Sequence record: PZ386963.1
Length of the DNA stretch: 64,000 bases
DNA from: a phage
Direction: 5' to 3' (one strand)
Shown here: positions 1 through 64,000 of the stretch, piece by piece
How the letters are laid out: each line of letters starts with the position of its first letter
Position numbering within the stretch: the stretch's first letter is position 1
The notes under the pieces: model-generated
What the model was told of the DNA's origin: nothing
Databases searched by the model: none
Seen by the model: the letters and a program-made list of their open reading frames with translations, nothing else
Program-made: the position numbers and the translations under genes

Positions 1-216
1 AGTAACTATTCAGCTATTCGTGATTTACAGTCTGACATGAGATTGATTCAGCTAGGGATGGAGAACCAGAAAGTTCAGTTAGAGAATGTTAAGGGTGAAA
101 ACGCAAAACTTACCAAAACTCTTGATAAATTCTCTGACAGTGTAAATAATCTGGCTCAATCAGTATCAGCCTTGCAAGCTATTACTGAAAAGAACACAAA
201 GAATACTGAAAAATAA
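1..216 (+). CDS. 3' end of a CDS entering from upstream (72 codons, coiled-coil-like, stop TAA at 214-216)
   Basis: Frame-1 open from window edge to TAA; followed by hairpin terminator. Confidence 0.3.
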   Translation, partial: SNYSAIRDLQSDMRLIQLGMENQKVQLENVKGENAKLTKTLDKFSDSVNNLAQSVSALQAITEKNTKNTEK

Positions 217-223
217 AATTTTA

Positions 224-250
224 AGGCTCCTTTTTACGGGAGCCTTTTTT
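224..250. terminator. Bidirectional rho-independent terminator between convergent genes
   Basis: Stem GGCTCC/GGAGCC with T-run downstream and A-run upstream. Confidence 0.6.
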
Positions 251-254
251 GTTT

Positions 255-1154
255 CTACTTACCTACTGACAAAGGTGCTTCAATCTTTCCTGCATGTTGG
301 TAATTGTAAATGCCACCAATAAAATCACTTGCAGTGAGATGTTTTAAGTCACTTAAAGTGTTAAGTGGGATACCAATCTCAAAAGTTGGTGCATGGAACT
401 CTTCATTGTTCATCAGTTCATAAACCTGCTTCATATGATTCTGATAAATCTGAGTATCTCCAAAGACACCTATCAAGTACCGTGGAGTGTATCCAGTCAT
501 CTTACAAAGAACTTCCAGAATAAAACCATAAGATGCAATATTAAACGGGAGTCCTAAAAAGGTGTCTACTGAACGCTGATACCATTGTAAGTCAACTTCA
601 CCCTCGTTAGTGATATAAATCTGAAACAGAACATGACAAGGTGCTAAAGCCATCGAGTTGGATGCAATATCTGCTGCATTCCAAGCATTAACAAGCATGT
701 AGCGGTCTGTAATATCACCCTTCATCTTCGTTACTAAGGTCTCTAACTGGTCTACAACACAACCATTATGACCTTCAAAGTTTCTCCACTGAACCCCGTA
801 GATTCTCCCACCTGCGTCATCTAACCAGTCTTGTTCAGAAGAATAATTAGAGCTTAACCAGCGTTTAAAATCATCTGACCAGATAGTCCAGCGTTCTCCA
901 TCATTTTCATCCCAAGTGCGGTAACGGAGTTCACCCAGTTTATTCTCACCATTCAGGAACCATAAAGCTTCCCCAATAACTTGCCGTGTAAACACCTGTT
1001 TAGATGTTAAGAGCGGGAAACCAGTTCGCATATCAAAACGAAACTGAGGTGGAGCAAATGCAGAGATAACATCTCCAGTTCGTGTAGTACGCAGTTCACC
1101 AACGGATAAAACATGGTTCAGGATATTTTTGTAACTTGAATCTGCTTGTGACAT
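255..1154 (-). CDS. thyA: Thymidylate synthase (ThyA family)
   Basis: Motifs RTGTG-like, LAPCH, DLQWYQRSVDTFLGLPFNIASY typical of ThyA; 299 aa. Confidence 0.9.
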   Translation of the reverse strand: MSQADSSYKNILNHVLSVGELRTTRTGDVISAFAPPQFRFDMRTGFPLLTSKQVFTRQVIGEALWFLNGENKLGELRYRTWDENDGERWTIWSDDFKRWLSSNYSSEQDWLDDAGGRIYGVQWRNFEGHNGCVVDQLETLVTKMKGDITDRYMLVNAWNAADIASNSMALAPCHVLFQIYITNEGEVDLQWYQRSVDTFLGLPFNIASYGFILEVLCKMTGYTPRYLIGVFGDTQIYQNHMKQVYELMNNEEFHAPTFEIGIPLNTLSDLKHLTASDFIGGIYNYQHAGKIEAPLSVGK

Positions 1155-1155
1155 A

Positions 1156-1701
1156 TCAAAAGTGTCCTTTTACTTGTGGAACATAAATTTCAAAGGTTGC
1201 TTTACCATCTACTGATGGTTTTGACTGAATCTTAGCGAAAATTTGACGGTCATGCAACTTATCAAAGAAATTCTCAAAAGGTAGATGCACAGTTGCCTCT
1301 TCAGTCACTTCATGAAAAACTGTATGGAGCACTACATCAGCATACGGTAAAGCACTGACAAGAATACCTACACCACCAATTACATAAACATCTTCTTCAA
1401 TATTACTATCAAGATACTTTAAAAATGCTCCAAAAGAATCTTGATGAGCCTTAGCAAACATAACATCATCTTTGGTGAAGTCCATACCATAATAAGGCAC
1501 AGAATTTGTTAAGATGAGGTTTGTACGTTCTGGTAAAGGTTTACTGCCCAGAGTCTTAAAAGTCTCGTTACCCATAACTACTAAGTTGTCTTTAGTAAGT
1601 CTCTTAAACTCTTGCATATCCTGTTTATGTCGAGGCCACGGCATACCAGTTGGAGTACCAAACTCCCCATTTTCACCACTTGCAAAGATTAATTTAATCA
1701 T
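1156..1701 (-). CDS. Dihydrofolate reductase
   Basis: N-terminus MIKLIFA...GMPW, VVMGxxTFxxLG, PLPxRxNxILT motifs; 181 aa; adjacent to thyA. Confidence 0.8.
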   Translation of the reverse strand: MIKLIFASGENGEFGTPTGMPWPRHKQDMQEFKRLTKDNLVVMGNETFKTLGSKPLPERTNLILTNSVPYYGMDFTKDDVMFAKAHQDSFGAFLKYLDSNIEEDVYVIGGVGILVSALPYADVVLHTVFHEVTEEATVHLPFENFFDKLHDRQIFAKIQSKPSVDGKATFEIYVPQVKGHF

Positions 1702-1958
1702 TTTGTAAACCCTTTCTTAATGAACCAGTTGATAACATTCTTCACAACTTTACTACGATGGTGGATAAAATGTGGAGATGGTTGGTATGAACCATAAGCC
1801 CAGAAAGCGATAATTTCATTACACCCTGTGCATCGGGTACTTTCTTCAGCAATATGACCGTTGACTATTTCACTTACCTCACCTTGTAAGTCTGTACACC
1901 CACAATGTGGACATCGGATAGGTGTTCCATCAGACTCATAGCAGTGTTCAATTTTCAT
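1698..1958 (-). CDS. Hypothetical Cys-rich (zinc-ribbon-like) protein
   Basis: CPHCGC...CTGCNE pairs of CxxC. Confidence 0.4.
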   Translation of the reverse strand: MKIEHCYESDGTPIRCPHCGCTDLQGEVSEIVNGHIAEESTRCTGCNEIIAFWAYGSYQPSPHFIHHRSKVVKNVINWFIKKGFTK

Positions 1959-2474
1959 TTATTTAACCTCAAAAACTGGCTCAAGAACCAATATAAAGTC
2001 TACACAGTCATCTTCTTCATCCAGAATACCATCAAAGTTCTTAGGAACGAAGTCGAAGAGGCTCATAACAAAACAGTCAGAAGTGACCCTGATAGTACCT
2101 CCAATGTTCTCTACAGTCAACACTGTACGACTTTCTTTTACCTCCCTCAGAAGATTACTCACAAAGTCATCTAAGAAGTACTTCATCAGTGACTTAAAAC
2201 CTTTAGGGTAATCTGTACCAGAGTATGTTTCAATCTGAGGCACAAGCTTAACATTTATACTAGTCTTTGTTAAGAACGTGTTAGAGAACATACTATCAGG
2301 TAGCTTACAAACAGTCTTTCCAGTACCTTCATGTTCAATCTCAACAAAACCAGCTTCATCGCCACATGTAACTATTTTAAAAGATGCTTCATTCTCATAC
2401 TGTGAAGCCATAAACTTTTTAAGCATCTCTTTAAGGAAGTCTGCATGAGTATCTTGTAAGTAGATATCAATCAT
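1959..2474 (-). CDS. Hypothetical protein
   Basis: 171-aa ORF in tight minus-strand operon. Confidence 0.4.
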   Translation of the reverse strand: MIDIYLQDTHADFLKEMLKKFMASQYENEASFKIVTCGDEAGFVEIEHEGTGKTVCKLPDSMFSNTFLTKTSINVKLVPQIETYSGTDYPKGFKSLMKYFLDDFVSNLLREVKESRTVLTVENIGGTIRVTSDCFVMSLFDFVPKNFDGILDEEDDCVDFILVLEPVFEVK

Positions 2475-2487
2475 AGTTAATCACCTA

Positions 2488-2847
2488 TTATGGGAACAGA
2501 CACTTGATGTCATCGTTTTTAAAAACAAAACTTGTGTAGTTGTGACCATCAACATCCAGCCAAACAGCCTGAACATCTACACCATCAAGATTGTGGTAAA
2601 GCTCTTTGATGAAGTGGTCTTTCACAATCTGACTACTAGTTGTTTCCAACTTAATGTTCGAGATTGCTGAACCTACAGCCATATAACCCATGACACGTTT
2701 CTTCTCAGTATGCTTAATTTTACCATCTTTGTAAGCCATAATGAGATTGGAAAGAATCTTCACACCATAATACTTCTCAAGGTGAGTAGGTACGCCATAA
2801 AAACCTAATGCGAAGTTTTCAAAGTGGATAATGTTTTCACGTTTCAT
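2488..2847 (-). CDS. Hypothetical protein
   Basis: 119-aa ORF. Confidence 0.4.
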   Translation of the reverse strand: MKRENIIHFENFALGFYGVPTHLEKYYGVKILSNLIMAYKDGKIKHTEKKRVMGYMAVGSAISNIKLETTSSQIVKDHFIKELYHNLDGVDVQAVWLDVDGHNYTSFVFKNDDIKCLFP

Positions 2848-2848
2848 A

Positions 2849-3178
2849 TTAATCTGCCAACCTTAAATTGAGATTAACACCAAATTTTTCACACACTCCC
2901 AACATATACTCAAGGGAAACATTCCCAGTGAGGTGGATTATGTTGGATACACGAGCCTGAGAGATACCACAAATTTTAGCAACTTGTTCTTGAGAAAGAC
3001 CTCTGGATTTAATCTCTCTCTTAAAACGATGTGCAACGAAGTCCCTCATTTCGTCTACATCCATTGGACAAATATAACTCTCCATTTCAGCCTCTCTATC
3101 AGCCTCCCAATCATCTTGTGGAGCATAAGGGTCAAAAGCTTCATTCATCTTTCTTCTTCCGTTTGCGTGAAGTGTCAA
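2849..3178 (-). CDS. Helix-turn-helix DNA-binding protein
   Basis: LSQEQVAKICGISQARVSNIIH resembles XRE-type HTH. Confidence 0.45.
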   Translation of the reverse strand: MTLHANGRRKMNEAFDPYAPQDDWEADREAEMESYICPMDVDEMRDFVAHRFKREIKSRGLSQEQVAKICGISQARVSNIIHLTGNVSLEYMLGVCEKFGVNLNLRLAD

Positions 3179-3353
3179 TCAATGAATCTATGTTTGTAGC
3201 CCTAACCTTTTCACGTTCATCGTTAAGATAATCATCAAGAGCCTTTTCAATCTGTGAATCATCTTGACAGATAACTGTAAAGACTGTAAAGCCGTCTGTA
3301 TCGTCAATTATCTTACCATAACCGCTTCTGGGATGTAACTTTTTAAGAGCCAT
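3141..3353 (-). CDS. Hypothetical protein
   Basis: 70-aa ORF overlapping neighbour. Confidence 0.3.
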   Translation of the reverse strand: MALKKLHPRSGYGKIIDDTDGFTVFTVICQDDSQIEKALDDYLNDEREKVRATNIDSLIDTSRKRKKKDE

Positions 3354-3354
3354 A

Positions 3355-3738
3355 TCAAATACCTGTGCAGCTTCTGTTTTCTAAGAAATACTCAACACCA
3401 TACATAGCTTTTTGCATCAAATCTTCTTTAAACTGGATACGATGGTTGAGCATAGCCTGCACATCAATATCATCATGGTGCTTCTCTTTAATATTTGCAG
3501 ATTGCAGGAAATACTCTGCAAGAACACGATACTGGTAGTCAGTCACCTTATCGGTCATCTCTGTCAAAGACTCTTCAGAGATGGGTTTAAGTAACTCACC
3601 ATTAGCTAGAGCAACACCTTTTACAATCTGGCAAGTGTCTTCTGGAACACCTGATAAGTCCACATTTGGAAGTTCTGTTGCATTGACTGGTAAGTTCATT
3701 GCCATAACCATTGCAGCAGCTAATAAAATCTTTTTCAT
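3355..3738 (-). CDS. Secreted/periplasmic protein (signal peptide)
   Basis: N-terminus MKKILLAAAMVMAMNLPVNA looks like Sec signal peptide. Confidence 0.45.
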   Translation of the reverse strand: MKKILLAAAMVMAMNLPVNATELPNVDLSGVPEDTCQIVKGVALANGELLKPISEESLTEMTDKVTDYQYRVLAEYFLQSANIKEKHHDDIDVQAMLNHRIQFKEDLMQKAMYGVEYFLENRSCTGI

Positions 3739-3839
3739 AATGACCTCAAAGTTATATTAAATTTTGTATTACATTGAGTATAAAAATAAGCTATAACACC
3801 TGACTTGTCAACAGATTTTATAGCTTATTTGGCAGATTT

Positions 3840-4090
3840 TTTATAAGGCTACTGCCATCCTTCCATACCTTACCTTACCACACCTAACCATACCTAACCA
3901 AACTACACCATACAATACCTTGTTAAAAGACCCTCTTTAAAGACCTTTTAAAAAGGTGAGTCTCATTTTAATGTAGCTGAGACTAACTACCCTCACCAAA
4001 CCAGACCCAACCCAGCCCAGCCATACCAGACCATACCAAACCCAACCGAACCGAACCCTACCGAACATCACTTAAAAACCCTCTTAGAAG
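3840..4090. repeat. Strand-biased C/A-rich low-complexity repeat region (G/T-rich on the transcribed minus strand)
   Basis: Repeated CCTAACC, CCATACC, CCAGCCC, CCGAACC units; no ORF. Confidence 0.6.
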
Positions 4091-4158
4091 ACTCTTAAGT
4101 GATGCTGGTGAGTACCCGTTGGTTTATGCTGCTCAGTATACTCACCAAATTTTCTATG

Positions 4159-4347
4159 TCAACAACTTTCTAATAAAGTTTTATGAAGATTTTGCTTAAC
4201 GACCCGCCTAACATGCCTATGTTCTTTCTTAATAAAGAGTGACCTCTTCTTGATAGAGCGCCTATTCTTGTAAGTGTTGCTAGGATACTTATCATGAACC
4301 GGACAACAACTCCCCGGTTTTACAAACTTGATAATCTCTCTTTTCAC
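4159..4347 (-). CDS. Small basic hypothetical protein
   Basis: 62 aa, K/R-rich. Confidence 0.3.
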   Translation of the reverse strand: MKREIIKFVKPGSCCPVHDKYPSNTYKNRRSIKKRSLFIKKEHRHVRRVVKQNLHKTLLESC

Positions 4348-5447
4348 TATTCATAATCCCTAATAACGAGACCAACAGGGAACTGTAAAGAACCCTTACG
4401 AGTCATCTTCTGGAACTGAACCGTTAAAGGCTTCCCGATAAACTCTTCAGGGTGTTCAGCAAGATACTGTTTCTTCTCGTGTGTAGTTTTCCATGAGACA
4501 TCTACAAAGACGTTAGGAAGAGTCTCTACAACGAACTTGCCATGACCACGTTTATCGGTCTTTACACCAGTCACTTTAAACTCTTCAGTGTGCATCTTCT
4601 TGTGCTTAATCAAGAAGTATGAACGGTGACAACACTCATAGAAGGAGTCTTCAGAGATTGAACGGTACATTGCACCTTCAAACTTAGCTTCAACCCACTT
4701 ATCATGAGCTTCATCAAACTCTTCCCAAGAATTTACACGGATAGTTTGTACAGGAACCACTCTACAGGTATCCCCAAGCTCAACAATAGGTGAACTATCA
4801 ATAACTTCACGACGCTCAGGCCAAGATTTTGAATTGTCACAGATATCATACCAGTAGAATTTAAGAAGGTGACGGTCTGGATTGTCAGCATTCTTAATCA
4901 TGGATACAATATCTTCTAAGTCCCAACCATGAGCATAAATCTCTCCATCAAAGTCTTCAACTTGTGGATGTAATTTAAGCAACAAAAGCAAATCTGGAAT
5001 TAGTTCTGCTGGAACGTTGTAAACAGTATTCTCACGAGAATAAGCCGTGAAGCTAACTGAATCATCATCTCTTGAAATTCTACAACGGACACCATCAAGT
5101 TTTGGTTGAGCATCAGCAGGGAACTTCAGATACTTTGCATGGCTAACCTTTGCAGCATCATGAGCAAGCTGTACACCTACCTTCTCAGTATTCTGTGCAG
5201 ACTCTTTTGTGTAAGCATAACCTTTGCGGTCAACTTGTTTCTTGTACTTAGCAGAAACTTCAAAGAGAGCTTGCTGTTCAGCGTTACGCTCATTCTTTTT
5301 ACCGATGTTTTTAGGCTCTGCTGTGTACTCTTCAAACATCATCTTGCCATTTTCTTTACCATAGGTTGTAATAACTTTGTCACCTACAGCAACACATGAC
5401 CAGACGTTGAAAGAGCCATCTTTATTTTGTTTGTACAGTATTGTCAT
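4347..5447 (-). CDS. ATP-dependent DNA ligase
   Basis: KLDGVRC adenylation motif (KxDG), 366 aa, T7-ligase-like size; RBS GAGGA upstream. Confidence 0.8.
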   Translation of the reverse strand: MTILYKQNKDGSFNVWSCVAVGDKVITTYGKENGKMMFEEYTAEPKNIGKKNERNAEQQALFEVSAKYKKQVDRKGYAYTKESAQNTEKVGVQLAHDAAKVSHAKYLKFPADAQPKLDGVRCRISRDDDSVSFTAYSRENTVYNVPAELIPDLLLLLKLHPQVEDFDGEIYAHGWDLEDIVSMIKNADNPDRHLLKFYWYDICDNSKSWPERREVIDSSPIVELGDTCRVVPVQTIRVNSWEEFDEAHDKWVEAKFEGAMYRSISEDSFYECCHRSYFLIKHKKMHTEEFKVTGVKTDKRGHGKFVVETLPNVFVDVSWKTTHEKKQYLAEHPEEFIGKPLTVQFQKMTRKGSLQFPVGLVIRDYE

Positions 5448-5448
5448 T

Positions 5449-5640
5449 TTATTCCTCTGAGTGATACCAAGTATTGCAAGCGTTACATGCGTAAAGCTCT
5501 AAGTCATTTTTATCCGGTTTATGAAAGCAGTTTGCTCCGCAGTGACAACGGAATGGCTTTCCACCAACTGTCAGGGTGAATGATTGAACCTTCCCATCAG
5601 GAGTTCGTACAGCATTTTTATGCTTGTCTTCTTTGTTCAT
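5449..5640 (-). CDS. Small zinc-ribbon protein
   Basis: CHCGANC...CNACN cysteine pairs. Confidence 0.4.
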   Translation of the reverse strand: MNKEDKHKNAVRTPDGKVQSFTLTVGGKPFRCHCGANCFHKPDKNDLELYACNACNTWYHSEE

Positions 5641-5843
5641 TTTCTCTTACCACCAATCTCTACGTCGATAACTTGAACATCACCAGCAACATCAAACTTA
5701 TGAATGATGCTTTCCACAGTGTAAGTCCAACCCTCGATTCTAACCAACTCACCTTCTCGTGGGACGATTGGATTACGTTGAGCTACCGTTGTAGTGGAGT
5801 GAACAACATCATAACGGTAGATATAGTTTACTAAGACTTGCAT
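5637..5843 (-). CDS. Hypothetical protein
   Basis: 68-aa ORF. Confidence 0.35.
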   Translation of the reverse strand: MQVLVNYIYRYDVVHSTTTVAQRNPIVPREGELVRIEGWTYTVESIIHKFDVAGDVQVIDVEIGGKRK

Positions 5844-5852
5844 AGTTTCCCC

Positions 5853-6086
5853 TTAAAGATGTAAGTCAACATTAATACGTTCACCCTTAAGGACTCCTGT
5901 ACGGTCTCTTGCAATCTTACCGTCAACGATAAGGATATGCGCAGCCCTTAAAGCCTCACGATTAAAACCTTTTAAGAACTTACTAGGCATCACTACAATG
6001 GACATCTCCTGAATCAACTCTGGAGTATAGCAATTGTCGTGAAGTTGCTGAATAACGTCTGCAAGTGTCATTTTTGATGTCTCCAA
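5853..6086 (-). CDS. Hypothetical protein
   Basis: 77-aa ORF. Confidence 0.35.
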   Translation of the reverse strand: METSKMTLADVIQQLHDNCYTPELIQEMSIVVMPSKFLKGFNREALRAAHILIVDGKIARDRTGVLKGERINVDLHL

Positions 6087-6277
6087 TACTCAATGTCAAT
6101 AAGTTCTTGTGCAATGCTTTTCAGATTACCTTTCAAGAAAACCTTCTCAGAACCTGAAAGAGATGAATTGTCAATTAACCTGTTCATTCTCTCAAACAAC
6201 TTCTGCTTACGGTTCTTGATAGTTTCCTTTGAAGCACCTTTCATCATCGCTGCATGGGTTCTTCCACGGTGGCTCAT
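6068..6277 (-). CDS. Hypothetical protein
   Basis: 69-aa ORF. Confidence 0.3.
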   Translation of the reverse strand: MSHRGRTHAAMMKGASKETIKNRKQKLFERMNRLIDNSSLSGSEKVFLKGNLKSIAQELIDIEYWRHQK

Positions 6278-6328
6278 AAGCCCTCCTATACAAGATATAG
6301 TATAAGGTACTCTTCCCTGAGCACCTTG

Positions 6329-6856
6329 TCAACTTAGTTTTGCAAACTCTCCGTGGAGTTTTATAGCAGCTTCACAGTAAGCTTTATGGGCTTCTTCTGG
6401 TGTGTCATAGTAGCCTAATGACATCTTTTTACCTTTATAGCTTATTTGTGCAACCCACCTACCAGACTTCTTCTTCAGGCTTACACCCTTATAGCCTGAC
6501 TTATTGGTGGATAGTTTGCTTTTATTCCAAGCACTTTGGTAGTCATCTGCTTCTCTTAAGTTTGCAATCCTGTTATCAAGGGAGTCCCCATTAATATGGT
6601 CAATAACACCTTTCGGTAACCTACCATACACATACAGCCATGCGAGTCTGTGCGCTTTATGTGCTTTCTTGTCAAAATAGATAGTAATCTGTTTATGACC
6701 AGTTGAGTCAATCTGGATGCTCCCCGCTACCTGTCCTGCGTACTGAGTATTAAAAACTTTAACAGCCTTTGAGTCGCCCTCTCTACGAAGCCAAGTAAAG
6801 ACCCCTGTTTCGGGGTCATAGTGTAGTAGTTCCTTTAAACGTTCTTGTGTAATCAT
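6329..6856 (-). CDS. HNH homing endonuclease with AP2-type DNA-binding domain
   Basis: DHINGDSLDNRIANLR HNH motif plus YKGVS...RWVAQI...YDTPEEAHKAY AP2-like segment; likely start at internal MITQ. Confidence 0.7.
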   Translation of the reverse strand: MITQERLKELLHYDPETGVFTWLRREGDSKAVKVFNTQYAGQVAGSIQIDSTGHKQITIYFDKKAHKAHRLAWLYVYGRLPKGVIDHINGDSLDNRIANLREADDYQSAWNKSKLSTNKSGYKGVSLKKKSGRWVAQISYKGKKMSLGYYDTPEEAHKAYCEAAIKLHGEFAKLS

Positions 6857-6866
6857 TTTGTCACCA

Positions 6867-9566
6867 TTAATGCACTTCCAACCACGACTTACCAACCTTA
6901 CCAGTACCAGTTACCAGTGTTTCACTCTTTAGCCCTAAGTTCTTAGAGGCTTGTCCGTAATACCAATCAGTGACAGCCTTCACCTCTGCCGTCATACTTT
7001 CTGGACATTCCCAACTTGTCTCGTCGTGATAGGAGCACAATAAACGAGCACCTATGGCTGGTTTACGACCGTTCAACTTCATCAAACCTTCGTCAATCAT
7101 ACGACGGCAAGCAAGGTTAATTGCCTCGTTCTGAATCTGACTTTCCGAACCCATGAGCAAATAATTCAATAACTTATGTGGAGATTTACACCACAACCAA
7201 GCTCCAGCAACCTTTACAAAACCCCCTTTAGAGATTGCAGCAGTCTTACCAAACACCTCTTCAAGTGCCTTTTTAGTTGCTTTGTAGTCAGCTTCCAAGT
7301 CATCTAACAGCTTCTTAATTTTAGGCAAACGAATAAAGTAAGTCTGTTTAGTCAGCGCACCTTCCTGAGTAGTTGCAGCTTTAATCGTCTTAGCAAACTT
7401 CTCATCACCTGCACCGAACAGCAGTGCATAGATACCATTCTTAGCTTTCTTACGACCTTTGCTAATCTCATGGAGAAGATTCTCATCCTGAGTAGCTCGA
7501 CAAGTCAAGATGTCCTGCTCATCGTTCAAACTAAAGTAGATACTGTTCAGTGTATGCGCATCAGTCCCTGAATAGACAACGTACAGGTCATTCTCAGAGT
7601 CATAGCGAAGGTACTTATCAATCTCTGGGTTGAGGTACTCATCAAAGTGTTTGCAGTAATAGCGTCCATCTTCTTGACGAATGAACTCAATCTCTTCTTT
7701 ACCTTGCGTTACCGCTTTGGTGAAGTCTTTGTCACCCATAAAGTTACAAAGAAGAACTAGCTGGGCTGAGTTCATATCGACAGAGACAACGTTAGTACCT
7801 TCCTCACAAATCCACACTGCCCTCATCGGTTCTCCATAGACAGCAGCACCAGATGGTACGTTTACAATACCATATTGTGTCATACGTCCAGTTGAAGTAC
7901 CAAACACCATTGCACCAGCACTAAGGCGACCATCAGGACGAATCTGGTTCAACCAACCTTTTTCATCATCCTTTGAGTTCTCAATAGTTCTGCGTCGGTG
8001 CATCAAAGTATAGTACTTAGCAATCTTCTGTCCAAGTTCACCTTCAATCGTATCATAAGATGATTCAGTAAGTTTTGGTGAAGTACGGATTAAGCAAGGC
8101 TCAAGCAAGTCTGTGTATTTCTTCACAGACCAGTTATGCTCAATGTACTGTACACCTTCATGCTCAACATAGCTCAAACCACACCGCTCAACCATTTCCT
8201 GCCACTTAGGATGCTTTGTAATCATCTTTTTATTGTCTTTGAAACGACAAACTTTGACAGGGCGACCATCTGAGTCTTTCTTGTAGTTCCAGTCATCTGG
8301 AATCCAACCAACTGATTTCAAGTAGTCTTTAACAACTGCTACCTGAGTCATACGAGAAACTTCAAACTCAATTGGCGTATATGGTGCATCAATCAAACCT
8401 GTGTAGCGACTCGACTCAAGCTCAAAGTGGTTAACAACGTGACTGTTATAGTACTTCACAGTTTTAACTGTTTTTACTGGCTTCCAGTCTTTGCATTTCT
8501 TACCAATCTTTGCGTTCAACTCATTGCAAATTGCACGAGCATCCTTCATTGCTACAAACCCTTCCTTGTATTCTTCACCAGTTACAGTGTTGGTTGGTGT
8601 ATAGCAATTCCTTTTTTCAATGTTAAAAATCTTTGTAGTTGGCTTACCAAATGGCTTGATTTCATATGTTTGCATCTCACCATTACGTACCTGCTGACGA
8701 TACTTTGTCTTAGGGTACTTGGTAATTCTTTTCAGTCCATCTGCATGACCAAATGTTTCAACATACTCATTCCAAGCTTTTGCAAACTCTTCTCCAGTGA
8801 CTTTACCTTTGGTCTTAATAGTTGGAGGAAGATGTGGTTCAACCTCTGAAGCAAGCTCATTAGTCAATTTGTCAAGTTCCTTCACATGGAACTCCATAAG
8901 CTCTTTATCAGCTTTCCAGCCATTAATAGCTTGTTGACTCATCCAGAAAGATGTCTCTTTAGCTCGCATGTAAGTCTCATAAGTGTCTATACCACACTTC
9001 TTAAGCTTGAGATACTCGTTATCAAGTGCCCGTTTAGTTTTGGCGTTAATACGGATATCTTCTACAACACGAGTGAAGATTTCTGCATTCCACACACCCC
9101 AATGTTCAATCTCTGGTTTACGGACACCAACACGAGCACCCCATGCAGCCAAACCATGAGCACCTTTATAACCCTTTGGAGTTGGTCTATCCATCCACTG
9201 AACACGAGACTGGATAAGAGAATCCTGAAAGAAATTACTCCACGGCTTACATTTTGGATTATCAAAGTTCCATAAATCAGGTGCAATGTGATTGAAAACC
9301 CACCAGTCATAGCCGAGACCATTATGGATGCAAAGACGTTTTGCCTTTAACGCAAATTCAACACCTTCACGTAAGCCGCCCTTGATGTACTTGGTATACT
9401 TGTGACCGAGGATAGGCTCATCTGTAAAGACCCATACAGGAGGCTCTTCATCATCAGATTTATAGTCTGCAAAAGCCATTACGTGAACTTTAGTGAACTC
9501 AAGGAGTAAACCATCAGTCTCTGTATCACCAACTAAATGTAAGTTTTTAAAATCTACGTTTTCCAT
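6867..9566 (-). CDS. DNA polymerase, family A, with 3'-5' exonuclease domain
   Basis: DTETDGL exo motif, family-A palm motifs; start placed at second ATG (MENVDF) behind GAGGGAG RBS. Confidence 0.9.
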   Translation of the reverse strand: MENVDFKNLHLVGDTETDGLLLEFTKVHVMAFADYKSDDEEPPVWVFTDEPILGHKYTKYIKGGLREGVEFALKAKRLCIHNGLGYDWWVFNHIAPDLWNFDNPKCKPWSNFFQDSLIQSRVQWMDRPTPKGYKGAHGLAAWGARVGVRKPEIEHWGVWNAEIFTRVVEDIRINAKTKRALDNEYLKLKKCGIDTYETYMRAKETSFWMSQQAINGWKADKELMEFHVKELDKLTNELASEVEPHLPPTIKTKGKVTGEEFAKAWNEYVETFGHADGLKRITKYPKTKYRQQVRNGEMQTYEIKPFGKPTTKIFNIEKRNCYTPTNTVTGEEYKEGFVAMKDARAICNELNAKIGKKCKDWKPVKTVKTVKYYNSHVVNHFELESSRYTGLIDAPYTPIEFEVSRMTQVAVVKDYLKSVGWIPDDWNYKKDSDGRPVKVCRFKDNKKMITKHPKWQEMVERCGLSYVEHEGVQYIEHNWSVKKYTDLLEPCLIRTSPKLTESSYDTIEGELGQKIAKYYTLMHRRRTIENSKDDEKGWLNQIRPDGRLSAGAMVFGTSTGRMTQYGIVNVPSGAAVYGEPMRAVWICEEGTNVVSVDMNSAQLVLLCNFMGDKDFTKAVTQGKEEIEFIRQEDGRYYCKHFDEYLNPEIDKYLRYDSENDLYVVYSGTDAHTLNSIYFSLNDEQDILTCRATQDENLLHEISKGRKKAKNGIYALLFGAGDEKFAKTIKAATTQEGALTKQTYFIRLPKIKKLLDDLEADYKATKKALEEVFGKTAAISKGGFVKVAGAWLWCKSPHKLLNYLLMGSESQIQNEAINLACRRMIDEGLMKLNGRKPAIGARLLCSYHDETSWECPESMTAEVKAVTDWYYGQASKNLGLKSETLVTGTGKVGKSWLEVH

Positions 9567-9823
9567 TTTTACTCCCTCTAAAATCATTAACCTCATACAT
9601 TACTGCAAAAAATTATAAAAAGCAAGTTGACAATGCACTTGACAAGGTGTTAATCTTTGCGAAGTGGGTTTTTACTTAAAAGGTTACTTAACAGTTTAAC
9701 TATACAGATACTTTAAAACTCTTAAAAGATTATTTAATAGCTTTTAAAAAGCTTTAAAGTATAACGTATAGAATACGTTAAGATAAAAGATTAAAACTTA
9801 ATAGTTACTTAAAAGAGGCTTAC

Positions 9824-10246
9824 ATGCAGAAAATGTTTGTTCACCCAGACATAGCTGACTTTGTTAGAGCTTTGCAGAAGTTGGAAGAACTTGACATTGC
9901 TGCTCAACGGGAATATGCTCACCATCACAGGAGAATGGTTGATATACAACATGAAATAGAGTTATCTGAAAACTATGAAGATGACTTAAAATGCTCTGTG
10001 TTTGAGCATATGAAAGATGTTGCTACAGCGAGACGTAAAGCTAAAGACACAGTTGCTTTACTAGATTCTCTTAAAAAGAGGTTGCAAAGTGGTACAGACC
10101 TGTGTAATCTAGCGTCACTGATTAACGATGTTGAAACTTCTTGGGATAGGCACTATTATCCACGTTCTGAAAAGACACTTGACTTTTCTTCATCCGAAAA
10201 CTTAAAATGTTCTAGAAAGAAGCTTAACCAACTGAGAGAGAAATAA
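9824..10246 (+). CDS. Hypothetical protein
   Basis: 140-aa ORF, first gene of plus-strand block. Confidence 0.4.
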   Translation: MQKMFVHPDIADFVRALQKLEELDIAAQREYAHHHRRMVDIQHEIELSENYEDDLKCSVFEHMKDVATARRKAKDTVALLDSLKKRLQSGTDLCNLASLINDVETSWDRHYYPRSEKTLDFSSSENLKCSRKKLNQLREK

Positions 10247-10247
10247 T

Positions 10248-11048
10248 ATGAATATCGATGTAGAAAAGATGCTTGAAGAAAAAGGTATTGACGAAGCGTT
10301 CTTAATCAATGCCGTAGAAAGCATGGCTATGATTCTTCGTGGCAACAACTACACAGAACAGTTTATGCCTGCAAGTTATAACTTGCCTGAAGACAAGTCT
10401 GATAACGGTGCTTTTGCAGAACAGGTCAACATGATGCTTTGCGACAAAACACTCGCTTTAGCATCTATCGTTGTAGGTGTTGATGCTCTTGCAGAGTTCA
10501 TTTTTTATGAGATGCAGAAAAATGACTATATTGCCATGACCACTGAAGAAAAAGACTTGCTACTACTCGCAGGTAATGATGAACTAATTGACCTGTTAAT
10601 TTCATCAACAAGTGCTGTTATGGCTGCTCTTGAGAAGCGTATGGAAGAGAAACTTTCACGATATGAAAAACTTGATTGGGGCGTAGAAGAACTAAACCCA
10701 CGAATCAAGGAGATTATCCAGCAAACTAAAGAGTCTTTGGAAGAAGCTGTTGAAAATGACTCTGTAGCTGATATAGAACCACTTCAGGTGAAAGTTGCAC
10801 TGATGATTCCAGCTATCTCTACGATGATGAATATCGTTGCACTAATCCAGCTTTCACAGATGATGGGTGTGAGTATTGAGTTCATTGAGGAGATGACTGG
10901 CGGTGTTAGTATGCAAGCAATCAATGATGTTTTGGTGAACATTGGTGCTTCAATCATTGAAGAGAAACTACGCATTAACTTCGGTGATGATTTTGTGAAG
11001 CAACTCTCAGCTATGGCTGAAAAAGAGTCTGCTGAGCAACTGCACTAA
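10248..11048 (+). CDS. Hypothetical protein
   Basis: 266-aa ORF. Confidence 0.4.
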   Translation: MNIDVEKMLEEKGIDEAFLINAVESMAMILRGNNYTEQFMPASYNLPEDKSDNGAFAEQVNMMLCDKTLALASIVVGVDALAEFIFYEMQKNDYIAMTTEEKDLLLLAGNDELIDLLISSTSAVMAALEKRMEEKLSRYEKLDWGVEELNPRIKEIIQQTKESLEEAVENDSVADIEPLQVKVALMIPAISTMMNIVALIQLSQMMGVSIEFIEEMTGGVSMQAINDVLVNIGASIIEEKLRINFGDDFVKQLSAMAEKESAEQLH

Positions 11049-11109
11049 ATCTTTATAAATCTTACAAGCCTCCTTAGTTGGGGGCTTTTTAGTAATTAAG
11101 GGAGATAAA

Positions 11110-11853
11110 ATGAGTAATATTATCGCATTTACTGGAAAGGCACGTTCTGGAAAAGACACCTCATGTTCTATTGTGAAGAACATCTTAGAGGATGAGTACG
11201 GCTACAATGTTGCAGTAATGGCCTATGCAGACAACCTTAAGCTATCTGCATCAAAGATATTTGACCTGACTTGGAATGACCTGTATGGTGAAACTAAAGA
11301 GATTCCACAGGTTTTTGACTTATCATATCCTGAACTGATGTCAAAAGTTACAGAAGCTATGGAGTTTACCTTCAGAGATGAAGGTTACCATATGGACTTC
11401 AAGCTTATGTCAGAGTTAACCGGACGATTGATTATGGAGCTTAAGAAGGTCGCTAAACCAACTCTATTGACACGTCTGGGATTTAGCAAGAAGTATAAAT
11501 TCTCATCAAGACAAATTCAACAGATTTGGGGTACTGAAGTTATCCGTAAAGTTATGGGTGACAAATTCTGGGCTAAAGACCTTGAAAAAAGAATGGTTAG
11601 ATTCTATGAAATGTGCTCACTTAGAAATCAATATGGTTTTGTCTTAATCAGTGATTTAAGATTTGACTCTGAAGCTGAATGGCTGAGTAGATTTGCACAC
11701 CAAACTATTGAAGTAAAAAGAGACAATGTGGACAAAGTTTCATCACATGTTTCAGAAAATGGGATTTCTACAAAATATGAGCGTGACATTATTCATAATA
11801 ATGGTACTCTTGCAGACCTTGAGAACAAGCTAAGAGCCATCATTAAAGTTTAA
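11110..11853 (+). CDS. dnk: Deoxynucleoside monophosphate kinase
   Basis: N-terminal P-loop IIAFTGKARSGKDT as in T4/T5 dNMP kinases. Confidence 0.7.
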   Translation: MSNIIAFTGKARSGKDTSCSIVKNILEDEYGYNVAVMAYADNLKLSASKIFDLTWNDLYGETKEIPQVFDLSYPELMSKVTEAMEFTFRDEGYHMDFKLMSELTGRLIMELKKVAKPTLLTRLGFSKKYKFSSRQIQQIWGTEVIRKVMGDKFWAKDLEKRMVRFYEMCSLRNQYGFVLISDLRFDSEAEWLSRFAHQTIEVKRDNVDKVSSHVSENGISTKYERDIIHNNGTLADLENKLRAIIKV

Positions 11854-11861
11854 AAGAGAGA

Positions 11862-12062
11862 ATGAAGATGAGAGTAAAAGACAATTTTAAAGTTATTGAC
11901 CACCGTTTAGTGGAACTCTCATCTCTTTCCAATGAGGTAATGATTGAACGTCTTAAGAGAGTTGAATCACGAAGGAAAGAGATTGCAGATGAAATTCATG
12001 AACTGGACAAGATTGAAAATGGATTAAAAGCAGAACTACAACGAAGAGGTGCTAATGTCTAA
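11862..12062 (+). CDS. Hypothetical coiled-coil protein
   Basis: 66-aa ORF. Confidence 0.35.
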   Translation: MKMRVKDNFKVIDHRLVELSSLSNEVMIERLKRVESRRKEIADEIHELDKIENGLKAELQRRGANV

Positions 12063-14040
12063 AGGTCGTAAATTGAAAGAGGCTGGTCAGTTTATTGGTC
12101 ATTGTGCATGTCCACGTTGTGGTTCATCAGATGCTGGTTCAATCTATCATCATGACGATGATTCTTATTCGATGACTTGCTTTAGCTGTAACAAAGGTTT
12201 CCCAGAGTGGGATTTTGATAAAGGACAAATCGTGAGCACTTATTCTACTGGTTCAGACAATAAAAACCGTACTTTCCGTGGAATGGATTTAGTCGATGTA
12301 AAAGAAAACCTTGAAGCAATGGACTTGAAAGACAGGAAGATTCCTGCAAAAGTTCTTGAGCGTTTGGGTATTAAGGTTGACATTGACAGTGATGGTGAAA
12401 TTGATGCGCATTTCTATCCAACTTACAAACGTAATGAAGATGGTAAGCTAGAGCACGTCGGTTACCGTGTACGTCATCGTTATCCAGAAGACCATCCAAA
12501 AGAACACCTACGAGGTAAGCTAAAAGACTTTTCAGGTGGTGTTGGAGACATTAAAGGTGAACTGGCAATGTTCGGTTCATGGATTGCTCCAGAAGGTGGT
12601 AACCGTCTATTCATCTGGGAAGGTGAGATGGAATGTGCGACAGCAATTTATATGACTTCTCTTGCGATTAAGGACAAGTCTCGTCGTAAGAATTACTGTC
12701 ACGTATCTGTTCCATCAGGTGCAAACATTAAGTCTATCAAAGACAACTATCAGTACATTACATCATTTGATGAGATTTACTTGTGCTTTGATAACGATGA
12801 AGCAGGTGCTAAAGCTACCAAAGAGGCTGCTGGCATTCTCCCTATCGAGAAGGTTCGTTTATTCCAGTATCCAGAAGGCGTAAAAGACCTTAACGAATGG
12901 TGGACAAAGTTCTATAAAGAGAAAGATACAGTTCTGGAAGGATTTAAGCAGCGTATCTACAATGCACCTCGTTACTGTCCTGCTGGTATCAAGAACTTCG
13001 CAGATGGTTTTGAGGCAATGAAGAATCGTGGTCAGATTCCATTGATTCCTTTCCCAGAATCATTCGGAGATTTGAACAGACTGACTTATGGTGGTTATGG
13101 ACTAGGTGAGATTACAACTCTGGCAGCACCATCTTCAGTGGGTAAATCAGCATACACTCGTGAAATGATTTACACAGCTTGGAAAGAAACCGATTACAAT
13201 ATTGGTGTAATTCCTGTAGAAGATACCTATGAAGAGTTGATGGAGATGCTCTGTGCAATCCACCTGAGCAAGCAGATTTCTGAGATTCCTTATGACGAAC
13301 GTGATTGGGATGAATTGAAGGGAGCGCACGCAGAACTATCTAAAGGTCGTCGTATCCACATCGTAGACCATCAAGGGGCAATTGACCAAGATAACTTACT
13401 GGAGTTTGTTGACTATCTTGTTAATAGCTTAGACTGTAAGATTATTATTCTTGACCCTATTACGTTGGCTCTGTCACGTTCAGATACGGATGAAGAGGAA
13501 GTTTTGTCTGAGCTATTGCGTCGTTGCAAACGCTACCAGTATGCACAAGTGAACGTCTGTCACGTTCGTAAGAGTGCAGGTGGTCAGAAGGCTAACTCTG
13601 AAGGTGGGGATATCTCTGAAGAGGATATTAAAGGCTCTGGTGCGTATTTCCAGATTTCTATGAACAACATTCTGTTAATGCGTAACAAGGTTGACCCAGA
13701 CCCTGTTAAGAAAAACTTGACAAAAATCAAGCTAACTAAATGTCGTCGTCACGGTAAGTCAACGGGTATTGCTGGTCATACTTGGTACAATCCAGATACA
13801 GGACGCCTCATCAAAGCATCTGGTTGCGGAGTTGACATTGATGGTGCAGCAGAAAATATTCGCCAACAGTTTGGTATTGGTGAAGCTGAAGACCATTACG
13901 ATGACTCTTTGCCACATTATGAGGATGAAGTGTTTGACCGTGAGACTGGTGAAGTCTATACTGAAGAGCAGCGCCAAAGCTCAACGATTCCACCTGTATT
14001 AAGTGAGGATGCAGATGACTGCCCATTCGAAACTGAGTGA
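12055..14040 (+). CDS. Bifunctional DNA primase-helicase (T7 gp4-like)
   Basis: N-terminal zinc finger CPRCGS...CFSCNKG, TOPRIM-like DNDEAG, Walker A GLGEITTLAAPSSVGKS; ATG start at 12055. Confidence 0.85.
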   Translation: MSKGRKLKEAGQFIGHCACPRCGSSDAGSIYHHDDDSYSMTCFSCNKGFPEWDFDKGQIVSTYSTGSDNKNRTFRGMDLVDVKENLEAMDLKDRKIPAKVLERLGIKVDIDSDGEIDAHFYPTYKRNEDGKLEHVGYRVRHRYPEDHPKEHLRGKLKDFSGGVGDIKGELAMFGSWIAPEGGNRLFIWEGEMECATAIYMTSLAIKDKSRRKNYCHVSVPSGANIKSIKDNYQYITSFDEIYLCFDNDEAGAKATKEAAGILPIEKVRLFQYPEGVKDLNEWWTKFYKEKDTVLEGFKQRIYNAPRYCPAGIKNFADGFEAMKNRGQIPLIPFPESFGDLNRLTYGGYGLGEITTLAAPSSVGKSAYTREMIYTAWKETDYNIGVIPVEDTYEELMEMLCAIHLSKQISEIPYDERDWDELKGAHAELSKGRRIHIVDHQGAIDQDNLLEFVDYLVNSLDCKIIILDPITLALSRSDTDEEEVLSELLRRCKRYQYAQVNVCHVRKSAGGQKANSEGGDISEEDIKGSGAYFQISMNNILLMRNKVDPDPVKKNLTKIKLTKCRRHGKSTGIAGHTWYNPDTGRLIKASGCGVDIDGAAENIRQQFGIGEAEDHYDDSLPHYEDEVFDRETGEVYTEEQRQSSTIPPVLSEDADDCPFETE

Positions 14041-14292
14041 TAGTTATAAAAGAGAGGGGTTCACACCCTTCTTTGAAGAAAAAAGTTTAAATAAATTTCA
14101 GGAAGAGTGTTTGACAAAGATTGATAGGTTCTATAGAATGCTCCTTATGAAATGCGATGGGGAAGTTGAGATAAAAGAAGATTTCCACCAAAGCATGATT
14201 ACAGTCATCATTGCGCTGCCTCAGCATAATATTAGCTGGCTGTTTATAATTAAAGAAAATGTGTTTGAATATCAAGTATATCGGAGAATATC

Positions 14293-14442
14293 ATGAAACA
14301 CTCTAAAGCATTTGAAAAAGTTTTTGGGGATTCCTTAAAAGCCACTGCTGGAAAACCAGCAAAATACTATGAAGAGAAACGTGTAAGAACTGGAAAAACT
14401 GCACGTAAAGCAGCTTCTAAAGATAAGCACAACTTCCAGTAA
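14293..14442 (+). CDS. Small basic hypothetical protein (49 aa, below ORF-track cutoff)
   Basis: ATG at 14293, stop TAA 14440-14442. Confidence 0.25.
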   Translation: MKHSKAFEKVFGDSLKATAGKPAKYYEEKRVRTGKTARKAASKDKHNFQ

Positions 14443-14514
14443 TTAGTATTTGACAATAGAGTATCAACAAATTAGAATTGGTACTCTTCATAAATTGAGA
14501 TAGAGGTTTAAATA

Positions 14515-15372
14515 ATGTCTAAAGTTGTTAAAATGAAAGCTCCGGTAGAGAAGTACAACGGTACTGAACGTCAAACTCTGCGTTACCTGCTGAAAGATGT
14601 CTGGTTTTATTACCTGAACACTTCACCACGTCCGGGGAAAGGTAAGTCTATTGATAAAAAATTCCCAGGAAAAGATTGTAACTACAGCGTATCAATTCTG
14701 GCAGAGGACGGTAACAAACTGTTTAAAGAGTTTACTAAGTCTAAGAAAAATCCAGAAGGCTGGGATAAAGTTACTACTGAAGCAGTTGATGCAGATGACT
14801 TCGAAGAGAAGTTTGGTTGTAAACCACCTTTTGAAGCAGATACTTACTACATCTTGAAAGTAAGTCGTGCAGCAGCTTATAAAGATGGTGCTGTATGGAC
14901 AGCTAAACAGTCATTCCCTGTAATGCTGATTGAAGAAGTAAATGGTAAGCGTGTAGCTGTTAAGCAGCCGATGAAGAAAATCAAAGCTCAAGCATCTGAT
15001 AAACATGAAGATGACAAGAACTATGACGTAATTCATCCAGATATCGCAGTTGGTAACGGTTCTTTTGGTAGTGTGATTCTTTCTACTCACTTCTACACTT
15101 TTGAGAACAATGTTCTGACAAAACCTATTCAGGAACAGTTTATCATTGATACTCTTGTACCTTACACTGGTGGCAACGGTGCTAACGGTGAGCCTGAACT
15201 GGATGAAGATGAACTGGCTATGCTTGGTCTTGATGGTGTTGAAGATAACGGTGAAATCACTGAAGAAGACGCAACAGACCATAAATCTTCGAATGCTTCT
15301 GATGATGGTGATGATGAAGATTTGCCAGACCCAGATGACGAAGAAGATGAAGACTTCGATACAGAAGACTAA
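14515..15372 (+). CDS. Putative ssDNA-binding protein with acidic C-terminal tail
   Basis: C-terminus DDGDDEDLPDPDDEEDEDFDTED; sits between primase-helicase and flap endonuclease. Confidence 0.4.
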   Translation: MSKVVKMKAPVEKYNGTERQTLRYLLKDVWFYYLNTSPRPGKGKSIDKKFPGKDCNYSVSILAEDGNKLFKEFTKSKKNPEGWDKVTTEAVDADDFEEKFGCKPPFEADTYYILKVSRAAAYKDGAVWTAKQSFPVMLIEEVNGKRVAVKQPMKKIKAQASDKHEDDKNYDVIHPDIAVGNGSFGSVILSTHFYTFENNVLTKPIQEQFIIDTLVPYTGGNGANGEPELDEDELAMLGLDGVEDNGEITEEDATDHKSSNASDDGDDEDLPDPDDEEDEDFDTED

Positions 15373-15434
15373 TCTCTAAAAGTTACTTTAAAGCCCTGTA
15401 CTTAGTATGGGGCTTTTTCATATGGAGAGCCATA

Positions 15435-16475
15435 ATGGAGAAGTACACATTAACAAAACTTCCCGATTCAGTTACACATGTTTTTATTGACTCTGACAGC
15501 ATTGCCTATAAAGGTGCTTGTGTAGTTGAGAAAGCAAAATATAAATATGTCAATAAACTCACAGCAGAAGAATCTGATTCGTTTGATAATGCAAAAGATG
15601 CTGCAAGATGGTTAGCAGACCAGAGAATCCTTGTGGAAGAGCTTGGTCTGACATTTGATGAAGATGAATGGGAAAGACAGACTTGGAAAGAAGCTAAGAG
15701 TGAAAAAGAAGCTATCATGGCTACTCAACAGGTGCTTCAGGAATGGCTTAAGGTTGTTGGTAAAAAAAGAACTTGGGTAGGTTATTTAACAGAGAAAGGT
15801 GTGCATAAACATAAAGACGTTAAAGGTCTTGAGCACCAATATCAAGGCAACCGTAAAGATGCTGTCACACCAACACACCTAGTTGCTTGTCGTGAGTATC
15901 TTCTGTCAAGACCAGAGTTCAAACTCTTAAAGGGTGGCTTCGAAGCTGATTCAATCGTAATTGCTAAAGCTGAAAAGATGGGTAAGAAAGCCGCTCTTAT
16001 GAGTATTGACAAAGACCTTCGACAAGCTGAAGGGACTTATTGTATTGATATGACTTATGAAAAATCACCACTAATTTTTATTGCTGACAATAATGTTGGT
16101 GATATCTGGGATTGTCCTATCAAATCAAAACCAAAAGCTGCAAAAACAGTTGGTGTAGGTTTTAAATTCTTGTGTTATCAGGCTGTTGCTGGAGATAATG
16201 CAGACAACTACTTCGGCCTTAAGGGTGCTGGTAAAGTAGCTGTGATGAATGCTTTAGATGGTAAAGAGACCTATAAAGAGTGTCTTGACGCTATCTATGA
16301 ACTCTATGCTAAAAAAGACTCTTATACCTATGTGTCATGGGATGGACAGACTGTTACAAAGACACCGTTAGAGTTAATGGAACAGCATTTCTGGATAGCA
16401 TATCAAGAGAGAAATCCAAAAGATAATTTCTCTTTCAAGAAATATAATTGGGAGCCGTGTATGAATGAAGATTAA
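15435..16475 (+). CDS. 5'-3' exonuclease / flap endonuclease (FEN family)
   Basis: VFIDSDSIAY, GFEADSIVIA and GxxGxGxK H3TH-like motifs. Confidence 0.7.
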   Translation: MEKYTLTKLPDSVTHVFIDSDSIAYKGACVVEKAKYKYVNKLTAEESDSFDNAKDAARWLADQRILVEELGLTFDEDEWERQTWKEAKSEKEAIMATQQVLQEWLKVVGKKRTWVGYLTEKGVHKHKDVKGLEHQYQGNRKDAVTPTHLVACREYLLSRPEFKLLKGGFEADSIVIAKAEKMGKKAALMSIDKDLRQAEGTYCIDMTYEKSPLIFIADNNVGDIWDCPIKSKPKAAKTVGVGFKFLCYQAVAGDNADNYFGLKGAGKVAVMNALDGKETYKECLDAIYELYAKKDSYTYVSWDGQTVTKTPLELMEQHFWIAYQERNPKDNFSFKKYNWEPCMNED

Positions 16476-16962
16476 AGGATTTGGCAATTGTCCCACCTAC
16501 GGTCATTGGGTATCTTTATGTGGGGAAGTTGACCCCACTAAACATTTTGGCTTTGTCTATTTAGTACACTGTAAGAAGACTGGACAATATTATATCGGAA
16601 AGAAACAGCTTAACAGTGTGACCAAAAGAAAAGTTGCTGGGAAGACTCGGAAGAAGGTAGTCACTAAGGAAAGTGATTGGATGACTTACGAGACTTCTTC
16701 TGAGTATATTAAAAAAGATATTGAGAGCTTTGGAAAAGAATTTTTTGACTTTTACATTATCCAAACCTACTACACAAAAGGTGGCCTAGTTTATGGTGAA
16801 GCAAACCTTCAACATAAGTTCGATGTAATGACAAAAAGGATTGACTCGAAGCTCAGACTCTTCTACAATGCCAATATTGCAGCAATTAAGTTTATTACTA
16901 AAGAAACTTATGAAGATGCTGAAAAAAGAATCCATAAGGTAATGAAAGCAAATTGTGCTTGA
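16465..16962 (+). CDS. Hypothetical protein
   Basis: 165-aa ORF. Confidence 0.4.
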   Translation: MKIKGFGNCPTYGHWVSLCGEVDPTKHFGFVYLVHCKKTGQYYIGKKQLNSVTKRKVAGKTRKKVVTKESDWMTYETSSEYIKKDIESFGKEFFDFYIIQTYYTKGGLVYGEANLQHKFDVMTKRIDSKLRLFYNANIAAIKFITKETYEDAEKRIHKVMKANCA

Positions 16963-16983
16963 TAACTATTGAGAGAGAATAAA

Positions 16984-17232
16984 ATGTTTAACAAAAGTAA
17001 AGCTGTAAGTCATGTAGCAAAAGTTGACAGCAAGATTGAAGAACTTGAGCGCATTCTTGCAAATGCTAAAGAGTCAATCATTAAAGAAGTTGAAGCTGTT
17101 GAATCTCAAATGCAGCACCTGATGCTTAAACGTCAAGAGCTACGTGAGCACCTAGAATATATTGAAACACGAGAGCTAAAGGTTAACAAATATTTTAAGG
17201 AGTCCGAATGTTTAACTCAAGAGAATCAGTAA
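16984..17232 (+). CDS. Hypothetical coiled-coil protein
   Basis: ATG at 16984 behind GAGAGAG RBS. Confidence 0.35.
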   Translation: MFNKSKAVSHVAKVDSKIEELERILANAKESIIKEVEAVESQMQHLMLKRQELREHLEYIETRELKVNKYFKESECLTQENQ

Positions 17233-17963
17233 AAAACTGGAACCTTCGTTGTGGGAACACTCAAAAGCAACCTTACAGCAATGAGTATTGGGAATCTTTA
17301 AAATCTCAATCTCTGTGTATGCTTGAAGAAGCAAAAGAGCTTGTAAAAGCAATTGAAGAGAAAGACCCCATTGAGACACTGGATGCTCAGGCAGATTTGC
17401 AATATGTTCTTGATGGCTTGATTTATCTGTCACAACATGACCATAACGGTGCTATGAAAGCTGTTTGCCATAATAATGACCTGAAGTACACAGATGACTA
17501 TGAAGAAGCTTTAAAACGTCTTGCAGACATTGAAAAGCGTACTGGTCAAGAGTGTATTATCAGAATGTCAGTAGTTGATGGTAAAGAGTGGTATGCGATT
17601 GTTCGTGCAGCCGATGGGAAGATTATGAAGCAATCAAATATCCCTAAAGTACAGCTTGGTGAATACATTGTAGAACTTGAAAGCCAAGAACTTTTTGTGG
17701 TAGTATCTGAGACATGCGTTATCTGCAAAGGTATTGTAGGTAGCTTAAAGGATTTGGGTGTAGATGGTTTTGTAGAAGTTAATCCAATTACCTCTAAAGC
17801 AGATAAAGATTTCTGTAAAGAGAACGGACTATGGATTGCAGATATTGTCTACTATGATGGTGAGCAGTTCCATGTAACCTCATACCCGAAACTGAATTAT
17901 GATGCTAATAACCTGAAGTGCTGGTTAAAAGGGGTTGGTTATAATGGCTTCACAGAACATTAA
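17208..17963 (+). CDS. Hypothetical protein
   Basis: 251-aa ORF. Confidence 0.4.
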   Translation: MFNSRESVKNWNLRCGNTQKQPYSNEYWESLKSQSLCMLEEAKELVKAIEEKDPIETLDAQADLQYVLDGLIYLSQHDHNGAMKAVCHNNDLKYTDDYEEALKRLADIEKRTGQECIIRMSVVDGKEWYAIVRAADGKIMKQSNIPKVQLGEYIVELESQELFVVVSETCVICKGIVGSLKDLGVDGFVEVNPITSKADKDFCKENGLWIADIVYYDGEQFHVTSYPKLNYDANNLKCWLKGVGYNGFTEH

Positions 17964-18267
17964 TAAAGAGGGTGTGGCTCAGAAGAGCCACTTCTCAAAC
18001 TACAATATTTCTATGACGGTGTTTATGAATGACCCGTTACTTGAAAAGTATGGTGAGACTCCAGATACACTTCTGGATAATGAACAAGTTTTAAAAGCAG
18101 TCCTGTACAAATATGGGATTGATATTGAGAAAGAGTATTCCTTTGAAATCTGCCAACACAGGAACACTTTCGGTAAAGTTGTGATGGCTCCACTCTTTAT
18201 GGGTGTAGAAAGGACTGACTATGGTTGGTTGTATCTAAAAAGAAACTTGGAGAAATACCGTGTCTAA
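17935..18267 (+). CDS. Hypothetical protein
   Basis: 110-aa ORF. Confidence 0.35.
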   Translation: MVIMASQNINKEGVAQKSHFSNYNISMTVFMNDPLLEKYGETPDTLLDNEQVLKAVLYKYGIDIEKEYSFEICQHRNTFGKVVMAPLFMGVERTDYGWLYLKRNLEKYRV

Positions 18268-18595
18268 AGCAAAAAAGCTATCTTATGATGACATCATCTC
18301 AGGTGCTAAGTTAGGTGTTGACAGTATCGGACAAGATATCAAGCACGGAGACACAGTTATGTACTGTGATGACCGAAGAGGCAGAAGTGCAATCTTGTTT
18401 GGAAGAATTGTTTGCAAGATGAGAGGTAATTACGTTGTTGCAGACATGGATGTGAACGTTACACAAAAACTTGAAACAATTATGGATGCTAGCGCACCAT
18501 CATGGTTCCTAAATTGTATGCACACTTCTTCAGTCACAAAAGTAAGTGATAAGTTTTACGATATGTGGCAGAATGAGCAAATTTTCAAGATTTAA
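18260..18595 (+). CDS. Hypothetical protein (probable GTG start)
   Basis: 111-aa ORF, GGAGAAA RBS upstream. Confidence 0.35.
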   Translation: MSKAKKLSYDDIISGAKLGVDSIGQDIKHGDTVMYCDDRRGRSAILFGRIVCKMRGNYVVADMDVNVTQKLETIMDASAPSWFLNCMHTSSVTKVSDKFYDMWQNEQIFKI

Positions 18596-18600
18596 ACTAT

Positions 18601-18626
18601 GGAGCCTCTTCGGAGGCTCTTTTCAT
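18601..18626 (+). terminator. Rho-independent terminator
   Basis: GGAGCCTC-TTCG-GAGGCTC hairpin followed by T-run. Confidence 0.6.
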
Positions 18627-18641
18627 CTGTAGGATTCAAAA

Positions 18642-20876
18642 ATGATTAAGACAATTAAAAAATCAAACGGTACAGTAGTAAGCTTTGACCCAGAAAGACT
18701 GAACAAGTGGGCATCATGGGCAGATAAGCGTGGAATTATCTGGTCAGAAGTCACTATGGAAGCTATGAAACGTGTCTATGAAGGATGCACTACAAAAGAG
18801 ATGCACCAAGCCATGATTGATGTTTGTGTTGATAAACAAACTCAAGAGTACTCAGACATGGCTGGACGGCTACTTTTGGGTATTATCTACAAAGAAGCCT
18901 TTGGAGGCTTTACTAAGGTTCCTACACTGATTACCTTCGTTAAAAATATGGAGAGAGCAGGACTTTGGGAGAAGATGGACTATTCACAGGAAGAGCTTGA
19001 ATACCTGCAAGGTTACATCGTACACTCAAAAGATATCTCTTACGGTTATGCAGTCTTGAAACAGTTCAGAGACAAGTACGGTATCCGTGATATTAAAACT
19101 GGAAGACTTTTTGAGTCACCACAGTTTATGTTTATGGGTATGGCTATGAAAGCCTTTGAGAAGCAACCAAAGCACCGTAGACTGCAAGATGTTATCAAGC
19201 TGTACACTTACCTGTCTGACCTGAAGATTAATGCTCCTACACCTTATTTAAACGGTTTAAGAGCCACCAAGTCAGGCTATGCGTCATGCTGTTTGATTAA
19301 GGCAAATGATACTGCTGAGTCTCTCGGTATTGCTGCAAAGGTTGCTTATGATATGACCACAAAGCAAGCTGGTATTGGTATGCTGATGGAGACTCGCACT
19401 ATTGGTGATGGTATCCGTCAAAATACGATTGAGCACATGGGTAAACTACCTTATTACAAGCTTGTACGTTCATCTGTAGAGGCAAACAAACAGAAGAGCC
19501 GTGGTGGTTCAGCTAATAACTTTTACACTGCTCTAGACCCGCAGATTGAAGATTTACTGCGTTTGAAGCACCCTACAACGGTTCCTTCTAAACGTATTAA
19601 TGAGATGGACTACTCATTCGGCACAAACGATTATTTCTGGCAGTGTGTTCAGTATGACACAGATTGGTTGCTATTCTCTTACAAAGATGCACCAAAACTC
19701 TATGACATGTTCTACACAGCATCTGCTGATGAGTTTGCTATGGCAGTTGGTCACGCAGTACATTCAGGGGTTAAGCACAGACGAGTCAAGGCTCGTGAAA
19801 TTGCTAAGCTGTTTATTCAGCAGCGTTATGCTACAGGTCGTGTGTATCCATTCTTCACTAACAATGCAAACACACATACACCATTTAAAGAGCCTTTGAA
19901 GATGTCAAATCTTTGTATGGAAATTGTGTTGCCAGTGTATGGTTTTGAGAAAGAGACAGACCTTTACAGAGACGATGCTGTGAAAGAGGATGGTGAGGTG
20001 GCTCTTTGCTTCCTAGCTAGTTTGGTTGCAGGGAGAATTTCAGAAGATGAATACGCTGACGTTGCTTATTATGCTCTTGCAATGGTTGACTCCGTTATTG
20101 ACCTTATGGATTATCCGTATCCGTCGATGCGTAACCATGTTCAGAAGCGTCGTTCTGTTGGGATTGGCCTTACAAATGTGGCTCATTACCTTGCGAAGAA
20201 CTACGTGAACTACTCTTCACGAGCAGGTAAAACGAAACTTCATGAACTTGCAGAGATGCACTCTTACTATCTGCATGAAGCTTCTCTGAGACTTGCTAAA
20301 GAGCGTGGCGTTCCAGAGTACATGAAGTTCACTAAGTATCCTGAAGGCTGGGTTCCCCCAAAGACAGCTAACAAGAAGATTGATGAAAAGCATGATGCAA
20401 AACTACGGTATGATTGGGATGACTTAGCACAACGTATCAAAGAAAATGGTGGAATCCGAAACTCTGTATTAGAAGCTTACATGCCTAATGAGAGTTCCTC
20501 ACTAGCAACTAATACGACAAATGGCTTGTACCCAATTCGTGACTTTATTTTAACTAAAAAGTCTGCAACTGGTAACGTACTGTTTATTGTTCCAGATTAC
20601 GAAGAGTTGAAGTATGTCTATGAGATTGCTTGGGATATTGACACCTTTGATATGATTGATTGTTATGCAATTGTTCAAAAGTTCACTGGTCAAGCTATCT
20701 CTTCAGACTTCTATGTTGACTATGCAAAGTCTAAGAAGGTATCATTGGCTCAAGCTCTGAAGTACATGATTTATGCCAACTCGGTAGGTATGAAAACAAT
20801 GTACTACCTTAACAGTCGCATTGGTGTAGGTAAATCTGCACTGCAAGATGCTTATTGCGAGGGTTGTGGTGTTTAG
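18642..20876 (+). CDS. nrdA: Ribonucleotide reductase class I large subunit
   Basis: 744 aa, N-terminal ATP-cone, conserved catalytic-core motifs. Confidence 0.9.
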   Translation: MIKTIKKSNGTVVSFDPERLNKWASWADKRGIIWSEVTMEAMKRVYEGCTTKEMHQAMIDVCVDKQTQEYSDMAGRLLLGIIYKEAFGGFTKVPTLITFVKNMERAGLWEKMDYSQEELEYLQGYIVHSKDISYGYAVLKQFRDKYGIRDIKTGRLFESPQFMFMGMAMKAFEKQPKHRRLQDVIKLYTYLSDLKINAPTPYLNGLRATKSGYASCCLIKANDTAESLGIAAKVAYDMTTKQAGIGMLMETRTIGDGIRQNTIEHMGKLPYYKLVRSSVEANKQKSRGGSANNFYTALDPQIEDLLRLKHPTTVPSKRINEMDYSFGTNDYFWQCVQYDTDWLLFSYKDAPKLYDMFYTASADEFAMAVGHAVHSGVKHRRVKAREIAKLFIQQRYATGRVYPFFTNNANTHTPFKEPLKMSNLCMEIVLPVYGFEKETDLYRDDAVKEDGEVALCFLASLVAGRISEDEYADVAYYALAMVDSVIDLMDYPYPSMRNHVQKRRSVGIGLTNVAHYLAKNYVNYSSRAGKTKLHELAEMHSYYLHEASLRLAKERGVPEYMKFTKYPEGWVPPKTANKKIDEKHDAKLRYDWDDLAQRIKENGGIRNSVLEAYMPNESSSLATNTTNGLYPIRDFILTKKSATGNVLFIVPDYEELKYVYEIAWDIDTFDMIDCYAIVQKFTGQAISSDFYVDYAKSKKVSLAQALKYMIYANSVGMKTMYYLNSRIGVGKSALQDAYCEGCGV

Positions 20877-20931
20877 TTTTAACAACTATGAGGGTCGTAA
20901 AAGACCCTCTAAAAATAACTTTGGAGAGACC

Positions 20932-21189
20932 ATGAAAGATTTAATAGAAAAACATGAGCGACCTATATACTTGCTCCACAAGCCTCGGAAAACGATGTAC
21001 TATGTGAGTAGCACAGACATGATGATAAAACAAAATGATGACTCATGGGTTGCTGGTATCTCTTACATCTCTACAGCAGATGGTAAAATCTATGCAAGAC
21101 CTTATGAGATGTTTAACAAAGAAAATTGGGAAGTTTTAGACAGAAAACAAGCCTTAGAAATGATAAAGAAAGGAGAAATCACGCTATGA
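20932..21189 (+). CDS. Hypothetical protein between nrdA and nrdB
   Basis: ATG at 20932 after hairpin 20890-20910; stop overlaps nrdB start (ATGA). Confidence 0.35.
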   Translation: MKDLIEKHERPIYLLHKPRKTMYYVSSTDMMIKQNDDSWVAGISYISTADGKIYARPYEMFNKENWEVLDRKQALEMIKKGEITL

Positions 21190-22259
21190 TTAACCAGCAC
21201 CCAATCTTTTTAGGTGGTGAGAGAAAAACTTTTGACTCACTTAACAAGCACTACCCAAAAATCTTTGAACTTTATAAACAACAAAAAGCACAAGACTGGT
21301 CAGAAGATGAGTTCCCTTTTGAACAATCACGTCTTGATTTTGAGAGTGTCCCAGCATCAATGTCAGGTGTAATGCTTGAGATTCTTAAGTGGCAATGGGA
21401 AGCAGACACTCAAGTTGCTAAGAGTTTGGCATTTGCCTTTGCACCCTTTATCTCTGACGACATCTATGCAACTGCAATTATGAAGCAGTCTGAGATTGAA
21501 AACCTACATGCTCTTACTTACTCAGAGATTGTAAGACAATGTATTAAAAACCCTGAAACAATCTTAGACGAGATTAACCAGAATGTTGCTGTGCAAGACC
21601 GATTAAAAACGGTGAATCGTGTTCTTGAAGAATTACTGGATGAAGGTATAAACTATCGACTGAGTTATGTGCGTGACTCACTTCTGGACAAAGACCCTTT
21701 ACACTTCCATAAAGTGATTCTGAAAGGTCTATTTGCAGTGACTGCACTGGAAGGTATATCTTTTATGGCATCCTTTGCATGTACTTTTGCACTTGATGCT
21801 CAAGATAAATTTCAGGGTATTGCTCAAGCTGTGCAGAAGATTATGCTTGATGAAATCCTTCACACTAAAATTGATATTGAAGTTTTAAAAGAAACTTTAA
21901 GGGATGATGAGTGGCAGAAAGCTTTTCAACAAATTCTTCCAGAGATTAAAGTAATCTTAGATGAAGTAGTTGAAAGTGAAGAGAAATGGTCGTATTATAT
22001 CTTCTCCGAAGGACGTGCTGTAGTTGGCTTAAATACAAAGCTTCTTCATGAGTGGGTTTATTATAATGCTGCCCCACTGTATGATATGTTTGGCATTCCC
22101 AGAGATTTTGTAGCTCCTAAAGAACCACCTTTGAAGTACATGATTAAGAAGATGGAAATTGATAAAGAGCAGAATGCTAATCAGGAGCAACAGAACGGTG
22201 CGTACCTATTGAATACTGTTGTAGACGATTTGAATAGTGGATTTTTAGAGGTTCCTTAA
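21186..22259 (+). CDS. nrdB: Ribonucleotide reductase class I small subunit
   Basis: Ferritin-like di-iron protein; start at MINQHP behind AGGAGA RBS. Confidence 0.85.
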   Translation: MINQHPIFLGGERKTFDSLNKHYPKIFELYKQQKAQDWSEDEFPFEQSRLDFESVPASMSGVMLEILKWQWEADTQVAKSLAFAFAPFISDDIYATAIMKQSEIENLHALTYSEIVRQCIKNPETILDEINQNVAVQDRLKTVNRVLEELLDEGINYRLSYVRDSLLDKDPLHFHKVILKGLFAVTALEGISFMASFACTFALDAQDKFQGIAQAVQKIMLDEILHTKIDIEVLKETLRDDEWQKAFQQILPEIKVILDEVVESEEKWSYYIFSEGRAVVGLNTKLLHEWVYYNAAPLYDMFGIPRDFVAPKEPPLKYMIKKMEIDKEQNANQEQQNGAYLLNTVVDDLNSGFLEVP

Positions 22260-22501
22260 TGACTTATGTAATTTACTCCAAAACTGGATGCCCTCAGTGT
22301 GAGACTGCAAAGAATTTCGCAAAAGTTCGTGGTATTGACCATGTTGTGAGAATGTTAGGGCAGGACTATGAACTATCAGACCTGATGGATATTGCACAGA
22401 TGCCAGTTCGTCAGATGCCATTCATCATGAAAACTGATGGACAAAACCTAAAACCTGTTGGGACGCTACAGAATTTTATGGCAGAGGTGAATAATGCTTA
22501 A
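22259..22501 (+). CDS. Glutaredoxin/NrdH-like redoxin
   Basis: 80 aa, CPQC active-site motif near N-terminus. Confidence 0.6.
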   Translation: MTYVIYSKTGCPQCETAKNFAKVRGIDHVVRMLGQDYELSDLMDIAQMPVRQMPFIMKTDGQNLKPVGTLQNFMAEVNNA

Positions 22502-22700
22502 ACGCATTTGGGAAGGTTTGGTTGTTGATGCACCAGCTATTGTGATTGGTATGCTTATTGTTAACCTATTTACTGACTTTGAACAAGGTTCATTGTTTGG
22601 AGCCATGTTACTATGGGTTATCTTCGAGATATTAGAGATACAGTTAGGTATCACTGAAAAACTAAGAGAACTCTTTTCGAAGTTTTCTAAAAAGATTTAA
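22494..22700 (+). CDS. Small membrane protein
   Basis: 68 aa, hydrophobic core. Confidence 0.3.
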   Translation: MLKRIWEGLVVDAPAIVIGMLIVNLFTDFEQGSLFGAMLLWVIFEILEIQLGITEKLRELFSKFSKKI

Positions 22701-22748
22701 AATGAAAGGGTCTCTTCGGAGACCTTTTTAGCATGTAAAGGGGCAATA

Positions 22749-24893
22749 ATGAACAAAGTACAGATTATTAAAAAGAATGGCTCACTCGAAGAACCTGATA
22801 TCAAAAAAGTTTTAGCAGCAGTCACAAAGTCAGCTAATAGGGTTGGGTATAAAGAACTTCCACCAGATGTTACCCAAGCTCTTGAGTCAGCATTTATGAG
22901 GATTCTGGTAAAATCCACTAAGCAGAATAATTTACTCATTTCAGTAAATGATATTCACAGTATTGTTGAGGGTGCTTTGGCAGAAGTCAATCACGAGATT
23001 TATGAGTCTTACTCAACATATAGAAATTACCGTAAAGAAGTTGCTCAAAATTGGGATGAACTCTACCAGAAGACCAAAGATACACTCTTCTTAGGTGACA
23101 GAGAGAATGCTAACTTTGACAGCAGTTTAATTTCTACAAAAGGCTCAATTATTCGTGGTTACCTGACTAAAGAAATCTTTAAGCAGTACCATTTAACACC
23201 AGAGGAACTTGAAGCCATTGAAAAAGGGTTTATCTATATCCATGATTTAAGAGACCTGATTTTTGGTGGTATCAACTGTTGCCTGTTTGACATTGGTAAA
23301 GTGCTGAAAGGTGGCTTTGAAATGTCTGGCATTGAATACTGTGAACCAAAGTCTGTACTGTCAGCCTTACAGGTTATTGGTGATGTAGTTCTTTCAGCAA
23401 CTGCACAGCAATTTGGTGGCTTTACTTTAGCAGAGATTGATAAGGTACTTGTACCGTATGCTAAGAAGTCTCTATGTTACCATGCTGAAAAAGCAACAGC
23501 TTATGGTATTCCTAAAGAACATTACCACAACTATGTCATGGAGCAGCTACAGATTGAATTAACTCAAGGTTTTCAGTCTCTTGAAATGAAGCTCAATACT
23601 GTGCCTTGTAGCCGTGGTGATTTTGCATTCACAACTTTGACATTCGGGTTACTTGACTCAGATATGTCTAATGAAGATAACCGACTGCAATACATGATTG
23701 CGAGCACTCTCCTAGATGTTCGTATGAATGGACAAGGTAAGAGTAAGAAGCCTGTTGTATTCCCTAAACTGGTTTATATTTATGACCAGAAGAGACACAA
23801 TGAGAATATCTGTCAAGGCCACCTGTACAGTAAAGCTATTGAGTGTTGCTCTAAAGCTATGTATCCAGATTTCTTAAGTGTATCTGGACATGGTGCTGTA
23901 GCAGAGGCTTTTGAGCGTTCTGGTAAGGTAATTTCACCGATGGGTTGCAGAGCCTTCTTATCTCCATATTTTAACGAGAATGGGGAAGAGTTCTACGTTG
24001 GTCGTGCTAACATTGGTGCTGTATCTTTGAACTTACCAATGATTTACCAGTATTCTAAAGAGAATGGCTTAGATTTCTGGAAAGAGCTTGATAAGTACCT
24101 AGAAATGATTCGCAGCTTCCACAAGAAACGTTACGAAATGATTGCTAATATGCCAGCAAGTTCTAACCCTCTTGCATTCACACAAGGTGGTCTGTACAAA
24201 GGGAATAAGAAACCTACTGACAAGGTTGGCTGGGATATTGTGAAGTCCTTCACAGCTTCTTTTGGGGTTACTGCGCTTGATGAGTTATCTGTTCTTGCTG
24301 AAGGTAAACGACTTCATGAAGTTGGAAGCTGTAGTTTTGCATATGATGTTCTGGAATATATCAACATGAAGACTGAAGAGTTTAAAAATGAAGATGGATT
24401 CTTATATGCAGTCTATGGCACTCCAGCAGAATCACTTTGTGGAACTCAGCTAAAACAGTTCAGAGATATGTTTGGCGTTATCAAAGGCGTTTCTGACAAG
24501 GAATACTTTACAAACAGTTTCCATATGAATGTTGCAGCAGACATTACACCATTTGAGAAGCAGGACTTAGAAGAACCCTTCTTCCATATCTGTAGAGGCG
24601 GCAGAATCCAGTATGTAAGAGTGGCTAATCCAGAAAACTTATCAGCACTTAAGAGTTGTATTACAAGAGGGATGTTGAAAGGTTTCTATCAGGGACTTAA
24701 CTTTGACTTAGCAATCTGTGAACATTGTGGTAACAGACCAAAGGCTGATGTTGAAGAATGTGAGGTTTGCCATTCACATGATATCTCTGTGATTAACAGG
24801 GTATGTGGGTATCTCGGATGGACTAAGATTAAAGGTGAATCCCGAATGAATGATGCAAAAATCGCTGAGATTCGTGACAGGATTTCTATGTAA
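22749..24893 (+). CDS. nrdD: Anaerobic ribonucleotide reductase (class III)
   Basis: 714 aa, C-terminal glycyl-radical motif RVCGYLG, Cys-rich zinc site before it. Confidence 0.9.
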   Translation: MNKVQIIKKNGSLEEPDIKKVLAAVTKSANRVGYKELPPDVTQALESAFMRILVKSTKQNNLLISVNDIHSIVEGALAEVNHEIYESYSTYRNYRKEVAQNWDELYQKTKDTLFLGDRENANFDSSLISTKGSIIRGYLTKEIFKQYHLTPEELEAIEKGFIYIHDLRDLIFGGINCCLFDIGKVLKGGFEMSGIEYCEPKSVLSALQVIGDVVLSATAQQFGGFTLAEIDKVLVPYAKKSLCYHAEKATAYGIPKEHYHNYVMEQLQIELTQGFQSLEMKLNTVPCSRGDFAFTTLTFGLLDSDMSNEDNRLQYMIASTLLDVRMNGQGKSKKPVVFPKLVYIYDQKRHNENICQGHLYSKAIECCSKAMYPDFLSVSGHGAVAEAFERSGKVISPMGCRAFLSPYFNENGEEFYVGRANIGAVSLNLPMIYQYSKENGLDFWKELDKYLEMIRSFHKKRYEMIANMPASSNPLAFTQGGLYKGNKKPTDKVGWDIVKSFTASFGVTALDELSVLAEGKRLHEVGSCSFAYDVLEYINMKTEEFKNEDGFLYAVYGTPAESLCGTQLKQFRDMFGVIKGVSDKEYFTNSFHMNVAADITPFEKQDLEEPFFHICRGGRIQYVRVANPENLSALKSCITRGMLKGFYQGLNFDLAICEHCGNRPKADVEECEVCHSHDISVINRVCGYLGWTKIKGESRMNDAKIAEIRDRISM

Positions 24894-24955
24894 AACTTGA
24901 CAAGGTGATGTGGGTCTTGATAGGCTTACATCACCTTTTTATTTGGAGTTACACT

Positions 24956-25291
24956 ATGGACTTGTGGCTTTATGTAGCAGTTTGTGGGATTGTATGTCTG
25001 ATAATCTTATTTATTCTTGGAGTAATGCGATTTAGAGACATCATACAGTCAGATTTTTTGCCTGAGTTTGCCATGATAGTTGGGGTTATTACCCTTTGTG
25101 TCTTGGCAGTGTTCTATTCATACAAAACTGTGATATGGATGGAGGCAAACAATTGTGTAAAAACTCATCAGCATCGTGAGGTTACTCATTTTGTGAGTGT
25201 ACTTAGTGGTAGCACCACTATACTTGTCCCACAAACTTCTGTAGAGTATCTTTACACATGTGATAATGGTAAAACTATATGGTGGAATTAA
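24956..25291 (+). CDS. Membrane protein
   Basis: Two hydrophobic helices; start at MDLW. Confidence 0.35.
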   Translation: MDLWLYVAVCGIVCLIILFILGVMRFRDIIQSDFLPEFAMIVGVITLCVLAVFYSYKTVIWMEANNCVKTHQHREVTHFVSVLSGSTTILVPQTSVEYLYTCDNGKTIWWN

Positions 25292-25293
25292 CA

Positions 25294-25494
25294 ATGACAA
25301 CACTCTTAAAAGTATTGATACCCATACTACATATAGCAGTCTTCTTCTTTGGTGTTAGTGTTATGGTATGGGGATTTTCAGACCCACAATGGAGTTTCTC
25401 ATATCATGGTCAGATGGACTTATGGTCATGCTTCAAACCATTTTTAGGGTTAGCTATAGCATTCAGTGCATTACCAACTAAGGTGAAATTATGA
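25294..25494 (+). CDS. Small membrane protein
   Basis: 66 aa, hydrophobic. Confidence 0.3.
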   Translation: MTTLLKVLIPILHIAVFFFGVSVMVWGFSDPQWSFSYHGQMDLWSCFKPFLGLAIAFSALPTKVKL

Positions 25495-25886
25495 TTAAGT
25501 TGAGCCAAAAACAGTTAGAGTGGATTAAAGATTATGCCTCAGAGTGTGGCTCTTGCGAAAAGAATCACGTAAGATACTCAACATTCCACACGGTCTTCAC
25601 ATTGTATATTGGTGACAATGTTCTAAGTGATTCTGTAGAAGATAGTGTAGCATTACCTAATGAATTACTTGATAAACTAGCTGTAGTCTCTGGAACTTGG
25701 TCTGAAGAAGATGGTCACAAACTATCTGACGATGTTGTCTTCTACACCCTTGAAAACATCATGAATCCAGAGTACATTATGCTAATGACTTGCGCACAAG
25801 ATTGTGTACCATTACAAAACTTTATTAAAGAGCACTGTGAAGAGTTTATTACTAAACAGGTTCCTTGTCAGGTGGTGTTTGAATGA
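25491..25886 (+). CDS. Hypothetical protein
   Basis: 131-aa ORF. Confidence 0.35.
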   Translation: MIKLSQKQLEWIKDYASECGSCEKNHVRYSTFHTVFTLYIGDNVLSDSVEDSVALPNELLDKLAVVSGTWSEEDGHKLSDDVVFYTLENIMNPEYIMLMTCAQDCVPLQNFIKEHCEEFITKQVPCQVVFE

Positions 25887-26182
25887 GTAAAACAATTCGA
25901 AGAAAAGGTTTAAAGAACGTTCATGGGCTTTATGAGTGGAGAAATGAGGTACGTAACAGAGAAAACGCTTCAGATGTCTACTTCCATTCTGATATGATGT
26001 CCAGAAAAGGTGGCTCTTATGACTTTACAAGCCAACCTTGTAGAGAGATTAAGAAGGCTACTAAACGTCTTACAAGAACACAAATAAGGCAGCTTTCTAA
26101 GACATCTTTCTTAGATGAAGACTTTGACATTGATAGTAAGTCCCCAAAGAAAGCTGCTAAGAATACTTATATGTATTGGTGA
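25883..26182 (+). CDS. Hypothetical basic protein
   Basis: 99-aa ORF. Confidence 0.35.
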   Translation: MSKTIRRKGLKNVHGLYEWRNEVRNRENASDVYFHSDMMSRKGGSYDFTSQPCREIKKATKRLTRTQIRQLSKTSFLDEDFDIDSKSPKKAAKNTYMYW

Positions 26183-26191
26183 GGTAACTAG

Positions 26192-26677
26192 ATGAATTAC
26201 ATGGAGATTAGACCATTTGACACAGCTAATGGTGAAGGGGTTCGTGTAAGCCTCTTCGTAGCTGGTTGTAAGCATCACTGTGAAGGCTGCTTTAACAGGG
26301 AGTCTTGGAAGTTTAATGCTGGTAAAGTGTTCACTTATGCAAACCTATATGGAATCATCCAGTTAATGGGTGATGATGCTGTCAGTGGGTTGTCAATACT
26401 TGGTGGAGAACCTCTGGATGATAGAAATATTCAAGAGGTTACCGACATATGCAAACGTGTTAAAACTATTTATCCAGAGAAGTCTATATGGCTTTGGACA
26501 GGTTTTCAACTACACGAAAAAATTCACCTAGATGTAATGAAATATGTTGACGTGGTGATTGATGGTAAGTATGATTCATCTAAACCAACAGTTAAACCAT
26601 ATCGTGGTTCTGATAACCAAAACCTCTGGAGAAAAGAGTATGGATGGCAAGGCGATTGTCAATGGCGAGCAGAGTGA
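26192..26677 (+). CDS. nrdG: Anaerobic RNR activating enzyme (radical SAM)
   Basis: CKHHCEGC (CxxxCxxC) near N-terminus; 161 aa. Confidence 0.8.
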   Translation: MNYMEIRPFDTANGEGVRVSLFVAGCKHHCEGCFNRESWKFNAGKVFTYANLYGIIQLMGDDAVSGLSILGGEPLDDRNIQEVTDICKRVKTIYPEKSIWLWTGFQLHEKIHLDVMKYVDVVIDGKYDSSKPTVKPYRGSDNQNLWRKEYGWQGDCQWRAE

Positions 26678-26915
26678 TTATTCTGGCAAATGGACTTACG
26701 ACATCAACAAGTTAGATGCTTGGATGATTTATACGAGAGAAAAATTTGGTGCAAGTTCATTATGTGCTCTTGCAACGATGGTGAAGAACGTTACCTTTGA
26801 CATTCATGACTCAGATAAGTTTGGAGACTTCTACAGGATTCAAAACATCAGAGAAGGTATGACTCCAATTGGTATCACTGAAGAAGAACTTCATAAGTTC
26901 TGTATTAAACTTTAA
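26640..26915 (+). CDS. Hypothetical protein
   Basis: Start at MDGK overlapping nrdG end. Confidence 0.3.
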   Translation: MDGKAIVNGEQSDYSGKWTYDINKLDAWMIYTREKFGASSLCALATMVKNVTFDIHDSDKFGDFYRIQNIREGMTPIGITEEELHKFCIKL

Positions 26916-26930
26916 TGAGAGAGACTAAAA

Positions 26931-27197
26931 ATGGGAATTTTAGGTAATATGAAAGCTGGATTCTTGAAAGCACTGGCAAAAGCAGCAGCAATTGTTTCTA
27001 TGACTGGAAAGCAGGTCGGTGTAGATGCTTCAGCGGTTGCACAGATTCTTACAAGCCAAATTGAACAGCAGCCTTACATCTATGTAGGACGTGGTAAAGG
27101 TGGTAAGAAACAAGCCCACAGCCAGTCTGGTGCAGCAGCTATTAAACGAGCAGCTAAGAAAGCTCGTAACCGTAAACGTAACAAGAAGGCTAAATAA
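26931..27197 (+). CDS. Hypothetical protein with highly basic C-terminus
   Basis: AAKKARNRKRNKKAK tail. Confidence 0.35.
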   Translation: MGILGNMKAGFLKALAKAAAIVSMTGKQVGVDASAVAQILTSQIEQQPYIYVGRGKGGKKQAHSQSGAAAIKRAAKKARNRKRNKKAK

Positions 27198-27199
27198 CC

Positions 27200-27520
27200 A
27201 TGAGCAAAGTTTATAACACTCGCAAATTACAGATTTTCGTACTGTGCCAGTTTATGGCTAAAGAATATAACTTCTACTATTGTGGTACAGGTTTTATCAG
27301 CGATGATGATGGCTCATACCTCCCATTCAAAGAAGCTGTAAAGCTCTTTAATGAAGAGGAAAGCTCTAAGAAAGATATTGAAAAGGTTAAGCTAACCTAC
27401 AGCAAGAAAGATAAGAAGATTATCTGCCTAGATAACTTTGTAAAAGTTACTGGAGAAGCAAAAGAGTTTATGGATGAGAGTGAGATTTCATTCACAAGCA
27501 TCTTGAAAGTAGCTCAGTAA
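27200..27520 (+). CDS. Hypothetical protein
   Basis: 106-aa ORF. Confidence 0.35.
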   Translation: MSKVYNTRKLQIFVLCQFMAKEYNFYYCGTGFISDDDGSYLPFKEAVKLFNEEESSKKDIEKVKLTYSKKDKKIICLDNFVKVTGEAKEFMDESEISFTSILKVAQ

Positions 27521-27526
27521 ACAGAT

Positions 27527-27560
27527 ACTATAAGGGAACTGTAAAGGTTCCCTTTTTTAT
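27527..27560 (+). terminator. Rho-independent terminator
   Basis: GGGAAC...GTTCCC hairpin plus TTTTTT. Confidence 0.6.
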
Positions 27561-27572
27561 TTTGGAGATAAA

Positions 27573-28088
27573 ATGTATCTGTCAAACCTGAAACGTTCGG
27601 CTGCAATGTCAGTTCTAAGACTCAGCTTTGAGGAACGTCAAGAGTTCATTGACTCCCACCAATACGACCCTTCTAACTCGAATCACATGGTTCTTTGGAA
27701 TCGTGATAACTTCCGTGAAAGAGCACTTGTCCGTTATTACCCACACTACACAATAGATAACCTGTATGAATGGTGCGTTGTGAAGAACACTATTGCAACA
27801 CTGAACAATCTTTGCAGGTATACAGGTAAGCAAGCATTTACATTAGGCCACCACAAACCTGTTACAAAGGGTGGTGAGCATCACTGCGCAAACTGGTTTA
27901 TCCAGACTAAACTTGATAACCAGAAGCAAGGGGATAATCTTCTAAGCACACCTAAGATGACCTATGAAGAGCAAGAGAAATATATCAAAAATAATATGCC
28001 AGATGTGCTTGACAACAACTATACAGATTTGGCAATATCTCTCCTGTTGAAGTTCGAGACAGTTTATAGGGCAACTTACAATGGCTAA
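27573..28088 (+). CDS. Hypothetical protein with HNH-like His/Cys motif
   Basis: CRYTG...GHHKPVTKGGEHHCANW resembles HNH core (weak). Confidence 0.3.
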   Translation: MYLSNLKRSAAMSVLRLSFEERQEFIDSHQYDPSNSNHMVLWNRDNFRERALVRYYPHYTIDNLYEWCVVKNTIATLNNLCRYTGKQAFTLGHHKPVTKGGEHHCANWFIQTKLDNQKQGDNLLSTPKMTYEEQEKYIKNNMPDVLDNNYTDLAISLLLKFETVYRATYNG

Positions 28089-28359
28089 AGAGAAGTGGGA
28101 GATTTTACCATTAGTCAGTGAAGGTGGTAATGGTTGTGAAATGTACATGATACGTGGTCATGTTCCAGAACCAATTGCACTTGAGATGGTAAACAACTTT
28201 ACAGATGGTTCTTACAAAGACTTAGGAGAGCCAACTATAAAGCAGCAATGGGTAAAGCCTGTACCAGACAGCACAGGTAACTGTAGTGTACTTTATCACG
28301 TTGTAGACCCTGCAAAATGCAAATCTGCAATGGCAGTAACAAACGTAACTTTTGATTGA
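28081..28359 (+). CDS. Hypothetical protein
   Basis: 92-aa ORF. Confidence 0.35.
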   Translation: MAKEKWEILPLVSEGGNGCEMYMIRGHVPEPIALEMVNNFTDGSYKDLGEPTIKQQWVKPVPDSTGNCSVLYHVVDPAKCKSAMAVTNVTFD

Positions 28360-28370
28360 GAGAGAAAACT

Positions 28371-29252
28371 ATGAAAACTGTTATTGAAGCCGTCGTCACC
28401 GCACAAGAGAAATTCTTCCACACAGAAAAATTTAATATCATTCAATTCCCATCTGGAGAAATTGGTGGAAACTTCTCTGAAGATTTTGTTAAGTTTACTG
28501 AGCGTAATGCTGGTAAGATTGACAATGTTATACTTACTGTACAGGGATATGACAAAGATACACTGTTTGCATTAGCTTTGGCTAAGGATGCCGTTGACAG
28601 TCTTGTTCCCCAGAAATCAGCGATGAAAACCGTTGTTTTCGGGTTCTTACCAAATGCTCGATATGACCGCCACATGTTCAAAGGTGATGCAGCAGCACTG
28701 AAAGTCTTTGCCAACCTAGTTAATGCAATGGGCTTTGATGCAGTATGTGCTCTTGACCCTCACAGCAATGTTGCAGAAAACTTATTTAAGTGCTTTCAGA
28801 GCATGAAGCAAAAAGATGTGGCAGTACACTTTGCAAGTGACCCACGCATTGATTTCTTGGTAGCCCCAGATGCAGGTGCAGCTAAGAAGACTGAAGATGC
28901 CGCTAAAGAGGTGGATAAACCATATATCACAATGGCTAAGGTGCGAAACCTTAAGACTGGAGAAATCACTGGTATGCGAATCCTTGACGATGTTGATTTG
29001 ACCGATAAAACTGTCATGATTCTTGATGATATCTGTGATGGTGGTCGAACATTCGTAGAGGCAGCTAAACACCTACGTGAAGCAGGTGCAAAACGTGTGG
29101 AACTCTATGTAACTCATGGTATTTTCTCTAAAGGTGTTGAAAACTTACTTGACAATGGTATTGACCATATCTACACTACAAACACTTTAGGTGAAGCTAA
29201 AGACCGTGGCTTAACACATTACGGCCAAGTTACTGTAGCAACCATTGATTGA
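28371..29252 (+). CDS. Ribose-phosphate pyrophosphokinase (Prs)-like protein; candidate ADP-ribose pyrophosphate synthetase (Adps)
   Basis: PRPP-synthetase-type phosphoribosyl-binding loop VMILDDICDGGRTFVEAA; 293 aa. Confidence 0.7.
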   Translation: MKTVIEAVVTAQEKFFHTEKFNIIQFPSGEIGGNFSEDFVKFTERNAGKIDNVILTVQGYDKDTLFALALAKDAVDSLVPQKSAMKTVVFGFLPNARYDRHMFKGDAAALKVFANLVNAMGFDAVCALDPHSNVAENLFKCFQSMKQKDVAVHFASDPRIDFLVAPDAGAAKKTEDAAKEVDKPYITMAKVRNLKTGEITGMRILDDVDLTDKTVMILDDICDGGRTFVEAAKHLREAGAKRVELYVTHGIFSKGVENLLDNGIDHIYTTNTLGEAKDRGLTHYGQVTVATID

Positions 29253-29297
29253 AACTTTATAGGGGCTTGAAAGCCCCATTTTGAGAGAGATTAAAAG

Positions 29298-31079
29298 ATG
29301 ACTAAATCACTTTATGCAGTACCAGCAGGTTTAAACGCAGATGCTTACAAATCTGGTCATGTTTACCAGTATCCTAGTGCAACAGAGTACTTGATGTTCA
29401 ACCTGACACCACGTAGCGACAAATGGTTTAACAGCCCTTTAGCAATTGATGGTGTAGTGGCTTTTGGTATTCAACGTTTTGTTAAAGATTACTTGATAGA
29501 CCACTGGAACGCCACTTTCTTTGAACGTGATAAAAAAGAAGCAATTGACGAAATCTTAGAAGTCATGAATGGTGTTCTGGGTAAAGATACTATCGGTCGA
29601 GAGCATTGGGAAGCACTTCACGACTTAGGTTATCTGCCAGTTGAAGTATACGCTGTAGAAGAAGGCACAGTTGTCCCGATGCGTGTCCCAATGATTGTCT
29701 TCCAGAACACTGTTTCAGGTTTCCATTGGGTAGCAGGTTATCTGGAAGATGCTTTCTCTGCTGAGATTTGGAAGGCTTGCACCATTGCAACTATCGCATT
29801 GCACTACAAACGTATCTGTAAGAAGTGGGCTGACCTTACTTGCGACAACGACTTACATTTACCTTATCAGTGCCATGACTTTGCTATGCGTGGTATGTCC
29901 GGCTTTACTGATGACGCATTTAACGCTGTAGGCCACTTAACCAGCTTTAAAGGAACTGATAGCTTCCCTGCTGTATACACGGCTAAACGCATCTATGGAC
30001 AGTCTTACCCAATCTGTGATATTGGTAGCTCTGTACCAGCCACTGAACACTCTGTAATGTGTGCAAACATTGCTTGGGGAGGTGGTAATGAACTGATTGA
30101 AGAAGAAAGACGCTTTAAAGGTGAGTTACAAACCTTCCGTCGTTTCTTAACAGAAACTTACCCAACTGGTATTGCAAGTATTGTTTCAGATACTTATAAC
30201 TTCTGGAGAACTGTGTCAGAAATCTTACCAGCACTCCGTAAAGAAATTATGGAACGTGATGGCAAACTGGTAATTCGTCCTGACTCTGGAGACCCTGTAC
30301 ATATTGTCACAGGTTATAAAGCAATCCACTTAGAGTGTGCTAAGAAGGCTTATTATGAGCACCTAAGCAAGCTGGAAGCCAGTGACACAATGTTGAATGC
30401 TGTTCTGAACATGAAGCTTGAAAACATCAGCTATGGTATTGCTGGATGGCTACTGTCAGAAGGCTACGAAATGGTTGTTGACAGAGAAGACTTTGAAGCT
30501 GCTGATACAGTGATGTTGAAAAATGCTTATATGGTTGGTTCTGCAAACGTTGTAACACGCCCTGTAGCTGAGATTGATGGAGCTATTAAGACACTGTACA
30601 ACATCTTTGGGGGAACTATTAACTCTAAAGGGTTTAAGGTACTGGATGAGCACATCGGCCTTATCTATGGTGACTCTATCACGCTGGAACGTGCAAACGA
30701 AATCCTGAAGCGTCTGTATGAAATGGGTTTTGCAAGCTCTAACGTAGTGTTTGGTGTAGGTTCTTACACTTACCAGTACATGACTCGTGACACCTTTGCA
30801 TTTGCTGTCAAAGCAACTCTTGCAAGCATTGGTGGTAAAGAGATTATGCTTGCAAAAGACCCTAAAACAGATAGTGGTGTTAAGAAATCTGCCTTTGGTG
30901 GTGTAGCACCTATGTGGGATGGGGATAAGCTGAAAGCTGTAGATGGCTATGGATTCCAGAGTTTTGCAGATGCACTTGACCACCCAGCTTGTGCTTTACG
31001 TTTAGTCTTTAGCGACTCTGAGCAGTTCGGTTACACAACTCTTGGTGATATTCGAAATAATATTGACAAGCAGCTTTAA
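29298..31079 (+). CDS. Nicotinamide phosphoribosyltransferase (Nampt/NadV)-like protein; candidate Namat
   Basis: 593 aa; family assignment from overall Nampt-like sequence character, no single diagnostic motif picked out; immediately downstream of Prs-like gene. Confidence 0.65.
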   Translation: MTKSLYAVPAGLNADAYKSGHVYQYPSATEYLMFNLTPRSDKWFNSPLAIDGVVAFGIQRFVKDYLIDHWNATFFERDKKEAIDEILEVMNGVLGKDTIGREHWEALHDLGYLPVEVYAVEEGTVVPMRVPMIVFQNTVSGFHWVAGYLEDAFSAEIWKACTIATIALHYKRICKKWADLTCDNDLHLPYQCHDFAMRGMSGFTDDAFNAVGHLTSFKGTDSFPAVYTAKRIYGQSYPICDIGSSVPATEHSVMCANIAWGGGNELIEEERRFKGELQTFRRFLTETYPTGIASIVSDTYNFWRTVSEILPALRKEIMERDGKLVIRPDSGDPVHIVTGYKAIHLECAKKAYYEHLSKLEASDTMLNAVLNMKLENISYGIAGWLLSEGYEMVVDREDFEAADTVMLKNAYMVGSANVVTRPVAEIDGAIKTLYNIFGGTINSKGFKVLDEHIGLIYGDSITLERANEILKRLYEMGFASSNVVFGVGSYTYQYMTRDTFAFAVKATLASIGGKEIMLAKDPKTDSGVKKSAFGGVAPMWDGDKLKAVDGYGFQSFADALDHPACALRLVFSDSEQFGYTTLGDIRNNIDKQL

Positions 31080-31089
31080 AAGTATATGA

Positions 31090-31118
31090 TAAGAGGCTCC
31101 TACGGGAGCCTTTTTAAT
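31090..31118 (+). terminator. Rho-independent terminator
   Basis: GGCTCC-TACG-GGAGCC hairpin plus T-run. Confidence 0.6.
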
Positions 31119-31132
31119 TTCTGGAGAAAGAT

Positions 31133-31468
31133 ATGAAAATCAAAGAGATGAACATTAACGTTGTCCTAGAAGAACGTTGGGAAAACATTAAGAAACCTGA
31201 AGATGGTAAAAAGTTCCTTAACAAAATTTTAGTAGCAGCTAAAGAAGAACTGACTGGCAAGATTGCAGCAGCAATCACAATAAAAGTCTGTGTAAAAGGT
31301 CTTCCACAACATCACCAATTTGCACTTGACGAGTTTAAAGAAAGCTTCTACAATCCAAACAAACAGATACTTGAAAGTAACTTTGCAGTGTCTACAAGTA
31401 TCGTCCATGACAGAAGCTTTATCCTTTACAAAAACATGAGAGGTGAGTCATGCAAGCATATTGGATAG
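31133..31468 (+). CDS. Hypothetical protein
   Basis: 111-aa ORF. Confidence 0.35.
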   Translation: MKIKEMNINVVLEERWENIKKPEDGKKFLNKILVAAKEELTGKIAAAITIKVCVKGLPQHHQFALDEFKESFYNPNKQILESNFAVSTSIVHDRSFILYKNMRGESCKHIG

Positions 31469-31626
31469 AAATTTTACTGTCACTTGGTAGTGTAGCAGTA
31501 TTTGTTTACCTTCTTTGCAAGTACTATGCAGAGCACAAGAAGTGTGACTACTGTAACGGAGAAGGGTACACAAGAGCAGGCTGTTGCCCTATGTGTGGTG
31601 GTTCTGGTAAAATGTTTAATAAGTAA
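31450..31626 (+). CDS. Small membrane-anchored zinc-ribbon protein (58 aa, below ORF-track cutoff)
   Basis: Hydrophobic N-terminus then CDYCNGEG...CCPMCGGSG. Confidence 0.3.
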   Translation: MQAYWIEILLSLGSVAVFVYLLCKYYAEHKKCDYCNGEGYTRAGCCPMCGGSGKMFNK

Positions 31627-31654
31627 TTTAACAGTAAACTAAGAGGAAAGTATT

Positions 31655-34021
31655 ATGCGCATGGTAAATGACCACGCAGAAGTGATTAAGAGTTCAACTT
31701 CTTTGGAGACATCTCAAGCACAGATTACAATGACACCTGAAATGTTCAGCCTTCTGAGTTCTGGTGTATACACATTCAAAGAAAGGGCAGTGATTCGTGA
31801 ACTGTCATGTAATGCAGTAGATGCTCAGAAAGAAGCTGGAAAAGAGAACATCCCATTCCATGTGCATTTACCTACTCGATTTGAGCCTTACTTTGAAGTC
31901 CGTGACTTTGGAACTGGTTTAACCCATGACAAAGTAATGAGTTTGTACCTGAACTACGGGGCTTCTACGAAGAATGACTCTAATGATTACATTGGTGCAA
32001 TGGGTATCGGCTCAAAATCACCATTTGCAATTGCTCAGTCATTCACAGTGTCTAGCTATGTTGATGGTGTTGTTAATAAGTACTCTGTTTACCTTGAGAA
32101 TGGTATCCCTCAAGTAACTAAGCTTACTACTAACCCAACAAATGAACCTAATGGCTTAGCTGTACGTGTGGCAGTTGCTGACCACCGTATTTCAAAGTTC
32201 TTTGAAGAGGCTGGTCACGTATACTCATACTTTGCTGTAAAACCAGAAAGTAACATTGTATATGATGATGTGTTAGCAGATATGAACGTCATTGCTCGTG
32301 AAGAAGGTGTTTATGATGCCATGATTCATAAGCAAAGCTGGCGTTCTAGTGGTAACAGGACAGAGTTTAATGTGGTGATGGGTAATATTGCCTATCCAGT
32401 GAACATGGAAGCATTACTTGGTGATGATTTCTTCAAAGTCTTGCCAGAGTTTTTCCGTAGGAGCGTAGACCTTGTAAACATTTACATGCCTATTGGTTCA
32501 GTCGCTATTGCAGCTTCTCGTGAAGCATTGCAGATGAATGATACGACAAAAAATGTTATCATTGAGGCTACTAAAAAGATAACTGAAGCAATTACAAAGG
32601 ATGTTATCAAGAAAGTTAATAGCCAACCTACACTCATGGATGCTGCACAGGCTTATGCAGAGTTACGTTTGAACTCACGAGAAATGTTTAATGCTGTGTG
32701 TCCAAAGCTAGAGTGGGGAGGTGTTAAGCTTGATTCTCTGGAAGAAGAATTGCTAAACATTCGTCGTGGGATTATCTACGCAGAAGACGGCTCAGTCATT
32801 TATGAACGTGACGGTAAAGGTAATATCAAGGTTGATAGGAACGGGAACAATATCCCTAAAGTGGATTATCTTTATAATCCAGTTGCTTATGTCAAGTTCA
32901 ACTCTTTAGAGAGTAAGATTCGTGCAACAGCACTTTCCTACACTCAAGAGGCAAGTATGTTCAATATCTTTGGTGCAATGCGTAAAAGCCAAATTGAACA
33001 GTTTTTGTTCGTGATAAATGACCGTCGTAATAAAAATGGCACTGAGAAGACTGTAGGCCGCAATCAGATTCTGCGTGGTGCATGTCGAGATTACGCCAAT
33101 GAGTCAAATCTGTTTCACAGATACAATGGTATTGTGTTTGTATTCTCGACTGAAAAAGAGTTAGATGATTTAATCAACCTGCATAAACTTGATAAAAGTT
33201 TGTTAAAGATTGTGAAAATGTCTGATAAGGAGCACCATTACCAGCGTAAAGAATCTGTCAGGGGTGTTGTAAAACTCTGGAAAGCAGTTCCGGCAGAAGG
33301 TGTAGCCTCCTACAAAGAGGTGTCAGAAGACTTAGACACAATTGAAGAACCTCAGCTTTACATTAAGGCAGTTGGTGACACAGTTGATGGCGAATGTTTT
33401 TGCTCATCTCCAGAAGATGTAGCTAAGTCAGTTGCTAATGTTATAGGGAAGACAGTCTATGTTTTCCGAAAAGCAAATTGGAAAAAGATACCAGAAGACT
33501 GGATTGAAGTAGATGAGAAGCTTTTGAACGACAGCTTAACTGATGTTCATTGGATTAATCATAACAGGTATATGACACGCATCTACATGAATGGTGTTCT
33601 TGACCTTACAAGCAGTTGGATTATTGCCAGAAACTTTACATTCAATAACAGGAAGATTTCTCGTGGCTATTGCTATTCACGAGATACTAGCAAAACTATC
33701 TTCCTAGAAGGTAATGAAGAGGCTGTAGAGGCTATGTTCGGTAAAATCCAGTATGTTGCTGCACCGTTTGCATACACTTACACTATTAGTAGATTGCAAA
33801 CTTTGAAAGAATGCCTTGACAATGATACAAAACTGTACAAGAAAATTAAGAAAGCTGGTGACCGCATGGTCATTAAGGTGACAAACTACCTTTCAAAAAG
33901 AAAACAAGAGAACTTCTTGCTTTCTCATTTAGATTGGAATAAAGTGTCACCCATCGAAGTGAGTAAGTTCTTAGGCTTTGATGTGAAGTGTGTTCCAGAA
34001 GGGACTACAATTTACGATTAA
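31655..34021 (+). CDS. rIIA: rIIA-like protein with N-terminal GHKL (Hsp90/histidine-kinase-type) ATPase domain
   Basis: IRELSCNAVDA, DFGTGLTHD, IGAMGIGSKS match GHKL N, G1, G2 boxes; 788 aa followed by rIIB-sized gene. Confidence 0.6.
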   Translation: MRMVNDHAEVIKSSTSLETSQAQITMTPEMFSLLSSGVYTFKERAVIRELSCNAVDAQKEAGKENIPFHVHLPTRFEPYFEVRDFGTGLTHDKVMSLYLNYGASTKNDSNDYIGAMGIGSKSPFAIAQSFTVSSYVDGVVNKYSVYLENGIPQVTKLTTNPTNEPNGLAVRVAVADHRISKFFEEAGHVYSYFAVKPESNIVYDDVLADMNVIAREEGVYDAMIHKQSWRSSGNRTEFNVVMGNIAYPVNMEALLGDDFFKVLPEFFRRSVDLVNIYMPIGSVAIAASREALQMNDTTKNVIIEATKKITEAITKDVIKKVNSQPTLMDAAQAYAELRLNSREMFNAVCPKLEWGGVKLDSLEEELLNIRRGIIYAEDGSVIYERDGKGNIKVDRNGNNIPKVDYLYNPVAYVKFNSLESKIRATALSYTQEASMFNIFGAMRKSQIEQFLFVINDRRNKNGTEKTVGRNQILRGACRDYANESNLFHRYNGIVFVFSTEKELDDLINLHKLDKSLLKIVKMSDKEHHYQRKESVRGVVKLWKAVPAEGVASYKEVSEDLDTIEEPQLYIKAVGDTVDGECFCSSPEDVAKSVANVIGKTVYVFRKANWKKIPEDWIEVDEKLLNDSLTDVHWINHNRYMTRIYMNGVLDLTSSWIIARNFTFNNRKISRGYCYSRDTSKTIFLEGNEEAVEAMFGKIQYVAAPFAYTYTISRLQTLKECLDNDTKLYKKIKKAGDRMVIKVTNYLSKRKQENFLLSHLDWNKVSPIEVSKFLGFDVKCVPEGTTIYD

Positions 34022-34100
34022 AGTGTTTGACAAGGGGCTTCAAAGCCCCTTAGAATAGCCTTACAAAATGGTTTATTAACTAACAAGAGAGAGTAATAAG

Positions 34101-35231
34101 ATGACTACTAAAACTAAAGCACAGATTGACGCAGAAATTTACAAACTGGTTAAAGAAGGTAAGCTGACTAAAACAGCTATTGCACAGAAATTTAATACTT
34201 CAACCCGTTCAGTTGGTCGTGCTGTAGAGCGTCATGAAGCAACCTTAAAAGGTAATAAGAAGGCGACTTCTACACCAGCTACGAAGACTTTGAAACAAGT
34301 TGCTAAGACTTTGAAACAAGTTGCTAAGACTTTTAAAAAGAAATCTGGCAAACAAGTTGAAAAGGTCGTTAAAGATGCTGTACAGAAAGCTCCAGTAAAT
34401 AAACTGCATGAAGCTATGCAGAAAGATGACAAAATTGAGTACATGATTACTGGTGACTCTGTAATTATGACTTACGGTTCAGAGTCTGAAATTGTTGAAT
34501 CTACTCATCCGAACTATCAAGAGATTGTAGTTCATGTTGTGAAAGGTGAGTTCAAGAAAGCCTTTGAACTGATGAACATTCGTAAGTCTATCGAAAACTT
34601 CACTCAGGGTGCTATCACAATCAAAGGTGACAAGTTATTCTACGGTGCTGTTGAGATGCGCTCTACTCTGGTTGACCGTATTCTTCACATGATGAAGACT
34701 GGAGATAAAGGTTTTGAACGCCTTGTGATGTTCTTCGAAAAACTGATGGAAAACCCATCTAAAGACTCTGTAGAACAACTTTGGGGCTTTGTATCTCACC
34801 TTGATGTTGAAATTGATGAAGAAGGCTACATCATTGGTTGGAAGAAAGTCTCTACTCGTGAAGGTAAGCTGGTTGACTCCCACACCTACAGAGTACCTAA
34901 TGATTTGGGTAACATTGTAGAGATGCCACGTTGGATGGTTGATAATAACCGTAACGTAACTTGCTCTCAAGGTCTTCATGTTGGTGCTTGGGATTATGTT
35001 CGTTGCTTCTCAGGTGATACAATCCTGAAGGTTCGTGTCCATCCACGAGATGTTGTATCTGTTCCAACTGATTACAATGATATGAAGATGCGCTCGTCTC
35101 GTTATGAAGTTGCAGCAATCGTTGATAGTCAACGTAAAGTGCTGAAAGCATGGGATGGCAAGACTGACGCTTTACATGTCATCGTCGGTACTGCTGGAGA
35201 ACTTATCTCCCAACGTAAACGTGAAATCTAA
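34101..35231 (+). CDS. rIIB: rIIB-like protein (by position and size)
   Basis: 376 aa directly after rIIA-like gene; contains in-frame 21-bp tandem duplication (KTLKQVA x2). Confidence 0.4.
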   Translation: MTTKTKAQIDAEIYKLVKEGKLTKTAIAQKFNTSTRSVGRAVERHEATLKGNKKATSTPATKTLKQVAKTLKQVAKTFKKKSGKQVEKVVKDAVQKAPVNKLHEAMQKDDKIEYMITGDSVIMTYGSESEIVESTHPNYQEIVVHVVKGEFKKAFELMNIRKSIENFTQGAITIKGDKLFYGAVEMRSTLVDRILHMMKTGDKGFERLVMFFEKLMENPSKDSVEQLWGFVSHLDVEIDEEGYIIGWKKVSTREGKLVDSHTYRVPNDLGNIVEMPRWMVDNNRNVTCSQGLHVGAWDYVRCFSGDTILKVRVHPRDVVSVPTDYNDMKMRSSRYEVAAIVDSQRKVLKAWDGKTDALHVIVGTAGELISQRKREI

Positions 35232-35237
35232 TAAGTA

Positions 35238-35270
35238 ATTTCTTAAAAGGCTGCTTCGGCGGCCTTTTTT
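35238..35270 (+). terminator. Rho-independent terminator
   Basis: GGCTGC-TTCG-GCGGCC hairpin plus TTTTTT. Confidence 0.6.
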
Positions 35271-35331
35271 ATTTGTATTTTGTGCAGAGTGCTGTATAAT
35301 TGTTGTCACGATAAACTAAACAGGAGAACCA

Positions 35332-35880
35332 ATGAAGAAATTGATTCTAGGTTTGTGCTTAATGTTTACAGCACACTTATCTTATGCAGTTGACTGCCCA
35401 GAGCTATCAATTAGCCAAAAAGTAAACATGTTAAAAGCTTACCAGTATGGTGAGAATAACATGGGTAAAGGTTGGGGTATCACTCTAGCTGCTATAGCCT
35501 TACAAGAGTCAGAGTTAGGTCTGAAGGTAGAGAATAAAAAGACACATGATTATGGTATTTTCCAGAATCACTTGAAGACTGTTGTAAAGCGTAACAAAAT
35601 TAGCCCTAATGTGGCTAAAAAGAAACTCTTAAAAGACTTTGACTATGCTGCGAAGGAAACACACAAAGAACTTGAGTTTTGGACAAAGGTGCATGGTCAG
35701 CCAAAGTCAAAGAAGACTTTACAAAAAGTTTTAGCATCATATAATGCTGGGTATTCGTACAGAATCCCTAAAGCTAAGAAATATTCTCAAGATGTCTATA
35801 ACAATATGAAAGTAATCGCTCAATGTGAATTTGCAACAAACATTTCTAAGGTAAACCATGAAAAAATTAAGAAAGTCTGA
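35332..35880 (+). CDS. Secreted lytic transglycosylase (SLT-domain) protein
   Basis: Signal peptide MKKLILGLCLMFTAHLSYA; AIALQESELG and SYNAGYS motifs. Confidence 0.55.
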   Translation: MKKLILGLCLMFTAHLSYAVDCPELSISQKVNMLKAYQYGENNMGKGWGITLAAIALQESELGLKVENKKTHDYGIFQNHLKTVVKRNKISPNVAKKKLLKDFDYAAKETHKELEFWTKVHGQPKSKKTLQKVLASYNAGYSYRIPKAKKYSQDVYNNMKVIAQCEFATNISKVNHEKIKKV

Positions 35881-36553
35881 TGAAGTATTGTGCCATGCTT
35901 ATGACTTGCACCCTCATGAGTTAGGTCTTGATTCCTGTGTATGGACTCCAGAACAGTGCAGGGATTTTGAAGACACCGCAAGAGAAGTTGTATGTTCACT
36001 TGAAGAGTTCCACACATCAGAACCAATTGTGAACGTTGTGGACAAAAAGACTGGACAAGCTATAGGTGTAAGTCGTGATAGCTTAGTCATAGTCAATAAA
36101 GACCTTGTAGAAAAAGGGAATCTCATCTTAGCAGATATTGATGGTGTTCTTACAAATTTTAATCACGAAGATTGTTCAACGGAATTGACTGACGGTTCAT
36201 TCTCGCAGTATACCAATCTTCTTGATTCTGTAAGAGCAAAGCCGACGTATGTTTTCAATATCATTGATGCAATTGCTAATCATGCTGCTGTTGGACTCTT
36301 GACAGCGAGAGGCGAATCTCAGAGAATACCTACTGAGATGTTTTTAAGGCATAACACAGAGCATGACTACATGCTTTTTATGCGTGGTTTTGGGACTAAC
36401 TCTATAAGTGCAGAAAGTTTGAAAGTGAGGATGATTCAGTCTTGCATTCTGCCTTACTTTAATATAGTATGTTTTATAGAAGACACAGAGAAGAATGTGC
36501 AGAAGGTGAACAGAATCCTTCCACACATCAAAACCATGTTAGTTAAACATTGA
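35858..36553 (+). CDS. HAD-superfamily phosphatase-like protein (possible 5'-deoxynucleotidase)
   Basis: DIDGVLTNF resembles HAD motif I DxDG; start uncertain. Confidence 0.35.
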   Translation: MKKLRKSDEVLCHAYDLHPHELGLDSCVWTPEQCRDFEDTAREVVCSLEEFHTSEPIVNVVDKKTGQAIGVSRDSLVIVNKDLVEKGNLILADIDGVLTNFNHEDCSTELTDGSFSQYTNLLDSVRAKPTYVFNIIDAIANHAAVGLLTARGESQRIPTEMFLRHNTEHDYMLFMRGFGTNSISAESLKVRMIQSCILPYFNIVCFIEDTEKNVQKVNRILPHIKTMLVKH

Positions 36554-36563
36554 GAGAAAACTT

Positions 36564-37028
36564 ATGAACAATATCATTACGGTAGCACTGGACGTTACGG
36601 CAAACAAATCTGAAGTAGTTCGTAACATTATCAAGAGTAACTTTGAGGGTAAAATCTTCCGTGCTGTCAATGTAAAAGCAGACGGTAACATCCGAGAGTA
36701 TCGTGCTCTTTTGAATGTTAAGAAACACGTAAAGGGTTCTGGCTCAACGACAGCACACAAAGAAAACCTGATGACTATCTATGATATGGGTATGGCTTCA
36801 GAATTAGGTGCTGAAGGTATCGTTAAAGAAGGTGCTCCGTATCGCTCTTTCAATCTGGAAACTGCTCTTATGCTTTCCTTTACAAGTGGTTCTAAAACAA
36901 CTACTTATCTCTTTACTGATGCTGCAACGGTATCTGCTATCAAGGATAGCACTGTCAAAGCTGGGGTAGCTGCTGCTGCAAAAGCTTCTTCGATGGCTGC
37001 AAATGTCCTTGCTAAAGTCCTCGGTTAA
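36564..37028 (+). CDS. Hypothetical protein
   Basis: 154-aa ORF followed by terminator. Confidence 0.4.
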   Translation: MNNIITVALDVTANKSEVVRNIIKSNFEGKIFRAVNVKADGNIREYRALLNVKKHVKGSGSTTAHKENLMTIYDMGMASELGAEGIVKEGAPYRSFNLETALMLSFTSGSKTTTYLFTDAATVSAIKDSTVKAGVAAAAKASSMAANVLAKVLG

Positions 37029-37039
37029 GGTTAAGATAC

Positions 37040-37068
37040 AGGCTCCTTCGGGAGCCTTTTTCATTTTA
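37040..37068 (+). terminator. Rho-independent terminator
   Basis: GGCTCC-TTCG-GGAGCC hairpin plus T-run. Confidence 0.6.
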
Positions 37069-37080
37069 GGAGATTGTTAA

Positions 37081-37428
37081 ATGACATTTAAAGAGTTCTG
37101 TCAAGCTACTTTCATAATTGTTTTCTTAGTTGGTGCAGGTGTCTGGGGAGGATACTCTTACAGAGACTATCAAGTTGCTGAAACTGAGCTAAACAATCAA
37201 AAGCTCATAAGTGTTGCTAAAGATGCTTATCAGGAAGGATTAGTCACACTGAGCACCAATTACAAAAATGATTTGAAAGATGTACTTGCTAAGAATAAGC
37301 ATACAAAAGAGGTACTAACATATGAAAAAACTAAGCCAGAGTTTTATAATGTTTGTGTTACTGATAACTATGTCAGGGTGTTCAACGAACAAAGTGAACA
37401 GTACATTCAAAAACTCCCAAGTAAGTGA
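37081..37428 (+). CDS. Membrane-anchored hypothetical protein
   Basis: N-terminal hydrophobic helix. Confidence 0.35.
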   Translation: MTFKEFCQATFIIVFLVGAGVWGGYSYRDYQVAETELNNQKLISVAKDAYQEGLVTLSTNYKNDLKDVLAKNKHTKEVLTYEKTKPEFYNVCVTDNYVRVFNEQSEQYIQKLPSK

Positions 37429-37591
37429 GAGCGATAAGTACACTCAAGAAGAGTCACGGTATATCATCAAAGGTAACACAGGCAGTGATGTAGCAGCAGC
37501 CCTTGAGTTCTATCGTGACGGCTTTTACCAGTGTACAATCAAAGCTAATAACCTTATTGACATGATTTTATTAGGGAATAAGCAGCAATGA
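37322..37591 (+). CDS. Putative lipoprotein
   Basis: Signal peptide with lipobox-like LITMSGC; overlaps previous ORF in another frame. Confidence 0.4.
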   Translation: MKKLSQSFIMFVLLITMSGCSTNKVNSTFKNSQVSESDKYTQEESRYIIKGNTGSDVAAALEFYRDGFYQCTIKANNLIDMILLGNKQQ

Positions 37592-37857
37592 CAGAGAATC
37601 AAGATACTTTCTATGTAGAAGGTTACTTACTGTTACCACGACCAAAAGAAACTTATATGCGAATTGATTTCTCACCAACCATCATGGATAATGTGATGTG
37701 CCATATCTTTATGCAAGGTGTCACAGCACAACTTAAGCATGTTGGCAAAGAGTGCAAAATAAAGGTTGACACTCATCCAGAAATCAAAGAGAATCACTAC
37801 ACATGGTTCTTACCAGACTCTAAAGAAATCTTAGCAGTTCTTAAAACGAGGAAATGA
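37588..37857 (+). CDS. Hypothetical protein
   Basis: 89-aa ORF. Confidence 0.35.
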   Translation: MTENQDTFYVEGYLLLPRPKETYMRIDFSPTIMDNVMCHIFMQGVTAQLKHVGKECKIKVDTHPEIKENHYTWFLPDSKEILAVLKTRK

Positions 37858-38168
37858 TTATGCAATTCCAGCCAACAAATCGTGGATTTTCTTATGCAGA
37901 ATTTAAAGATGCTAAAGGGGAAATTTGTACTTTACAAGAGAGTTCATCATACGAACCATGTATCTGGTTAGGTGCTAAAGAGGTCTCTGTTCAGTACCTA
38001 GATAATGGCTGGAAAACACTTGATATCCCAGCATTAGTGGGCAAAGATTTTGTAGGTAACCAAAGAATGAAGCTCAATCAAGAACAGGTAAAAGAGTTGT
38101 TGCCGTACCTCCAATACTTTGCTGAAAATGGTGAATTACCAACAGAGGAACTTACAAATGCAGATTAA
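37854..38168 (+). CDS. Hypothetical protein
   Basis: 104-aa ORF. Confidence 0.35.
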   Translation: MIMQFQPTNRGFSYAEFKDAKGEICTLQESSSYEPCIWLGAKEVSVQYLDNGWKTLDIPALVGKDFVGNQRMKLNQEQVKELLPYLQYFAENGELPTEELTNAD

Positions 38169-38484
38169 TGGAAGAGACTTTGTAGCCGTTTACTACGAGA
38201 AAGGCAAAGAGGTTGGTGTAGCACAAGTAACTTATGGCAATGGTAAGTGGCTATATGGGACAATCGCAGTAGTAGGAACAAGAAGTGATACAAAAACTTT
38301 TAAAGATTGTGTTGACCTTCTTGAAGAATCCATCCAGAATCATTGGTGTCTGATATGGATGACTGATAACGAAGTGATGGAGCGTTTCAAAAAGATTGAT
38401 ATCAACATTGACAGTATTGAGCATGTTGATTTATATGAGCTAACTGAGAAGGTAAACTATGAAAGTAATACTAGCCAGAGATAA
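38159..38484 (+). CDS. Hypothetical protein
   Basis: Start at MQING behind AGAGGA RBS. Confidence 0.35.
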
Positions 38485-38686
38485 AAAGACACGAAAACTT
38501 ATCAGGTCAGCAGTGTTCATTGGACGAAATGAGGTCATCCCATTTACAGCAAATGATGTGATAGCTTACAGGAAGAACTTAGTATTCACTGACTGCTTAC
38601 GTGGCTTCATCTCTGAACCATTGGAAGACTTTAAAAGTCGTTGTGGTAAAGGTATCATCATTCAAGAGGCAATTATTCATGGCTGA
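38459..38686 (+). CDS. Hypothetical protein
   Basis: 75-aa ORF. Confidence 0.3.
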   Translation: MKVILARDKKTRKLIRSAVFIGRNEVIPFTANDVIAYRKNLVFTDCLRGFISEPLEDFKSRCGKGIIIQEAIIHG

Positions 38687-38879
38687 CTTCTGTAAAGACT
38701 GTTCTATCGAAATGTTCGGACGTGATACAGGTGACTTAAAAGGTCTTATCACTGAAGATGACTTTAAAGCTGGTTATGCAATGCCAGTAATCTGTGAAGG
38801 TTGTGGGTGCATCTGGGTAGACCATGAGGGGCAACGTGTAAAACCTTCAGAAGATAAAGAATCTTGGGAGAGATGTTAA
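38679..38879 (+). CDS. Small Cys-rich protein
   Basis: CKDCS...CEGCGC; start at MADF. Confidence 0.3.
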   Translation: MADFCKDCSIEMFGRDTGDLKGLITEDDFKAGYAMPVICEGCGCIWVDHEGQRVKPSEDKESWERC

Positions 38880-39665
38880 ATGGGTATTGTAAAAATCATC
38901 AATGGTGATATCTTTGCTGCATTTGATAAAGGTAAGTTTGACATCATTGGTCATGGTTGTAACTGTATGAACCTAATGGGTGCAGGTATCGCTGATAAGA
39001 TTTCTAAACTTTACCCAAAAGCATATGAGACCGATACAGAAGTTTATCTATATGCAGGTGGTATAGGCCACAAACCCTGTGAAAATTTACTGGGTAATTT
39101 CTCCGTAGCACGTTTAAAACAAGGTCGTATAGCTAACCTTTACACTCAGCTTAAGACTGGTAAAGATGCACGATACAGTGCTTTAGAGTCATCTTTGAAA
39201 CAGCTTAACAGATACTGTGAAGTTAACCAGTTGAAGAAGGTTGGTCTACCTATGATTGGTGCAGGTATCGGTGGACTTGACCCTCAAGCTGTCACAGTTA
39301 TCATCAATCAGGTGATGAAGGGTGTAGATGTTTATCTGTATGTCTATGAAGGAGAGATGTACCACAAGTTACGCTCAGGTTGGAAGAACTACTGTGAACC
39401 AGAATACTTTGCAGGTGTAGCAGTGTTCACAGATAACGCAGTTACCCTCTTCAGACGAAGAAAAGGTAAGATACATCAAAGTAACCCTCCGGTTGAAAAG
39501 ATGTCTCTAAGTAATGCTCTAGTTACCCACCTGTCGAAGAGCAATCACAGAATTGCTGTAACATTTGGTAGTGATGCAGAAGCTTATATCTATGCAAGAA
39601 CTGATGAGGATATCGAGGCAATCTTCTCTTCACCAGAAGTTACCTTCTTAGACGCAAAGAACTAA
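38880..39665 (+). CDS. Macrodomain protein, TARG1/OARD1-like (ADP-ribose binding/hydrolase)
   Basis: INGDIF...IIGHGCNCMNLMGAGIA matches the glycine-rich MGAGIA loop of TARG1-type macrodomains. Confidence 0.55.
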   Translation: MGIVKIINGDIFAAFDKGKFDIIGHGCNCMNLMGAGIADKISKLYPKAYETDTEVYLYAGGIGHKPCENLLGNFSVARLKQGRIANLYTQLKTGKDARYSALESSLKQLNRYCEVNQLKKVGLPMIGAGIGGLDPQAVTVIINQVMKGVDVYLYVYEGEMYHKLRSGWKNYCEPEYFAGVAVFTDNAVTLFRRRKGKIHQSNPPVEKMSLSNALVTHLSKSNHRIAVTFGSDAEAYIYARTDEDIEAIFSSPEVTFLDAKN

Positions 39666-39716
39666 GAAACTTCGTAGTATATTCACAATAGACTAAGCCT
39701 TTCTTATCTGGTAAAT

Positions 39717-39925
39717 TTTTCAGGTAAGGAGGGCTTTTTCATTTCAGATTTGTGCAGGTAAAGTTCTGTAGAGAAATCTATAGAGAAAATTTTGAACTCC
39801 AAAGAGAAAATTCATTTTCAAACTGTGCAGGTAATCTCCAAAGAGCTTTTTCATTTTCAAAACGTGCAGACCCCGCTCAGGTCGGGCAAGAAAAATCATT
39901 TTAGAATTGTGCAGGTAGGTGGGTG
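39717..39925. repeat. Four to five degenerate direct repeats (~TTTTTCATTTTCARAnTGTGCAGGTA) in ORF-free spacer
   Basis: Copies near 39735, 39807, 39845, 39891. Confidence 0.55.
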
Positions 39926-40092
39926 TAGGTGGGGCTGTCGCCATTTCTCACAAGGCTACCACATCTGAAAATAAAAGTCAACAGAAAAATTTGTAGCGGA
40001 TTGAAAAATAATTCTTGATTGTAGTTCTGTTTTGTGTTAGTCGTGCGCGCCCGTTTCATTCCATTTTTGCAAAAATATTTTTAAAATTCCTA

Positions 40093-40121
40093 TTGACTCT
40101 TTGAGTATGGTTATCTAATAT
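40093..40121 (+). promoter_or_regulatory. Sigma70-like promoter heading the small-gene array
   Basis: TTGACT - 17 bp - TAATAT. Confidence 0.5.
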
Positions 40122-40171
40122 TTGCATCAGACGGGCAATCAAGCCCACTTCCTAAACTGGAGAATCTAAAA

Positions 40172-40378
40172 ATGCTTTACAGTCGTGAATTGATGGTTAC
40201 AACTAACGTTAACACAAAGGTAAAACGTTTTTACATGCAAATTTGTGGCGTATGGTCTAGAATATCAGAGGCTGACTATTGCAACTATGTAGAAACAGCT
40301 ATAAACTCTAATTGCTACCTTACAAGAAATACTAAGAATTTTACAAGGCAAACAGCGATTTGCTATTACGATAAATAA
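40172..40378 (+). CDS. Cassette gene 1, hypothetical
   Basis: 68 aa; leader CTAAACTGGAGAATCTAAAAATG. Confidence 0.4.
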   Translation: MLYSRELMVTTNVNTKVKRFYMQICGVWSRISEADYCNYVETAINSNCYLTRNTKNFTRQTAICYYDK

Positions 40379-40380
40379 AA

Positions 40381-40465
40381 GTACTTTACATGGGGCTTAA
40401 AAGTCTGTAAAGTAAGCCCCAGATAAAGAGCTTTACCAACAACCTTAAACTAGGAGAATCTGAAA
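40381..40465 (+). promoter_or_regulatory. Cassette head type A: promoter-like TTTACA/TAAAGT + GGGGCTTA/TAAGCCCC stem-loop + conserved leader/RBS
   Basis: Stem-loop and AGATAAAGAGCTTTACC...TAAACTAGGAGA leader conserved across copies. Confidence 0.55.
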
Positions 40466-40846
40466 ATGGCATATCGCGCACCTAAATTCATCAACAAAGA
40501 CAACTTTCGCAACGCACTGGAGAAGTCACTTGATGAGGATTTTAAAGGCAATGTTATTGTTGTCCACGCATTCAATTTTAAGTATGATATTAACGGGAAC
40601 AGAATCAACCATTACACGGCAACAATGTTAGATGGCACACTTTCAAGTGAAAAAGCCATTATCAATGCACTTGCAGGACGTGGGAAAAACCTGATAAGAT
40701 GCGATAAGAGACGTTATCAAGGTGGCGCATATGGTTACGATGATGCTATCTATCATCTTGAGAATATGGGCTATCTAGTAGAAAAAGCGGGAGCGCCCCA
40801 AATTATTGGTAGTGATGGCTATGTAACAATTTTCAAAATTAACTAA
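40466..40846 (+). CDS. Cassette gene 2, hypothetical
   Basis: 126 aa. Confidence 0.45.
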   Translation: MAYRAPKFINKDNFRNALEKSLDEDFKGNVIVVHAFNFKYDINGNRINHYTATMLDGTLSSEKAIINALAGRGKNLIRCDKRRYQGGAYGYDDAIYHLENMGYLVEKAGAPQIIGSDGYVTIFKIN

Positions 40847-40850
40847 TAAA

Positions 40851-40934
40851 GTACTTTACAAGGGGCTTAGTAGTTGATACCTTAAGCCCCAGATAAAGAG
40901 CTTTACCACTAAATCCTAAATTGGAGATTCTAAA
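40851..40934 (+). promoter_or_regulatory. Cassette head type A
   Basis: Same stem-loop/leader as 40381. Confidence 0.55.
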
Positions 40935-41225
40935 ATGGCTATTATCAAAAACGTTGTAATTACTGCAAAAACTCGCGATGACGCTCGTGTTATGGCTAAA
41001 AAGTTATGCGGAAAAGTAGTTGACAACGGAAAACAATCTGCTGTAAGATGGGGCGTAAAGGTTGATAAACATTTAACCTTGAAACGCAGTTCAAATAACC
41101 TTTTTAAAGGTGTGGAAACACTCGGTAAAACAAACGTATACACTAAAAAATCATATATCAAACGCGTAGCCTTAACCTCCCCCATTCGAACAATCAGAGG
41201 CTATGCAAAACTGAAAATTAACTGA
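40935..41225 (+). CDS. Cassette gene 3, hypothetical basic protein
   Basis: 96 aa. Confidence 0.45.
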   Translation: MAIIKNVVITAKTRDDARVMAKKLCGKVVDNGKQSAVRWGVKVDKHLTLKRSSNNLFKGVETLGKTNVYTKKSYIKRVALTSPIRTIRGYAKLKIN

Positions 41226-41229
41226 TAAA

Positions 41230-41314
41230 GTACTTTACAGGGGGCTTAAAAGTTGATATCTTAAGCCCCAGATAAAGAGCTTTACCACTAAATCCTTAAA
41301 CTAGGAGATTCAAA
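41230..41314 (+). promoter_or_regulatory. Cassette head type A
   Basis: Same stem-loop/leader. Confidence 0.55.
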
Positions 41315-41827
41315 ATGAAAACTGTAGACGCTACTTTTGAAGTTGTAAAAGAAAAATTCACTATTATTTATGAAGCGGTAAATTGCTACGAAGCAAGCCA
41401 TAATCTTGATAATTGGAAGTTTACAGATGACCATCAAGGCGGCGTGACTGTTAAAAACCCTAACTGTCAGCGTAACGATTTTAAATATGCAATCCCTTTA
41501 AATTATAGCCTTAAACAGCTTTCTAGTGACTATGCAAAACAAGGCCGGGAAAATCCATCAAAAGAGGCTTACATCAGCTTACAGGAAGAACTAGAAAGAG
41601 ATTTAGAGGCTTCAGAATACAACCTTGCCGCGAAAGTTGTCGATGCAAATGGTCAAACAATTTTAGACAGTTTTTATATTGGTTACGCTTTCGATTGGTG
41701 CTATAGTGACGGTGATGATTTAGAGGATAGACTAAAAGAAGAGGTGAGCAATTCAGACGCAGAGACTGAAGTATTAGAACGTTTGGAATCATTAAAAGAT
41801 GCAGTGATGAATATCTTTAAAAACTAA
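41315..41827 (+). CDS. Cassette gene 4, hypothetical acidic protein
   Basis: 170 aa. Confidence 0.45.
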   Translation: MKTVDATFEVVKEKFTIIYEAVNCYEASHNLDNWKFTDDHQGGVTVKNPNCQRNDFKYAIPLNYSLKQLSSDYAKQGRENPSKEAYISLQEELERDLEASEYNLAAKVVDANGQTILDSFYIGYAFDWCYSDGDDLEDRLKEEVSNSDAETEVLERLESLKDAVMNIFKN

Positions 41828-41834
41828 ATAGATT

Positions 41835-41916
41835 TCTTTACACGGGGTTATCAAGCTGATAAGATAGCCCCAGATAAAGAGATTTACCACTAAATCCTTA
41901 AACTAGGAGATTCAAA
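41835..41916 (+). promoter_or_regulatory. Cassette head type A (variant stem)
   Basis: GGGGTTATC...GATAGCCCC stem-loop plus conserved leader. Confidence 0.5.
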
Positions 41917-42213
41917 ATGAAATTATCAAATAAAGTTAGGGAAAACCTTAGCAAATTACTCAATAAAATTGATTTTATCGAGACATCAAGAAATAGTCAT
42001 GATGTTATGGAATGGTTACACGGCAAAATAAAAGGCCGTCGTGTGGTGATTTGCTTATGGAATAGTTGCAGGGAGTATAAAAAACCTGTATTACAAGTTA
42101 ATATATACGATAATACTTTTAAAAGCCCTGTAAAGTCTAAAAGCGATTTATTAGAAGCCTATGAGATAACTGTAAGTGGCAAAGTATCACGTAAAGAGGA
42201 ATCACCATGCTAA
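41917..42213 (+). CDS. Cassette gene 5, hypothetical
   Basis: 98 aa. Confidence 0.45.
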   Translation: MKLSNKVRENLSKLLNKIDFIETSRNSHDVMEWLHGKIKGRRVVICLWNSCREYKKPVLQVNIYDNTFKSPVKSKSDLLEAYEITVSGKVSRKEESPC

Positions 42214-42539
42214 TGACTGGCATCACTGCAATTATAGCCATTTTCGCGCTCTATAAGGCATATAAAGCCTATAATTTAGCAGATAAGGCAATCACACAGC
42301 AGGTTAGCAATAACCTCGTAATGAGCTTTCTAGAGCGTTTAAGTGATGAGCAAATAAAGCGGCTAGAGATGAGCTTCAGATATAAAGCGAAAACCTATCA
42401 GATAAGTGACATCTTCAAAGATGATTTTCAGTTAGTTGATGATTATAATTCTCTGATAAATGCTTTAAATATCAGTGACTTAAAAGACTACTACGCTGTA
42501 ATTGTTCAAGAATTGAGCAAACGAAAACAAAGTGTTTGA
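42207..42539 (+). CDS. Cassette gene 6, membrane-anchored hypothetical (no own cassette head; overlaps gene 5)
   Basis: 110 aa, hydrophobic N-terminus. Confidence 0.4.
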   Translation: MLMTGITAIIAIFALYKAYKAYNLADKAITQQVSNNLVMSFLERLSDEQIKRLEMSFRYKAKTYQISDIFKDDFQLVDDYNSLINALNISDLKDYYAVIVQELSKRKQSV

Positions 42540-42629
42540 CACTGATTTTTAGATAGATTAAATTACACATCAACGGGGAGGGAATGACCTTCCCCACTAA
42601 ATAAAGTCCTTAAACTAGGAGATTCTAAA
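42536..42629 (+). promoter_or_regulatory. Cassette head type B: TTGACA-17-TAAATT promoter + GGGGAGGGAATGACCTTCCCC stem-loop + conserved leader
   Basis: Canonical -35/-10 spacing; stem-loop at transcript 5' end. Confidence 0.6.
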
Positions 42630-42902
42630 ATGTATACTACTAACAACGGTCGTACTTTAAATGTCACTCTACGTCACTATGTAGATGGTGTAATGTGCTT
42701 TGAGGATTTACGGGCTGAACAACACATCTTAGATTGGCAAGTAGCAGGACTCCAAAAAACTGCTACCGGATACGGTAAAAAGATTCCAACCAGTTGGAAA
42801 GTACACTACGAAGGGCGTTTGCGTAGAATTTATCAAGATGTTTGTAGCAATAGCGCATCGAGTTACATCATGGTAAAAGGTAAAAAGCTGCATTTAGTGT
42901 AA
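42630..42902 (+). CDS. Cassette gene 7, hypothetical
   Basis: 90 aa. Confidence 0.45.
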   Translation: MYTTNNGRTLNVTLRHYVDGVMCFEDLRAEQHILDWQVAGLQKTATGYGKKIPTSWKVHYEGRLRRIYQDVCSNSASSYIMVKGKKLHLV

Positions 42903-42988
42903 AGTACTTTACAAGGGGCTTATAGTTCGATAAAGTAAGCCCCAGATAAAGAGCTTTACCCCTAAATCCTAAATTGGAGAACTTAAAA
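42903..42988 (+). promoter_or_regulatory. Cassette head type A
   Basis: Same stem-loop/leader. Confidence 0.55.
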
Positions 42989-43393
42989 ATGGCTATTAAT
43001 AACCGTGAGTTATCAATCTTAAAAGCACGTTTGACCGTTAACCGGATTAATGTTATCACGTCATCAGCGCCTGATGAGACATTGCACAACATTATCGGGA
43101 AGATTCAAAGCGTTATCTTAGACGTTGAAAACGTAAAAAAATCATTGGCTGACGTTGCAGCAGGTATCACGCTAGACGGCGCACAATATGAAATGTCCGA
43201 CATGTTAGGCAAATCAAAGGTAATGAATAAAGAATTAGACTTGAAAATGTTTCGATTTGCTGTCAAAGTGTGGCTATCTGTCGAGTATGACGCTAATTTT
43301 GCAATCGCTGATTTCTTTGCCACTTGGTTACAACGTAATTTGACAAATCACGATTTTCGTGATGTCTGTGATGCAATTTATGCAGAACTCTAA
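42989..43393 (+). CDS. Cassette gene 8, hypothetical
   Basis: Start at MAINN behind GGAGA RBS. Confidence 0.45.
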   Translation: MAINNRELSILKARLTVNRINVITSSAPDETLHNIIGKIQSVILDVENVKKSLADVAAGITLDGAQYEMSDMLGKSKVMNKELDLKMFRFAVKVWLSVEYDANFAIADFFATWLQRNLTNHDFRDVCDAIYAEL

Positions 43394-43402
43394 AAAATTT
43401 TG

Positions 43403-43497
43403 TTGACACTGGTTTTTAGATAGATTAAATTACACATCAACGGGGAGGGAATGACCTTCCCCACTAAATAAAGTCCTTAAACTAGGAGATTCTAAAA
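43403..43497 (+). promoter_or_regulatory. Cassette head type B
   Basis: Near-identical to 42536-42629. Confidence 0.6.
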
Positions 43498-43701
43498 ATG
43501 GCTATTATCAACGGCTTACACATTGAAACAACTCACATCAAAGATATTAAAGTTGGTGATGTAGTCCTTTCCCACGGCGTAGAGAAAACTGTCACTGCAA
43601 AGGATATCAAAGAGGATTCTTTCATGGGTAGGACTCTCTTCGGTGATTCTTATTGCTTAGGGTATCTTGCAGTTTTAAAAGTTGTCAAAAATAACAAATA
43701 A
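43498..43701 (+). CDS. Cassette gene 9, hypothetical
   Basis: 67 aa. Confidence 0.4.
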   Translation: MAIINGLHIETTHIKDIKVGDVVLSHGVEKTVTAKDIKEDSFMGRTLFGDSYCLGYLAVLKVVKNNK

Positions 43702-43787
43702 AGTACTTTACAAGGGGCTTAAAAGTTGTTACCTTAAGCCCCAGATAAAGAGCTTTACCACTAAATCCTAAACTGGAGATTCAAAAA
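43702..43787 (+). promoter_or_regulatory. Cassette head type A
   Basis: Same stem-loop/leader. Confidence 0.55.
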
Positions 43788-44333
43788 ATGAAATGCTTTC
43801 ACGGTACTACTCAAGAAAACTTTATCAACCTGATTAATAATGGTGATAAGCCATCAGGTGCATGGAATTGTTCGGATATGGATGGCAATTTTTACGTATA
43901 CCCAGAAAATAAAATCTATGGTGACGATGAGGAAGAGATAGTATCCGAAGGTATTCAACAGGCGTTAGGAAATGCCACTATCACGGCAGCTTTCCAGATG
44001 AAAACCCAAAACATTGTTATCTTGGAACTTGATATTCCAGAGGATGAATTAAATGATGATTATTCTTGTGATAATATGTCTGGCGTAGCAAGTTTTACAG
44101 AATACTTCGATTTAAATTGGATTAAAAAGGTTTACGTAACCGAGTTTAATGCGATGTTTTCGCCTTTTTGTCTTCCTTCATTGGATAACCCAAATTTAAA
44201 CTATCTTGATGAGTCTCTGGAGCTTCTTGCTAAAAGCGTTCAACAGTCGGACAGTATTCAGGTTTTTTGTGACATCATGGATACACTGGCAGGAAACATC
44301 GCAGAAGAGGATTTAAAGAGCTTTTTTTTTTAA
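43788..44333 (+). CDS. Cassette gene 10, hypothetical acidic protein
   Basis: 181 aa. Confidence 0.45.
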   Translation: MKCFHGTTQENFINLINNGDKPSGAWNCSDMDGNFYVYPENKIYGDDEEEIVSEGIQQALGNATITAAFQMKTQNIVILELDIPEDELNDDYSCDNMSGVASFTEYFDLNWIKKVYVTEFNAMFSPFCLPSLDNPNLNYLDESLELLAKSVQQSDSIQVFCDIMDTLAGNIAEEDLKSFFF

Positions 44334-44399
44334 AAACCTATGCAATCACCTTATAAACACTAATCAGCCCCTTGTAGGGGCTTTTAGAGGGCTTAAATC

Positions 44400-44633
44400 A
44401 TGCTAACAACCGTTTATCTCATCCTCTCAATTTGTAATGGCCATTCATGTGACTTTAAAGGGCTTGAAGAGTTTACAGGAAGTAAAGAAAATGCCATTCA
44501 GGTGTGCCAGATAGCAAGGCAAGACTATCCCGCCAGTGATGACATTCAATGTTACTTTAAGACAGAAGATAACGACGGAATCTACTTCGATAGTGTTGAT
44601 GGTCAATATGAAATTATCATTGAAAAAGACTAG
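44400..44633 (+). CDS. Cassette gene 11, small hypothetical protein
   Basis: 77 aa; preceded by a different hairpin CCCCTTGTAGGGGC. Confidence 0.4.
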   Translation: MLTTVYLILSICNGHSCDFKGLEEFTGSKENAIQVCQIARQDYPASDDIQCYFKTEDNDGIYFDSVDGQYEIIIEKD

Positions 44634-44724
44634 ACAAGCCTGATAAAAGTCTGTAAATTGTCAATCAACGGGGAGGGAATGACCTTCCCCACTGAATAAA
44701 GTCCTTAAACTAGGAGATTCTAAA
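44631..44724 (+). promoter_or_regulatory. Cassette head type B
   Basis: TAGACA-17-TAAATT, GGGGAGGGAATGACCTTCCCC stem-loop, conserved leader. Confidence 0.55.
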
Positions 44725-45066
44725 ATGGCTTATGTAACCGTAATTACCGATAAAGCTGGCGCATCTTGGTCAACTCAGGTTAGTGATAAGATGACACCTA
44801 TGCAGTGCCTAAAATACTTTGAACAGTGGAACAAAGGTGAGGATACAAGCCCCTTTCAAGTGATGCAAATTATCCATATAGACAATGAAGGGAAGAAAAC
44901 AACTCTGAATAGTGAGTACTACGCAAGCCGTTTTGAAACGAGAAGTAAAGCAATGAAGCTCTTACGTGAGGCCGGATATGGTCACATTGCCGCGATAATC
45001 TGGGATGACCTTCTAAAAAGTCAGCGTATCAGCTATGTAAAACCTGAAAAAATATTCATCAGTTAA
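44725..45066 (+). CDS. Cassette gene 12, hypothetical
   Basis: 113 aa. Confidence 0.45.
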   Translation: MAYVTVITDKAGASWSTQVSDKMTPMQCLKYFEQWNKGEDTSPFQVMQIIHIDNEGKKTTLNSEYYASRFETRSKAMKLLREAGYGHIAAIIWDDLLKSQRISYVKPEKIFIS

Positions 45067-45196
45067 TCAATAACTTACAAAAAACTTTTAAAAAAGTGTT
45101 GACAATACCCCTTGACATTGGTAACTTTGTTCGAGGGGGTTTATCTAAAAGGGATTCACTTAAAAGATTCTTTATAGATAAGCTTAAAAAATTGCT

Positions 45197-45285
45197 TGCA
45201 ATCAGCTATCAAAACAAGTAAATTAATAATCAACGGGAGGGATGACCTCCCCACTAAATAAAATCCTTAAACTAGGAGAGTCAAA
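45197..45285 (+). promoter_or_regulatory. Cassette head type B (variant)
   Basis: TTGCAA-17-TAAATT, GGGAGGGATGACCTCCCC stem-loop, conserved leader. Confidence 0.5.
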
Positions 45286-45816
45286 ATGAACAAGTTTAAA
45301 GCTATCAACTACATTCGTTCAAATGCTGTAATGTCTAAGCCTGTTAAAGACACATATGAGTTCCGTTGTAATGGGGTACACTTTGCAACCATCACCAAAT
45401 CAGAAAACGGGGCTTATTATATCCATCGTCGTAATGTTGCAACCGTTGCAGTCTCTCACTTTATGCAAGCTGTAGCGGAATTATTACCGTTATTCTTAGA
45501 GATTTACTTAGATGAGTGTAAAAACGTTCGTAACCACGTTAAAAACCTTTTAAACGGTTATAAAATGGCTTATGAACGTTCTATCAAGTCCTTAAACAAG
45601 TTTTATAAAGCCCCTGTAAATACTGTTTCAATGGCTTACAGTGTAAGCGGTGAGTTGGTTAGCCTCTTCGAAGTGGAAGAAATCGAACTCTATGACTCAC
45701 GTCCTAGCGGTTACTCTAAGACACTGGGAGAAGGCTTAACGTTCAATATCAAGAACTTAGAAAAAACTTTAAAAGATATTGAAAAAGATATTGACGAAAC
45801 AATCAAAAGTCTGTAA
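45286..45816 (+). CDS. Cassette gene 13, hypothetical
   Basis: 176 aa. Confidence 0.45.
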   Translation: MNKFKAINYIRSNAVMSKPVKDTYEFRCNGVHFATITKSENGAYYIHRRNVATVAVSHFMQAVAELLPLFLEIYLDECKNVRNHVKNLLNGYKMAYERSIKSLNKFYKAPVNTVSMAYSVSGELVSLFEVEEIELYDSRPSGYSKTLGEGLTFNIKNLEKTLKDIEKDIDETIKSL

Positions 45817-45895
45817 ATTGTCAATCAACGGGGAGGGAATGACCTTCCCCACTAAATAAAACCCTTAATCAACTTCCTAAACTGGAGATTCTAAA
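45791..45895 (+). promoter_or_regulatory. Cassette head type B
   Basis: TTGACG-17-TAAATT inside 3' end of upstream gene; stem-loop plus leader. Confidence 0.55.
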
Positions 45896-46144
45896 ATGGC
45901 TACTATCCGCGCAACTGTTAACGAATTTGGCTTCTACTCTCTGGACGTTAAATTTGACCTTGTAGGTACTGATAACGCCTTTGAAATGGTGAAAGGCCTT
46001 ATCAGTCAGACCATCAGTGACTACAACCCCTCCGATGAATTCTGGGAGGAAACAAAACAGGAAGTTCTTACGCATGGTCACACTTATCACTATTGGGGAG
46101 AAAAAATCGTCTCCCTGTACTACGACAAAGAAGGCACTAACTAA
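45896..46144 (+). CDS. Cassette gene 14, hypothetical
   Basis: 82 aa; followed by hairpin GGGGCTAAATAGCCCC. Confidence 0.45.
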   Translation: MATIRATVNEFGFYSLDVKFDLVGTDNAFEMVKGLISQTISDYNPSDEFWEETKQEVLTHGHTYHYWGEKIVSLYYDKEGTN

Positions 46145-46229
46145 ACGCCGCAACGGGGCTAAATAGCCCCAGATACCTTTACAGCCCCTTAAATGGGGCT
46201 TTTTTACGTCTATCGAATCCTTATACAAC

Positions 46230-47800
46230 CCCTTTCCTTCTCCTTTCTAGAATCTTATCAGACCTTAAAAGCAATAACTCTATAGTCTACTCTATAGCCT
46301 TTTATCAAATCAGTTTAAATATAAGCCCATAACCCGAAAGGGAAGGGCAACCACTAAAACGCTCTATAACGCCCTATAACAGCCTTATCAACCTAACTTA
46401 AGGTATTGCATTACCTCACCCTTAAAAGCCCTTTATAGAGCTTCTTAGAGCCTTAAAAGAATCTTATAAGTGTGTAAGCTTTATCATCTCGTTAGTATTC
46501 TTGTGAACTACTATAAAGGACTTGTTAGTGTCTTAAAAGTATGTTATAGGGGCTGTTAAGTTACTTTGAAGTAGCTTAAAAGTTACGTAAAAGAGGCTAT
46601 GAAGTTACGTAAATGCTAGCCCCCTTAACATTTTCTTAACAATTTCTTAACAAACCCTACATAGTTATGCTTGTTAGCCCCTTGTTAAATCTCTGTTAAG
46701 ACCACGTAAAAGCTTTGTAAGAGTCTTTGGCATAGCCTTAAAAGCTCCTGTAAAGCCATATAAAGAGCTATCTGTACAGTTGGGGTGTAACTACTAGGAA
46801 GAGACTTAAAAGAGCCTATACAGAGCTATAGAGAGCTTTTAAAAGGTATGTTTAAGGAATCACTAAGAAAGGAAAGGGAACGATAAGAAAGAAGAGTTGT
46901 GTTTGTAAACAACCACTGTGACCATGTTAATAGCTTGTTAAAAAGATTAAACACTTGTTAGGAACTTGTTAATTATCTTAACAAAATAACTCTTAAAAAT
47001 TAACTTGTTAGCTCTTGTTAGTCATCTGTTAAGCCTCTGTAAAGACTATTCAGCACTTGTTAGGAAACTGTTACACCCTTGTTAGTTCTGTTAAGAAACT
47101 GTTAAGACCTTTGAAGAGTTGTTAATAAGATGTGAGAACTGTTAAGAGATTGTTAAGGATATTTTAAAATTTTGCAAAGTACTTGTAAGGGAGCTGTTAA
47201 GGGCTACCAAGCAGATATACATCCTAGACAGATATTTTTCAGTTCCTTCAAAGACCCTAAAAAATGACTTGACAGTCCTATTTTATAAAAATTTTAAAAT
47301 TCTGAATAATTACCTATACAGTCTTTTAAAAATACAGGTAGAAACAGGCTTATAAGATACCTTGTTAGTACCGTGTTAGACCTTGTGAGATAAGGTCTGT
47401 AAAGATATTCCTGTTAAGTTTGTTAAAACAGTCTATATAGAGGCTTAGTAATACCTAGTGAACACCTATAGAGGTGTATCATAGCTGACATAGAGATTAA
47501 GAGGTGTATAGGAGCTTCTAAGAGGGTGTAGAGGGATGGTTAAGGTAATTGTATAGGTTGTTAAGAAGGCTTGTTAGAAGAGTGTTTAGAAGGCTTGTTA
47601 GAGGGCTAGTTAGAAGGGTTATACAGAGGGGCTATTAAGACCACTAGATAGATACTAAGATACTATATAGTACTATATAACTATATAGAGAGTAAGATTA
47701 AGAAGATTGTTAAGAAGGATAGATATTTTGTTCACATATGATGGTGACCCAGAGGTTGGGACAACCGATAAAATTTTATAAAAATTAAAAAGCCCCCAAT
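46230..47800. repeat. About 1.6 kb ORF-free region saturated with short degenerate repeats (CTTGTTAG / CTGTTAAG / CTTAAAAG / CTGTAAAG families, both orientations)
   Basis: Dozens of 7-9-mer copies; no ORF of 60 aa or more on either strand; sits between convergent gene blocks. Confidence 0.7.
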
Positions 47801-47821
47801 TAAGGAGGCTCTTAAGATATT

Positions 47822-48427
47822 TTAAATCAGATTTTCTAAAACTGCTTTTAGTGATGACTTAGTTGTCTGATAAAAATGAGTGAATCCATTGTTGTTATCA
47901 AATATCTGCATCATGATATCATCTCCCTTGATTGGATACACTCGGATATCATAGTGAAACCCATTAAAGACAGCAGAACCATTACAGAATACACTAAAAT
48001 CACTTGCTGAGATATACTCTTCATGACCTGTGATTTTTATACAGACACCTTTACTCGGTCTCTTAGGGTTGATATCTTCCATCACAGACATACTCTGCCC
48101 ACCAAGAGATACCATCGTGACCACTTTACGGTTCTTCTGTTTAAAGTACATTTTAACTTTCTGTAAAGTGTCTTCATAGAACGGATAAGACTTCTCTACA
48201 AAGATTCCTTCCAATGGCTCTTTACCATTTTCAACTTCTCTGTTATGCCGTACTGCAAAGATAATTTGTTCGAACCAGTCAAGATTTTCTTCGGAGAGTG
48301 CTTCTCGAATATCACTCCAGTCAAGGACTAGGTAGTTACCTTCAACTTCTTTTAAGTTATCTTTTTCCATAGCTATCACACCATTATCGTAAGACTTGGT
48401 AATCTGGTACTGCAAACTTGTTGTCAT
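47822..48427 (-). CDS. Hypothetical protein
   Basis: 201-aa ORF (start may be internal Met). Confidence 0.4.
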   Translation of the reverse strand: MTTSLQYQITKSYDNGVIAMEKDNLKEVEGNYLVLDWSDIREALSEENLDWFEQIIFAVRHNREVENGKEPLEGIFVEKSYPFYEDTLQKVKMYFKQKNRKVVTMVSLGGQSMSVMEDINPKRPSKGVCIKITGHEEYISASDFSVFCNGSAVFNGFHYDIRVYPIKGDDIMMQIFDNNNGFTHFYQTTKSSLKAVLENLI

Positions 48428-48848
48428 TGTTTTTAATGAGGTCTTCTTCTGTCACTAAGAATGTAAGACCACACAAGTGCGTATAGCAGCTATCATACTC
48501 AAATATTTTAAGTAAGTATTTACCATCATGATAGACAGACTCTACTACACCTTTTGCAACAATCTTTCCAGTCTTGAAGTCTTTAAGACGGTATACATTA
48601 CCAACTTTAGGGACTGTTTTCACTTCAGGCTCTTTTAGTTTCTCACCAGCTTCTACATCACCTAGCAAGTTAGAACTTTCAAACGCTACATATTGCATAT
48701 AAGCTTCTGAGCATTCCCAGATAAAACAGTGTACAAGAACCTTAGCAGCATGTCTTGAGCAATTCAGCTTATCACAAATCTCTTTGTACATGTCATCTTT
48801 AGTTGAGTTGTCAAGCATTGCTTTTTGAACGACTTCTTTAATTTTCAT
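48384..48848 (-). CDS. Hypothetical protein
   Basis: 154-aa ORF. Confidence 0.4.
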   Translation of the reverse strand: MKIKEVVQKAMLDNSTKDDMYKEICDKLNCSRHAAKVLVHCFIWECSEAYMQYVAFESSNLLGDVEAGEKLKEPEVKTVPKVGNVYRLKDFKTGKIVAKGVVESVYHDGKYLLKIFEYDSCYTHLCGLTFLVTEEDLIKNNDNKFAVPDYQVLR

Positions 48849-49260
48849 AAGCTCTCCGAATAACCCTATTAAGCATCTCTAAAGTCAGCTTTCCAGATTC
48901 TAAATGTGGCATAACAAGCTTTAAAGCTTTTTCAACATCATGCACAACATCTATTATACCTTCTACATAGGCTTCCACAAGGATATCTTTTACACCAATA
49001 TAGTTTTCATTGATGAGGATTTGCATATCAAAATCTTTTGGATTCCGGTTTAATTTACCTCTCCAATACCCATCTACATTAAAAGATATGACTTCACGCT
49101 CATGAAAGTCTACACCATCTGCACTAAATGGGTTAAGTATTGTGCATTGGATTGGATATTCTACACCAGTGGTGTCAACATCAAAGACCTTCACAGAAGT
49201 GAGTGGTTTCTTTGTTTTAGAGCAGTAAACTGTCAGTCTTTTACCAATAAGCTCTTTCAT
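48838..49260 (-). CDS. Hypothetical protein
   Basis: 140-aa ORF. Confidence 0.4.
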   Translation of the reverse strand: MKELIGKRLTVYCSKTKKPLTSVKVFDVDTTGVEYPIQCTILNPFSADGVDFHEREVISFNVDGYWRGKLNRNPKDFDMQILINENYIGVKDILVEAYVEGIIDVVHDVEKALKLVMPHLESGKLTLEMLNRVIRRAYEN

Positions 49261-49313
49261 TTCGCTACCTTCTAAGTTTCTACAAAGGGGCTATCAAGTA
49301 ACCCCTCAAACTA

Positions 49314-49538
49314 TTACTCAGACTTTTCAGTCTTCTTATCGGATTTCTTGCTAGTCTTCTTCTCAGCTTTCTGTTCAGGCTCCTTCTCAGGAGTTGCCTT
49401 GATAACCATATCAAGAAGCTCTGATAAGTCACTCTTCAGCAAAGTAACAGGCTGCTCGTTGTAGAAGTTTTTGTCAAGATAAACTTTAAACTCTTCTATA
49501 GAAGGAAATCCAAAAATTGGTACAGGTGTCTTAATCAT
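49314..49538 (-). CDS. Hypothetical protein with Lys-rich C-terminus
   Basis: 74 aa. Confidence 0.35.
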   Translation of the reverse strand: MIKTPVPIFGFPSIEEFKVYLDKNFYNEQPVTLLKSDLSELLDMVIKATPEKEPEQKAEKKTSKKSDKKTEKSE

Positions 49539-49614
49539 TACTTAGTCTCTCCATAGGCATCTTTTAAGATTGCCTTGTTAATCATTTCAGCGATTGCAAA
49601 ACGAACACATACAG

Positions 49615-50148
49615 CTATAATTGTAGGTTGCATTCTTTACTTACCTCTTCAAGTTTAACCTCAGAGTCCTTAAGTCGTTTCTTATGAACTCTGAATCTTA
49701 TTAGTGAGATGATAATACCAGCTAAAGGAACAGCATACAAGTACCAGATATCGTGTATCTTTGTAGTAATCTGTGTAATTGTCAAATCTTGAGCTATGCA
49801 GCTAATTGCTGATACTGCCAGTAGCATTGCTAAGAAGAACGCAAGTACCATAACAATACTTAGGCAACCTCTGGCATGGTGTTCATGCTTAATACACTTA
49901 TTCTTTTCGTCAACAACTCTGTTGTAGTCATTTGCAAAGTCTCTGTAGAAAGCTTTCAGGTATTCTTGAGTGTAGCCTTCAAAGCAACCTGTACCATACC
50001 AATAATCACCACCGAAATGTGCTATGATACCAGTCTCTCCATTTGGTTTCGTCACTCTTAAAGAAGTGTGATGGCGAGTATCCTGAAAATCTATCTTGTA
50101 TCTTTCTTCGTAAATCATTTTCCAACCCCTCTCAATCGTTTGTTCCAC
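49615..50148 (-). CDS. Membrane protein
   Basis: Predicted TM helices in C-terminal half. Confidence 0.4.
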   Translation of the reverse strand: MEQTIERGWKMIYEERYKIDFQDTRHHTSLRVTKPNGETGIIAHFGGDYWYGTGCFEGYTQEYLKAFYRDFANDYNRVVDEKNKCIKHEHHARGCLSIVMVLAFFLAMLLAVSAISCIAQDLTITQITTKIHDIWYLYAVPLAGIIISLIRFRVHKKRLKDSEVKLEEVSKECNLQL

Positions 50149-50333
50149 TCAAGGTCAACAAGTCTTTGCAGGACTTTCCCTCTAGGTGTTACACCTTTTA
50201 AATCTGCATCATAGCAACGGTAAAAGTCACCTTCAGCGTGTTTACCATAGCATTTTATGATATTCTGGCTTCTGCGATACTGCTCTAATAGGGACAGTTT
50301 GTAGTAATCTTCAACTGTAGTTAACTTTTTCAT
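50115..50333 (-). CDS. Hypothetical protein
   Basis: 72 aa. Confidence 0.3.
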   Translation of the reverse strand: MKKLTTVEDYYKLSLLEQYRRSQNIIKCYGKHAEGDFYRCYDADLKGVTPRGKVLQRLVDLEWNKRLRGVGK

Positions 50334-50875
50334 TCTTTCACCATAGCATTTCTGAACTGGCGTTGTGTTTCTCTTGTAATTTCGTTTGGAGTAAACCCTG
50401 CTTTTAGCATATCTCTGAAAAGAGCTTCTAAGTGGTTCCTCTCAATGATGTAAATGGCATTCTGAATAGCTGTTTTACGCTCCTTCAAGTCACTGCTAAT
50501 CTCTTCACACTTACTGGTAAGCTCTGTATCAACTCTCTTAAAGGGTGGTATAATATGTGTATGACCACCTTTAGCAGCATCCATGAAAAATTTAAAAGAT
50601 TCTTCAGAGTCCTTTAGAGCAATCCCTATAAAGTTTTTGTAAGCACCTGTGAAAGATAAGGAATCAATCTCAGCAGTTGAGTATACAGTCCCTGCACACA
50701 GTCTTGCAGAAGTACTAAATGTGTGGTTTGGTGTTGTGTCAAAGTCTAAGTTCTTCAGTGGTCGAAAATAAACTGTACCATTGTGTGAGACATATGTCAC
50801 AACAGCCTCCACACTCTTTGAAGGATTCTGTTTAACATACAAAATAATTTTATCGTGTTCTTTCACTTTAGCCAT
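50330..50875 (-). CDS. Hypothetical protein
   Basis: 181 aa. Confidence 0.4.
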   Translation of the reverse strand: MAKVKEHDKIILYVKQNPSKSVEAVVTYVSHNGTVYFRPLKNLDFDTTPNHTFSTSARLCAGTVYSTAEIDSLSFTGAYKNFIGIALKDSEESFKFFMDAAKGGHTHIIPPFKRVDTELTSKCEEISSDLKERKTAIQNAIYIIERNHLEALFRDMLKAGFTPNEITRETQRQFRNAMVKE

Positions 50876-50947
50876 ATCTATTCTCCAGAAACTAAAAAGG
50901 GAACTACCTCTCGATAGCTCCCATCATAATCAATATTGTATACTTGG

Positions 50948-51529
50948 TCAAGAGTATTTTTTAGGCAGTAATGCACTGCGCTTGTTACTCTCTTCACTCA
51001 ACAGTGCAATGAAATCATCACTTTTACCTTTCCACGGGCTGAATGAAGGGATATGTTCACGGATAGCCTCAATAACCGTCTTAAGTGCTGTGTTCTTCAT
51101 CCACCAATCAGAATCTGCTGATGCTACCACGTAGTATCCACCGTCATCAGTTAAAATTGGCTCTGAAATACATGGTGAAATCAAAGTGGTGATGATTGAA
51201 CCGTTGTTCATGTAGTATGTACGCTTCATAACCTTTTCAAGAAGCTTGTGAAGGTCACCAAACAGTGTTACAAGTTCTTTGTGGTCGATGTCTTTTTCGA
51301 GATTTGCTCGGTACTTCAATAGTGCAGCATCAACCTCTCTGTCATTAAACTTGAAGTACTGAACTTCATCAACAAGGCAAACACTGATGTTGTTAACATT
51401 CATAGTCAGCTTGCAAACTTTTGCAGGAGAGTTGATGCTTGGTTGAAAAAGTGCTACACACCCTTCAATATTTCCAAAGTGTTGTACAAGTGTTACTTGT
51501 GGAATGATATCCTGTTGCTCTTCGGACAT
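50948..51529 (-). CDS. Hypothetical protein
   Basis: 193 aa. Confidence 0.4.
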   Translation of the reverse strand: MSEEQQDIIPQVTLVQHFGNIEGCVALFQPSINSPAKVCKLTMNVNNISVCLVDEVQYFKFNDREVDAALLKYRANLEKDIDHKELVTLFGDLHKLLEKVMKRTYYMNNGSIITTLISPCISEPILTDDGGYYVVASADSDWWMKNTALKTVIEAIREHIPSFSPWKGKSDDFIALLSEESNKRSALLPKKYS

Positions 51530-51873
51530 TACAGTTTCCTCATTAAATACTTTTTAAGTTGTGTGTTAGGTTTCTCAAAAACTTCTATAGAAGATATCTT
51601 GACAGCTTCACCACGCATACCTGTATGTTTGAATATGTAATACTCTAACATTCCTATGTACTTTGCTGGTAAGTCATATTTGACATACACCGCCACAGAA
51701 TCTTCAAATTCAACAACCTTTGTACCATCTTTATAGTTAAACTCTTTAGGATGGTTGTAGTTGTCTATGTCGTACATTAAAAAGAGTCTTTTACGTTGTA
51801 AGTCAAGCTTATTTGTTAAAGACTCTTTGATATCTGAGAAGTTTTTGTAAACTGTGACATGGAGCTTACTCAT
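51529..51873 (-). CDS. Hypothetical protein
   Basis: 114 aa. Confidence 0.4.
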   Translation of the reverse strand: MSKLHVTVYKNFSDIKESLTNKLDLQRKRLFLMYDIDNYNHPKEFNYKDGTKVVEFEDSVAVYVKYDLPAKYIGMLEYYIFKHTGMRGEAVKISSIEVFEKPNTQLKKYLMRKL

Positions 51874-52159
51874 CGTTAAACTCTCTGACGAAGAAATAGT
51901 TGACTTTGTTATTACCTACCATAAGGTCAAAGCAGGTATTCTCAAAAGGTTTGTTGTAGGCATCATAAGAAGTATATGAGTCAGCTACTTGTTTAGTATT
52001 GAGCTTTTTACTTGATGGGTTTAAGAGGCCACCATACAGCTTCTTGATAGCCTCTTCTACAACAGACCAGATAATTTCGTCAGTAATTTCTTCGTACAGG
52101 TCAAGTTCACGCTCTAGTGAGAAGTCACAAATAGGGAAAACAACCTGTACTTTACTCAT
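51866..52159 (-). CDS. Hypothetical protein
   Basis: 97 aa. Confidence 0.35.
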   Translation of the reverse strand: MSKVQVVFPICDFSLERELDLYEEITDEIIWSVVEEAIKKLYGGLLNPSSKKLNTKQVADSYTSYDAYNKPFENTCFDLMVGNNKVNYFFVREFNDE

Positions 52160-52548
52160 TAACGAATAACCTGTGAGACTTGAATTGCTTCAGTTACTGA
52201 CAAGTCACCTACTTTCTCTTCTTTGATAAAAGTGAAGGTGAGTTCAACAGGTTCTTGCTCTTCTTGCTCAACTGGAATACCGTTAAGCTCATCACGGATT
52301 GATTGAGTTGTCCAATCTTCCCCACCATCTGGATAATGGATTGCATAAAGTGGGAACTCCATGTCATACCAACCAAATACAGGGCAGCCATCTGCATCAT
52401 CTCGCACTCTGCGAAGGGTGCTACCTGAGTCTGTAAAACGAAGACTAATATTACCGTTACACTCAAAAATTATTGCATCAGCGAGACCGATATCTTCTCG
52501 ACCATCATGAGCAAAAGTGTCAACTTTTACTTGAATCTCTTTATTCAT
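52159..52548 (-). CDS. Hypothetical protein
   Basis: 129 aa. Confidence 0.4.
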   Translation of the reverse strand: MNKEIQVKVDTFAHDGREDIGLADAIIFECNGNISLRFTDSGSTLRRVRDDADGCPVFGWYDMEFPLYAIHYPDGGEDWTTQSIRDELNGIPVEQEEQEPVELTFTFIKEEKVGDLSVTEAIQVSQVIR

Positions 52549-52939
52549 AAAAACCTCTCTCTGCTTGTTCGATTTTTGCTCTTAAAGTTTCGCAATGCTG
52601 TAAATGGTAGTTAGCTTCTTGTTCATGTGTTGCTAACTGCCTTTCCAGAACAGTTTTATAGTAACCTGCAAGTTGCTCTTTTGTCAATGGGTGCTCTGAA
52701 ATAATATCAAGTCCACTTTCACCAAGAGGGCTGAATTGTCCATGTTCGTTGACATTGTAAGTCTCAAACTTGAACAGGCCATTGTTCACAGACTCAATAG
52801 GTGACAGTTCAACAAGTTCTACAGTAAACCGTGTATACACCCTGTCGCCTCTTGAAACCACATTGTTTCCGACAATGCGTACAAGCGAGCCATTACGAGT
52901 GTACTTAAAAGTTCCAAAGTCACTAGCCCAAAGTTTCAT
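52541..52939 (-). CDS. Hypothetical protein
   Basis: 132 aa. Confidence 0.4.
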   Translation of the reverse strand: MKLWASDFGTFKYTRNGSLVRIVGNNVVSRGDRVYTRFTVELVELSPIESVNNGLFKFETYNVNEHGQFSPLGESGLDIISEHPLTKEQLAGYYKTVLERQLATHEQEANYHLQHCETLRAKIEQAERGFYE

Positions 52940-52952
52940 AGTTTTCTCCTTA

Positions 52953-52980
52953 GAAAATAAAAAAGGCTCCCGAAGGAGCC
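52953..52980 (-). terminator. Rho-independent terminator downstream of lysozyme gene
   Basis: GGCTCC-TTCG-GGAGCC hairpin with T-run on minus strand. Confidence 0.55.
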
Positions 52981-52990
52981 TATGAAGATA

Positions 52991-53455
52991 TTACTTTGGA
53001 TATAGATTGTCAAGATAAATGGCAGCTTCCATTCTACGTCTGTTTTTCAGGCCGTTTGAAGTGACCTTCTTACCTTTGACTGTAACCTTGTTCCACCACT
53101 GCATAGCTTCTGCACAACCTACCTTATTACCAGCATTGTGACGCTTGATAAATGTAGAGTCCTGCATGGCTGTGATGCCAATGTTGTATGTTTCACTTAC
53201 AAGTGCATCAAACTCGTTCTGAGAAGTTGGAACCTTGATGGCTTTGTTAACTGCTGCAACGAACTTTTCAACATCTGCGAGAAGGTACTGTTCAGCTTGT
53301 TCAGCGGTAATCTTCATACCCATCTTAACAGGCTTACCAGCAATGCGGATTGTCCCATACCCAATTGTTGGGATTCCAGCAGAATCTTCGTAAGCCTCTA
53401 GCTTAAGACCTTCAAAGAACTTAATAGCTTCTAAACCTTTTCTTGAGAGTTGCAT
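52991..53455 (-). CDS. Endolysin, T4-type lysozyme (glycoside hydrolase family 24)
   Basis: FEGLKLEAYEDSAGIPTIGYG aligns with the T4 lysozyme Glu/Asp/Thr catalytic region. Confidence 0.75.
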   Translation of the reverse strand: MQLSRKGLEAIKFFEGLKLEAYEDSAGIPTIGYGTIRIAGKPVKMGMKITAEQAEQYLLADVEKFVAAVNKAIKVPTSQNEFDALVSETYNIGITAMQDSTFIKRHNAGNKVGCAEAMQWWNKVTVKGKKVTSNGLKNRRRMEAAIYLDNLYPK

Positions 53456-54588
53456 TATGCCTCCCCTGCTGGGTTAACAGTAACTGTTGCTGCATTAGAT
53501 GTTACAGAGCCACCTGCACCAGTAACTACACAGGTGTAGCTTCCTGCATCAGCAGCGGTTGCACCTTCTTTGGTGTAAGTTGCAGTAGTTGCATCGAGGA
53601 TGTCTTCCTCACCTTTCTTCCACTGGTAGCCTGTTGCACCTGTTGCCACAACATCCAGCGTTAAGGTATCACCTTCATTGATTTCTTGATTGGTTGGCTG
53701 TTGAGTAATTACTGGAAGTGCGTTCACAGTTACTACAGCAGCATTAGATGTCACTGCACCACCTGCACCTGTTACAACGCAAGTGTATGAACCTGCATCT
53801 GCTGGCAGAGCACCAGACTTGCTATAGGTGGCATCTGTAGCCGAAGGAATGTCAGAGCCATCTTTCTTCCACTGATAACCTGTTGCACCTGTTGCAGCCA
53901 CTTCCAAGTTGATGTTTCCACCCTCATTGATGGTCTGGTTAGAAGGTTGCTGTGTAATCACAGGCAGTGCGTTGACAGTAACTGTTGCCGCATCTGAGGT
54001 AACACTTGTCCCAGCCTCTCCAGATACAACACAAGTGTATGAACCTGCATCAGAAGGTAATACAGACTGTTTTGTGTAGGTTGCAGATGTGGCACTAGTG
54101 ATATCCTCACCACCCTTTTTCCACTGATATCCAGTGGCATTCGTTGCAACAACGCTTAGGGTAAGCGTACCACCTTCATTTACTGTTTGATTGGTTGGCT
54201 GCTGAGTGATTGCTGGCGGCTTGATAGCATCCTTCAACTTAGCATTCAACATTGAGAATGGTTTAACTCTTGCCAGCCATTCACAATAAATTGTATCAAC
54301 GTCTTTACCATTGATAATTGCATATTGTAAGTCCATGAAGAAGTCAGAAGTTCTCATTTGAGCACCGATGCTGTAAAGCAACTCATCACTAAATGGAACT
54401 TTGTAGTCTGGTTTGTAGTCAAACTCCTCAACTTCTGCAATATCAGCTTCAGGCCAATATGAGCTATAGGTGAGTGGTAAAATAGCCTCTTGATATGTTC
54501 TAAAATCATATCTCTTACCAGCCTTTACATTTGCAATGAAGCCCTTCACAAACTCTTTGAAGTCTGGGTAAGTCTTTGCTTTAATCAT
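53455..54588 (-). CDS. Protein with N-terminal domain paralogous to 54585-54956 product plus three tandem Ig-like repeats
   Basis: ~85-aa unit ITQQP(S/T)NQT(I/V)NEGG...GYQWKK...GSYTCVV...TV(N) repeated three times. Confidence 0.5.
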   Translation of the reverse strand: MIKAKTYPDFKEFVKGFIANVKAGKRYDFRTYQEAILPLTYSSYWPEADIAEVEEFDYKPDYKVPFSDELLYSIGAQMRTSDFFMDLQYAIINGKDVDTIYCEWLARVKPFSMLNAKLKDAIKPPAITQQPTNQTVNEGGTLTLSVVATNATGYQWKKGGEDITSATSATYTKQSVLPSDAGSYTCVVSGEAGTSVTSDAATVTVNALPVITQQPSNQTINEGGNINLEVAATGATGYQWKKDGSDIPSATDATYSKSGALPADAGSYTCVVTGAGGAVTSNAAVVTVNALPVITQQPTNQEINEGDTLTLDVVATGATGYQWKKGEEDILDATTATYTKEGATAADAGSYTCVVTGAGGSVTSNAATVTVNPAGEA

Positions 54589-54956
54589 TTCTTTTTAGCC
54601 TCTAAATGTGCGTTTAGTCTAAAATAACCTTTGTGATGCGGAGATACATCACCAACAACAATACCTTTAACCTTATAACCTTTACCAATTACATACTGGA
54701 TATCCATAAGGAATCTTCCAAGACCAACAATATGGAACATTGGATATAATAGATTCTCAGAATCTGGAATATTGATTTCAGGTTTGTAGGTACGCTGTTC
54801 GCTTGTTGGTGTAATATCTTCTTCAGGCCACTTACTGAGTCTCCATGTCAAAGGTGTTGGGATAACATCATTAAGGTTGTACCTTTCACCATTTTGCACG
54901 GAATTGATATAGGATTGTAGGAAGCAATAAAAGTCTTTTGCACTCTTAGCTTTCAT
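54585..54956 (-). CDS. Hypothetical protein, paralogue of N-terminal domain of 53455-54588 product
   Basis: Shared MxKAKxxxDF...YINxVxxGxRY and FLMDIQY(V/A)I motifs. Confidence 0.45.
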   Translation of the reverse strand: MKAKSAKDFYCFLQSYINSVQNGERYNLNDVIPTPLTWRLSKWPEEDITPTSEQRTYKPEINIPDSENLLYPMFHIVGLGRFLMDIQYVIGKGYKVKGIVVGDVSPHHKGYFRLNAHLEAKKK

Positions 54957-55003
54957 TAAATATCCTTATAAATAGTTAAAGGGGCATCAGCCCCTATTCA
55001 CAC

Positions 55004-55594
55004 TTAAGCTTTGGTCTTAAGTAGGTTCTTAAGTTTTTTAAGATTCATACTCTCATCAAACTTAAAACCAAATCCATTGACATAATCAATGAACTCGGAT
55101 TTCTTACTAAGTGACAATGCGTAACTCATATCAAAGTTCTTACTTGTTTCTGCGTCTGGACTAGAGTTCACATCAAATGAAATTTCTGTAGGCTCTTGCT
55201 TACTTTTTCTCATATTATCAACCAACAAACATGTATAGTTTGCTGGATAGAAGTTTACACTACCATCAACGTAGCTGTACTTATTATTATGGATAAGGTT
55301 GGAAAATACCTTAAGAAATGTTTCTGAGTCGTGGCAAACAAGTTTGAATTGGCTGCTCTCTCCAAGCGCAACTAATGAGTACGGACTTTCACTATCAAAG
55401 TCATAATTTGGATTCGATGCCGTCACTGTTACACGCATCAAGTTATTAGCAATAGTCTTCTGTTTAAAAGAATTTTGAACATAGTGAAGACCTCTATCAC
55501 ACTGATTGACTAGCTCTTTAAGTAGGTCATTTGCATATGGTGAATTAATTGATACAGAGCCATCACTATTGTAATTAAAACTTACTGTTAACAT
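55004..55594 (-). CDS. Hypothetical protein
   Basis: 196 aa. Confidence 0.4.
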   Translation of the reverse strand: MLTVSFNYNSDGSVSINSPYANDLLKELVNQCDRGLHYVQNSFKQKTIANNLMRVTVTASNPNYDFDSESPYSLVALGESSQFKLVCHDSETFLKVFSNLIHNNKYSYVDGSVNFYPANYTCLLVDNMRKSKQEPTEISFDVNSSPDAETSKNFDMSYALSLSKKSEFIDYVNGFGFKFDESMNLKKLKNLLKTKA

Positions 55595-55821
55595 TTTTCA
55601 GTTCTCCTGCGATTTATAATTTTGCTGCAATAGAGAAACGAAGTAAACTCACTGGAAGAAACCATTAAGTGTTGTTCACTAGATTGAGCCATTGCCCTGA
55701 AATACATTCCAGTCAAAGCATCATAGTGACTATTCTTTCCAATTGAGGTTATATAGCCATGACTCTTTGCAGTTTGATATAAATCTATAATATCTGCGAT
55801 TTCTAATTGGGAACTACACAT
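55588..55821 (-). CDS. Hypothetical protein
   Basis: 77 aa. Confidence 0.3.
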   Translation of the reverse strand: MCSSQLEIADIIDLYQTAKSHGYITSIGKNSHYDALTGMYFRAMAQSSEQHLMVSSSEFTSFLYCSKIINRRRTEKC

Positions 55822-56213
55822 AGATAATCCTCTTGTCTTCTGTAATTTTGAAAGAACAGGTACAGACCAATTTCAGAGGATGAATAGTAGAGTAACTCTA
55901 CCCTTTTTGATTCCTTACAGTGATTGGTATTTTTACCTTTCTTCGGGTTGTTTGATTTTCTCATTAAGTCTCCTTTGTAGAACAAGGCAGACCTACAGCT
56001 TTAAGTAAGATGGTACAGTAATCCATACAACAAGTCAAGAACTATTGCAAGTTAAAAAAGTTGTTGACAAAGTACTTGACAAGGTGTAGGCTTATAAATA
56101 CTTAGAAGATAACTTAAAAGGTTCCTCTAAAAAGGCTATTTAAACAGATATCTTTCTGGATATCTATCTTTTATCTTAAAAGCCTTTTAAGAGGTCTTAT
56201 AAGAGGCATACCA

Positions 56214-56585
56214 ATGAAAAACAGAACAAACAAAGGCCAGTTTAAAAAAGGCCAGTCTGGAAACCCATCTGGAAGACCGAAAGGCTCACGTAACAAAAGT
56301 TCTCTCGTAAAAGCTCAACTGACCATTGATAATTCTGCTGAGTTTGCTGCAAAGTTGTTTGAAGCAATTGTTACAAGGGATGCTGCTAAGCTTGCAGAGT
56401 TCGGGTTAAACACAGACGACGTAACCATCAAGAGCATGATTGAGGTCGGTAAAACTATCATGACTCACTCAGCAGGTGAGATGAAAGCCATTGCAGCAGA
56501 CACTAAGAAGACTCCTGATAACGGTGGTCAGTCTCAGACAGATAACAAACCAACGTTCTCTGCTGTAGCGACTCTCAAAAAATAA
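56214..56585 (+). CDS. Hypothetical protein with N-terminal GQSGNPSGRPKG motif
   Basis: Basic Gly/Pro-rich N-terminal signature recalled as recurring at phage protein N-termini. Confidence 0.4.
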   Translation: MKNRTNKGQFKKGQSGNPSGRPKGSRNKSSLVKAQLTIDNSAEFAAKLFEAIVTRDAAKLAEFGLNTDDVTIKSMIEVGKTIMTHSAGEMKAIAADTKKTPDNGGQSQTDNKPTFSAVATLKK

Positions 56586-56666
56586 TTTTAAAAGGTGTTG
56601 ACAGACTCTACAAAGTTGCTCTAAAGTCTGTCACATCAAACAACAAATGAGAGAAGAGAGTAAAAT

Positions 56667-58082
56667 ATGAGCGAATTATTTAAACATGCGCACCTTCATG
56701 CAGGTCGAACTGAAAATGGTGCTGTAAACCATACTTCATCAATGTCTGCTCTTGTAGACTTTTACAAAGCTGCTGGTTCAAGCCGTAGCAACGTAGAAAT
56801 CTTACCAGACCTGTTCTATAAAGCTTTGCGTGAGGATGTTGATGTTGCAGTTCGTATTTTACTGCATATGCGAGATGTACGAGAAGGTATGGGTGAGCGT
56901 AAAGCCTTCAGAACTGTTTTGCTTCAAGCAATTGAAGATAAAGTTTTAGAGCCTACACAGGTTCTTCGCATTATGGATAAGATTGCAGAACTTGGTCGTT
57001 TTGATGACTTCAAAATCTTCGCAGGTACTCGTTTCGAGACAGATGCCTTCAAACATTTAGAAGCAGCATTACTAGACCCTGCAACAGCAGGTTTGGCAGC
57101 CAAGTGGTTACCACGAGTCAAACCACGTCACAAACAGTTTGTAAAACGTTTCTGCAAGTTTGCCAACTTGAGTGAGAAAGAGTACCGCACACTGTTGTCT
57201 GCACTATCTGATACAGTTGAGCAAAAAATCTCTGCTAATGAGTTTGGTAAGATTGATTACAGTAAGATTCCTTCACTTGCTGCTGCACGTTACCAAAAGC
57301 TGTTTAACCGCAAAGATGGAGAACGCTACAAAGCTTACATCGAGTCTTTATCAAAGGGTGAGACTAAGATTAATGCTGGTGCTGTTTACCCATACGATGT
57401 GATTAAGTCTGTTAAGTATGGTAATGCAGATGTTGCTAATGAGCAATGGAAAGCACTACCAAACTGGATGGCAGAGGGTGAAAACATTCTATGTATGTCT
57501 GATGTTTCATGTTCAATGTCTTGGGTGAATTTTGGCTCCATTACTGCTCTGGATATTGGTGTATCACTTGCATTGTATGTAGCAGAACGCAATACAGGTT
57601 GCTTTAAAAATGAGTTGATGGTTTATTCAACAAACCCTCACTTCATCGAACTGAGTGGTGATTTACGAAATCGCCATCGTCAGGTGATGCGACACGTTGA
57701 ATATGGTTCAACTAACTTACAAGCAGCTTTTGACCGTATTCTTGAGACAGGTAAAAGAAACAACTTGACTCAGAAAGATATGCCAAGTAAGCTTATCATC
57801 TTCTCCGATATGGAGTTCAATCAGGTTGATGGAGCTAACGGTCGTACAAACTTTGAAGCAATTCAGAGTAAGTACAAAAAAGCTGGATATGAGATGCCAC
57901 AACTGGTATTCTGGTACTTAGCAAACCGTAATGGTACTTGCGAAGTATCTGTTAAGGATAACGGTGTAGCAATGGTATCTGGTTTCTCCCCAGCCACTTT
58001 AAAAGCTCTGCTTGGTGGTGAGAAGTTTGACCCAATCAGCGTAATGCTCAAAGCAGTAATGATTGACCGTTATATCTGGTAA
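56667..58082 (+). CDS. vWA-domain protein with N-terminal helical domain (TROVE/Ro60-like or DUF2828-like architecture)
   Basis: MIDAS-like DVSCSMS (DxSxS) with downstream conserved Thr/Asp positions; 471 aa; directly upstream of tRNA cluster. Confidence 0.5.
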   Translation: MSELFKHAHLHAGRTENGAVNHTSSMSALVDFYKAAGSSRSNVEILPDLFYKALREDVDVAVRILLHMRDVREGMGERKAFRTVLLQAIEDKVLEPTQVLRIMDKIAELGRFDDFKIFAGTRFETDAFKHLEAALLDPATAGLAAKWLPRVKPRHKQFVKRFCKFANLSEKEYRTLLSALSDTVEQKISANEFGKIDYSKIPSLAAARYQKLFNRKDGERYKAYIESLSKGETKINAGAVYPYDVIKSVKYGNADVANEQWKALPNWMAEGENILCMSDVSCSMSWVNFGSITALDIGVSLALYVAERNTGCFKNELMVYSTNPHFIELSGDLRNRHRQVMRHVEYGSTNLQAAFDRILETGKRNNLTQKDMPSKLIIFSDMEFNQVDGANGRTNFEAIQSKYKKAGYEMPQLVFWYLANRNGTCEVSVKDNGVAMVSGFSPATLKALLGGEKFDPISVMLKAVMIDRYIW

Positions 58083-58101
58083 AAAAGTTTTAAAAAGGGT
58101 A

Positions 58102-58130
58102 TTGACAATATGTTTGATACCCTTTAATAT
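58102..58130 (+). promoter_or_regulatory. Sigma70-like promoter flanked by an 8-bp perfect inverted repeat
   Basis: TTGACA-17-TAATAT; AAGGGTAT...ATACCCTT straddles the -35 and spacer. Confidence 0.5.
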
Positions 58131-58192
58131 GTTCTACATAGAAACGAAACGAGAGCTTTTCTAAGATACTGAAAAATATTTTAAAAAAGTTC

Positions 58193-58222
58193 TTGACAAC
58201 CACTAAAAAATAATGTTAAAGT
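58193..58222 (+). promoter_or_regulatory. Sigma70-like promoter ~27 nt upstream of first tRNA
   Basis: TTGACA-18-TAAAGT. Confidence 0.45.
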
Positions 58223-58248
58223 GGTTACATAGAGTTTGAAAAGTTTAT

Positions 58249-58325
58249 CTCTGTTTAGCTCAGCTTGGTAGAGCGTTCCGTTTGGGGCGGTAAGGCCGGA
58301 GGTTCAAGTCCTCCAACAGAGACCA
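58249..58325 (+). tRNA. tRNA-Pro (anticodon TGG), CCA encoded
   Basis: Cloverleaf by eye: acceptor CTCTGTT/AACAGAG, D-arm GCTC/GAGC, loop TTTGGGG, T-loop TTCAAGT. Confidence 0.7.
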
Positions 58326-58332
58326 AATTAAT

Positions 58333-58410
58333 GTTCCAGTAGACAAAATGGTAAAGTCACCACTCTTTCAAAGTGGATATCTGAGGGTTCAAATCCCTTC
58401 TGGAACGCCA
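58333..58410 (+). tRNA. tRNA-Glu (anticodon TTC), CCA encoded
   Basis: Acceptor GTTCCAG/CTGGAAC, anticodon stem CCACT/AGTGG, loop CTTTCAA. Confidence 0.65.
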
Positions 58411-58416
58411 GTTTTG

Positions 58417-58492
58417 ACAGAAGACCAATTACAGCAAACTTAATCTTATTCATCTGAAGGTAAATCGGACAAAGAAGAGATTTGGTCTGGTC
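58417..58492 (+). ncRNA. Conserved inter-tRNA hairpin element, copy 1 (candidate small RNA or processing signal)
   Basis: ACAGAAGACCAATTACAGCAA at 5' end pairs with TTGGTCTGG at 3' end. Confidence 0.35.
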
Positions 58493-58502
58493 ATTAAGAA
58501 TT

Positions 58503-58578
58503 GCGGGTATAGAGAAAGGGCGTCTCACATGTCTCATTAGCATGGTATCGGCAGGTTCGACTCCTGCACCCGCCTCCA
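58503..58578 (+). tRNA. tRNA-Met/Ile2 (anticodon CAT) with unpaired position 1-72
   Basis: D-stem GAGA/TCTC, anticodon stem CATGT/GCATG, loop CTCATTA, T-arm GCAGG/CCTGC. Confidence 0.55.
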
Positions 58579-58583
58579 AATTT

Positions 58584-58650
58584 ACAGAAGACCGTTTACA
58601 GCAATATTTATTAAATTTTTAGCGGAAAAATTGAAAGATACGGTCTGGTA
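58584..58650 (+). ncRNA. Conserved inter-tRNA hairpin element, copy 2
   Basis: ACAGAAGACCGTTTACAGCAA ... ACGGTCTGG. Confidence 0.35.
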
Positions 58651-58661
58651 ATACTAAACAT

Positions 58662-58738
58662 GGTTAGGAAGCACATAAGGTATGTGCGGTCGCCTGTTAA
58701 GCGAATGGCACAGGGTTCGAATCCCTGACTAACCGCCA
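58662..58738 (+). tRNA. tRNA-Asn (anticodon GTT)
   Basis: D-stem GCAC/GTGC, loop CTGTTAA, T-arm CAGGG/CCCTG, 3' end ACTAACC-G-CCA. Confidence 0.65.
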
Positions 58739-58807
58739 AATTTAGGAGAGAAGCGATTGCTCACCGATTTGTAAGGTGCAAGTCCTTAGCCTGAATAGAA
58801 ATTAAAT

Positions 58808-58895
58808 GTGTCGTTATCCCGTAGATGGTAGCGGTGGGGACTGTAAATCCCTTGTCATTGAGACTCGGTAGGTTCGACTCCTACACGGCACACCA
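58808..58895 (+). tRNA. tRNA-Tyr (anticodon GTA), long variable arm
   Basis: Acceptor GTGTCGT/ACGGCAC, loop CTGTAAA, 15-nt variable arm, T-loop TTCGACT. Confidence 0.65.
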
Positions 58896-58900
58896 ATAAA

Positions 58901-58978
58901 GGTTATGTAGTTTAATTTGGTTAAAATACTCCCCTGTCACGGGAGATGATGAGGGTTCAAATCCCTTCGTAACCGCCA
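58901..58978 (+). tRNA. tRNA-Asp (anticodon GTC)
   Basis: Acceptor GGTTATG/CGTAACC, anticodon stem CTCCC/GGGAG, loop CTGTCAC. Confidence 0.65.
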
Positions 58979-59038
58979 ATTTTGAGAGGGCTATTTAGCC
59001 CCTCCCTTAAAGAGTTCTTACGAGTATTCTTTAAAGGA

Positions 59039-59113
59039 GCAGAAGACCAAATACAGCAAGTTACTTAAAATTTCAAGCCAATTTAATTTTGAAAAATTTA
59101 AAACTTGGTCTGG
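59039..59113 (+). ncRNA. Conserved inter-tRNA hairpin element, copy 3
   Basis: CAGAAGACCAAATACAGCAA ... TTGGTCTGG. Confidence 0.35.
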
Positions 59114-59125
59114 CTCAACAAATTT

Positions 59126-59258
59126 ACAGAAGACCGTTTACAGCAAAACTTAAACAATCTATTTCTCGGTAAAGAAAAGGTGAAGGTTCGATTCCTTCAC
59201 TCGGCAGATGTCGAGTTGGTGTAATGGTAGCACTTAAGATGATAAACAACGTTCTGGT
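59126..59258 (+). ncRNA. Conserved element copy 4 containing tRNA-like T-arm and D-arm fragments
   Basis: ACAGAAGACCGTTTACAGCAA ... GAAGGTTCGATTCCTTC ... GTTGGTGTAATGGTAGCAC ... AACGTTCTGG. Confidence 0.3.
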
Positions 59259-59402
59259 AATTATCTTTGTAGATAAGTTATTAAGCTTACCTGTGAGTAT
59301 GCGACCACAAAGGGTGAAAGGGTAAATTCTAGATTTAAACCCAAAAAGGCACATCGCTACAGACCTTAAGCAAGTCTGGGTAGCTTATCTACAAAGATAA
59401 TT
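59257..59402 (+). ncRNA. Candidate structured RNA closed by a 17-bp long-range inverted repeat
   Basis: TTATCTTTGTAGATAAG (59261-59277) is the exact reverse complement of CTTATCTACAAAGATAA (59386-59402), enclosing ~108 nt. Confidence 0.35.
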
Positions 59403-59406
59403 TAAT

Positions 59407-59482
59407 GGAAGTGTAGCAGAATGGTGATGCGGCAGACTTTTAATCTGACAGGCGATGGGTTCGAATCCCTCCACTTCTACCA
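59407..59482 (+). tRNA. tRNA-Lys (anticodon TTT), weak T-stem
   Basis: Acceptor GGAAGTG/CACTTCT, loop CTTTTAA, T-loop TTCGAAT; two T-stem mismatches. Confidence 0.55.
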
Positions 59483-59486
59483 AAAT

Positions 59487-59563
59487 GGTTCAGTCGCAGA
59501 TAAGGTAATGCAAGGGTCTCATAAGCCCTATGAATGTGGGTTCGAATCCCATCTGAACCTCCA
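59487..59563 (+). tRNA. tRNA-Met/Ile2 (anticodon CAT)
   Basis: Acceptor GGTTCAG/CTGAACC, anticodon stem AGGGT/GCCCT, loop CTCATAA. Confidence 0.65.
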
Positions 59564-59565
59564 AT

Positions 59566-59640
59566 TGTGGGTTAGCATAAATGGTAATGCAAACGGCTGA
59601 TAACCGTTAGAAGAGGGTTCGATACCCTCACCTACAACCA
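59566..59640 (+). tRNA. tRNA-Ile (anticodon GAT)
   Basis: Acceptor TGTGGGT/ACCTACA, anticodon stem AACGG/CCGTT, loop CTGATAA. Confidence 0.6.
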
Positions 59641-59655
59641 ATTTCAATAAAGTTG

Positions 59656-59684
59656 TTGACATTGAAATGTGACTACTTTATAGT
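59656..59684 (+). promoter_or_regulatory. Sigma70-like promoter inside the tRNA cluster
   Basis: TTGACA-17-TATAGT; flanked by ATTTCAA/TTGAAAT inverted repeat. Confidence 0.5.
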
Positions 59685-59977
59685 AACTAAAATACTTCAT
59701 AATATGTATAATTCAAACACCAATACATGAGCGTTAGACGTAACACAATGTGGGGAAATTTGTTGTACATATTCTGAATAGTTTTCGTTGCGTAGCGTCT
59801 ATTTTGCAAATTTAAAATAAATGCAAACGACAATGTTTTTCTGGCAGTAGCTTGATAGGCTAAACACCAGTGAGGTCTTCCAATCCCTCATCAAAGAATT
59901 TGGCGTACTCGCCCACGGTATGATTAATAAGGTGGGCATCTTTAAGGGCTTTCTAAGAGAGTCTTTAAAGATAATTA

Positions 59978-60059
59978 CGGGGCGTATCTCAGCGGTCTTC
60001 TAAACCGCCGTTAACCGAGTAAGTGGAGTATGCGGGTTCGAGTCCTGCCGCCTCGACCA
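59978..60059 (+). tRNA. Atypical tRNA-like gene (possible Arg, anticodon TCT); D-arm not resolvable
   Basis: Acceptor CGGGGCG/CGCCTCG, stem-loop GCGGT-CTTCTAA-ACCGC, T-arm GCGGG/CCTGC, CCA encoded. Confidence 0.4.
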
Positions 60060-60202
60060 ATTTAGTTAGCAGATTACTTAGACGACCTAAGCGGGTCTTC
60101 CTGTAGGGAGGTGGTCTGTATCTCATGTTTTCCAGAACATGTAAATAATCTGAGAAGGGGCTTTACAGTGTTGAGATAATACGGTAAGCTTCGAATTATA
60201 GT

Positions 60203-60285
60203 ATGGGACGATGTTAAGACTCTAAGGCATGAGCAACGGCCTCCAAAACCGTTTCAAAGGGGTTCAACTCCTCCGTCCCATGCCA
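60203..60285 (+). tRNA. Atypical tRNA-like gene with Trp anticodon arm (CCA); ~7 extra nt between acceptor and D-arm
   Basis: Perfect acceptor ATGGGAC/GTCCCAT, D-arm CTC/GAG, loop CTCCAAA, T-loop TTCAACT. Confidence 0.45.
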
Positions 60286-60298
60286 AAGTCTTATTATG

Positions 60299-60388
60299 GG
60301 TAGGTAGCGGCTAATGGTAGCCAAACTGTCTTGAAAACAGTTGCCACTGTAGAGATACGGTGAGGGTTCGACTCCTTTACTTACCGCC
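60299..60388 (+). tRNA. tRNA-Ser (anticodon TGA), long variable arm
   Basis: Acceptor GGTAGGT/ACTTACC, anticodon stem ACTGT/ACAGT, loop CTTGAAA, 20-nt variable arm. Confidence 0.65.
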
Positions 60389-60543
60389 TAATAAGATTTT
60401 AAAGCCAAGCTTCATTCGGATGTTGCTTTGGTATCCCTCGTGTATTGTCGTACACACTGATAAAGCACCTAGTAGGTGTCACGGAGAAGAGATAATATCA
60501 AGCTCTCCAAAGGTTCTAGTCACCGGATTAAACAAGACTATGC

Positions 60544-60566
60544 AAAGACCTTTTTAGGTCTTTTTA
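60544..60566 (+). terminator. Rho-independent terminator-like hairpin within tRNA cluster
   Basis: AGACC-TTTTTA-GGTCT followed by TTTTT. Confidence 0.5.
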
Positions 60567-60644
60567 GAGGGCTTCTAAGGTTATTACAGCTTGTTGTGGA
60601 ACCTTGTTGCTTAGGTTCTTAGAAGTTCTCTAAAAAGATTTAAT

Positions 60645-60722
60645 GGGAGATTGATGGTAATTGGTAAACCTACCATCCTTAGAAGTTGGTGTTTGAGGGT
60701 TCGAATCCCTTGTCTCCTACCA
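60645..60722 (+). tRNA. Atypical tRNA (possibly Leu, anticodon TAG; short variable arm)
   Basis: Acceptor GGGAGAT/GTCTCCT with wobble ends, loop CTTAGAA, T-arm GAGGG/CCCTT; D-arm irregular. Confidence 0.45.
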
Positions 60723-60729
60723 AATTAAT

Positions 60730-60805
60730 GCAGGTGTAGCAAAATGGTTATGCGGCTGACTCTTAATCAGTAAGACGACGGGTTCAATTCCCTCCACCTG
60801 TACCA
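60730..60805 (+). tRNA. tRNA-Lys (anticodon CTT)
   Basis: Acceptor GCAGGTG/CACCTGT, D-stem GCA/TGC, anticodon stem GCTGA/TCAGT, loop CTCTTAA. Confidence 0.6.
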
Positions 60806-60811
60806 GACATT

Positions 60812-60887
60812 GGGGTCATAGTTTATATGGTTAAAATTCGAGTTTTGCAAACTTGGGAACTGAGTTCAATTCTCAGTGACTCCACCA
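60812..60887 (+). tRNA. tRNA-Ala (anticodon TGC)
   Basis: Acceptor GGGGTCA/TGACTCC with G3:U70 pair, loop TTTGCAA, T-arm CTGAG/CTCAG. Confidence 0.7.
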
Positions 60888-60893
60888 ATTAGT

Positions 60894-60968
60894 GCATCCA
60901 TAGTTTAAACGGGAAAATTACAGTCTTCCAAACTGAGGTTGAGGGTTCGATTCCCTCTGGATGCTCCA
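60894..60968 (+). tRNA. tRNA-Gly (anticodon TCC)
   Basis: Acceptor GCATCCA/TGGATGC, loop CTTCCAA, T-arm GAGGG/CCCTC. Confidence 0.65.
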
Positions 60969-60974
60969 AACAAT

Positions 60975-61051
60975 GCTGCTTTCGTATAATTGGCTATTAC
61001 ACATCCCTTGTAAGGATGGAGATGCGGGTTCAAGTCCTGTGAGCAGCACCA
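60975..61051 (+). tRNA. tRNA-Thr (anticodon TGT)
   Basis: Acceptor GCTGCTT/GAGCAGC, anticodon stem CATCC/GGATG, loop CTTGTAA. Confidence 0.65.
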
Positions 61052-61146
61052 ATTCAGAGGTCAAGTGAAAGACCGCTGGTGTCAACTGAAGACCGTAACA
61101 AATTCCACGGAGTTGAGTTAGCGGCACAACTTCAGACCTCTTTCAC
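61052..61146 (+). ncRNA. Inter-tRNA spacer with long-range inverted repeat (candidate structured RNA)
   Basis: AGAGGTC (61056-61062) pairs with GACCTCT (61134-61140). Confidence 0.3.
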
Positions 61147-61221
61147 ACTCGCTTAGTTTATATGGTAAAACATCACCCTTACAAGATGAAGAAAAAGGTT
61201 CAAGTCCTTTAGTGAGTACCA
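61147..61221 (+). tRNA. tRNA-Val (anticodon TAC)
   Basis: Acceptor ACTCGCT/AGTGAGT, D-stem GTTT/AAAC, loop CTTACAA, T-arm AAAGG/CCTTT. Confidence 0.6.
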
Positions 61222-61222
61222 T

Positions 61223-61300
61223 GTTCCAGTATCCCAATTGGCAGAGGATGCAAGCTCAAACCTTGTATTAGTGACGGTTCGAATCCGTCTTGGAACACCA
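61223..61300 (+). tRNA. tRNA with anticodon CAA (Leu) but short variable arm
   Basis: Acceptor GTTCCAG/TTGGAAC, anticodon stem GCAAG/CTTGT, loop CTCAAAC, T-arm GACGG/CCGTC. Confidence 0.5.
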
Positions 61301-61305
61301 ATTTT

Positions 61306-61381
61306 GCAGGATTAGTTCAAATGGATAGAGCAACAGTCTACGAAACTGTTAATAGGGGTTCGAATCCCTTATCCTGCGCCA
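61306..61381 (+). tRNA. tRNA-Arg (anticodon ACG)
   Basis: Acceptor GCAGGAT/ATCCTGC, D-arm GTTC/GAGC, anticodon stem ACAGT/ACTGT, loop CTACGAA. Confidence 0.7.
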
Positions 61382-61399
61382 GATAAGCAAGAGGAATTT

Positions 61400-61642
61400 A
61401 TGCAAACATTAACCGTCGTTGAACATGAAAATTCCAATAGTATTGAGTTTGTAAGGGTTCCCACTATAGATACCCACATTTTCTTAAAAGTCGGATGGGA
61501 ATGCGACCCAATAAAAGTAGAAAGATTTATTGGTCATTGCTTTGGTGGAAGACAACTTAAAAGTATCAATTTTGAGACAATGTTACCAGAAAGCTCAGAA
61601 ACAAATAATAATGCTTACCTCCTTACGAGGGTTAGACAATGA
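61400..61642 (+). CDS. Hypothetical protein embedded in tRNA cluster
   Basis: 80 aa behind AAGAGGA RBS. Confidence 0.45.
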   Translation: MQTLTVVEHENSNSIEFVRVPTIDTHIFLKVGWECDPIKVERFIGHCFGGRQLKSINFETMLPESSETNNNAYLLTRVRQ

Positions 61643-62196
61643 GATACTTAAAATATGCTTCATGGATTTTCTTAGCTTTACTAGACCCAATTGCAGCAAT
61701 CCTAGCAGTTATCTTAGCACCTTTCGTAGTTCCATTCTACAGTGAGAAGAAAGGGCATCTACCTTTTGGATTCAGATGGATGGAGACCTATGACAACCCA
61801 ATTGATGGTGATGAAGGTCACGTTAAAAGATGGGCTAAGGTTAGAAAGATTGGTAAGCTGGGTGTCTACATGCAGAGAGTCGGATGGCTCTGGAGAAACA
61901 AAGCTTATAACTTCTCTTACCATGTATTAGGAAGAGATGTAAAAGATGTTACTAAGTGGAAAGGTAATATCAACGTAAGTTCTGACCCTGAAGATAATCA
62001 GACAGGTTATCTCCTAATGTGGAACAACAATGCTTGGGGATTATTCGCTTTTATTCCGTCAATTAAAGTCTTTGGTAAACAGTTTTACTGGAGAATCTAT
62101 GTTGGATGGAAACTAAAAAGTGTTGTCCCAGAAGAAAGAGCATTCTCAAGGGAAAGAGTTATGTTGGCATTCTTTATTCATCCACTGAGAAAGTAA
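61639..62196 (+). CDS. Membrane-anchored hypothetical protein embedded in tRNA cluster
   Basis: 185 aa, hydrophobic N-terminal ~30 aa, Trp-rich; ATGA overlap with previous gene. Confidence 0.45.
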   Translation: MRYLKYASWIFLALLDPIAAILAVILAPFVVPFYSEKKGHLPFGFRWMETYDNPIDGDEGHVKRWAKVRKIGKLGVYMQRVGWLWRNKAYNFSYHVLGRDVKDVTKWKGNINVSSDPEDNQTGYLLMWNNNAWGLFAFIPSIKVFGKQFYWRIYVGWKLKSVVPEERAFSRERVMLAFFIHPLRK

Positions 62197-62204
62197 AGAT
62201 TTAA

Positions 62205-62280
62205 AGGGGATTAGTTTACAAGGTTAAAACCTCGGTCTTTGAAATCGAAGAAGTTGGTTCAATTCCAACATCCCCCGCCA
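62205..62280 (+). tRNA. tRNA-Gln (anticodon TTG), position 1-72 unpaired
   Basis: D-stem GTTT/AAAC, anticodon stem TCGGT/ATCGA, loop CTTTGAA, T-arm GTTGG/CCAAC. Confidence 0.6.
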
Positions 62281-62282
62281 AT

Positions 62283-62361
62283 GCTCCATTACTCCAATTG
62301 GCAGAGAGGCCAGACTTAAAATCTGTGTTATGTATCGGTTCGAATCCGATATGGAGTACCA
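62283..62361 (+). tRNA. tRNA with anticodon TAA (Leu), short variable arm
   Basis: Acceptor GCTCCAT/ATGGAGT, loop CTTAAAA, T-arm ATCGG/CCGAT. Confidence 0.5.
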
Positions 62362-62366
62362 AATTT

Positions 62367-62442
62367 AGCGGTATAGCATAACTGGCAATGCAGCAGTCTC
62401 TGAAGCTGTCCTATTAAGGTTCAAATCCTTATGCCGCTGCCA
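62367..62442 (+). tRNA. tRNA-Gln (anticodon CTG)
   Basis: Acceptor AGCGGTA/TGCCGCT, D-arm GCAT/ATGC, loop CTCTGAA, T-arm TAAGG/CCTTA. Confidence 0.6.
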
Positions 62443-62473
62443 CTTCTAAGGGTTCTTACGAGAGTCCTTAAAT

Positions 62474-62549
62474 GTGGCCTTATCATAAATGGTAATGACC
62501 CATGCTGTGAACATGGTCTATACGGGTTCAAATCCCGTAGGTCACCCCA
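62474..62549 (+). tRNA. tRNA-His (anticodon GTG), discriminator C
   Basis: Acceptor GTGGCCT/AGGTCAC, D-arm TCAT/ATGA, anticodon stem CCATG/CATGG, loop CTGTGAA. Confidence 0.7.
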
Positions 62550-62554
62550 ATTTA

Positions 62555-62631
62555 TAGTCCAAGTAGCTTATATGGTTAAAGCGCGTGTCTGAAAAACATG
62601 AGAAGAGGGTTCAAATCCCACTGGACTACCA
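62555..62631 (+). tRNA. tRNA-Phe (anticodon GAA), irregular acceptor-to-D-arm spacing
   Basis: Acceptor TAGTCCA/TGGACTA, D-stem GCTT/AAGC, loop CTGAAAA, T-loop TTCAAAT. Confidence 0.55.
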
Positions 62632-62647
62632 ATTTCAAAGGTGCTTA

Positions 62648-63382
62648 ATGAAAGAGATGACAGAACAAGGTAAGGAGATTTTTAATCTCTTAAAAACCGG
62701 TAAAGGGTTTTCTAACCCACTTATTACTGGTGCAGCAGTTCTCGGTGGAACCGTAGCTGCCTCTACATCACTTGTAAGCTCTATTAGCTCTGTAACAGAC
62801 CCTACAATGAAGGAGAAGCTTGTTGCTGCTGGACTTACAACAGTCCTTCTAAACAGCTTTACAACAAGCCTGACAAGCACTACAGCAACTACTAAGACCC
62901 TAACAGACTATGGTCAAAAGTCTATTGATGAGTTTTCATCACGTATGCAGGTAGCAAAGGGGTACTCCAATGTTATGGGTGCAGCAGGAGAACAAGTTGG
63001 TTGTACACCATTCAGTGGTATTATGGGTGTTGCTACAGAGTACGGTCAGCAAGCTATTGGCATGATTAACAGCACACTAGACAGTGTTAACGGTGTGTTA
63101 AGTGATTTACAAGACGCTATTGATGAGGGTCTTGATACTGTTTCTGATTTAGCTAATCAGGCTGTTAGTAAGATTAATGAAGGTATCTCAAAGATTACAG
63201 CTTATGCAGATGAAGTTGTGCAGATGATTGAAGAAGAAGCTGCCCTTATTGCAGAGTACCTTAAAACGAATATCAATGGGTTCTTAGCAGGTATCTTACC
63301 AGACTGGTTTGATGATGCTTGTAAAACTGGTGTAATTGACACCATTGCAACACCAGAAATGAAGAGCGCATTACAGAAATAA
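62648..63382 (+). CDS. Ser/Thr-rich hypothetical protein embedded in tRNA cluster
   Basis: ATG at 62648 just after tRNA-Phe; 244 aa with low-complexity S/T segment. Confidence 0.45.
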   Translation: MKEMTEQGKEIFNLLKTGKGFSNPLITGAAVLGGTVAASTSLVSSISSVTDPTMKEKLVAAGLTTVLLNSFTTSLTSTTATTKTLTDYGQKSIDEFSSRMQVAKGYSNVMGAAGEQVGCTPFSGIMGVATEYGQQAIGMINSTLDSVNGVLSDLQDAIDEGLDTVSDLANQAVSKINEGISKITAYADEVVQMIEEEAALIAEYLKTNINGFLAGILPDWFDDACKTGVIDTIATPEMKSALQK

Positions 63383-63383
63383 T

Positions 63384-63476
63384 GGAAGATTAACCCTAAA
63401 AGGTAAGGGAGCAGTTTGCTAAACTGCCAGTAGCTGAGAAATCGGTGTACCAGTTCAAGTCTGGTATCTTCCTCCA
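63384..63476 (+). tRNA. tRNA-Ser (anticodon GCT), long variable arm
   Basis: Acceptor GGAAGAT/ATCTTCC, anticodon stem GCAGT/ACTGC, loop TTGCTAA, T-arm ACCAG/CTGGT. Confidence 0.65.
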
Positions 63477-63480
63477 ATCT

Positions 63481-63556
63481 GAATCCGTGACAGAAATGGA
63501 TATGTGCCTGTCTGCAAAACAGGTTTATAAGGGTTCGAGTCCCTTCGGATTCTCCA
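63481..63556 (+). tRNA. tRNA-Cys (anticodon GCA)
   Basis: Acceptor GAATCCG/CGGATTC, anticodon stem CCTGT/ACAGG, loop CTGCAAA, T-arm AAGGG/CCCTT. Confidence 0.65.
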
Positions 63557-63594
63557 AGTTATTTTACTCTCTCTCAATTAAAATAATAATAATG

Positions 63595-63655
63595 CCCTGC
63601 TATAAGTATTCTTCCTTTCGCTACCGAAGAGTATTTTTAGACAGGGCTTTTTTAC
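63595..63655 (+). terminator. Terminator-like compound hairpin ending the tRNA cluster
   Basis: GCCCTG ... CAGGGC followed by TTTTTT. Confidence 0.4.
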
Positions 63656-63778
63656 AGAGTTATACTTTATAGGAAGACTTATACAGTATGTCTCTGACGT
63701 ACATTGTGGTTTCTCCTTGACGGTCTCTGTGCCGTCTTTTTTAAGGGGAAACAAGATTTATTATTTGGAGAAAACATA

Positions 63779-63979
63779 ATGAGCGAGAACGTTTATAAAG
63801 AACTTTATGAAGCTAACAAGAAGTTAGAGTTTATGCAGAATACTATCATGGCAATTGCAGATAGATTATCTGTAGCAACAGGTATTGATATTAAAGAAGC
63901 ATCTATGGATGCACTTCTTGATGCTGTTGATGTAAAGTTCGAAGTTAAGAAAGAAGAGACTGCTACAGACTCTGAATAA
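63779..63979 (+). CDS. Hypothetical protein
   Basis: Start at MSENVYKE behind GGAG RBS; preceded by GACGG...CCGTC-TTTTTT hairpin. Confidence 0.4.
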   Translation: MSENVYKELYEANKKLEFMQNTIMAIADRLSVATGIDIKEASMDALLDAVDVKFEVKKEETATDSE

Positions 63980-64000
63980 TTCTATTTGCGGAGGCGCTTA

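Follow-up and report, generated by a model that had tools for sequence, protein, structure and literature searches.

A predicted Hoc-like capsid decoration gene and a stand-alone paralog of its capsid-binding domain adjoin the endolysin gene of a Felix O1-like phage

RESULTS AND DISCUSSION

Two related genes lie directly upstream of the endolysin gene in phage record PZ386963.1. Taking the evidence together, we consider it highly probable that the longer gene (377 aa) encodes the capsid decoration protein Hex-Dec, that the shorter one (123 aa) is an old duplicate of the capsid-binding domain (CapBD) of this protein alone, and that their adjacency to the endolysin gene reflects shared expression. 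The analysis covered a stretch of 64,000 nucleotides of the record, hereafter the window. At the nucleotide level, the window is ~97% identical to Felixounavirus isolates (250 matching records), and its source is assigned to the Felix O1-like myophages of the genus Felixounavirus. Both open reading frames of the pair, initially delimited in a first-pass annotation, were confirmed on the minus strand. The features of the locus, in gene order, are as follows.

Locus organization

54981..54994, minus strand: GC-rich stem-loop GGGGCTGATGCCCC, then a T-rich run, in the gap that separates the short paralog from the gene upstream
54585..54956, minus strand: short gene, 123 aa, pI 9.1; phrog_4463; predicted stand-alone paralog of the Hex-Dec capsid-binding domain
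53455..54588, minus strand: long gene, predicted Hex-Dec, 377 aa, pI 4.5; phrog_3995 (700 bits); PDB 9ncf_S and 9c2d_S
54220..54588, minus strand: CapBD of Hex-Dec, aa 1-123, from alignment to the solved chains; Arg79 and Arg107 kept
53968..54219, minus strand: Ig-like repeat 1, aa 124-207; Pfam Ig_3/I-set/Ig_2
53719..53967, minus strand: Ig-like repeat 2, aa 208-290; Pfam Ig match and repeat delimitation
53470..53718, minus strand: Ig-like repeat 3, aa 291-373; Pfam Ig match; equivalent to repeat 4, the last one, in Bas63 Hex-Dec
52991..53455, minus strand: GH24 (T4-type) endolysin; Phage_lysozyme PF00959, E 7e-41; phrog_7 endolysin
52964..52981, minus strand: intrinsic terminator after the endolysin gene, from the sequence and the wV8 annotation

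The short and long genes meet in an ATGA overlap. The long gene lies outside the structural module and abuts the T4-type lysozyme gene, as originally described, with the Hex-Dec stop codon and the endolysin ATG overlapping by one base (TAATG). The gene order of paralog, Hex-Dec, and lysozyme is conserved in Felixounavirus, Mooglevirus, and Suspvirus, as well as in a divergent 87-kb metagenomic contig. Five phages keep the stem-loop at 54981..54994, for which the wV8 annotation gives a rho-independent terminator. The three genes form a unit bounded 5' by this stem-loop and 3' by the terminator at 52964..52981.

The long gene encodes a predicted hexamer decoration protein

When compared to the PDB with phmmer, the long protein aligns from residue 1 with chain S of the Bas63 capsid (9NCF; E 1e-287) and with chain S of the Sf14 capsid (9C2D/9C3A; E 8e-170). 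A second HMMER stretch pairs residues 219-375 with residues 302-458 of 9ncf_S. [quoted passage not shown] Both Arg79 and Arg107 are present in the translated protein when aligned to the Sf14 chain. In Sf14 numbering, these residues are contacts that form salt bridges to Asp221 of the major capsid protein, and the ring of Asp221 residues at the hexamer center is acidic (PMC11821841). The gene for the major capsid protein, the partner that carries Asp221, was sought in the 64-kb window and not found. Based on its sequence, we identify the long protein as the known Hex-Dec/Sf14 gp20 Hoc-like capsid decoration protein of the Ounavirinae, whose homologues go by the names Bas63 Hex-Dec, Sf14 gp20, Felix O1 gp36, and wV8 gp41.

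Both structural papers describe an N-terminal CapBD followed by Ig domains, located at hexamer centers, and their cryo-EM reconstructions place the N-domain as a plug in the centers of the 60 pentamer-proximal hexamers of a T=9 capsid (PMC12609058, PMC11821841). In addition, Felix O1 gp36, the gene of which lies beside that of the lysin gp35, was found by mass spectrometry in CsCl-purified virions in 2010, with 44% coverage (PMC3185647). The virion presence of this protein has thus been known since 2010, and its structure, capsid position, and copy-number variation were published in 2025. We infer the capsid location in the present phage from the ~95% identical Bas63 and ~70% identical Sf14 homologues. 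The first-pass annotation had already pointed to virion surface decoration proteins as a usual setting of Ig-like domains in phages, and the long protein conforms to this.

The closest counterpart is Hex-Dec of Bas63 (JohannRWettstein; 9NCF chain S; Sci Adv 2025, PMC12609058), which represents the same gene in the same genus. The CapBD is essentially identical, Ig repeats 1, 2, and last match closely, and both genes adjoin the endolysin gene outside the structural module; however, the present protein has three Ig-like domains and Bas63 Hex-Dec has four. Shigella phage Sf14 gp20 (9C2D/9C3A chain S; Mooglevirus; Commun Biol 2025, PMC11821841) is an orthologue from a different genus, with ~70% identity to the long protein. 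It likewise consists of a CapBD and three Ig domains, conserves Arg79 and Arg107, and binds as a monomer to pentamer-proximal hexamers.

T4 Hoc resembles Hex-Dec as a dispensable monomer at hexamer centers with an outward string of acidic Ig-like domains, encoded away from the main head genes. However, the domain order is reversed, the CapBD being C-terminal in Hoc and N-terminal in Hex-Dec, and Hex-Dec occupies some of the hexamers only, in a single orientation. The capsid-binding domain also differs from that of Hoc in being larger, pseudo-two-fold symmetric, and topologically distinct (PMC12609058). The long protein does not belong to the Hoc family, and its Ig region (aa 121-290) is the sole part that matches "Hoc-like" PHROGs. 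T5 pb10 (PDB 5LXK, 8ZVI) shares with the long protein an N-terminal CapBD, a C-terminal Ig-like part of similar sequence (E about 1e-10), and a position at hexamer centers, and it is dispensable. In contrast, pb10 has one Ig domain only, and the matched stretch is the Ig region, with no sequence match found for the CapBD.

Ig-like repeats vary in number among relatives

The long protein had been described as carrying three tandem, near-identical Ig-like repeats of ~85 aa. Their number and size hold, as Pfam Ig_3 matches three stretches (E 9e-33), with I-set and Ig_2 matching as well. "Near-identical" is too strong: the three units, of 83-84 aa each, share 70-75% of their residues and 64-70% of their nucleotides. 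Because the units are too diverged, Tandem Repeats Finder reported nothing at the Ig-unit period; its one array spans 19 bp with a period of 9. Among relatives, Hex-Dec measures 210, 294, 377, or 461 aa and contains 1 to 4 Ig units, a range already documented across the genus Felixounavirus (PMC12609058). The number changes through gain or loss of whole units. With the window, a further three-Ig allele of this textbook-type decoration protein is on record.

The short gene is a predicted paralog of the capsid-binding domain

The proposal that both proteins have a ~120-aa N-terminal domain in common is well supported. The short protein is 38% identical to the long one over 101 aa (BLASTP E 2e-17), and each finds the PHROG of the other (short against phrog_3995, E 6e-15; long against phrog_4463, E 1e-17). 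An AlphaFold 2 model of the short protein (pLDDT 69, pTM 0.70) matched 9c2d_S and 9ncf_S in Foldseek with a probability of 1.00 and TM scores of 0.62-0.64; the next match had an E value of 0.9. In this model, the short protein has the same fold as the solved CapBD.

The short gene product matches phrog_4463 across positions 1-123 of 123 (E 3e-80) and, at 98-100% identity, falls within this family of hypothetical proteins, which includes Felix O1 ORF37 (NP_944851.1), wV8 gp42, and SUSP1 AVU07_agp126. Its UniRef name "Tail protein" is an automatic similarity pick-up. Neither structural paper takes up a tie between phrog_4463 and the CapBD of Hex-Dec, and the word "paralog" is absent from both (PMC12609058, PMC11821841). 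The short protein matched no Pfam family and no PDB relative besides the solved CapBD chains. A search of 5.8 billion proteins retrieved only its narrow family (51 clusters, 68-98% identity). A search of 1.84 billion proteins for relatives of the plug domain yielded 12 representatives, all from this phage group or distant Ig/Big-tailed analogues, with no tie to another function.

The stand-alone copies differ from the CapBD at the capsid contacts. The position of Arg79 is Gly in all of them, that of Arg107 is His, Gln, or occasionally Arg, and the KPF/KPY motif of the CapBD has become KGY. In addition, the short protein is basic (pI 9.1), in contrast to the CapBD of Hex-Dec (pI 5.0). With its contact arginines replaced and its charge turned basic, the short protein is therefore most likely not a hexamer binder of the Hex-Dec type. 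Its most conserved segments are the equivalents of the capsid-contact loops (PMFHIVGLG, GDVSPxHKGYFRLNA). A capsid interaction that was kept but given a new target would also be consistent with these segments and with the basic charge.

The short gene has a dN/dS of 0.12, compared to 0.036 for the CapBD and 0.075 for the lysozyme gene. Its synonymous divergence exceeds 1, and its non-synonymous rate is ~3x that of the CapBD. The gene is under purifying selection, which poses the puzzle of why an otherwise streamlined group of lytic phages should retain a plug-only copy beside the full gene.

Distribution and virion status of the short gene

In 233 records from three genera, the short gene is intact with a product of constant length (122-124 aa), and an intact relative exists at only 45% identity. 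It is a pseudogene in ~19 of 253 records (~8% of relatives); phages Z31, EcF-vB, REP11, and CECAV_041 have a common ~220-bp deletion and a lost start codon. Knock-down of agp125 and agp126 in SUSP1 was scored "Not Fit," meaning no fitness effect (PMC11879866 supplement), in a CRISPRi-ART screen with acknowledged false negatives in which the lysozyme gene was "Not Fit" too. Felix O1 gp37 is not in the published virion protein list, although smaller proteins are, and the homologue does not appear among the newly detected VpaE1 virion proteins. This negative evidence is weak: it rests mainly on the Felix O1 list, which was compiled with a 25% coverage cut-off.

Proposed roles and alternative explanations

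In the explanation we favor, the CapBD of a Hex-Dec monomer would insert into the T=9 head at the centers of the 60 hexamers proximal to the pentamers, held in part by salt bridges from Arg79 and Arg107 to the Asp ring of the major capsid protein. Its three acidic Ig-like domains would point outward as a flexible fiber. A probable function of this fiber is weak adhesion to surfaces or mucus, or else control of aggregation, and the fiber is probably not essential for growth; the adhesion role was proposed by analogy with T4 Hoc (PMC12609058, PMC11821841). The 123-aa protein would have arisen long ago by tandem duplication of only the CapBD, and it would be expressed ahead of Hex-Dec and the endolysin in one terminator-bounded unit. 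Most likely, it is an accessory protein without an essential role and has ceased to bind mature hexamers as Hex-Dec does. The adjacency to the endolysin gene would reflect shared, presumably late, expression and no joint function, since co-expression late in infection would be the simpler explanation of the two.

The short paralog could instead be a second hexamer-center decoration protein, a bare plug on the 20 facet-center (true three-fold) hexamers that Hex-Dec leaves unoccupied or transiently on procapsid hexamers during assembly, which we regard as possible but unlikely. The fold of the solved capsid-binding domains, co-transcription and translational coupling with Hex-Dec, purifying selection, and the conserved contact-loop equivalents all speak for such a role. 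Moreover, a net positive charge would suit the acidic Asp221 ring (PMC11821841), and a monomer on a three-fold axis might be smeared by icosahedral averaging. However, the contact arginines are replaced, both cryo-EM studies are without density on other hexamers (PMC12609058, PMC11821841), the protein appears neither in the Felix O1 virion list nor among the VpaE1 additions, and one viable worldwide lineage lacks the gene. A more specific version, to which we give somewhat less credence still, has this plug retargeted via its altered basic interface to cap the 20 facet-center hexamers or unexpanded procapsid hexamers, setting the site and number of Ig fibers. Icosahedral averaging and shallow proteomics would be how it had gone unnoticed. 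If the short copy binds capsids, it would provide a simple natural system for decoration-protein discrimination among quasi-equivalent hexamers, as well as a small off-the-shelf anchor with which Felix O1-type heads could be used for phage display. An improbable view is that the short gene is a functionless duplicate in decay. The pseudogenes, the SUSP1 knock-down, and the ~3x faster non-synonymous change fit this view, but the constant length of the intact gene across three genera, its persistence in the 45%-identical relative, the dN/dS of 0.12 at a synonymous divergence above 1, and the presence of family-specific invariant motifs run counter to it.

In the first-pass annotation, the duplication and the linkage to the endolysin gene were read as suggesting an accessory adhesion or cell-wall-binding factor acting with the endolysin. 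The adjacency and the start/stop overlap with the lysozyme gene are indeed strictly conserved across genera, and carbohydrate binding is possible for Ig-like domains. Nevertheless, the peptidoglycan-binding role is very improbable. The N-domain proved to be homologous to a domain of a different known function, the capsid-binding domain solved on hexamers in 9NCF and 9C2D, an outcome that the first-pass annotation had itself listed as a refutation. Neither protein matched LysM, SH3, PG_binding, CW_7, or a similar wall-binding family in Pfam at E values up to 0.1. The genes remain distinct, joined by a stop/start overlap only and not fused to a catalytic domain, and the endolysin is itself a full GH24 enzyme with a single domain. 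Endolysins of this kind are the typical form in Gram-negative phages, for which a wall-binding module is unnecessary. Moreover, Hex-Dec is a virion component (PMC3185647). Even less credible is the database annotation of the long protein, and by propagation of the short one, as a tail protein. Most records read "tail protein" or "putative tail protein," phrog_3995 carries the same label, and UniRef extends it to the short protein. This label stems from Ig-domain similarity to tail proteins, not from localization; tail PHROG matches of the long protein are restricted to its Ig region. It was declared incorrect in the Bas63 paper (PMC12609058), and the capsid reconstructions of two phages (9NCF, 9C2D), in which homologues of the long protein are modeled, refute it. 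Neither role, in the tail or alongside the endolysin, applies to the long protein. For annotation, this means replacing "tail protein" with "Hoc-like hexamer decoration protein" and naming phrog_4463 "paralog of the Hex-Dec capsid-binding domain."

Sequence signals at the gene junctions

A programmed -1 frameshift joining the short protein to Hex-Dec at GCT AAA AAG AAA TGA was considered and rejected. The A-rich motif is not conserved (GAAAAG in wV8; GCTAAGAA in Sf17 and Moogle), the frame relation of the two genes is different in mistaenkt, and a conserved GAGG Shine-Dalgarno sequence precedes the Hex-Dec ATG. A sigma-70 promoter scan gave fewer matches than in shuffled sequence, and an Rfam search of the region returned no family apart from tRNAs downstream. 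Upstream of the short gene, the 10-mer TATTTATAAG recurs once within the window.

Organization of the three-gene unit

In this Felixounavirus phage, the short and long genes form a unit with the endolysin gene, bounded by a GC-rich stem-loop upstream and a terminator downstream.

Features of the three-gene unit and of the long protein
54981-54994, minus strand: GC-rich stem-loop, upstream boundary (terminator in the wV8 annotation)
54585-54956, minus strand: short gene, 123 aa
53455-54588, minus strand: long gene, 377 aa
Long protein, aa 124-207: Ig unit 1
Long protein, aa 208-290: Ig unit 2
Long protein, aa 291-373: Ig unit 3
52991-53455, minus strand: endolysin (lysozyme) gene, 154 aa, Phage_lysozyme domain (Pfam)
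52964-52981, minus strand: terminator, downstream boundary

The short and long genes overlap by ATGA, and the long gene abuts the endolysin gene with a one-base overlap (TAATG). The two neighbors share an N-terminal domain: over ~100 residues at the start of the long product, the 123-aa and 377-aa proteins are 38% identical (E value, 2e-17), and each matches the PHROG family of the other. The long protein adds three Ig-type domains (Pfam Ig_3, E value of 9e-33; also I-set and Ig_2), while no Pfam domain was found in the short protein. All this agrees with the first-pass annotation, except that its description of the repeats as near-identical was an overstatement, since the Ig units are 70 to 75% identical in protein and 64 to 70% in DNA, and Tandem Repeats Finder reported no array with the Ig-unit period.

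The order short-long-endolysin corresponds to ORF37-ORF36-ORF35 in Felix O1 and is kept in further Felixounavirus species, Mooglevirus, and Suspvirus, as well as on a more distant 87-kb metagenomic contig. The region has 250 matching records; many Felix O1-like phages, among them LF82P2, finno, wV8, and the O157 typing phages, match it at 96 to 97% identity. The short gene is a "hypothetical protein" in these records, and the long one is annotated as "immunoglobulin I-set domain protein" or "tail protein." On the contig, an ENA metagenome scaffold of a divergent Felix O1-like phage (L014, 4001-5726), the trio comprises a 122-aa protein with the N-terminal domain only (45% identical to the short protein), a 298-aa Ig protein, and lysozyme. 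The duplication is therefore older than the named genera.

The long gene encodes a capsid decoration protein

A PDB sequence search with the long protein, aligned from residue 1, retrieved 9NCF chain S (E value, 1e-287) and 9C2D/9C3A chain S (E value, 8e-170). 9NCF is the icosahedral capsid of Felixounavirus phage Bas63 (PMC12609058), and 9C2D is the capsid of the Mooglevirus Shigella phage Sf14 (PMC11821841). [quoted passage not shown] Sf14 gp20 is anchored by salt bridges from Arg79 and Arg107 to capsid Asp221 (PMC11821841); both arginines are kept in the long protein. The gene lies >10 kb from the structural module (PMC12609058, PMC11821841), and the 64-kb window contains no major capsid gene. 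In 2010, Felix O1 gp36, the homologue adjoining the lysin, was identified with 44% coverage in purified virions (PMC3185647). The long gene thus agrees with the Hex-Dec/gp20 family in every feature that can be judged from sequence. A tail protein is rejected, as the homologues are on capsids and that label is wrong (PMC12609058, PMC11821841), and so is the accessory role to the endolysin suggested at first pass.

Relatives of the long protein measure 210, 294, 377, and 461 aa, and its third Ig repeat is the counterpart of the fourth in Bas63, indicating that Ig units are gained or lost whole. Outside the phage homologues, the Ig region has its strongest PDB match in 9FLP (E value of 7e-71 over many repeats). 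This entry is GhpA, a grappling-hook protein from Aureispira, a predatory bacterium, and the match places the phage units close to bacterial surface-fiber repeats.

By close homology to the solved structures, the N-terminal domain anchors in hexamer centers, where three acidic Ig-like domains would be displayed. The protein works like T5 pb10 and T4 Hoc, yet it falls outside the Hoc family. By analogy with Hoc, the Ig fiber may provide weak adhesion or aggregation control and be non-essential, as proposed for the homologues (PMC12609058, PMC11821841). The three genes are probably co-expressed late, which would account for the endolysin linkage without a joint biochemical function.

The system is already known: the identity of the long gene, its Hoc-like working, and its non-tail, non-endolysin nature are all published. 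Only for the paralogy between phrog_4463, the family of the short protein, and the capsid-binding domain was no discussion found; the word "paralog" occurs nowhere in PMC12609058 or PMC11821841. Databases have already registered the similarity, since the name "Tail protein" has propagated to the short protein.

The short protein is a diverged plug-domain paralog

The short protein belongs to phrog_4463 (E value, 3e-80), which has no assigned function. The family is narrow: a set of 5.8 billion proteins yielded 51 clusters at 68 to 98% identity, and only 12 relatives emerged when 1.84 billion representatives were searched with a profile. These are stand-alone forms, Hex-Dec forms, and a small number of remote proteins carrying Ig/Big-like tails. 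An AlphaFold2 model (pLDDT, 69; pTM, 0.70) matched only the two solved capsid-binding domains in Foldseek (probability, 1.0; TM, 0.62 to 0.64; next E value, 0.9). The short protein is therefore a Hex-Dec paralog with, as modeled, the plug domain alone.

It is the product of a real gene, steady in length (122 to 124 aa) and full-length in 233 of 253 records. The median dN/dS of 0.12 compares with values of 0.036 (Hex-Dec plug domain), 0.075 (lysozyme), and 0.094 (Ig1). Every copy carries Gly at the Arg79 position and His or Gln, rarely Arg, at that of Arg107; the KPF motif of the Hex-Dec plug has become KGY. The pI values also differ, at 9.1 (basic) for the short protein and 5.0 (acidic) for the Hex-Dec plug. 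A 99% identical short gene occurs in the SA1 record, named "Staphylococcus phage" (ACZ55588.1), which is probably mislabeled or contaminated, as it clusters with Felix O1-like coliphages.

Felix O1 gp37 is absent from the published virion list, which includes proteins of 9.7 to 13 kDa (PMC3185647). Beyond the Felix O1 set, the VpaE1 virion proteome contains only gp54, gp58, and gp68; the paralog, ORF40, is not among these additions. No density was seen on other hexamers of the Bas63 and Sf14 capsids (PMC12609058, PMC11821841). In about 19 of the 253 records, the short gene has decayed (Z31, EcF-vB, REP5, REP11, and vB_CECAV_041), with a common ~220-bp internal deletion (window equivalent, 54884-54659), loss of the ATG, and single-base indels. 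These records form a worldwide Felixounavirus sub-lineage; REP5 aside, its sampling countries are China, Egypt, the USA, and Spain.

Short-gene pseudogene regions in relatives
L003, 3800-4000
L004, 3800-4000
Also in L012 and L013

Hex-Dec is intact or shortened in this lineage; in Z31, its gene is also broken past the first Ig unit. In the SUSP1 CRISPRi-ART screen, agp125 (Hex-Dec, -0.39) and agp126 (paralog, -0.91) both scored "Not Fit," as did lysozyme, so this screen gives false negatives (PMC11879866). Together, these data indicate that the short gene is a dispensable accessory whose product does not form an abundant, ordered part of the capsid.

The short paralog is most likely a non-essential accessory of predicted plug fold that has lost the Hex-Dec mode of binding to mature hexamers. 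Its conserved loop segments and basic character would also suit a bare plug retargeted to facet-center or procapsid hexamers, but the cryo-EM maps and virion lists speak against this, and we consider it improbable.

Genomic surroundings

GC skew changes sign at ~10 kb and ~48 kb of the window (1-64000), coinciding with coding-strand switches. The trio lies in the leftward block from 48 to 56 kb, which otherwise consists of small genes without known function. There are two copies of the 10-mer TATTTATAAG in the window (0.34 expected), at 54965-54974 (minus strand), just upstream of the short paralog and past the stem-loop, and at 56091-56100 (minus strand), in a divergent intergenic region (~56.0 to 56.2 kb). 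The 10-mer is a possible phage promoter element driving leftward transcription. At 56667-58082 (plus strand), a DUF2828/DUF7788 protein (TROVE/Ro-like; RefSeq label, "RNA-binding protein") is encoded directly upstream of 24 clustered tRNA-model matches (58249-63553, plus strand). Two of the matches are weak (31 to 33 bits) and may represent tRNA-like elements instead of true tRNAs.

Follow-up and report, generated by a model that had tools for sequence, protein, structure and literature searches.

A divergent Ro60-like protein and candidate Y-like RNAs in the tRNA operon of a Felix O1-type phage

In a Felix O1-type phage, the gene directly upstream of the tRNA cluster encodes a protein whose predicted structure makes it a divergent relative of Ro60, and the spacers of that cluster hold four small RNA elements (E1–E4) with a motif that is linked to the same gene family across phages of different bacterial phyla. 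Our reading, to which we give a probability of about 0.65, is that this Ro60-type protein has as its cognate ligands small stem-loop RNAs composed of a 7-bp helix and UWCAGCAA, which in this phage are E1–E4 of the tRNA operon. What this analysis shows is a predicted fold, an RNA motif that covaries, and the linkage of that motif, in genome after genome, to the gene family. The window, by which we mean the whole 64,000-nt stretch of DNA analysed, comes from a Felixounavirus (Felix O1-type phage) and is ~98% identical to Felix O1 (NC_005282).

A predicted Ro60-like fold that sequence profiles miss

The gene and its parts are as follows:

56667..58082, + strand: gene for a putative Ro60-like RNA-binding protein, 471 aa, ATG start
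56667..57461, + strand: N-terminal all-helical domain (residues ~1–265), DUF2828, TROVE-like by predicted fold
57486..58031, + strand: C-terminal vWA domain (residues 274–455), DUF7788, Pfam E 3e-43
57501..57515, + strand: MIDAS DxSxS (D279–S283), part of DVSCSMS at residues 279–285 and completed by T349 and D381

This ORF is orthologous to Felix O1 ORF42 and Bas63 gp130. Pfam assigns its product above gathering score to DUF2828 (PF11443, E 3e-29, 102.5 bits against a cut-off of 29), as had been guessed from the letters of the sequence, and to DUF7788 (PF25043, E 3e-43, 148 bits against a cut-off of 27.1). PHROG 850, "RNA-binding protein", matches it over its full length (E 2e-183), and an NCBIfam search returned nothing useful. 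The RefSeq name of the gene is already "RNA-binding protein", and mycobacteriophage homologs (~33% identical, full length) are annotated as "Ro-like RNA binding protein". The DUF2828/DUF7788 branch occurs in at least 710 sequenced phages, whose hosts are Gram-negative, Gram-positive, or actinobacterial, and in many contigs from bacterial genomes.

The original prediction had described a 471-aa vWA protein with a MIDAS-like DVSCSMS and a Ro60-like architecture. The ORF is real, and its vWA domain carries the MIDAS expected of Ro60: D279, S281, S283, T349, and D381 show no variation among 86 homologs, which makes a complete DxSxS...T...D. The Ro60-like architecture held for the predicted fold and failed for the sequence profile. 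Pfam TROVE (PF05731) does not match the 471-aa protein at E≤1 or any of 86 family members at E≤10, and neither phmmer nor a family-profile search of PDB sequences found a Ro60. Pfam vWA_Ro60 (PF25045) has weak matches in 17 of the 86 relatives (best E 1.7e-4) and none in the window protein itself. Modeling with AlphaFold (AF2) gave a confident structure (pLDDT 90.4, pTM 0.89), in which a helical-repeat N-terminal domain and a C-terminal vWA domain superpose on Ro60, and a Foldseek search with this predicted model returned Ro60/TROVE entries at all of ranks 1–12. On the strength of the model, the ORF product is a divergent Ro60-family relative, a ring-type helical TROVE-like domain capped by vWA/MIDAS, which is visible by structure and not by sequence.

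Genomic setting of the gene

Three promoter-like sites and one small ORF surround the gene:

56214..56585, + strand: 123-aa ORF, DUF5681 (Pfam E 2e-14)
56598..56627, + strand: sigma-70-like promoter match TTGACA-18-TAAAGT (consensus match only), in the 81-nt gap before the Ro60-like ORF
58102..58130, + strand: promoter-like site TTGACA-17-TAATAT (consensus match only), ahead of the tRNA/element block
58193..58222, + strand: promoter-like site TTGACA-18-TAAAGT with an extended −10 TG (consensus match only), ahead of tRNA-Pro

The 123-aa ORF that the original prediction placed upstream is present and encodes a DUF5681 protein. A promoter-like site separates it from the Ro60-like gene, with which co-transcription had been suggested, and the ORF is a lineage-specific neighbour: among ~170 loci searched with tblastn, it was found only in Ounavirinae-like ones. 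This pattern of co-occurrence rules it out as a conserved partner of the Ro60-like gene. On the other side, a cluster of 25 tRNAs begins at 58249, 166 nt past the stop codon, in agreement with the ~170 bp estimated earlier.

Four elements in the tRNA spacers

Conserved non-tRNA hairpins had been noticed in the tRNA cluster, and we found that they form a set. In the window, the sequence AGAAGACCnnnTACAGCAA recurs without mismatch in four places, which all lie at 58419–59146 of the + strand; even with 3 mismatches allowed, 0.77 copies would be expected by chance. Each copy belongs to one element:

58415..58493, + strand: E1, short Y-like stem-loop occupying the tRNA-Glu/tRNA-Met spacer (R2 E 1.5e-9)
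58582..58651, + strand: E2, short Y-like stem-loop occupying the tRNA-Met/tRNA-Asn spacer, with its motif at 58597–58604 (R2 E 9e-8)
59037..59116, + strand: E3, short Y-like stem-loop within the tRNA-Asp/tRNA-Lys spacer, with its motif at 59052–59059 (R2 E 3e-8)
59124..59260, + strand: E4, YrlA-like RNA (R2 spans 59125–59259, E 1.6e-3)

E1, E2, and E3 share a fold with a 4-bp outer helix, an AGA bulge opposite one G, and a 7-bp helix AGACCnn/nnGGUCU, after which one unpaired base leads into single-stranded UACAGCAA at the start of the loop. In E1, the outer helix is UGAC/GUCA, the inner helix is AGACCAA/UUGGUCU, and the single-stranded motif lies at 58430–58437. The sequence of the outer helix varies from copy to copy with pairing kept. 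E1 and E2 take up whole spacers (91 and 83 nt), with a few bases left before the tRNA on either side, and the 428-nt spacer before tRNA-Lys holds both E3 and E4.

The four elements start 333–1042 nt past the stop codon of the Ro60-like gene, on the same strand, and thus lie within the ~4 kb of a Ro60-type gene, on its strand, that is characteristic of YrlA, as the elements of other loci generally do. As in Y RNAs, a stem formed between the 5' and the 3' end encloses a large loop; this helix covaries, and in E1–E4 it is extended by a bulged outer helix. All four elements are kept from Felix O1 to Moogle.

A permuted tRNA-like module in E4

E4 has the same helix and motif as E1–E3, with the closing helix formed by 59131–59137 and 59249–59255 and the motif at 59139–59146. 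Within the closing helix lie four further hairpins:

59162..59177, + strand: V-like hairpin
59182..59198, + strand: canonical T arm GAAGG-UUCGAUU-CCUUC with a UUCGAUU loop, 100% paired
59200..59215, + strand: closed acceptor-like hairpin CUCGGC-AGAU-GUCGAG, which covaries
59218..59234, + strand: D arm GGUG-UAAUGGUAG-CACU

These hairpins follow one another as V, T arm, closed acceptor-like stem, and D arm, which is the circularly permuted tRNA arrangement known from bacterial YrlA. In Sf16 and Moogle, three of the six pairs of the acceptor-like stem are changed on both sides with pairing kept, and in the Moogle ortholog the loop reads G-CCA directly after the 3' acceptor strand. With its T arm, its D arm, and the G-CCA of Moogle, E4 is plainly derived from a tRNA. 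The module that marks YrlA is found in E4 only; E1–E3 lack it, as YrlB does. The same permuted layout, with unrelated sequences, also occurs in three other loci (L028, L038, and L074).

Over the six helices of E4, 98.2% of cells are paired, compared with 42–54% when the partner strand is slid, in a small sample of seven distinct sequences. The closing helix is perfect in seven relatives, and the window strain has a G-to-T change at 59252 that creates a C·U mismatch. Minimum free energy folding of E4 alone missed the closing helix owing to this strain-specific mismatch, and the sequences of orthologs revealed it.

A covarying helix beside a near-invariant 8-mer

The first alignment comprised 22 short elements from the window and 14 viral-contig loci and was the source of covariance model R1. 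Among these 22 sequences the helix is 97.4% paired, compared with 23–49% with a slid partner, and contains 50 double-sided changes, compared with 12.7±2.7 in shuffles. On 67 pooled model hits, 99.6% is paired and double-sided changes occur in 7/7 pairs; alignment A5 was fitted to the covariance model, and its pair counts lean towards structure. The consensus is A [A-G-R-N4] W U-W-C-A-G-C-A-A ... [N4-Y-C-U] G, with C, G, and C conserved at 99–100%, so that the helix covaries while the single-stranded 8-mer is near-invariant across phages of different bacterial phyla. A first helix control, which accepted any helix of ≥7 bp and used random positions, was too lenient, as 42% of random sites passed, and was therefore replaced by alignment-based covariation counts and covariance models. 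The E-values of these models are rough, owing to a shortened calibration.

The Rfam scan for Y RNAs that the original prediction had recommended, run over 55500–64000, gave no such match: neither a Y RNA nor any other family fell over E1–E4 at E≤1, nor did any fall over the elements of four related loci at E≤0.1. Rfam also gave weak tmRNA and tRNA-Sec matches on other tRNA-like pieces. The canonical Ro60-binding motif, GNCGAAN0-1G or CGAA, is absent from E1–E4 and from the whole + strand of 58084–63600. E1–E4 are Y-like in architecture and outside the known Y RNA families.

The motif is linked to the gene family

In the 64-kb window, R1 matches E1–E4 and nothing else, and the same holds for a second model, R2. 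Over 77 loci (1.09 Mb), R1 gave 84 matches at E≤1, and 84/84 were on the gene strand. Of 77 matches, 57 were placed within 1 kb of the gene, 15 of those in its 5' leader, and most others abutted tRNA genes. The 8-mer TACAGCAA taken by itself shows ~11-fold enrichment on the gene strand at distances of up to 1 kb from the gene (58 in 146 kb vs 33 in 932 kb), and only 5 matches lie near the gene on the opposite strand. For independent replication, 80 bacterial-genome loci that had played no part in model building were searched and returned 58 R1 matches; all 58 were on the gene strand, and most lay a short way upstream of the gene.

R2 at E≤0.1 detected the motif in 54 of 75 viral-contig loci (proteins 38–47% identical to the query) and 51 of 80 bacterial-genome loci, always on the gene strand and beside homologous genes of 29–45% identity; at this threshold 28–36% of homolog loci have no element within the flanks fetched. 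In four named phages of other lineages, R1 gave copies beside the gene. Listeria phage LP-083-2 has two copies upstream of the gene, mycobacteriophage Rumpelstiltskin has one copy 35 nt downstream of it, Yersinia phage P778 has one copy beside it, and Vibrio phage phi-pp2 has one weak match over the ribosome-binding site. The possibility raised at the outset, a phage RNP built from this protein and a neighbouring structured RNA, gains support from a conserved RNA motif that is linked to the gene family and that probably marks the partner.

Full-text literature searches (DUF2828, Ro-like, Felix O1 with Ro60, and the 8-mer) returned no description of the motif, and the RNA partner family that it defines appears to be undescribed.

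Counter-defence by the ortholog

A 2024 PhageMaP preprint (PMC11482910) described the structure of gp130, the ortholog in Bas63, as resembling that of Ro60 and noted that its gene comes immediately before tRNA genes. Of these, its authors wrote, "some" "are possibly Y RNAs"; they named no RNA. Deletion of gp130 led to tiny plaques on a host with the Ppl defence gene, which complementation reversed, and gp130 supplied from a plasmid or from the T7 genome rescued T7 on a ppl host (PMC11482910). Literature searches on the Ppl mechanism returned nothing beyond this preprint. The gp130 gene (bas63_0130) has 94% nucleotide identity to the window gene and the same position directly upstream of tRNA-Pro.

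Because of the RefSeq name and the preprint's account of gp130, the protein part of our reading is not new: the protein was already known as Ro60-like and RNA-binding, and the idea of a Ro60/Y-RNA pair at this gene had already been raised. The candidates differ. The preprint pointed to annotated tRNA genes, whereas ours are unannotated spacer elements with a defined motif that is conserved across the whole protein family.

As gp130 rescues T7, and as the T7 genome has no match to the motif model at E≤5, RNAs of the E1–E4 type are not required for the anti-Ppl activity. They may instead serve regulation or a second function.

Proposed mechanism and alternatives

Direct binding, processing of the elements, and a role for the RNAs in counter-defence are steps that we infer; for binding, the grounds are the tight, strand-specific, cross-phylum linkage and the Ro60 precedent of Y RNAs beside the gene. 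The ligand class would have a 7-bp helix that opens with A-G-R and closes with Y-C-U, a G after the 3' arm, and, directly 3' of the 5' arm, one unpaired base followed by single-stranded U-W-C-A-G-C-A-A. E1–E4 would share a transcript with the tRNAs and be freed from it by tRNA processing, in which RNase P would cut at the tRNA that follows an element and 3' trimming would take place at the tRNA that precedes it. By analogy with Ro60 and Y RNA, they could then bind the protein and either act as its gate or connect it with host exoribonucleases or with tRNA enzymes. Leader copies in related phages could provide feedback control of the gene. Experiments on the ortholog gp130 have established the output of the protein, which counters host Ppl and improves phage growth.

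The rescue of T7 by gp130 alone is also what would be expected if the protein by itself inhibited Ppl or promoted growth in general, with its vWA/MIDAS face as one possible means, and the hairpins served as cis-acting operators or titration sites rather than as RNP cofactors. Many phages do have a copy in the leader of the gene that adjoins or overlaps the Shine-Dalgarno sequence. Against operators stands the arrangement in this phage, where covariance models found no RNA motif in the leader of the gene and the four copies are in a tRNA operon with promoter-like sites of its own. Some copies elsewhere also carry elaborate conserved inserts (tRNA-like modules, 240-nt domains), which a simple operator would not need, and even as an operator the motif would have to be bound by the protein. 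We regard this explanation as unlikely.

Two further explanations dispense with a direct link to the protein or with function altogether. The near-complete filling of tRNA spacers, seen in the window and in several other phages, would suit signals for tRNA-precursor processing or stability that are read by host or other phage RNases, and the tRNA clusters of T4 and T5 likewise hold small stable non-tRNA RNAs (rnaC/rnaD; RNAI, RNAIII, and the tRNA-like RNA1–3). The T4 and T5 tRNA-cluster regions, however, gave no match to the motif model better than E 3.8, and T4 and T5, judged from organism counts, appear to lack a DUF2828-type protein. Many loci have elements by the gene and no tRNA gene in 17 kb, and the bacterial-genome matches sit mostly just upstream of the gene, which makes a pure processing signal improbable. 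Least credible is that E1–E4 have no function of their own and are degenerate tRNA genes or else small repeats that arose by mobility or recombination. E4 is tRNA-derived and homing endonuclease genes come and go in the cluster, yet decay or mobility would hardly leave a covarying helix with a near-invariant 8-mer across phages of different bacterial phyla, every match on the gene strand, and all four elements retained, neither lost nor scrambled, from Felix O1 to Moogle.

We hold a broader picture at even odds. DUF2828/DUF7788 proteins would be a second, sequence-distinct branch of Ro60 with its own Y-like RNAs, which would be recognised by the helix and UWCAGCAA instead of by CGAA and include permuted-tRNA and tRNA-operon versions, and the phage RNP would manipulate host RNA metabolism against defences such as Ppl. 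Genome searches limited to TROVE have missed a large part of such a Ro60/Y-RNA world. The present system offers a tractable way into the role of Ro60 and Y RNA in bacteria and phages, in that it combines a clean genetic phenotype of the ortholog (anti-Ppl, transferable to T7) with a precise candidate RNA ligand in four copies in a well-studied phage group. The motif also lets annotators label spacer RNAs of tRNA clusters that are now left blank or miscalled as small ORFs.

Comparison with known Ro60 systems

In bacteria and phages alike, Y RNAs are encoded close to Ro60 genes and on their strand (PMC4201824, PMC12135203). Bacterial Rsr with YrlA and YrlB (Chen et al. 2014, PMC4201824) resembles the system described here in its ring-shaped protein with a vWA/MIDAS domain, which in our case is a predicted fold, and in RNAs that lie within a few kb of the gene on the same strand. 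Both systems also pair one long RNA, which has a stem-closed permuted tRNA-like module (V, T, acceptor-like, D), with shorter RNAs that lack it. The protein here differs in being undetected by the TROVE HMM, and the RNAs differ in being embedded in a tRNA operon, in having UWCAGCAA next to the helix instead of GNCGAAN0-1G, and in matching no Rfam model.

The Ro60 of Thermus phage phiLo with Yrl1 and Yrl2 (PMC12135203; PDB 9KOP, 9L5Y) is likewise a phage-encoded Ro60 fold with two small RNAs beside its gene, and one proposal has it hijacking host PNPase to counter host defence (PMC12135203). It is a canonical TROVE protein whose RNAs contain CGAA, in contrast to those described here, and is ~15% identical to the window protein. 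In the Listeria phage, the gene lies between a tRNA cluster and genes for an RtcB-like protein and an RNA ligase, an RNA-repair setting that resembles that of bacterial rsr.

Element copies in the leader of the Ro60-like gene

Short copies of the spacer RNA element, which combines a closing helix with a single-stranded UWCAGCAA motif, occur within the Ro60-like gene's own 5' leader, for example in four of the loci fetched for comparison (L-numbers, with coordinates local to each locus).

Short copies in the gene leader
L012 1758-1799
L086 4959-5010
L008 7948-7990
L016 2853-2894

The 3' arm of these copies adjoins or overlaps the Shine-Dalgarno sequence or the start codon, which suggests translational feedback on the Ro60-like gene. 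In the Felix-type phages, the leader of this gene contains no copy of the element.

Larger element classes

Two further classes of element share the closing helix and motif of the short elements. Members of the first are ~240 nt long, are located directly 3' of a short element, and possess conserved blocks of their own (GUCGAAGU.UAGUAGAC, GCCGAAGAC, and GAUAUAGCUGCCGAG); two of them fit GNCGAAG, the motif of the bacterial Y RNA YrlA. Members of the second are ~100 nt long and carry a conserved insert (CCUUUCUGGAGGGGAAAGCAAAAACUCGCCAAAA).

Elements of ~240 nt (others are similar)
L013 9468-9724
L014 9470-9732
L017 8547-8788
L025 9456-9688
L057 6077-6323

Elements of ~100 nt
L008 7273-7373
L009 3130-3235
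L027 7731-7831

The tRNA clusters of T5 and T4, fetched as controls, have annotated small stable RNAs: RNAI, RNAIII, and RNAIV plus the tRNA-like RNA1-3 in T5 (L169 10285-13950), and rnaC and rnaD in T4 (L170 30909-31172). The motif model matched none of the small stable RNAs of these two clusters. In Listeria phage LP-083-2 (L088), a ROOL RNA match (3429-3980; E 3e-16; 87 bits, short of the 99-bit gathering score) sits within the tRNA cluster. The Ro60-like gene lies ~1 kb downstream of this match and is followed by genes for an RtcB-like ligase, an RNA ligase, and an HD phosphohydrolase.

Other features of the window

Several further structures accompany the tRNAs and the spacer elements E3 and E4.

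58979-59036, pair of stable hairpins (z -3.1) in the tRNA-Asp/E3 interval
59261-59404, long near-perfect hairpin (base stem 22 bp, -46 kcal/mol, z -5.5) between E4 and tRNA-Lys
59978-60059, aberrant tRNA-Arg(UCU)-like element
60205-60281, second tRNA-like piece with acceptor stem, T arm, and 3' CCA

The first hairpin of the pair is rich in G+C (GGGCUAUUUAGCCC) and lacks a T run. The long hairpin, immediately 3' of E4, is kept at 95% or more in ~190 Felixounavirus records, and none was found outside Felixounavirus. Neither tRNA-like sequence was called by ARAGORN. At the place of the aberrant element, a canonical tRNA-Arg is present in the related phages Bas63, Sf16, and Moogle. The element is identical to this tRNA in the anticodon loop and T arm but has another acceptor stem, a shortened D region, and a 17-nt insert; its sole Rfam match is a weak one to the tRNA-like domain of tmRNA. 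The second piece matches only tRNA-Sec, weakly (E 0.6). Judged by eye, its anticodon-like loop could be read as CCA (Trp), an anticodon not among the 25 called tRNAs of the window.

The Felix O1 tRNA cluster (L001) contains three HNH homing-endonuclease ORFs (ORF44, 45, and 47), all of which are absent from the window (58.9-61.1 kb compared), where a second tRNA-Met (59487-59563) occupies the site of ORF44.

Outside the cluster, a 377-aa ORF (53455-54588, minus strand) contains three tandem immunoglobulin-like repeats of ~90 aa (ITQQP[TS]NQ..NEG...YQWKK...AGSYTCVV). Its Bas63 counterpart is annotated as "immunoglobulin-like domain protein". The N-terminal region of the 377-aa ORF is shared by the next ORF of the window (54585-54956).

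Follow-up and report, generated by a model that had tools for sequence, protein, structure and literature searches.

Four paralogous elements of one design, here termed Y1 to Y4, lie in the tRNA gene cluster of the 64-kb stretch of phage DNA analysed in this study (the window), the source of which is a Felixounavirus (Felix O1-type). We consider it probable from sequence and predicted structure that these elements are Y-RNA-like small RNAs, co-transcribed with the tRNAs and partners of a divergent phage Ro60 encoded by the adjacent gene. Particles of Ro60 and Y RNA are conserved and serve RNA surveillance, but are poorly understood; in humans they are a major autoantigen. Each element consists of a 4-bp outer helix, an AGA/G internal loop, a 7-bp helix AGACCNN/NNGGUCU, the unpaired motif UUACAGCAA and a variable body, and the four begin 333-1042 nt beyond the stop codon of the Ro60-fold gene, on the same strand. 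The features of the locus are the following:

56598-56627, + strand: sigma-70-like promoter match TTGACA-18-TAAAGT upstream of the Ro60-like gene (10/12 consensus matches)
56667-58082, + strand: gene for a 471-aa Ro60-fold protein (the 'vWA' ORF; Pfam DUF2828 and DUF7788; PHROG 850 'RNA-binding protein')
58102-58130 and 58193-58222, + strand: two sigma-70-like promoter matches directly upstream of tRNA-Pro (10/12 each)
58415-58493, + strand: Y1, between tRNA-Glu and tRNA-Met; outer helix UGAC/GUCA; AGA/G loop
58422-58428 with 58482-58488, + strand: Y1 inner helix AGACCAA/UUGGUCU, followed by unpaired UUACAGCAA (58429-58437) and the variable body
58582-58651, + strand: Y2, between tRNA-Met and tRNA-Asn; outer helix UUAC/GUAA; AGA/G loop; inner helix AGACCGU/ACGGUCU, then UUACAGCAA (58596-58604)
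59037-59116, + strand: Y3; outer helix GAGC/GCUC; AGA/G loop; inner helix AGACCAA/UUGGUCU
59051-59059, + strand: Y3 motif AUACAGCAA
59124-59260, + strand: Y4; outer helix UUAC/GUAA; inner helix AGACCGU/ACGUUCU; UUACAGCAA (59138-59146); encloses the predicted permuted tRNA-like domain
about 59162-59177, + strand: Y4 variable-arm-like hairpin
59182-59198, + strand: predicted Y4 T arm, loop UUCGAUU
59199-59216, + strand: predicted closed 7-bp acceptor-like stem-loop of Y4, then UG
59218-59234, + strand: predicted Y4 D arm
59259-59402, + strand: inverted-repeat element, 144 nt, ending 4 nt before tRNA-Lys
60554-60643, + strand: possible sixth, weaker relative with 26-nt inverted-repeat arms, just upstream of tRNA-Leu

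A preliminary description of the window had reported four spacers with a common 5' box, and this was confirmed: CAGAAGACCNNNTACAGCAA occurs at 58418, 58585, 59040 and 59127, always on the + strand and with 0 mismatches, compared with 0.00 copies expected from 100 shuffles. The downstream partner GGTCTGG given there is exact in three of the four elements; Y4 reads GTTCTGG due to a G->U change at 59252, which is private to this window and leaves a mismatch in the conserved helix, ACGGTCTGG being present in all other related loci. The exact string that elements 2 and 4 have in common is real as well, but measures 28 nt instead of 26 (58577-58604 and 59119-59146). Folding of the four short elements as single sequences yielded modest z-scores of -1.1 to -2.1; what supports them is comparison and not thermodynamics. 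The promoter scan found sites no more numerous than in shuffles, so that the match at 56598-56627 is weak evidence taken alone. The transcription unit of tRNAs and Y RNAs likely starts at the promoter matches at 58102-58222. Between these matches and 59640, no terminator-like site was detected on the + strand.

In 29 Felixouna-, Susp- and Moogle-like loci, each of the four elements occupies the same spacer. Compensatory changes among the orthologues affect the outer helix, with that of Y2 alternating between UUAC/GUAA and UUGC/GCAA, as well as the acceptor-like stem and the variable-arm hairpin of Y4. Yersinia phage P778, whose protein is 53% identical, has three elements of the same architecture with different helices (GGACUGU/ACAGUCC, GGAUUC/GAAUCC and GGACUC/GAGUCC). 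A core module (AG-stem, NNA-CAGCAA, variable part, stem-CU, G) is present in one to eight copies next to homologues of the gene in ten distant phage lineages. A strict scan, which asked for 7 bp of helix, CAGCAA after a 3-nt gap and a G behind the 3' strand, covered 155 kb from 15 distant loci and gave 35 matches on the strand of the gene and 0 on its complement, with 0.57 expected; 29 matches, in 10/15 loci, are located within 1.5 kb of the gene, and none lies within 5 kb of it in Vibrio phage phi-pp2 and Erwinia phage pEa_SNUABM_19. The hosts of the module-bearing phages belong to the Proteobacteria, Firmicutes, Actinobacteria and Cyanobacteria. The G follows the helix in 34/34 non-Felix instances, which were collected by a scan in which it was no criterion. 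Covariation in the AGACC/GGTCT stem, which the preliminary description had named as a feature to look for, is seen in the helices of P778 and in double changes at all seven pairs of the 34 phage instances; the 100% pairing in the alignment of these instances (A2) is given by construction, because they had been chosen for pairing, while the orthologue and P778 comparisons are independent of this selection.

For a covariance model (R1), only non-Felix phages were used, and the centre of the variable body was removed so that MAFFT held the helices in register; a plain MAFFT alignment of full-length elements placed several 3' strands out of register and was left unused. R1 returned Y2 as the top match in the whole window (27.8 bits, E = 9e-4) and recovered held-out orthologues at E = 1.4e-4 to 0.012. 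Y1 was significant only in Susp-like phages (orthologue at 23.6 bits, E = 0.012). As long bodies are penalised by constructs without the body centre, Y4 was not found in the window by this model and Y3 scored poorly, reaching only 10.9 bits, so that the membership of Y3 rests on its paralogy with Y1 and Y2. Relaxed structural scans (6/7 pairs) were too noisy for use.

A different explanation would be that the elements work only in cis, as processing or spacer hairpins that direct cleavage of the polycistronic tRNA precursor by RNase E, RNase III or RNase P, and have no role as free RNAs. Their location between tRNA genes in one apparent transcription unit is consistent with such a role, as are the unremarkable single-sequence folding energies of Y1-Y3 and the resemblance of the ~24-bp helix of the inverted-repeat element to an RNase III substrate. 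However, processing hairpins have no need for an invariant unpaired CAGCAA or an invariant 3' G, and Y4 retains a complete tRNA-like core with compensatory changes. The module also tracks the DUF2828 gene and not tRNAs: it is absent from the T4 tRNA cluster, and tandem modules without flanking tRNAs are found in Staphylococcus phage 6ec and in mycobacteriophage Rumpelstiltskin, whose locus contains no tRNAs. We regard this explanation as quite unlikely, and the pure 'processing modules' considered in the preliminary description leave the unpaired motif, with its occurrence in these two phages, unexplained.

The protein encoded at 56667-58082 is best read as a divergent phage Ro60, by its modelled fold and not by Pfam TROVE. 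The AlphaFold model (pLDDT 90) shows a ring of helical repeats and a vWA domain with MIDAS residues, and D279, S281, S283, T349 and D381 (DxSxS, T, D) are invariant in 39 homologues. In a Foldseek search of the PDB, the ten top-ranking matches, which span the full length, were all Ro60/TROVE structures, from Xenopus, human, Deinococcus and a Thermus phage (E 2e-8 to 1e-6; TM 0.46-0.66; >510 aligned columns), the best being the phiLo Ro60 structure 9kop (E = 2.3e-8). At the sequence level, the product matched DUF2828 and DUF7788 only, with no match to Pfam TROVE even at E <= 10; phmmer against the PDB found nothing, a profile search of PDB sequences reached Ro60 only at E of about 0.5-2, and an NCBIfam search gave nothing meaningful. 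Genes for RNA repair are found close to the DUF2828 gene in phages of Listeria and Aeromonas. According to a preprint, gp130 of Bas63, a phage of the same genus, is Ro60-like, is encoded directly upstream of tRNAs and counters the 'ppl' defence system; 'some tRNA genes' after gp130 have been guessed to be Y RNAs (PMC11482910). We take gp130 to be the orthologue of the 56667-58082 product from the preprint's description alone. The proposal that structured small RNAs are candidate ligands of the vWA protein is favoured, on computational grounds, by the Ro60 fold, the covariation of the module and the same-strand linkage in distant phages.

For the body of Y4, a complete tRNA-like domain is predicted, circularly permuted as in YrlA. 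The two motifs noted before, T-arm-like GAAGGTTCGATTCCTTC at 59182-59198 and D-arm-like GGTGTAATGGTAGCAC at 59218-59233, do follow each other in the non-canonical order, but they belong to this complete domain and are not fragments. RNAalifold on 15 orthologues, from which the domain structure was derived, showed compensatory double changes at three pairs of the acceptor-like stem (ACUCGGC/GUCGAGU <-> ACACG/CGUGU <-> ACCCUUC/GAAGGGU). Domains of the Y4 type are also present in long members from Enterococcus, Bacillus, Mycobacterium and Cronobacter phages, and the 17-nt D arm is identical in an Enterococcus phage. A permuted or split functional tRNA gene was rejected, the domain being without an anticodon arm and its acceptor stem a closed loop.

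The system resembles bacterial YrlA/YrlB with Ro60 (Rsr) in that a Ro60-shaped protein has one long RNA and several short ones encoded next to its gene and on the same strand, that the 5' and 3' ends pair into a putative protein-binding module, and that a conserved motif lies on or after the 5' strand. S. Typhimurium YrlA and Y4 have the T arm, the closed acceptor-like stem-loop, a dinucleotide and the D arm in the same order, while Y1-Y3 are devoid of a tRNA-like module, as is YrlB. The YrlA of M. smegmatis, which is cleaved by RNase P (Chen et al. 2014, PMC4201824; Wang et al. 2018, bioRxiv 10.1101/312249), has a 7-bp acceptor-like stem like that of Y4, making Y4 a plausible RNase P substrate. 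In contrast to YrlA/YrlB, the phage protein belongs to Pfam DUF2828/DUF7788 and not to TROVE, and its RNAs are placed inside a tRNA operon in four to six copies. The YrlA motif GNCGAAN0-1G is absent from Y1-Y4 by inspection; the conserved motif there is UUACAGCAA, or, for the phages in general, (U)UACAGCAA with a 3' G. The variable-arm-like hairpin of Y4 is additional to YrlA. At gathering thresholds, Rfam reported tRNAs only. With Rfam 15 at E <= 10, no Y-RNA family matched the elements, a result that is uninformative since the mycobacteriophage locus with a Ro-like gene, intended as positive control, gave no such match either.

Among phages, Thermus phage phiLo likewise combines a Ro60-type protein with adjacent Y-RNA-like genes, Yrl1 and Yrl2 (PMC12135203), and Y-like RNAs adjoin Ro60-type genes in mycobacteriophages, CcrColossus and Bacillus phage G. 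Unlike the protein studied here, phiLo Ro60 is a canonical TROVE protein; its Yrl RNAs carry CGAA in an internal bulge and are encoded upstream of the gene, not among tRNAs. The literature searched holds no description of the RNAs reported here, except that some cluster-L mycobacteriophage elements may already count as YrlA (22 phages, Chen et al. 2014).

The close mimicry of a tRNA by Y4 would also suit free-standing small RNAs or tRNA decoys that act independently of the Ro60-like protein, for example by soaking up a host tRNA-targeting defence nuclease or a tRNA-modifying enzyme, with the gene linkage reflecting a shared pathway. Phages are known to counter tRNA-cleaving defences with their tRNA clusters, and DdR-21, a Class I RNA of Dictyostelium, directly binds an RRM protein and not a Ro-like one. 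On the other hand, a tRNA-like body is present in only one of the four elements, whereas the part common to all members in every lineage is the closing module, which in Y RNAs is the Ro60-binding part. The linkage on the same strand within 1.5 kb across four host phyla is, moreover, the known pattern of Ro60/Y RNA pairs (PMC4201824). Decoys without the protein therefore appear unlikely to us.

A further possibility is that the elements do not function as RNAs at all, being either repeats at the DNA level (promoters, homing-endonuclease or recombination sites) or tRNA pseudogenes in decay. A weak promoter-like sequence, TTTACA-16-AATATT (58581-58608), overlaps with the 5' box of Y2, and the tRNA region is recombinogenic, with homing endonuclease genes and indels in relatives, a T-loop-to-T-loop deletion in one of them (L015) and genuine tRNA remnants near the elements at 58739-58807. 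Yet the compensatory changes preserve pairing, the strand asymmetry of 35 versus 0 points to selection on RNA, and phages of different phyla have preserved the three tRNA-like stems of Y4 (T, D and acceptor-like). Promoters and DNA repeats were rejected because of the covariation and the strand bias, and we judge this possibility as a whole to be very improbable.

The inverted repeat before tRNA-Lys, previously described as perfect over 17 bp, is real and proved to be longer, with a perfect arm of 19 nt (59259-59277) within 22-nt arms that are 95% complementary (59259-59280 with 59381-59402). A 148-nt stretch spanning it folds at -48.3 kcal/mol (z = -6.3), with a helix of ~24 bp around a multi-hairpin interior. 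The interior contains a miniature of the module, CUAC-AGAC-C-UUAAGCAA-GUCU-GG-GUAG (59357-59383). RNAalifold revealed compensatory changes at 7/32 pairs, of which five belong to the long helix, one to the inner hairpin (G-C <-> A-U) and one to another short hairpin of the interior, and P778 has an equivalent hairpin, AAGUC-CCUUAGCAA-GACUU, upstream of its tRNA-Lys. From this comparison, the inverted-repeat element is a predicted further, fifth conserved structured RNA, and it may be counted as a fifth RNA of the Y-RNA kind.

The only Rfam family not of tRNA type that repeatedly matched the elements at E <= 10 was RF01414, the Class I RNAs of Dictyostelium. Y2 and Y1 scored 20.1 and 19.7 bits and Aeromonas phage copies 29.8, 29.6, 28.0 and 25.7 bits, all below the gathering score of 41.5; the E-values of 0.14-1.6 are multiplied by 4227 families and would be ~3e-5 to 4e-4 for one pre-named family. 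In Class I RNAs, too, a short terminal helix joins the 5' and 3' ends (Kjellin et al. 2021, PMC7919456), with 6 bp conserved in structure rather than in sequence, compared with 7 bp in the inner helix of Y1-Y4. The unpaired 11-nt motif CCUUACAGCAA directly follows the 5' strand, as UUACAGCAA does in the phage. Its near-invariant U3, C6, C9, A10 and A11 are all present in Y1, Y2 and Y4, with Y3 having A for U3, while positions 1-2 (CC) differ in the phage elements. Also alike are a variable body of ~60 nt and the many paralogues, and the putative ends, AG at the 5' side and CUG(U) at the 3' side, may correspond as well, as illustrated by DdR-21 (GUUGAC-C-UUACAGCAA...GUCAAC-UG) and Y2 (AGACCGU-UUACAGCAA...ACGGUCU-G). 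Compared with the Class I ends AAG.../...CUGU, AG...CUGG in Felix-type elements forms the inner part of a longer RNA that has the outer helix and AGA/G loop in addition, and copies from Aeromonas, Listeria and Cronobacter phages have exactly (A)AG...CUGU as predicted ends. Class I RNAs are eukaryotic, are transcribed from DUSE promoters (probably by Pol III), have been reported to be unique to Dictyostelia, and have as their sole proven direct binder the RRM protein bound by DdR-21 (PMC7919456). The DUSE lies ~60 nt upstream, in contrast to the sigma-70-type promoter matches and polycistronic context of the phage.

We tentatively suggest, with some reservation, that the phage RNAs and the Class I RNAs form one ancient family in which the AG-helix, UUACAGCAA and CUG are the recognition element of DUF2828-type Ro60-like proteins. 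To our knowledge, no mechanism has been known for Class I RNAs for 20 years. If this suggestion holds, they would represent the Y RNAs belonging to a second Ro branch, so far unrecognised, with members in phages, giant viruses and eukaryotes, and DUF2828 would gain a function. The uncharacterised DDB_G0281243, which was pulled down with DdR-21, would then be the obvious candidate for the Dictyostelium partner, and the Arabidopsis and Capsaspora candidates dismissed in the supplement of Kjellin et al. could be genuine. The literature searched offered no functional information on DDB_G0281243, DUF2828 or PF11443.

Reading Y1-Y4 as Y-RNA-like partners of the Ro60-like protein, we propose that they, and possibly the inverted-repeat element, are transcribed with the phage tRNAs from the promoters just downstream of the protein gene, and that the host tRNA-processing enzymes which excise the flanking tRNAs would release them as well. 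Each RNA would be closed by a 6-7-bp helix that starts with AG and ends with CU, with the unpaired (U)UACAGCAA after the 5' strand and the conserved G after the 3' strand. This invariant module may be the docking site for the ring-shaped protein, as the gene linkage across phages suggests, and the specificity of each RNA would come from its variable body. The permuted, YrlA-like tRNA mimic of Y4 could recruit tRNA-recognising enzymes or serve as a tRNA decoy, and the resulting RNPs might act in RNA quality control, RNA repair or counter-defence in infection.

If this is true, common and genetically tractable E. coli/Salmonella phages carry a compact Ro-like RNP system with at least four partner RNAs, which would offer a direct route to what Ro-like particles do during infection. 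It would also define a large, undescribed family of phage small RNAs with a simple signature of sequence and structure, provide a testable ligand for DUF2828/DUF7788 proteins, which also occur in giant viruses and plants, and allow a concrete, cheap test of the Class I RNAs of social amoebae as Y-RNA analogues. The annotation of the element spacers, which are now unannotated or called 'hypothetical protein' in GenBank records, would be affected.

The preliminary description had further likened the elements to the stable RNAs of T4. The analogy holds insofar as T4 species 1 and 2 (rnaC and rnaD) are small stable RNAs of unexplained function that are co-transcribed and co-processed with a phage tRNA cluster, and rnaC has a T-arm-like hairpin at its end. 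Homology was rejected, as the closing helix with CAGCAA is missing from the rnaC/rnaD sequences and R1 found nothing in the T4 tRNA region; no T4-like phage was among the Escherichia-phage matches listed by tblastn with the phage protein. A relation to tmRNA was rejected as well, the weak matches at 59583-59855 and 59978-60059 falling outside the elements. Within the possible sixth relative of Y1-Y4, positions 60577-60606 read AAGGUU-AUUACAGCUUG...-AACCUU-G and reached 13.6 bits with R1 (E = 2).

The hairpins in the tRNA cluster and the gene preceding it are well supported, on computational grounds, as a system of the Ro60 and Y-RNA type with the RNAs as candidate ligands of the protein. The preliminary description had already proposed the adjacent vWA protein as binding partner, and this idea is now backed by a conserved RNA structure, the linkage of gene and RNAs, and a Ro60 fold predicted by modelling. 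The features concerned are the following:

56667-58082, Ro60-like protein gene
58415-58493, + strand, hairpin element Y1
58582-58651, + strand, hairpin element Y2
59037-59116, + strand, hairpin element Y3
59124-59260, + strand, hairpin element Y4
59259-59402, inverted-repeat element (IR) before tRNA-Lys

The ORF encodes 471 aa with the Pfam domains DUF2828 and DUF7788 and is assigned to PHROG 850 ('RNA-binding protein'); no match to Pfam TROVE was obtained. An AlphaFold model from 39 homologues, among which the MIDAS residues are invariant, was confident (pLDDT 90, pTM 0.89). Its ten best PDB matches were all Ro60 structures (Thermus phage phiLo, Xenopus, human, Deinococcus) with more than 510 aligned columns and E-values of 2e-8 to 1e-6, and only isolated vWA domains ranked below them (E > 2e-3). 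Full-length homologues were identified by tblastn in 710 phage records, including mycobacteriophage proteins annotated as 'Ro-like RNA binding protein' (~33% identity), and giant viruses of eukaryotes were among further homologues in BFVD. In the Felixounavirus Bas63, gp130 has been described as resembling Ro60, lying directly upstream of tRNAs and countering the ppl defence; 'some tRNA genes' were guessed to be Y RNAs, the RNAs themselves not being identified (PMC11482910, preprint). On the basis of this description, we regard gp130 as orthologous to the ORF studied here. A 123-aa DUF5681 ORF (56214-56585), found in the same place in Escherichia phage adrianh and Salmonella phage BPS15Q2, directly precedes the Ro60-like gene and possibly belongs to the same module.

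About 25 tRNA genes, all on the + strand, were called by ARAGORN and Rfam from 58249 onward, and the elements of interest occupy non-tRNA spacers within the initial 1.2 kb of this cluster. The stretch 58080-59660 matches 340 phage records, the majority from Felixounavirus and relatives (99.4% identity in adrianh). Exactly four copies of the shared 5' box CAGAAGACCNNNTACAGCAA are present in 64 kb (0.00 expected), each in one of the four spacers in which it had been noticed. Its proposed downstream partner GGTCTGG is present in three copies, whereas Y4 reads GTTCTGG due to a G to U change at 59252 in the 3' strand of the conserved inner helix (ACGUUCU vs ACGGUCU), which creates a C-U mismatch. 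Since this strand is ACGGTCTGG in every related locus compared, with G at the equivalent position, the change is considered private. The exact string common to Y2 and Y4 is real, but comprises 28 nt, not 26. In all four elements, a 4-bp outer helix is followed by an asymmetric internal loop (AGA/G), an inner helix of 7 bp and the unpaired UUACAGCAA. Among the paralogues, covariation affects the outer helix (UGAC/GUCA, UUAC/GUAA, GAGC/GCUC) as well as the inner end of the inner helix (AA/UU vs GU/AC).

In 29 IMG/VR and GenBank loci whose protein is 84-99% identical, the elements occupy the same spacers (Glu-Y1-Met-Y2-Asn ... Asp-Y3-Y4-IR-Lys), and the closing module is retained while the bodies diverge. 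Compensatory changes are present in the Y2 outer helix (UUAC/GUAA to UUGC/GCAA) and in Y4. Within two closing helices, the consensus predicted from 15 Y4 orthologues (RNAalifold) contains a hairpin resembling a variable arm, a T arm with the loop UUCGAUU, a closed acceptor-like stem of 7 bp in which three pairs are doubly changed, and a D arm. S. Typhimurium YrlA was solved with the same domain order and described as a circular permutation of tRNA whose acceptor stem is closed. A natural deletion in an SP116-like locus (IMGVR_UViG_2706796742_000001, L015:6447-6595) fuses the Y4 T loop to that of tRNA-Lys (GAAGGTTCGATTCCCTCCACTTCTACCA), with loss of the remainder of Y4, the IR and most of tRNA-Lys; it looks like recombination via T-loop homology.

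The architecture extends to distant phages. Yersinia phage P778 (protein 53% identical) carries three elements with different helix sequences, one of them with a T arm, and also a mini-hairpin before tRNA-Lys. A structural scan revealed the core module (AG-helix, NNA-CAGCAA, variable body, helix-CU, G) in 1-8 tandem copies adjoining the homologous gene in phages of Aeromonas (8), Bacillus (5), Enterococcus (4), Listeria, Staphylococcus and Mycobacterium (3 each), Campylobacter (2) and Cronobacter (1), in two uncultured contigs (three each) and, as two looser variants in which the gap is 2 nt, in a Synechococcus phage. In a strict scan of 15 loci (155 kb), all 35 matches shared the strand of the gene, the opposite strand yielding none (0.57 expected from shuffles); 29 of them, in 10/15 loci, are no more than 1.5 kb away from the gene. 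The G that follows the 3' strand, which was not a criterion of the collecting scan, is invariant in 34/34 instances. All seven helix positions show double changes among these 34 non-Felix instances, while the 100% pairing in their alignment is a product of selection and not evidence. That the elements are DNA repeats or pseudogenes is contradicted by covariation and the 35:0 strand bias, and is hardly credible. Hairpins serving tRNA processing only are also unlikely, given that such hairpins do not need an invariant unpaired motif and that the module also occurs without flanking tRNAs. T arm, acceptor-like stem and D arm recur in long members from phages of Enterococcus, Bacillus, Mycobacterium and Cronobacter; Y4 and the Enterococcus phage have an identical D arm, UGGUGUAAUGGUAGCAC. 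It is possible that Y4 is a protein-independent decoy, but the closing module, not the tRNA-like body, is common to all members. In Cronobacter phage S13, the Ro60-like gene is directly followed (6895-7288) by two unusually long 'tRNAs' (121 and 113 nt) and then by a 135-nt tRNA-like element bearing the module.

A covariance model built from non-Felix instances only, R1, ranked Y2 first in the entire window (27.8 bits, E = 9e-4). Held-out orthologues scored as high as 31.8 bits, and the T4 tRNA region gave no match. Because R1 penalises long bodies, Y1 and Y3 scored poorly and Y4 was missed. The strict module was absent within 5 kb of the Ro60-like gene in Vibrio phage phi-pp2, with weak R1 matches only (~16 bits), and in Erwinia phage pEa_SNUABM_19; either the motif differs or the RNAs are located elsewhere. 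The elements belong to a broad and apparently undescribed phage RNA family.

The inverted repeat before tRNA-Lys is real and longer than the 17 bp first described, with a perfect arm of 19 nt and 22-nt arms that are 95% complementary (fold z = -6.3). Compensatory changes affect 7/32 predicted pairs: five belong to the long helix, and an inner hairpin and another short hairpin of the interior contribute one each. The inner hairpin, CUAC-AGAC-C-UUAAGCAA-GUCU-GG-GUAG, reads in its sequence like a miniature of the closing module. A second long inverted repeat just upstream of tRNA-Leu (60554-60643, 26-nt arms, 85% complementary) has the same layout with the interior AAGGUU-AUUACAGCUUG...-AACCUU-G, and is preceded by a terminator-like hairpin (AAAGACC/GGUCUUU). 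The 69-nt tRNA-Asn/tRNA-Tyr spacer (58739-58807, fold z = -2.6) contains a tRNA-3'-half-like remnant, GGTGCAAGTCC, regarded as an insertion or decaying tRNA because many relatives have only 8-10 nt there. Two tRNA-like stretches uncalled by ARAGORN (59978-60056 and 60205-60279; Rfam tRNA 31.7 bits, tRNA-Sec-like 23 bits) lie in an interval occupied by tRNA-Arg(tct) or tRNA-Trp(cca) in relatives, and 'permuted tmRNA' matched weakly at 59583-59855, overlapping tRNA-Ile (23.4 bits, E = 0.036).

We propose that the RNAs would be transcribed within the tRNA precursor from promoter-like sites at 58102 and 58193 and released by the enzymes trimming the flanking tRNAs; Y1 is separated by 4 nt from the preceding CCA of tRNA-Glu and by 8 nt from tRNA-Met downstream, with similar spacing for Y2. 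The closing module would bind the Ro60-like ring, while the bodies may tether other factors, with Y4 presenting a tRNA elbow. In Y4, the stacking of the 7-bp acceptor-like stem on the 5-bp T stem, with U before the G at 59210, might provide the minimal geometry of an RNase P substrate, as for M. smegmatis YrlA. In Listeria phage LP-083-2 (7079-11458), the Ro60-like gene lies near genes for an RtcB-like ligase, an RNA ligase, an HD phosphohydrolase and a tRNA amidotransferase, and in Aeromonas phage 4_4572 (10071-10994) near RNA ligase 2, neighbourhoods that recall the bacterial rsr-yrlBA-rtcBA RNA-repair operon. These neighbours and the Bas63 phenotype suggest that the system serves RNA surveillance or repair, or else counter-defence.

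When Rfam was searched at permissive thresholds, RF01414, the Dictyostelium Class I RNA, was the one family not of tRNA type that matched the elements repeatedly, with 20.1 bits for Y2 and 19.7 bits for Y1, and 25.7-29.8 bits for four copies of the Aeromonas phage, all below the gathering score of 41.5. The Aeromonas matches span the full model length and coincide exactly with elements that the structural scan had located independently. The quoted E-values include a factor of 4227 for the number of families; since RF01414 had been named before the second search, we used single-family values (~3e-5 to 4e-4). Class I RNAs are ~60 nt long with many paralogues, a 6-bp terminal helix conserved in structure but not in sequence, an 11-nt unpaired motif, CCUUACAGCAA, following the 5' strand, the ends AAG... 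and ...CUGU, and a variable body (PMC7919456). The phage elements closely resemble this description in helix, motif and variable body; at the ends of the module, Felix-type elements read AG...CUGG within a longer RNA, and Aeromonas, Listeria and Cronobacter phage copies (A)AG...CUGU. DdR-21, GTTGACCTTACAGCAA...GTCAACTG, displays the same features (PMC7919456 supplement); its pull-down yielded an RRM protein (direct binder), GuaB, NdkC and the uncharacterised DDB_G0281243. In the literature searched, no paper connects Class I RNAs with Ro60 or Y RNAs. A link between the phage RNA family and Class I RNAs would be unexpected and is testable. Among the non-Dictyostelia candidates dismissed by Kjellin et al. 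2021 (supplement), Arabidopsis ath_can_1 (TGTTTTCATTACAGCAATC...GAAAACTG, Infernal 40) and a Capsaspora candidate bear the full signature; DUF2828 proteins have been reported in plants.
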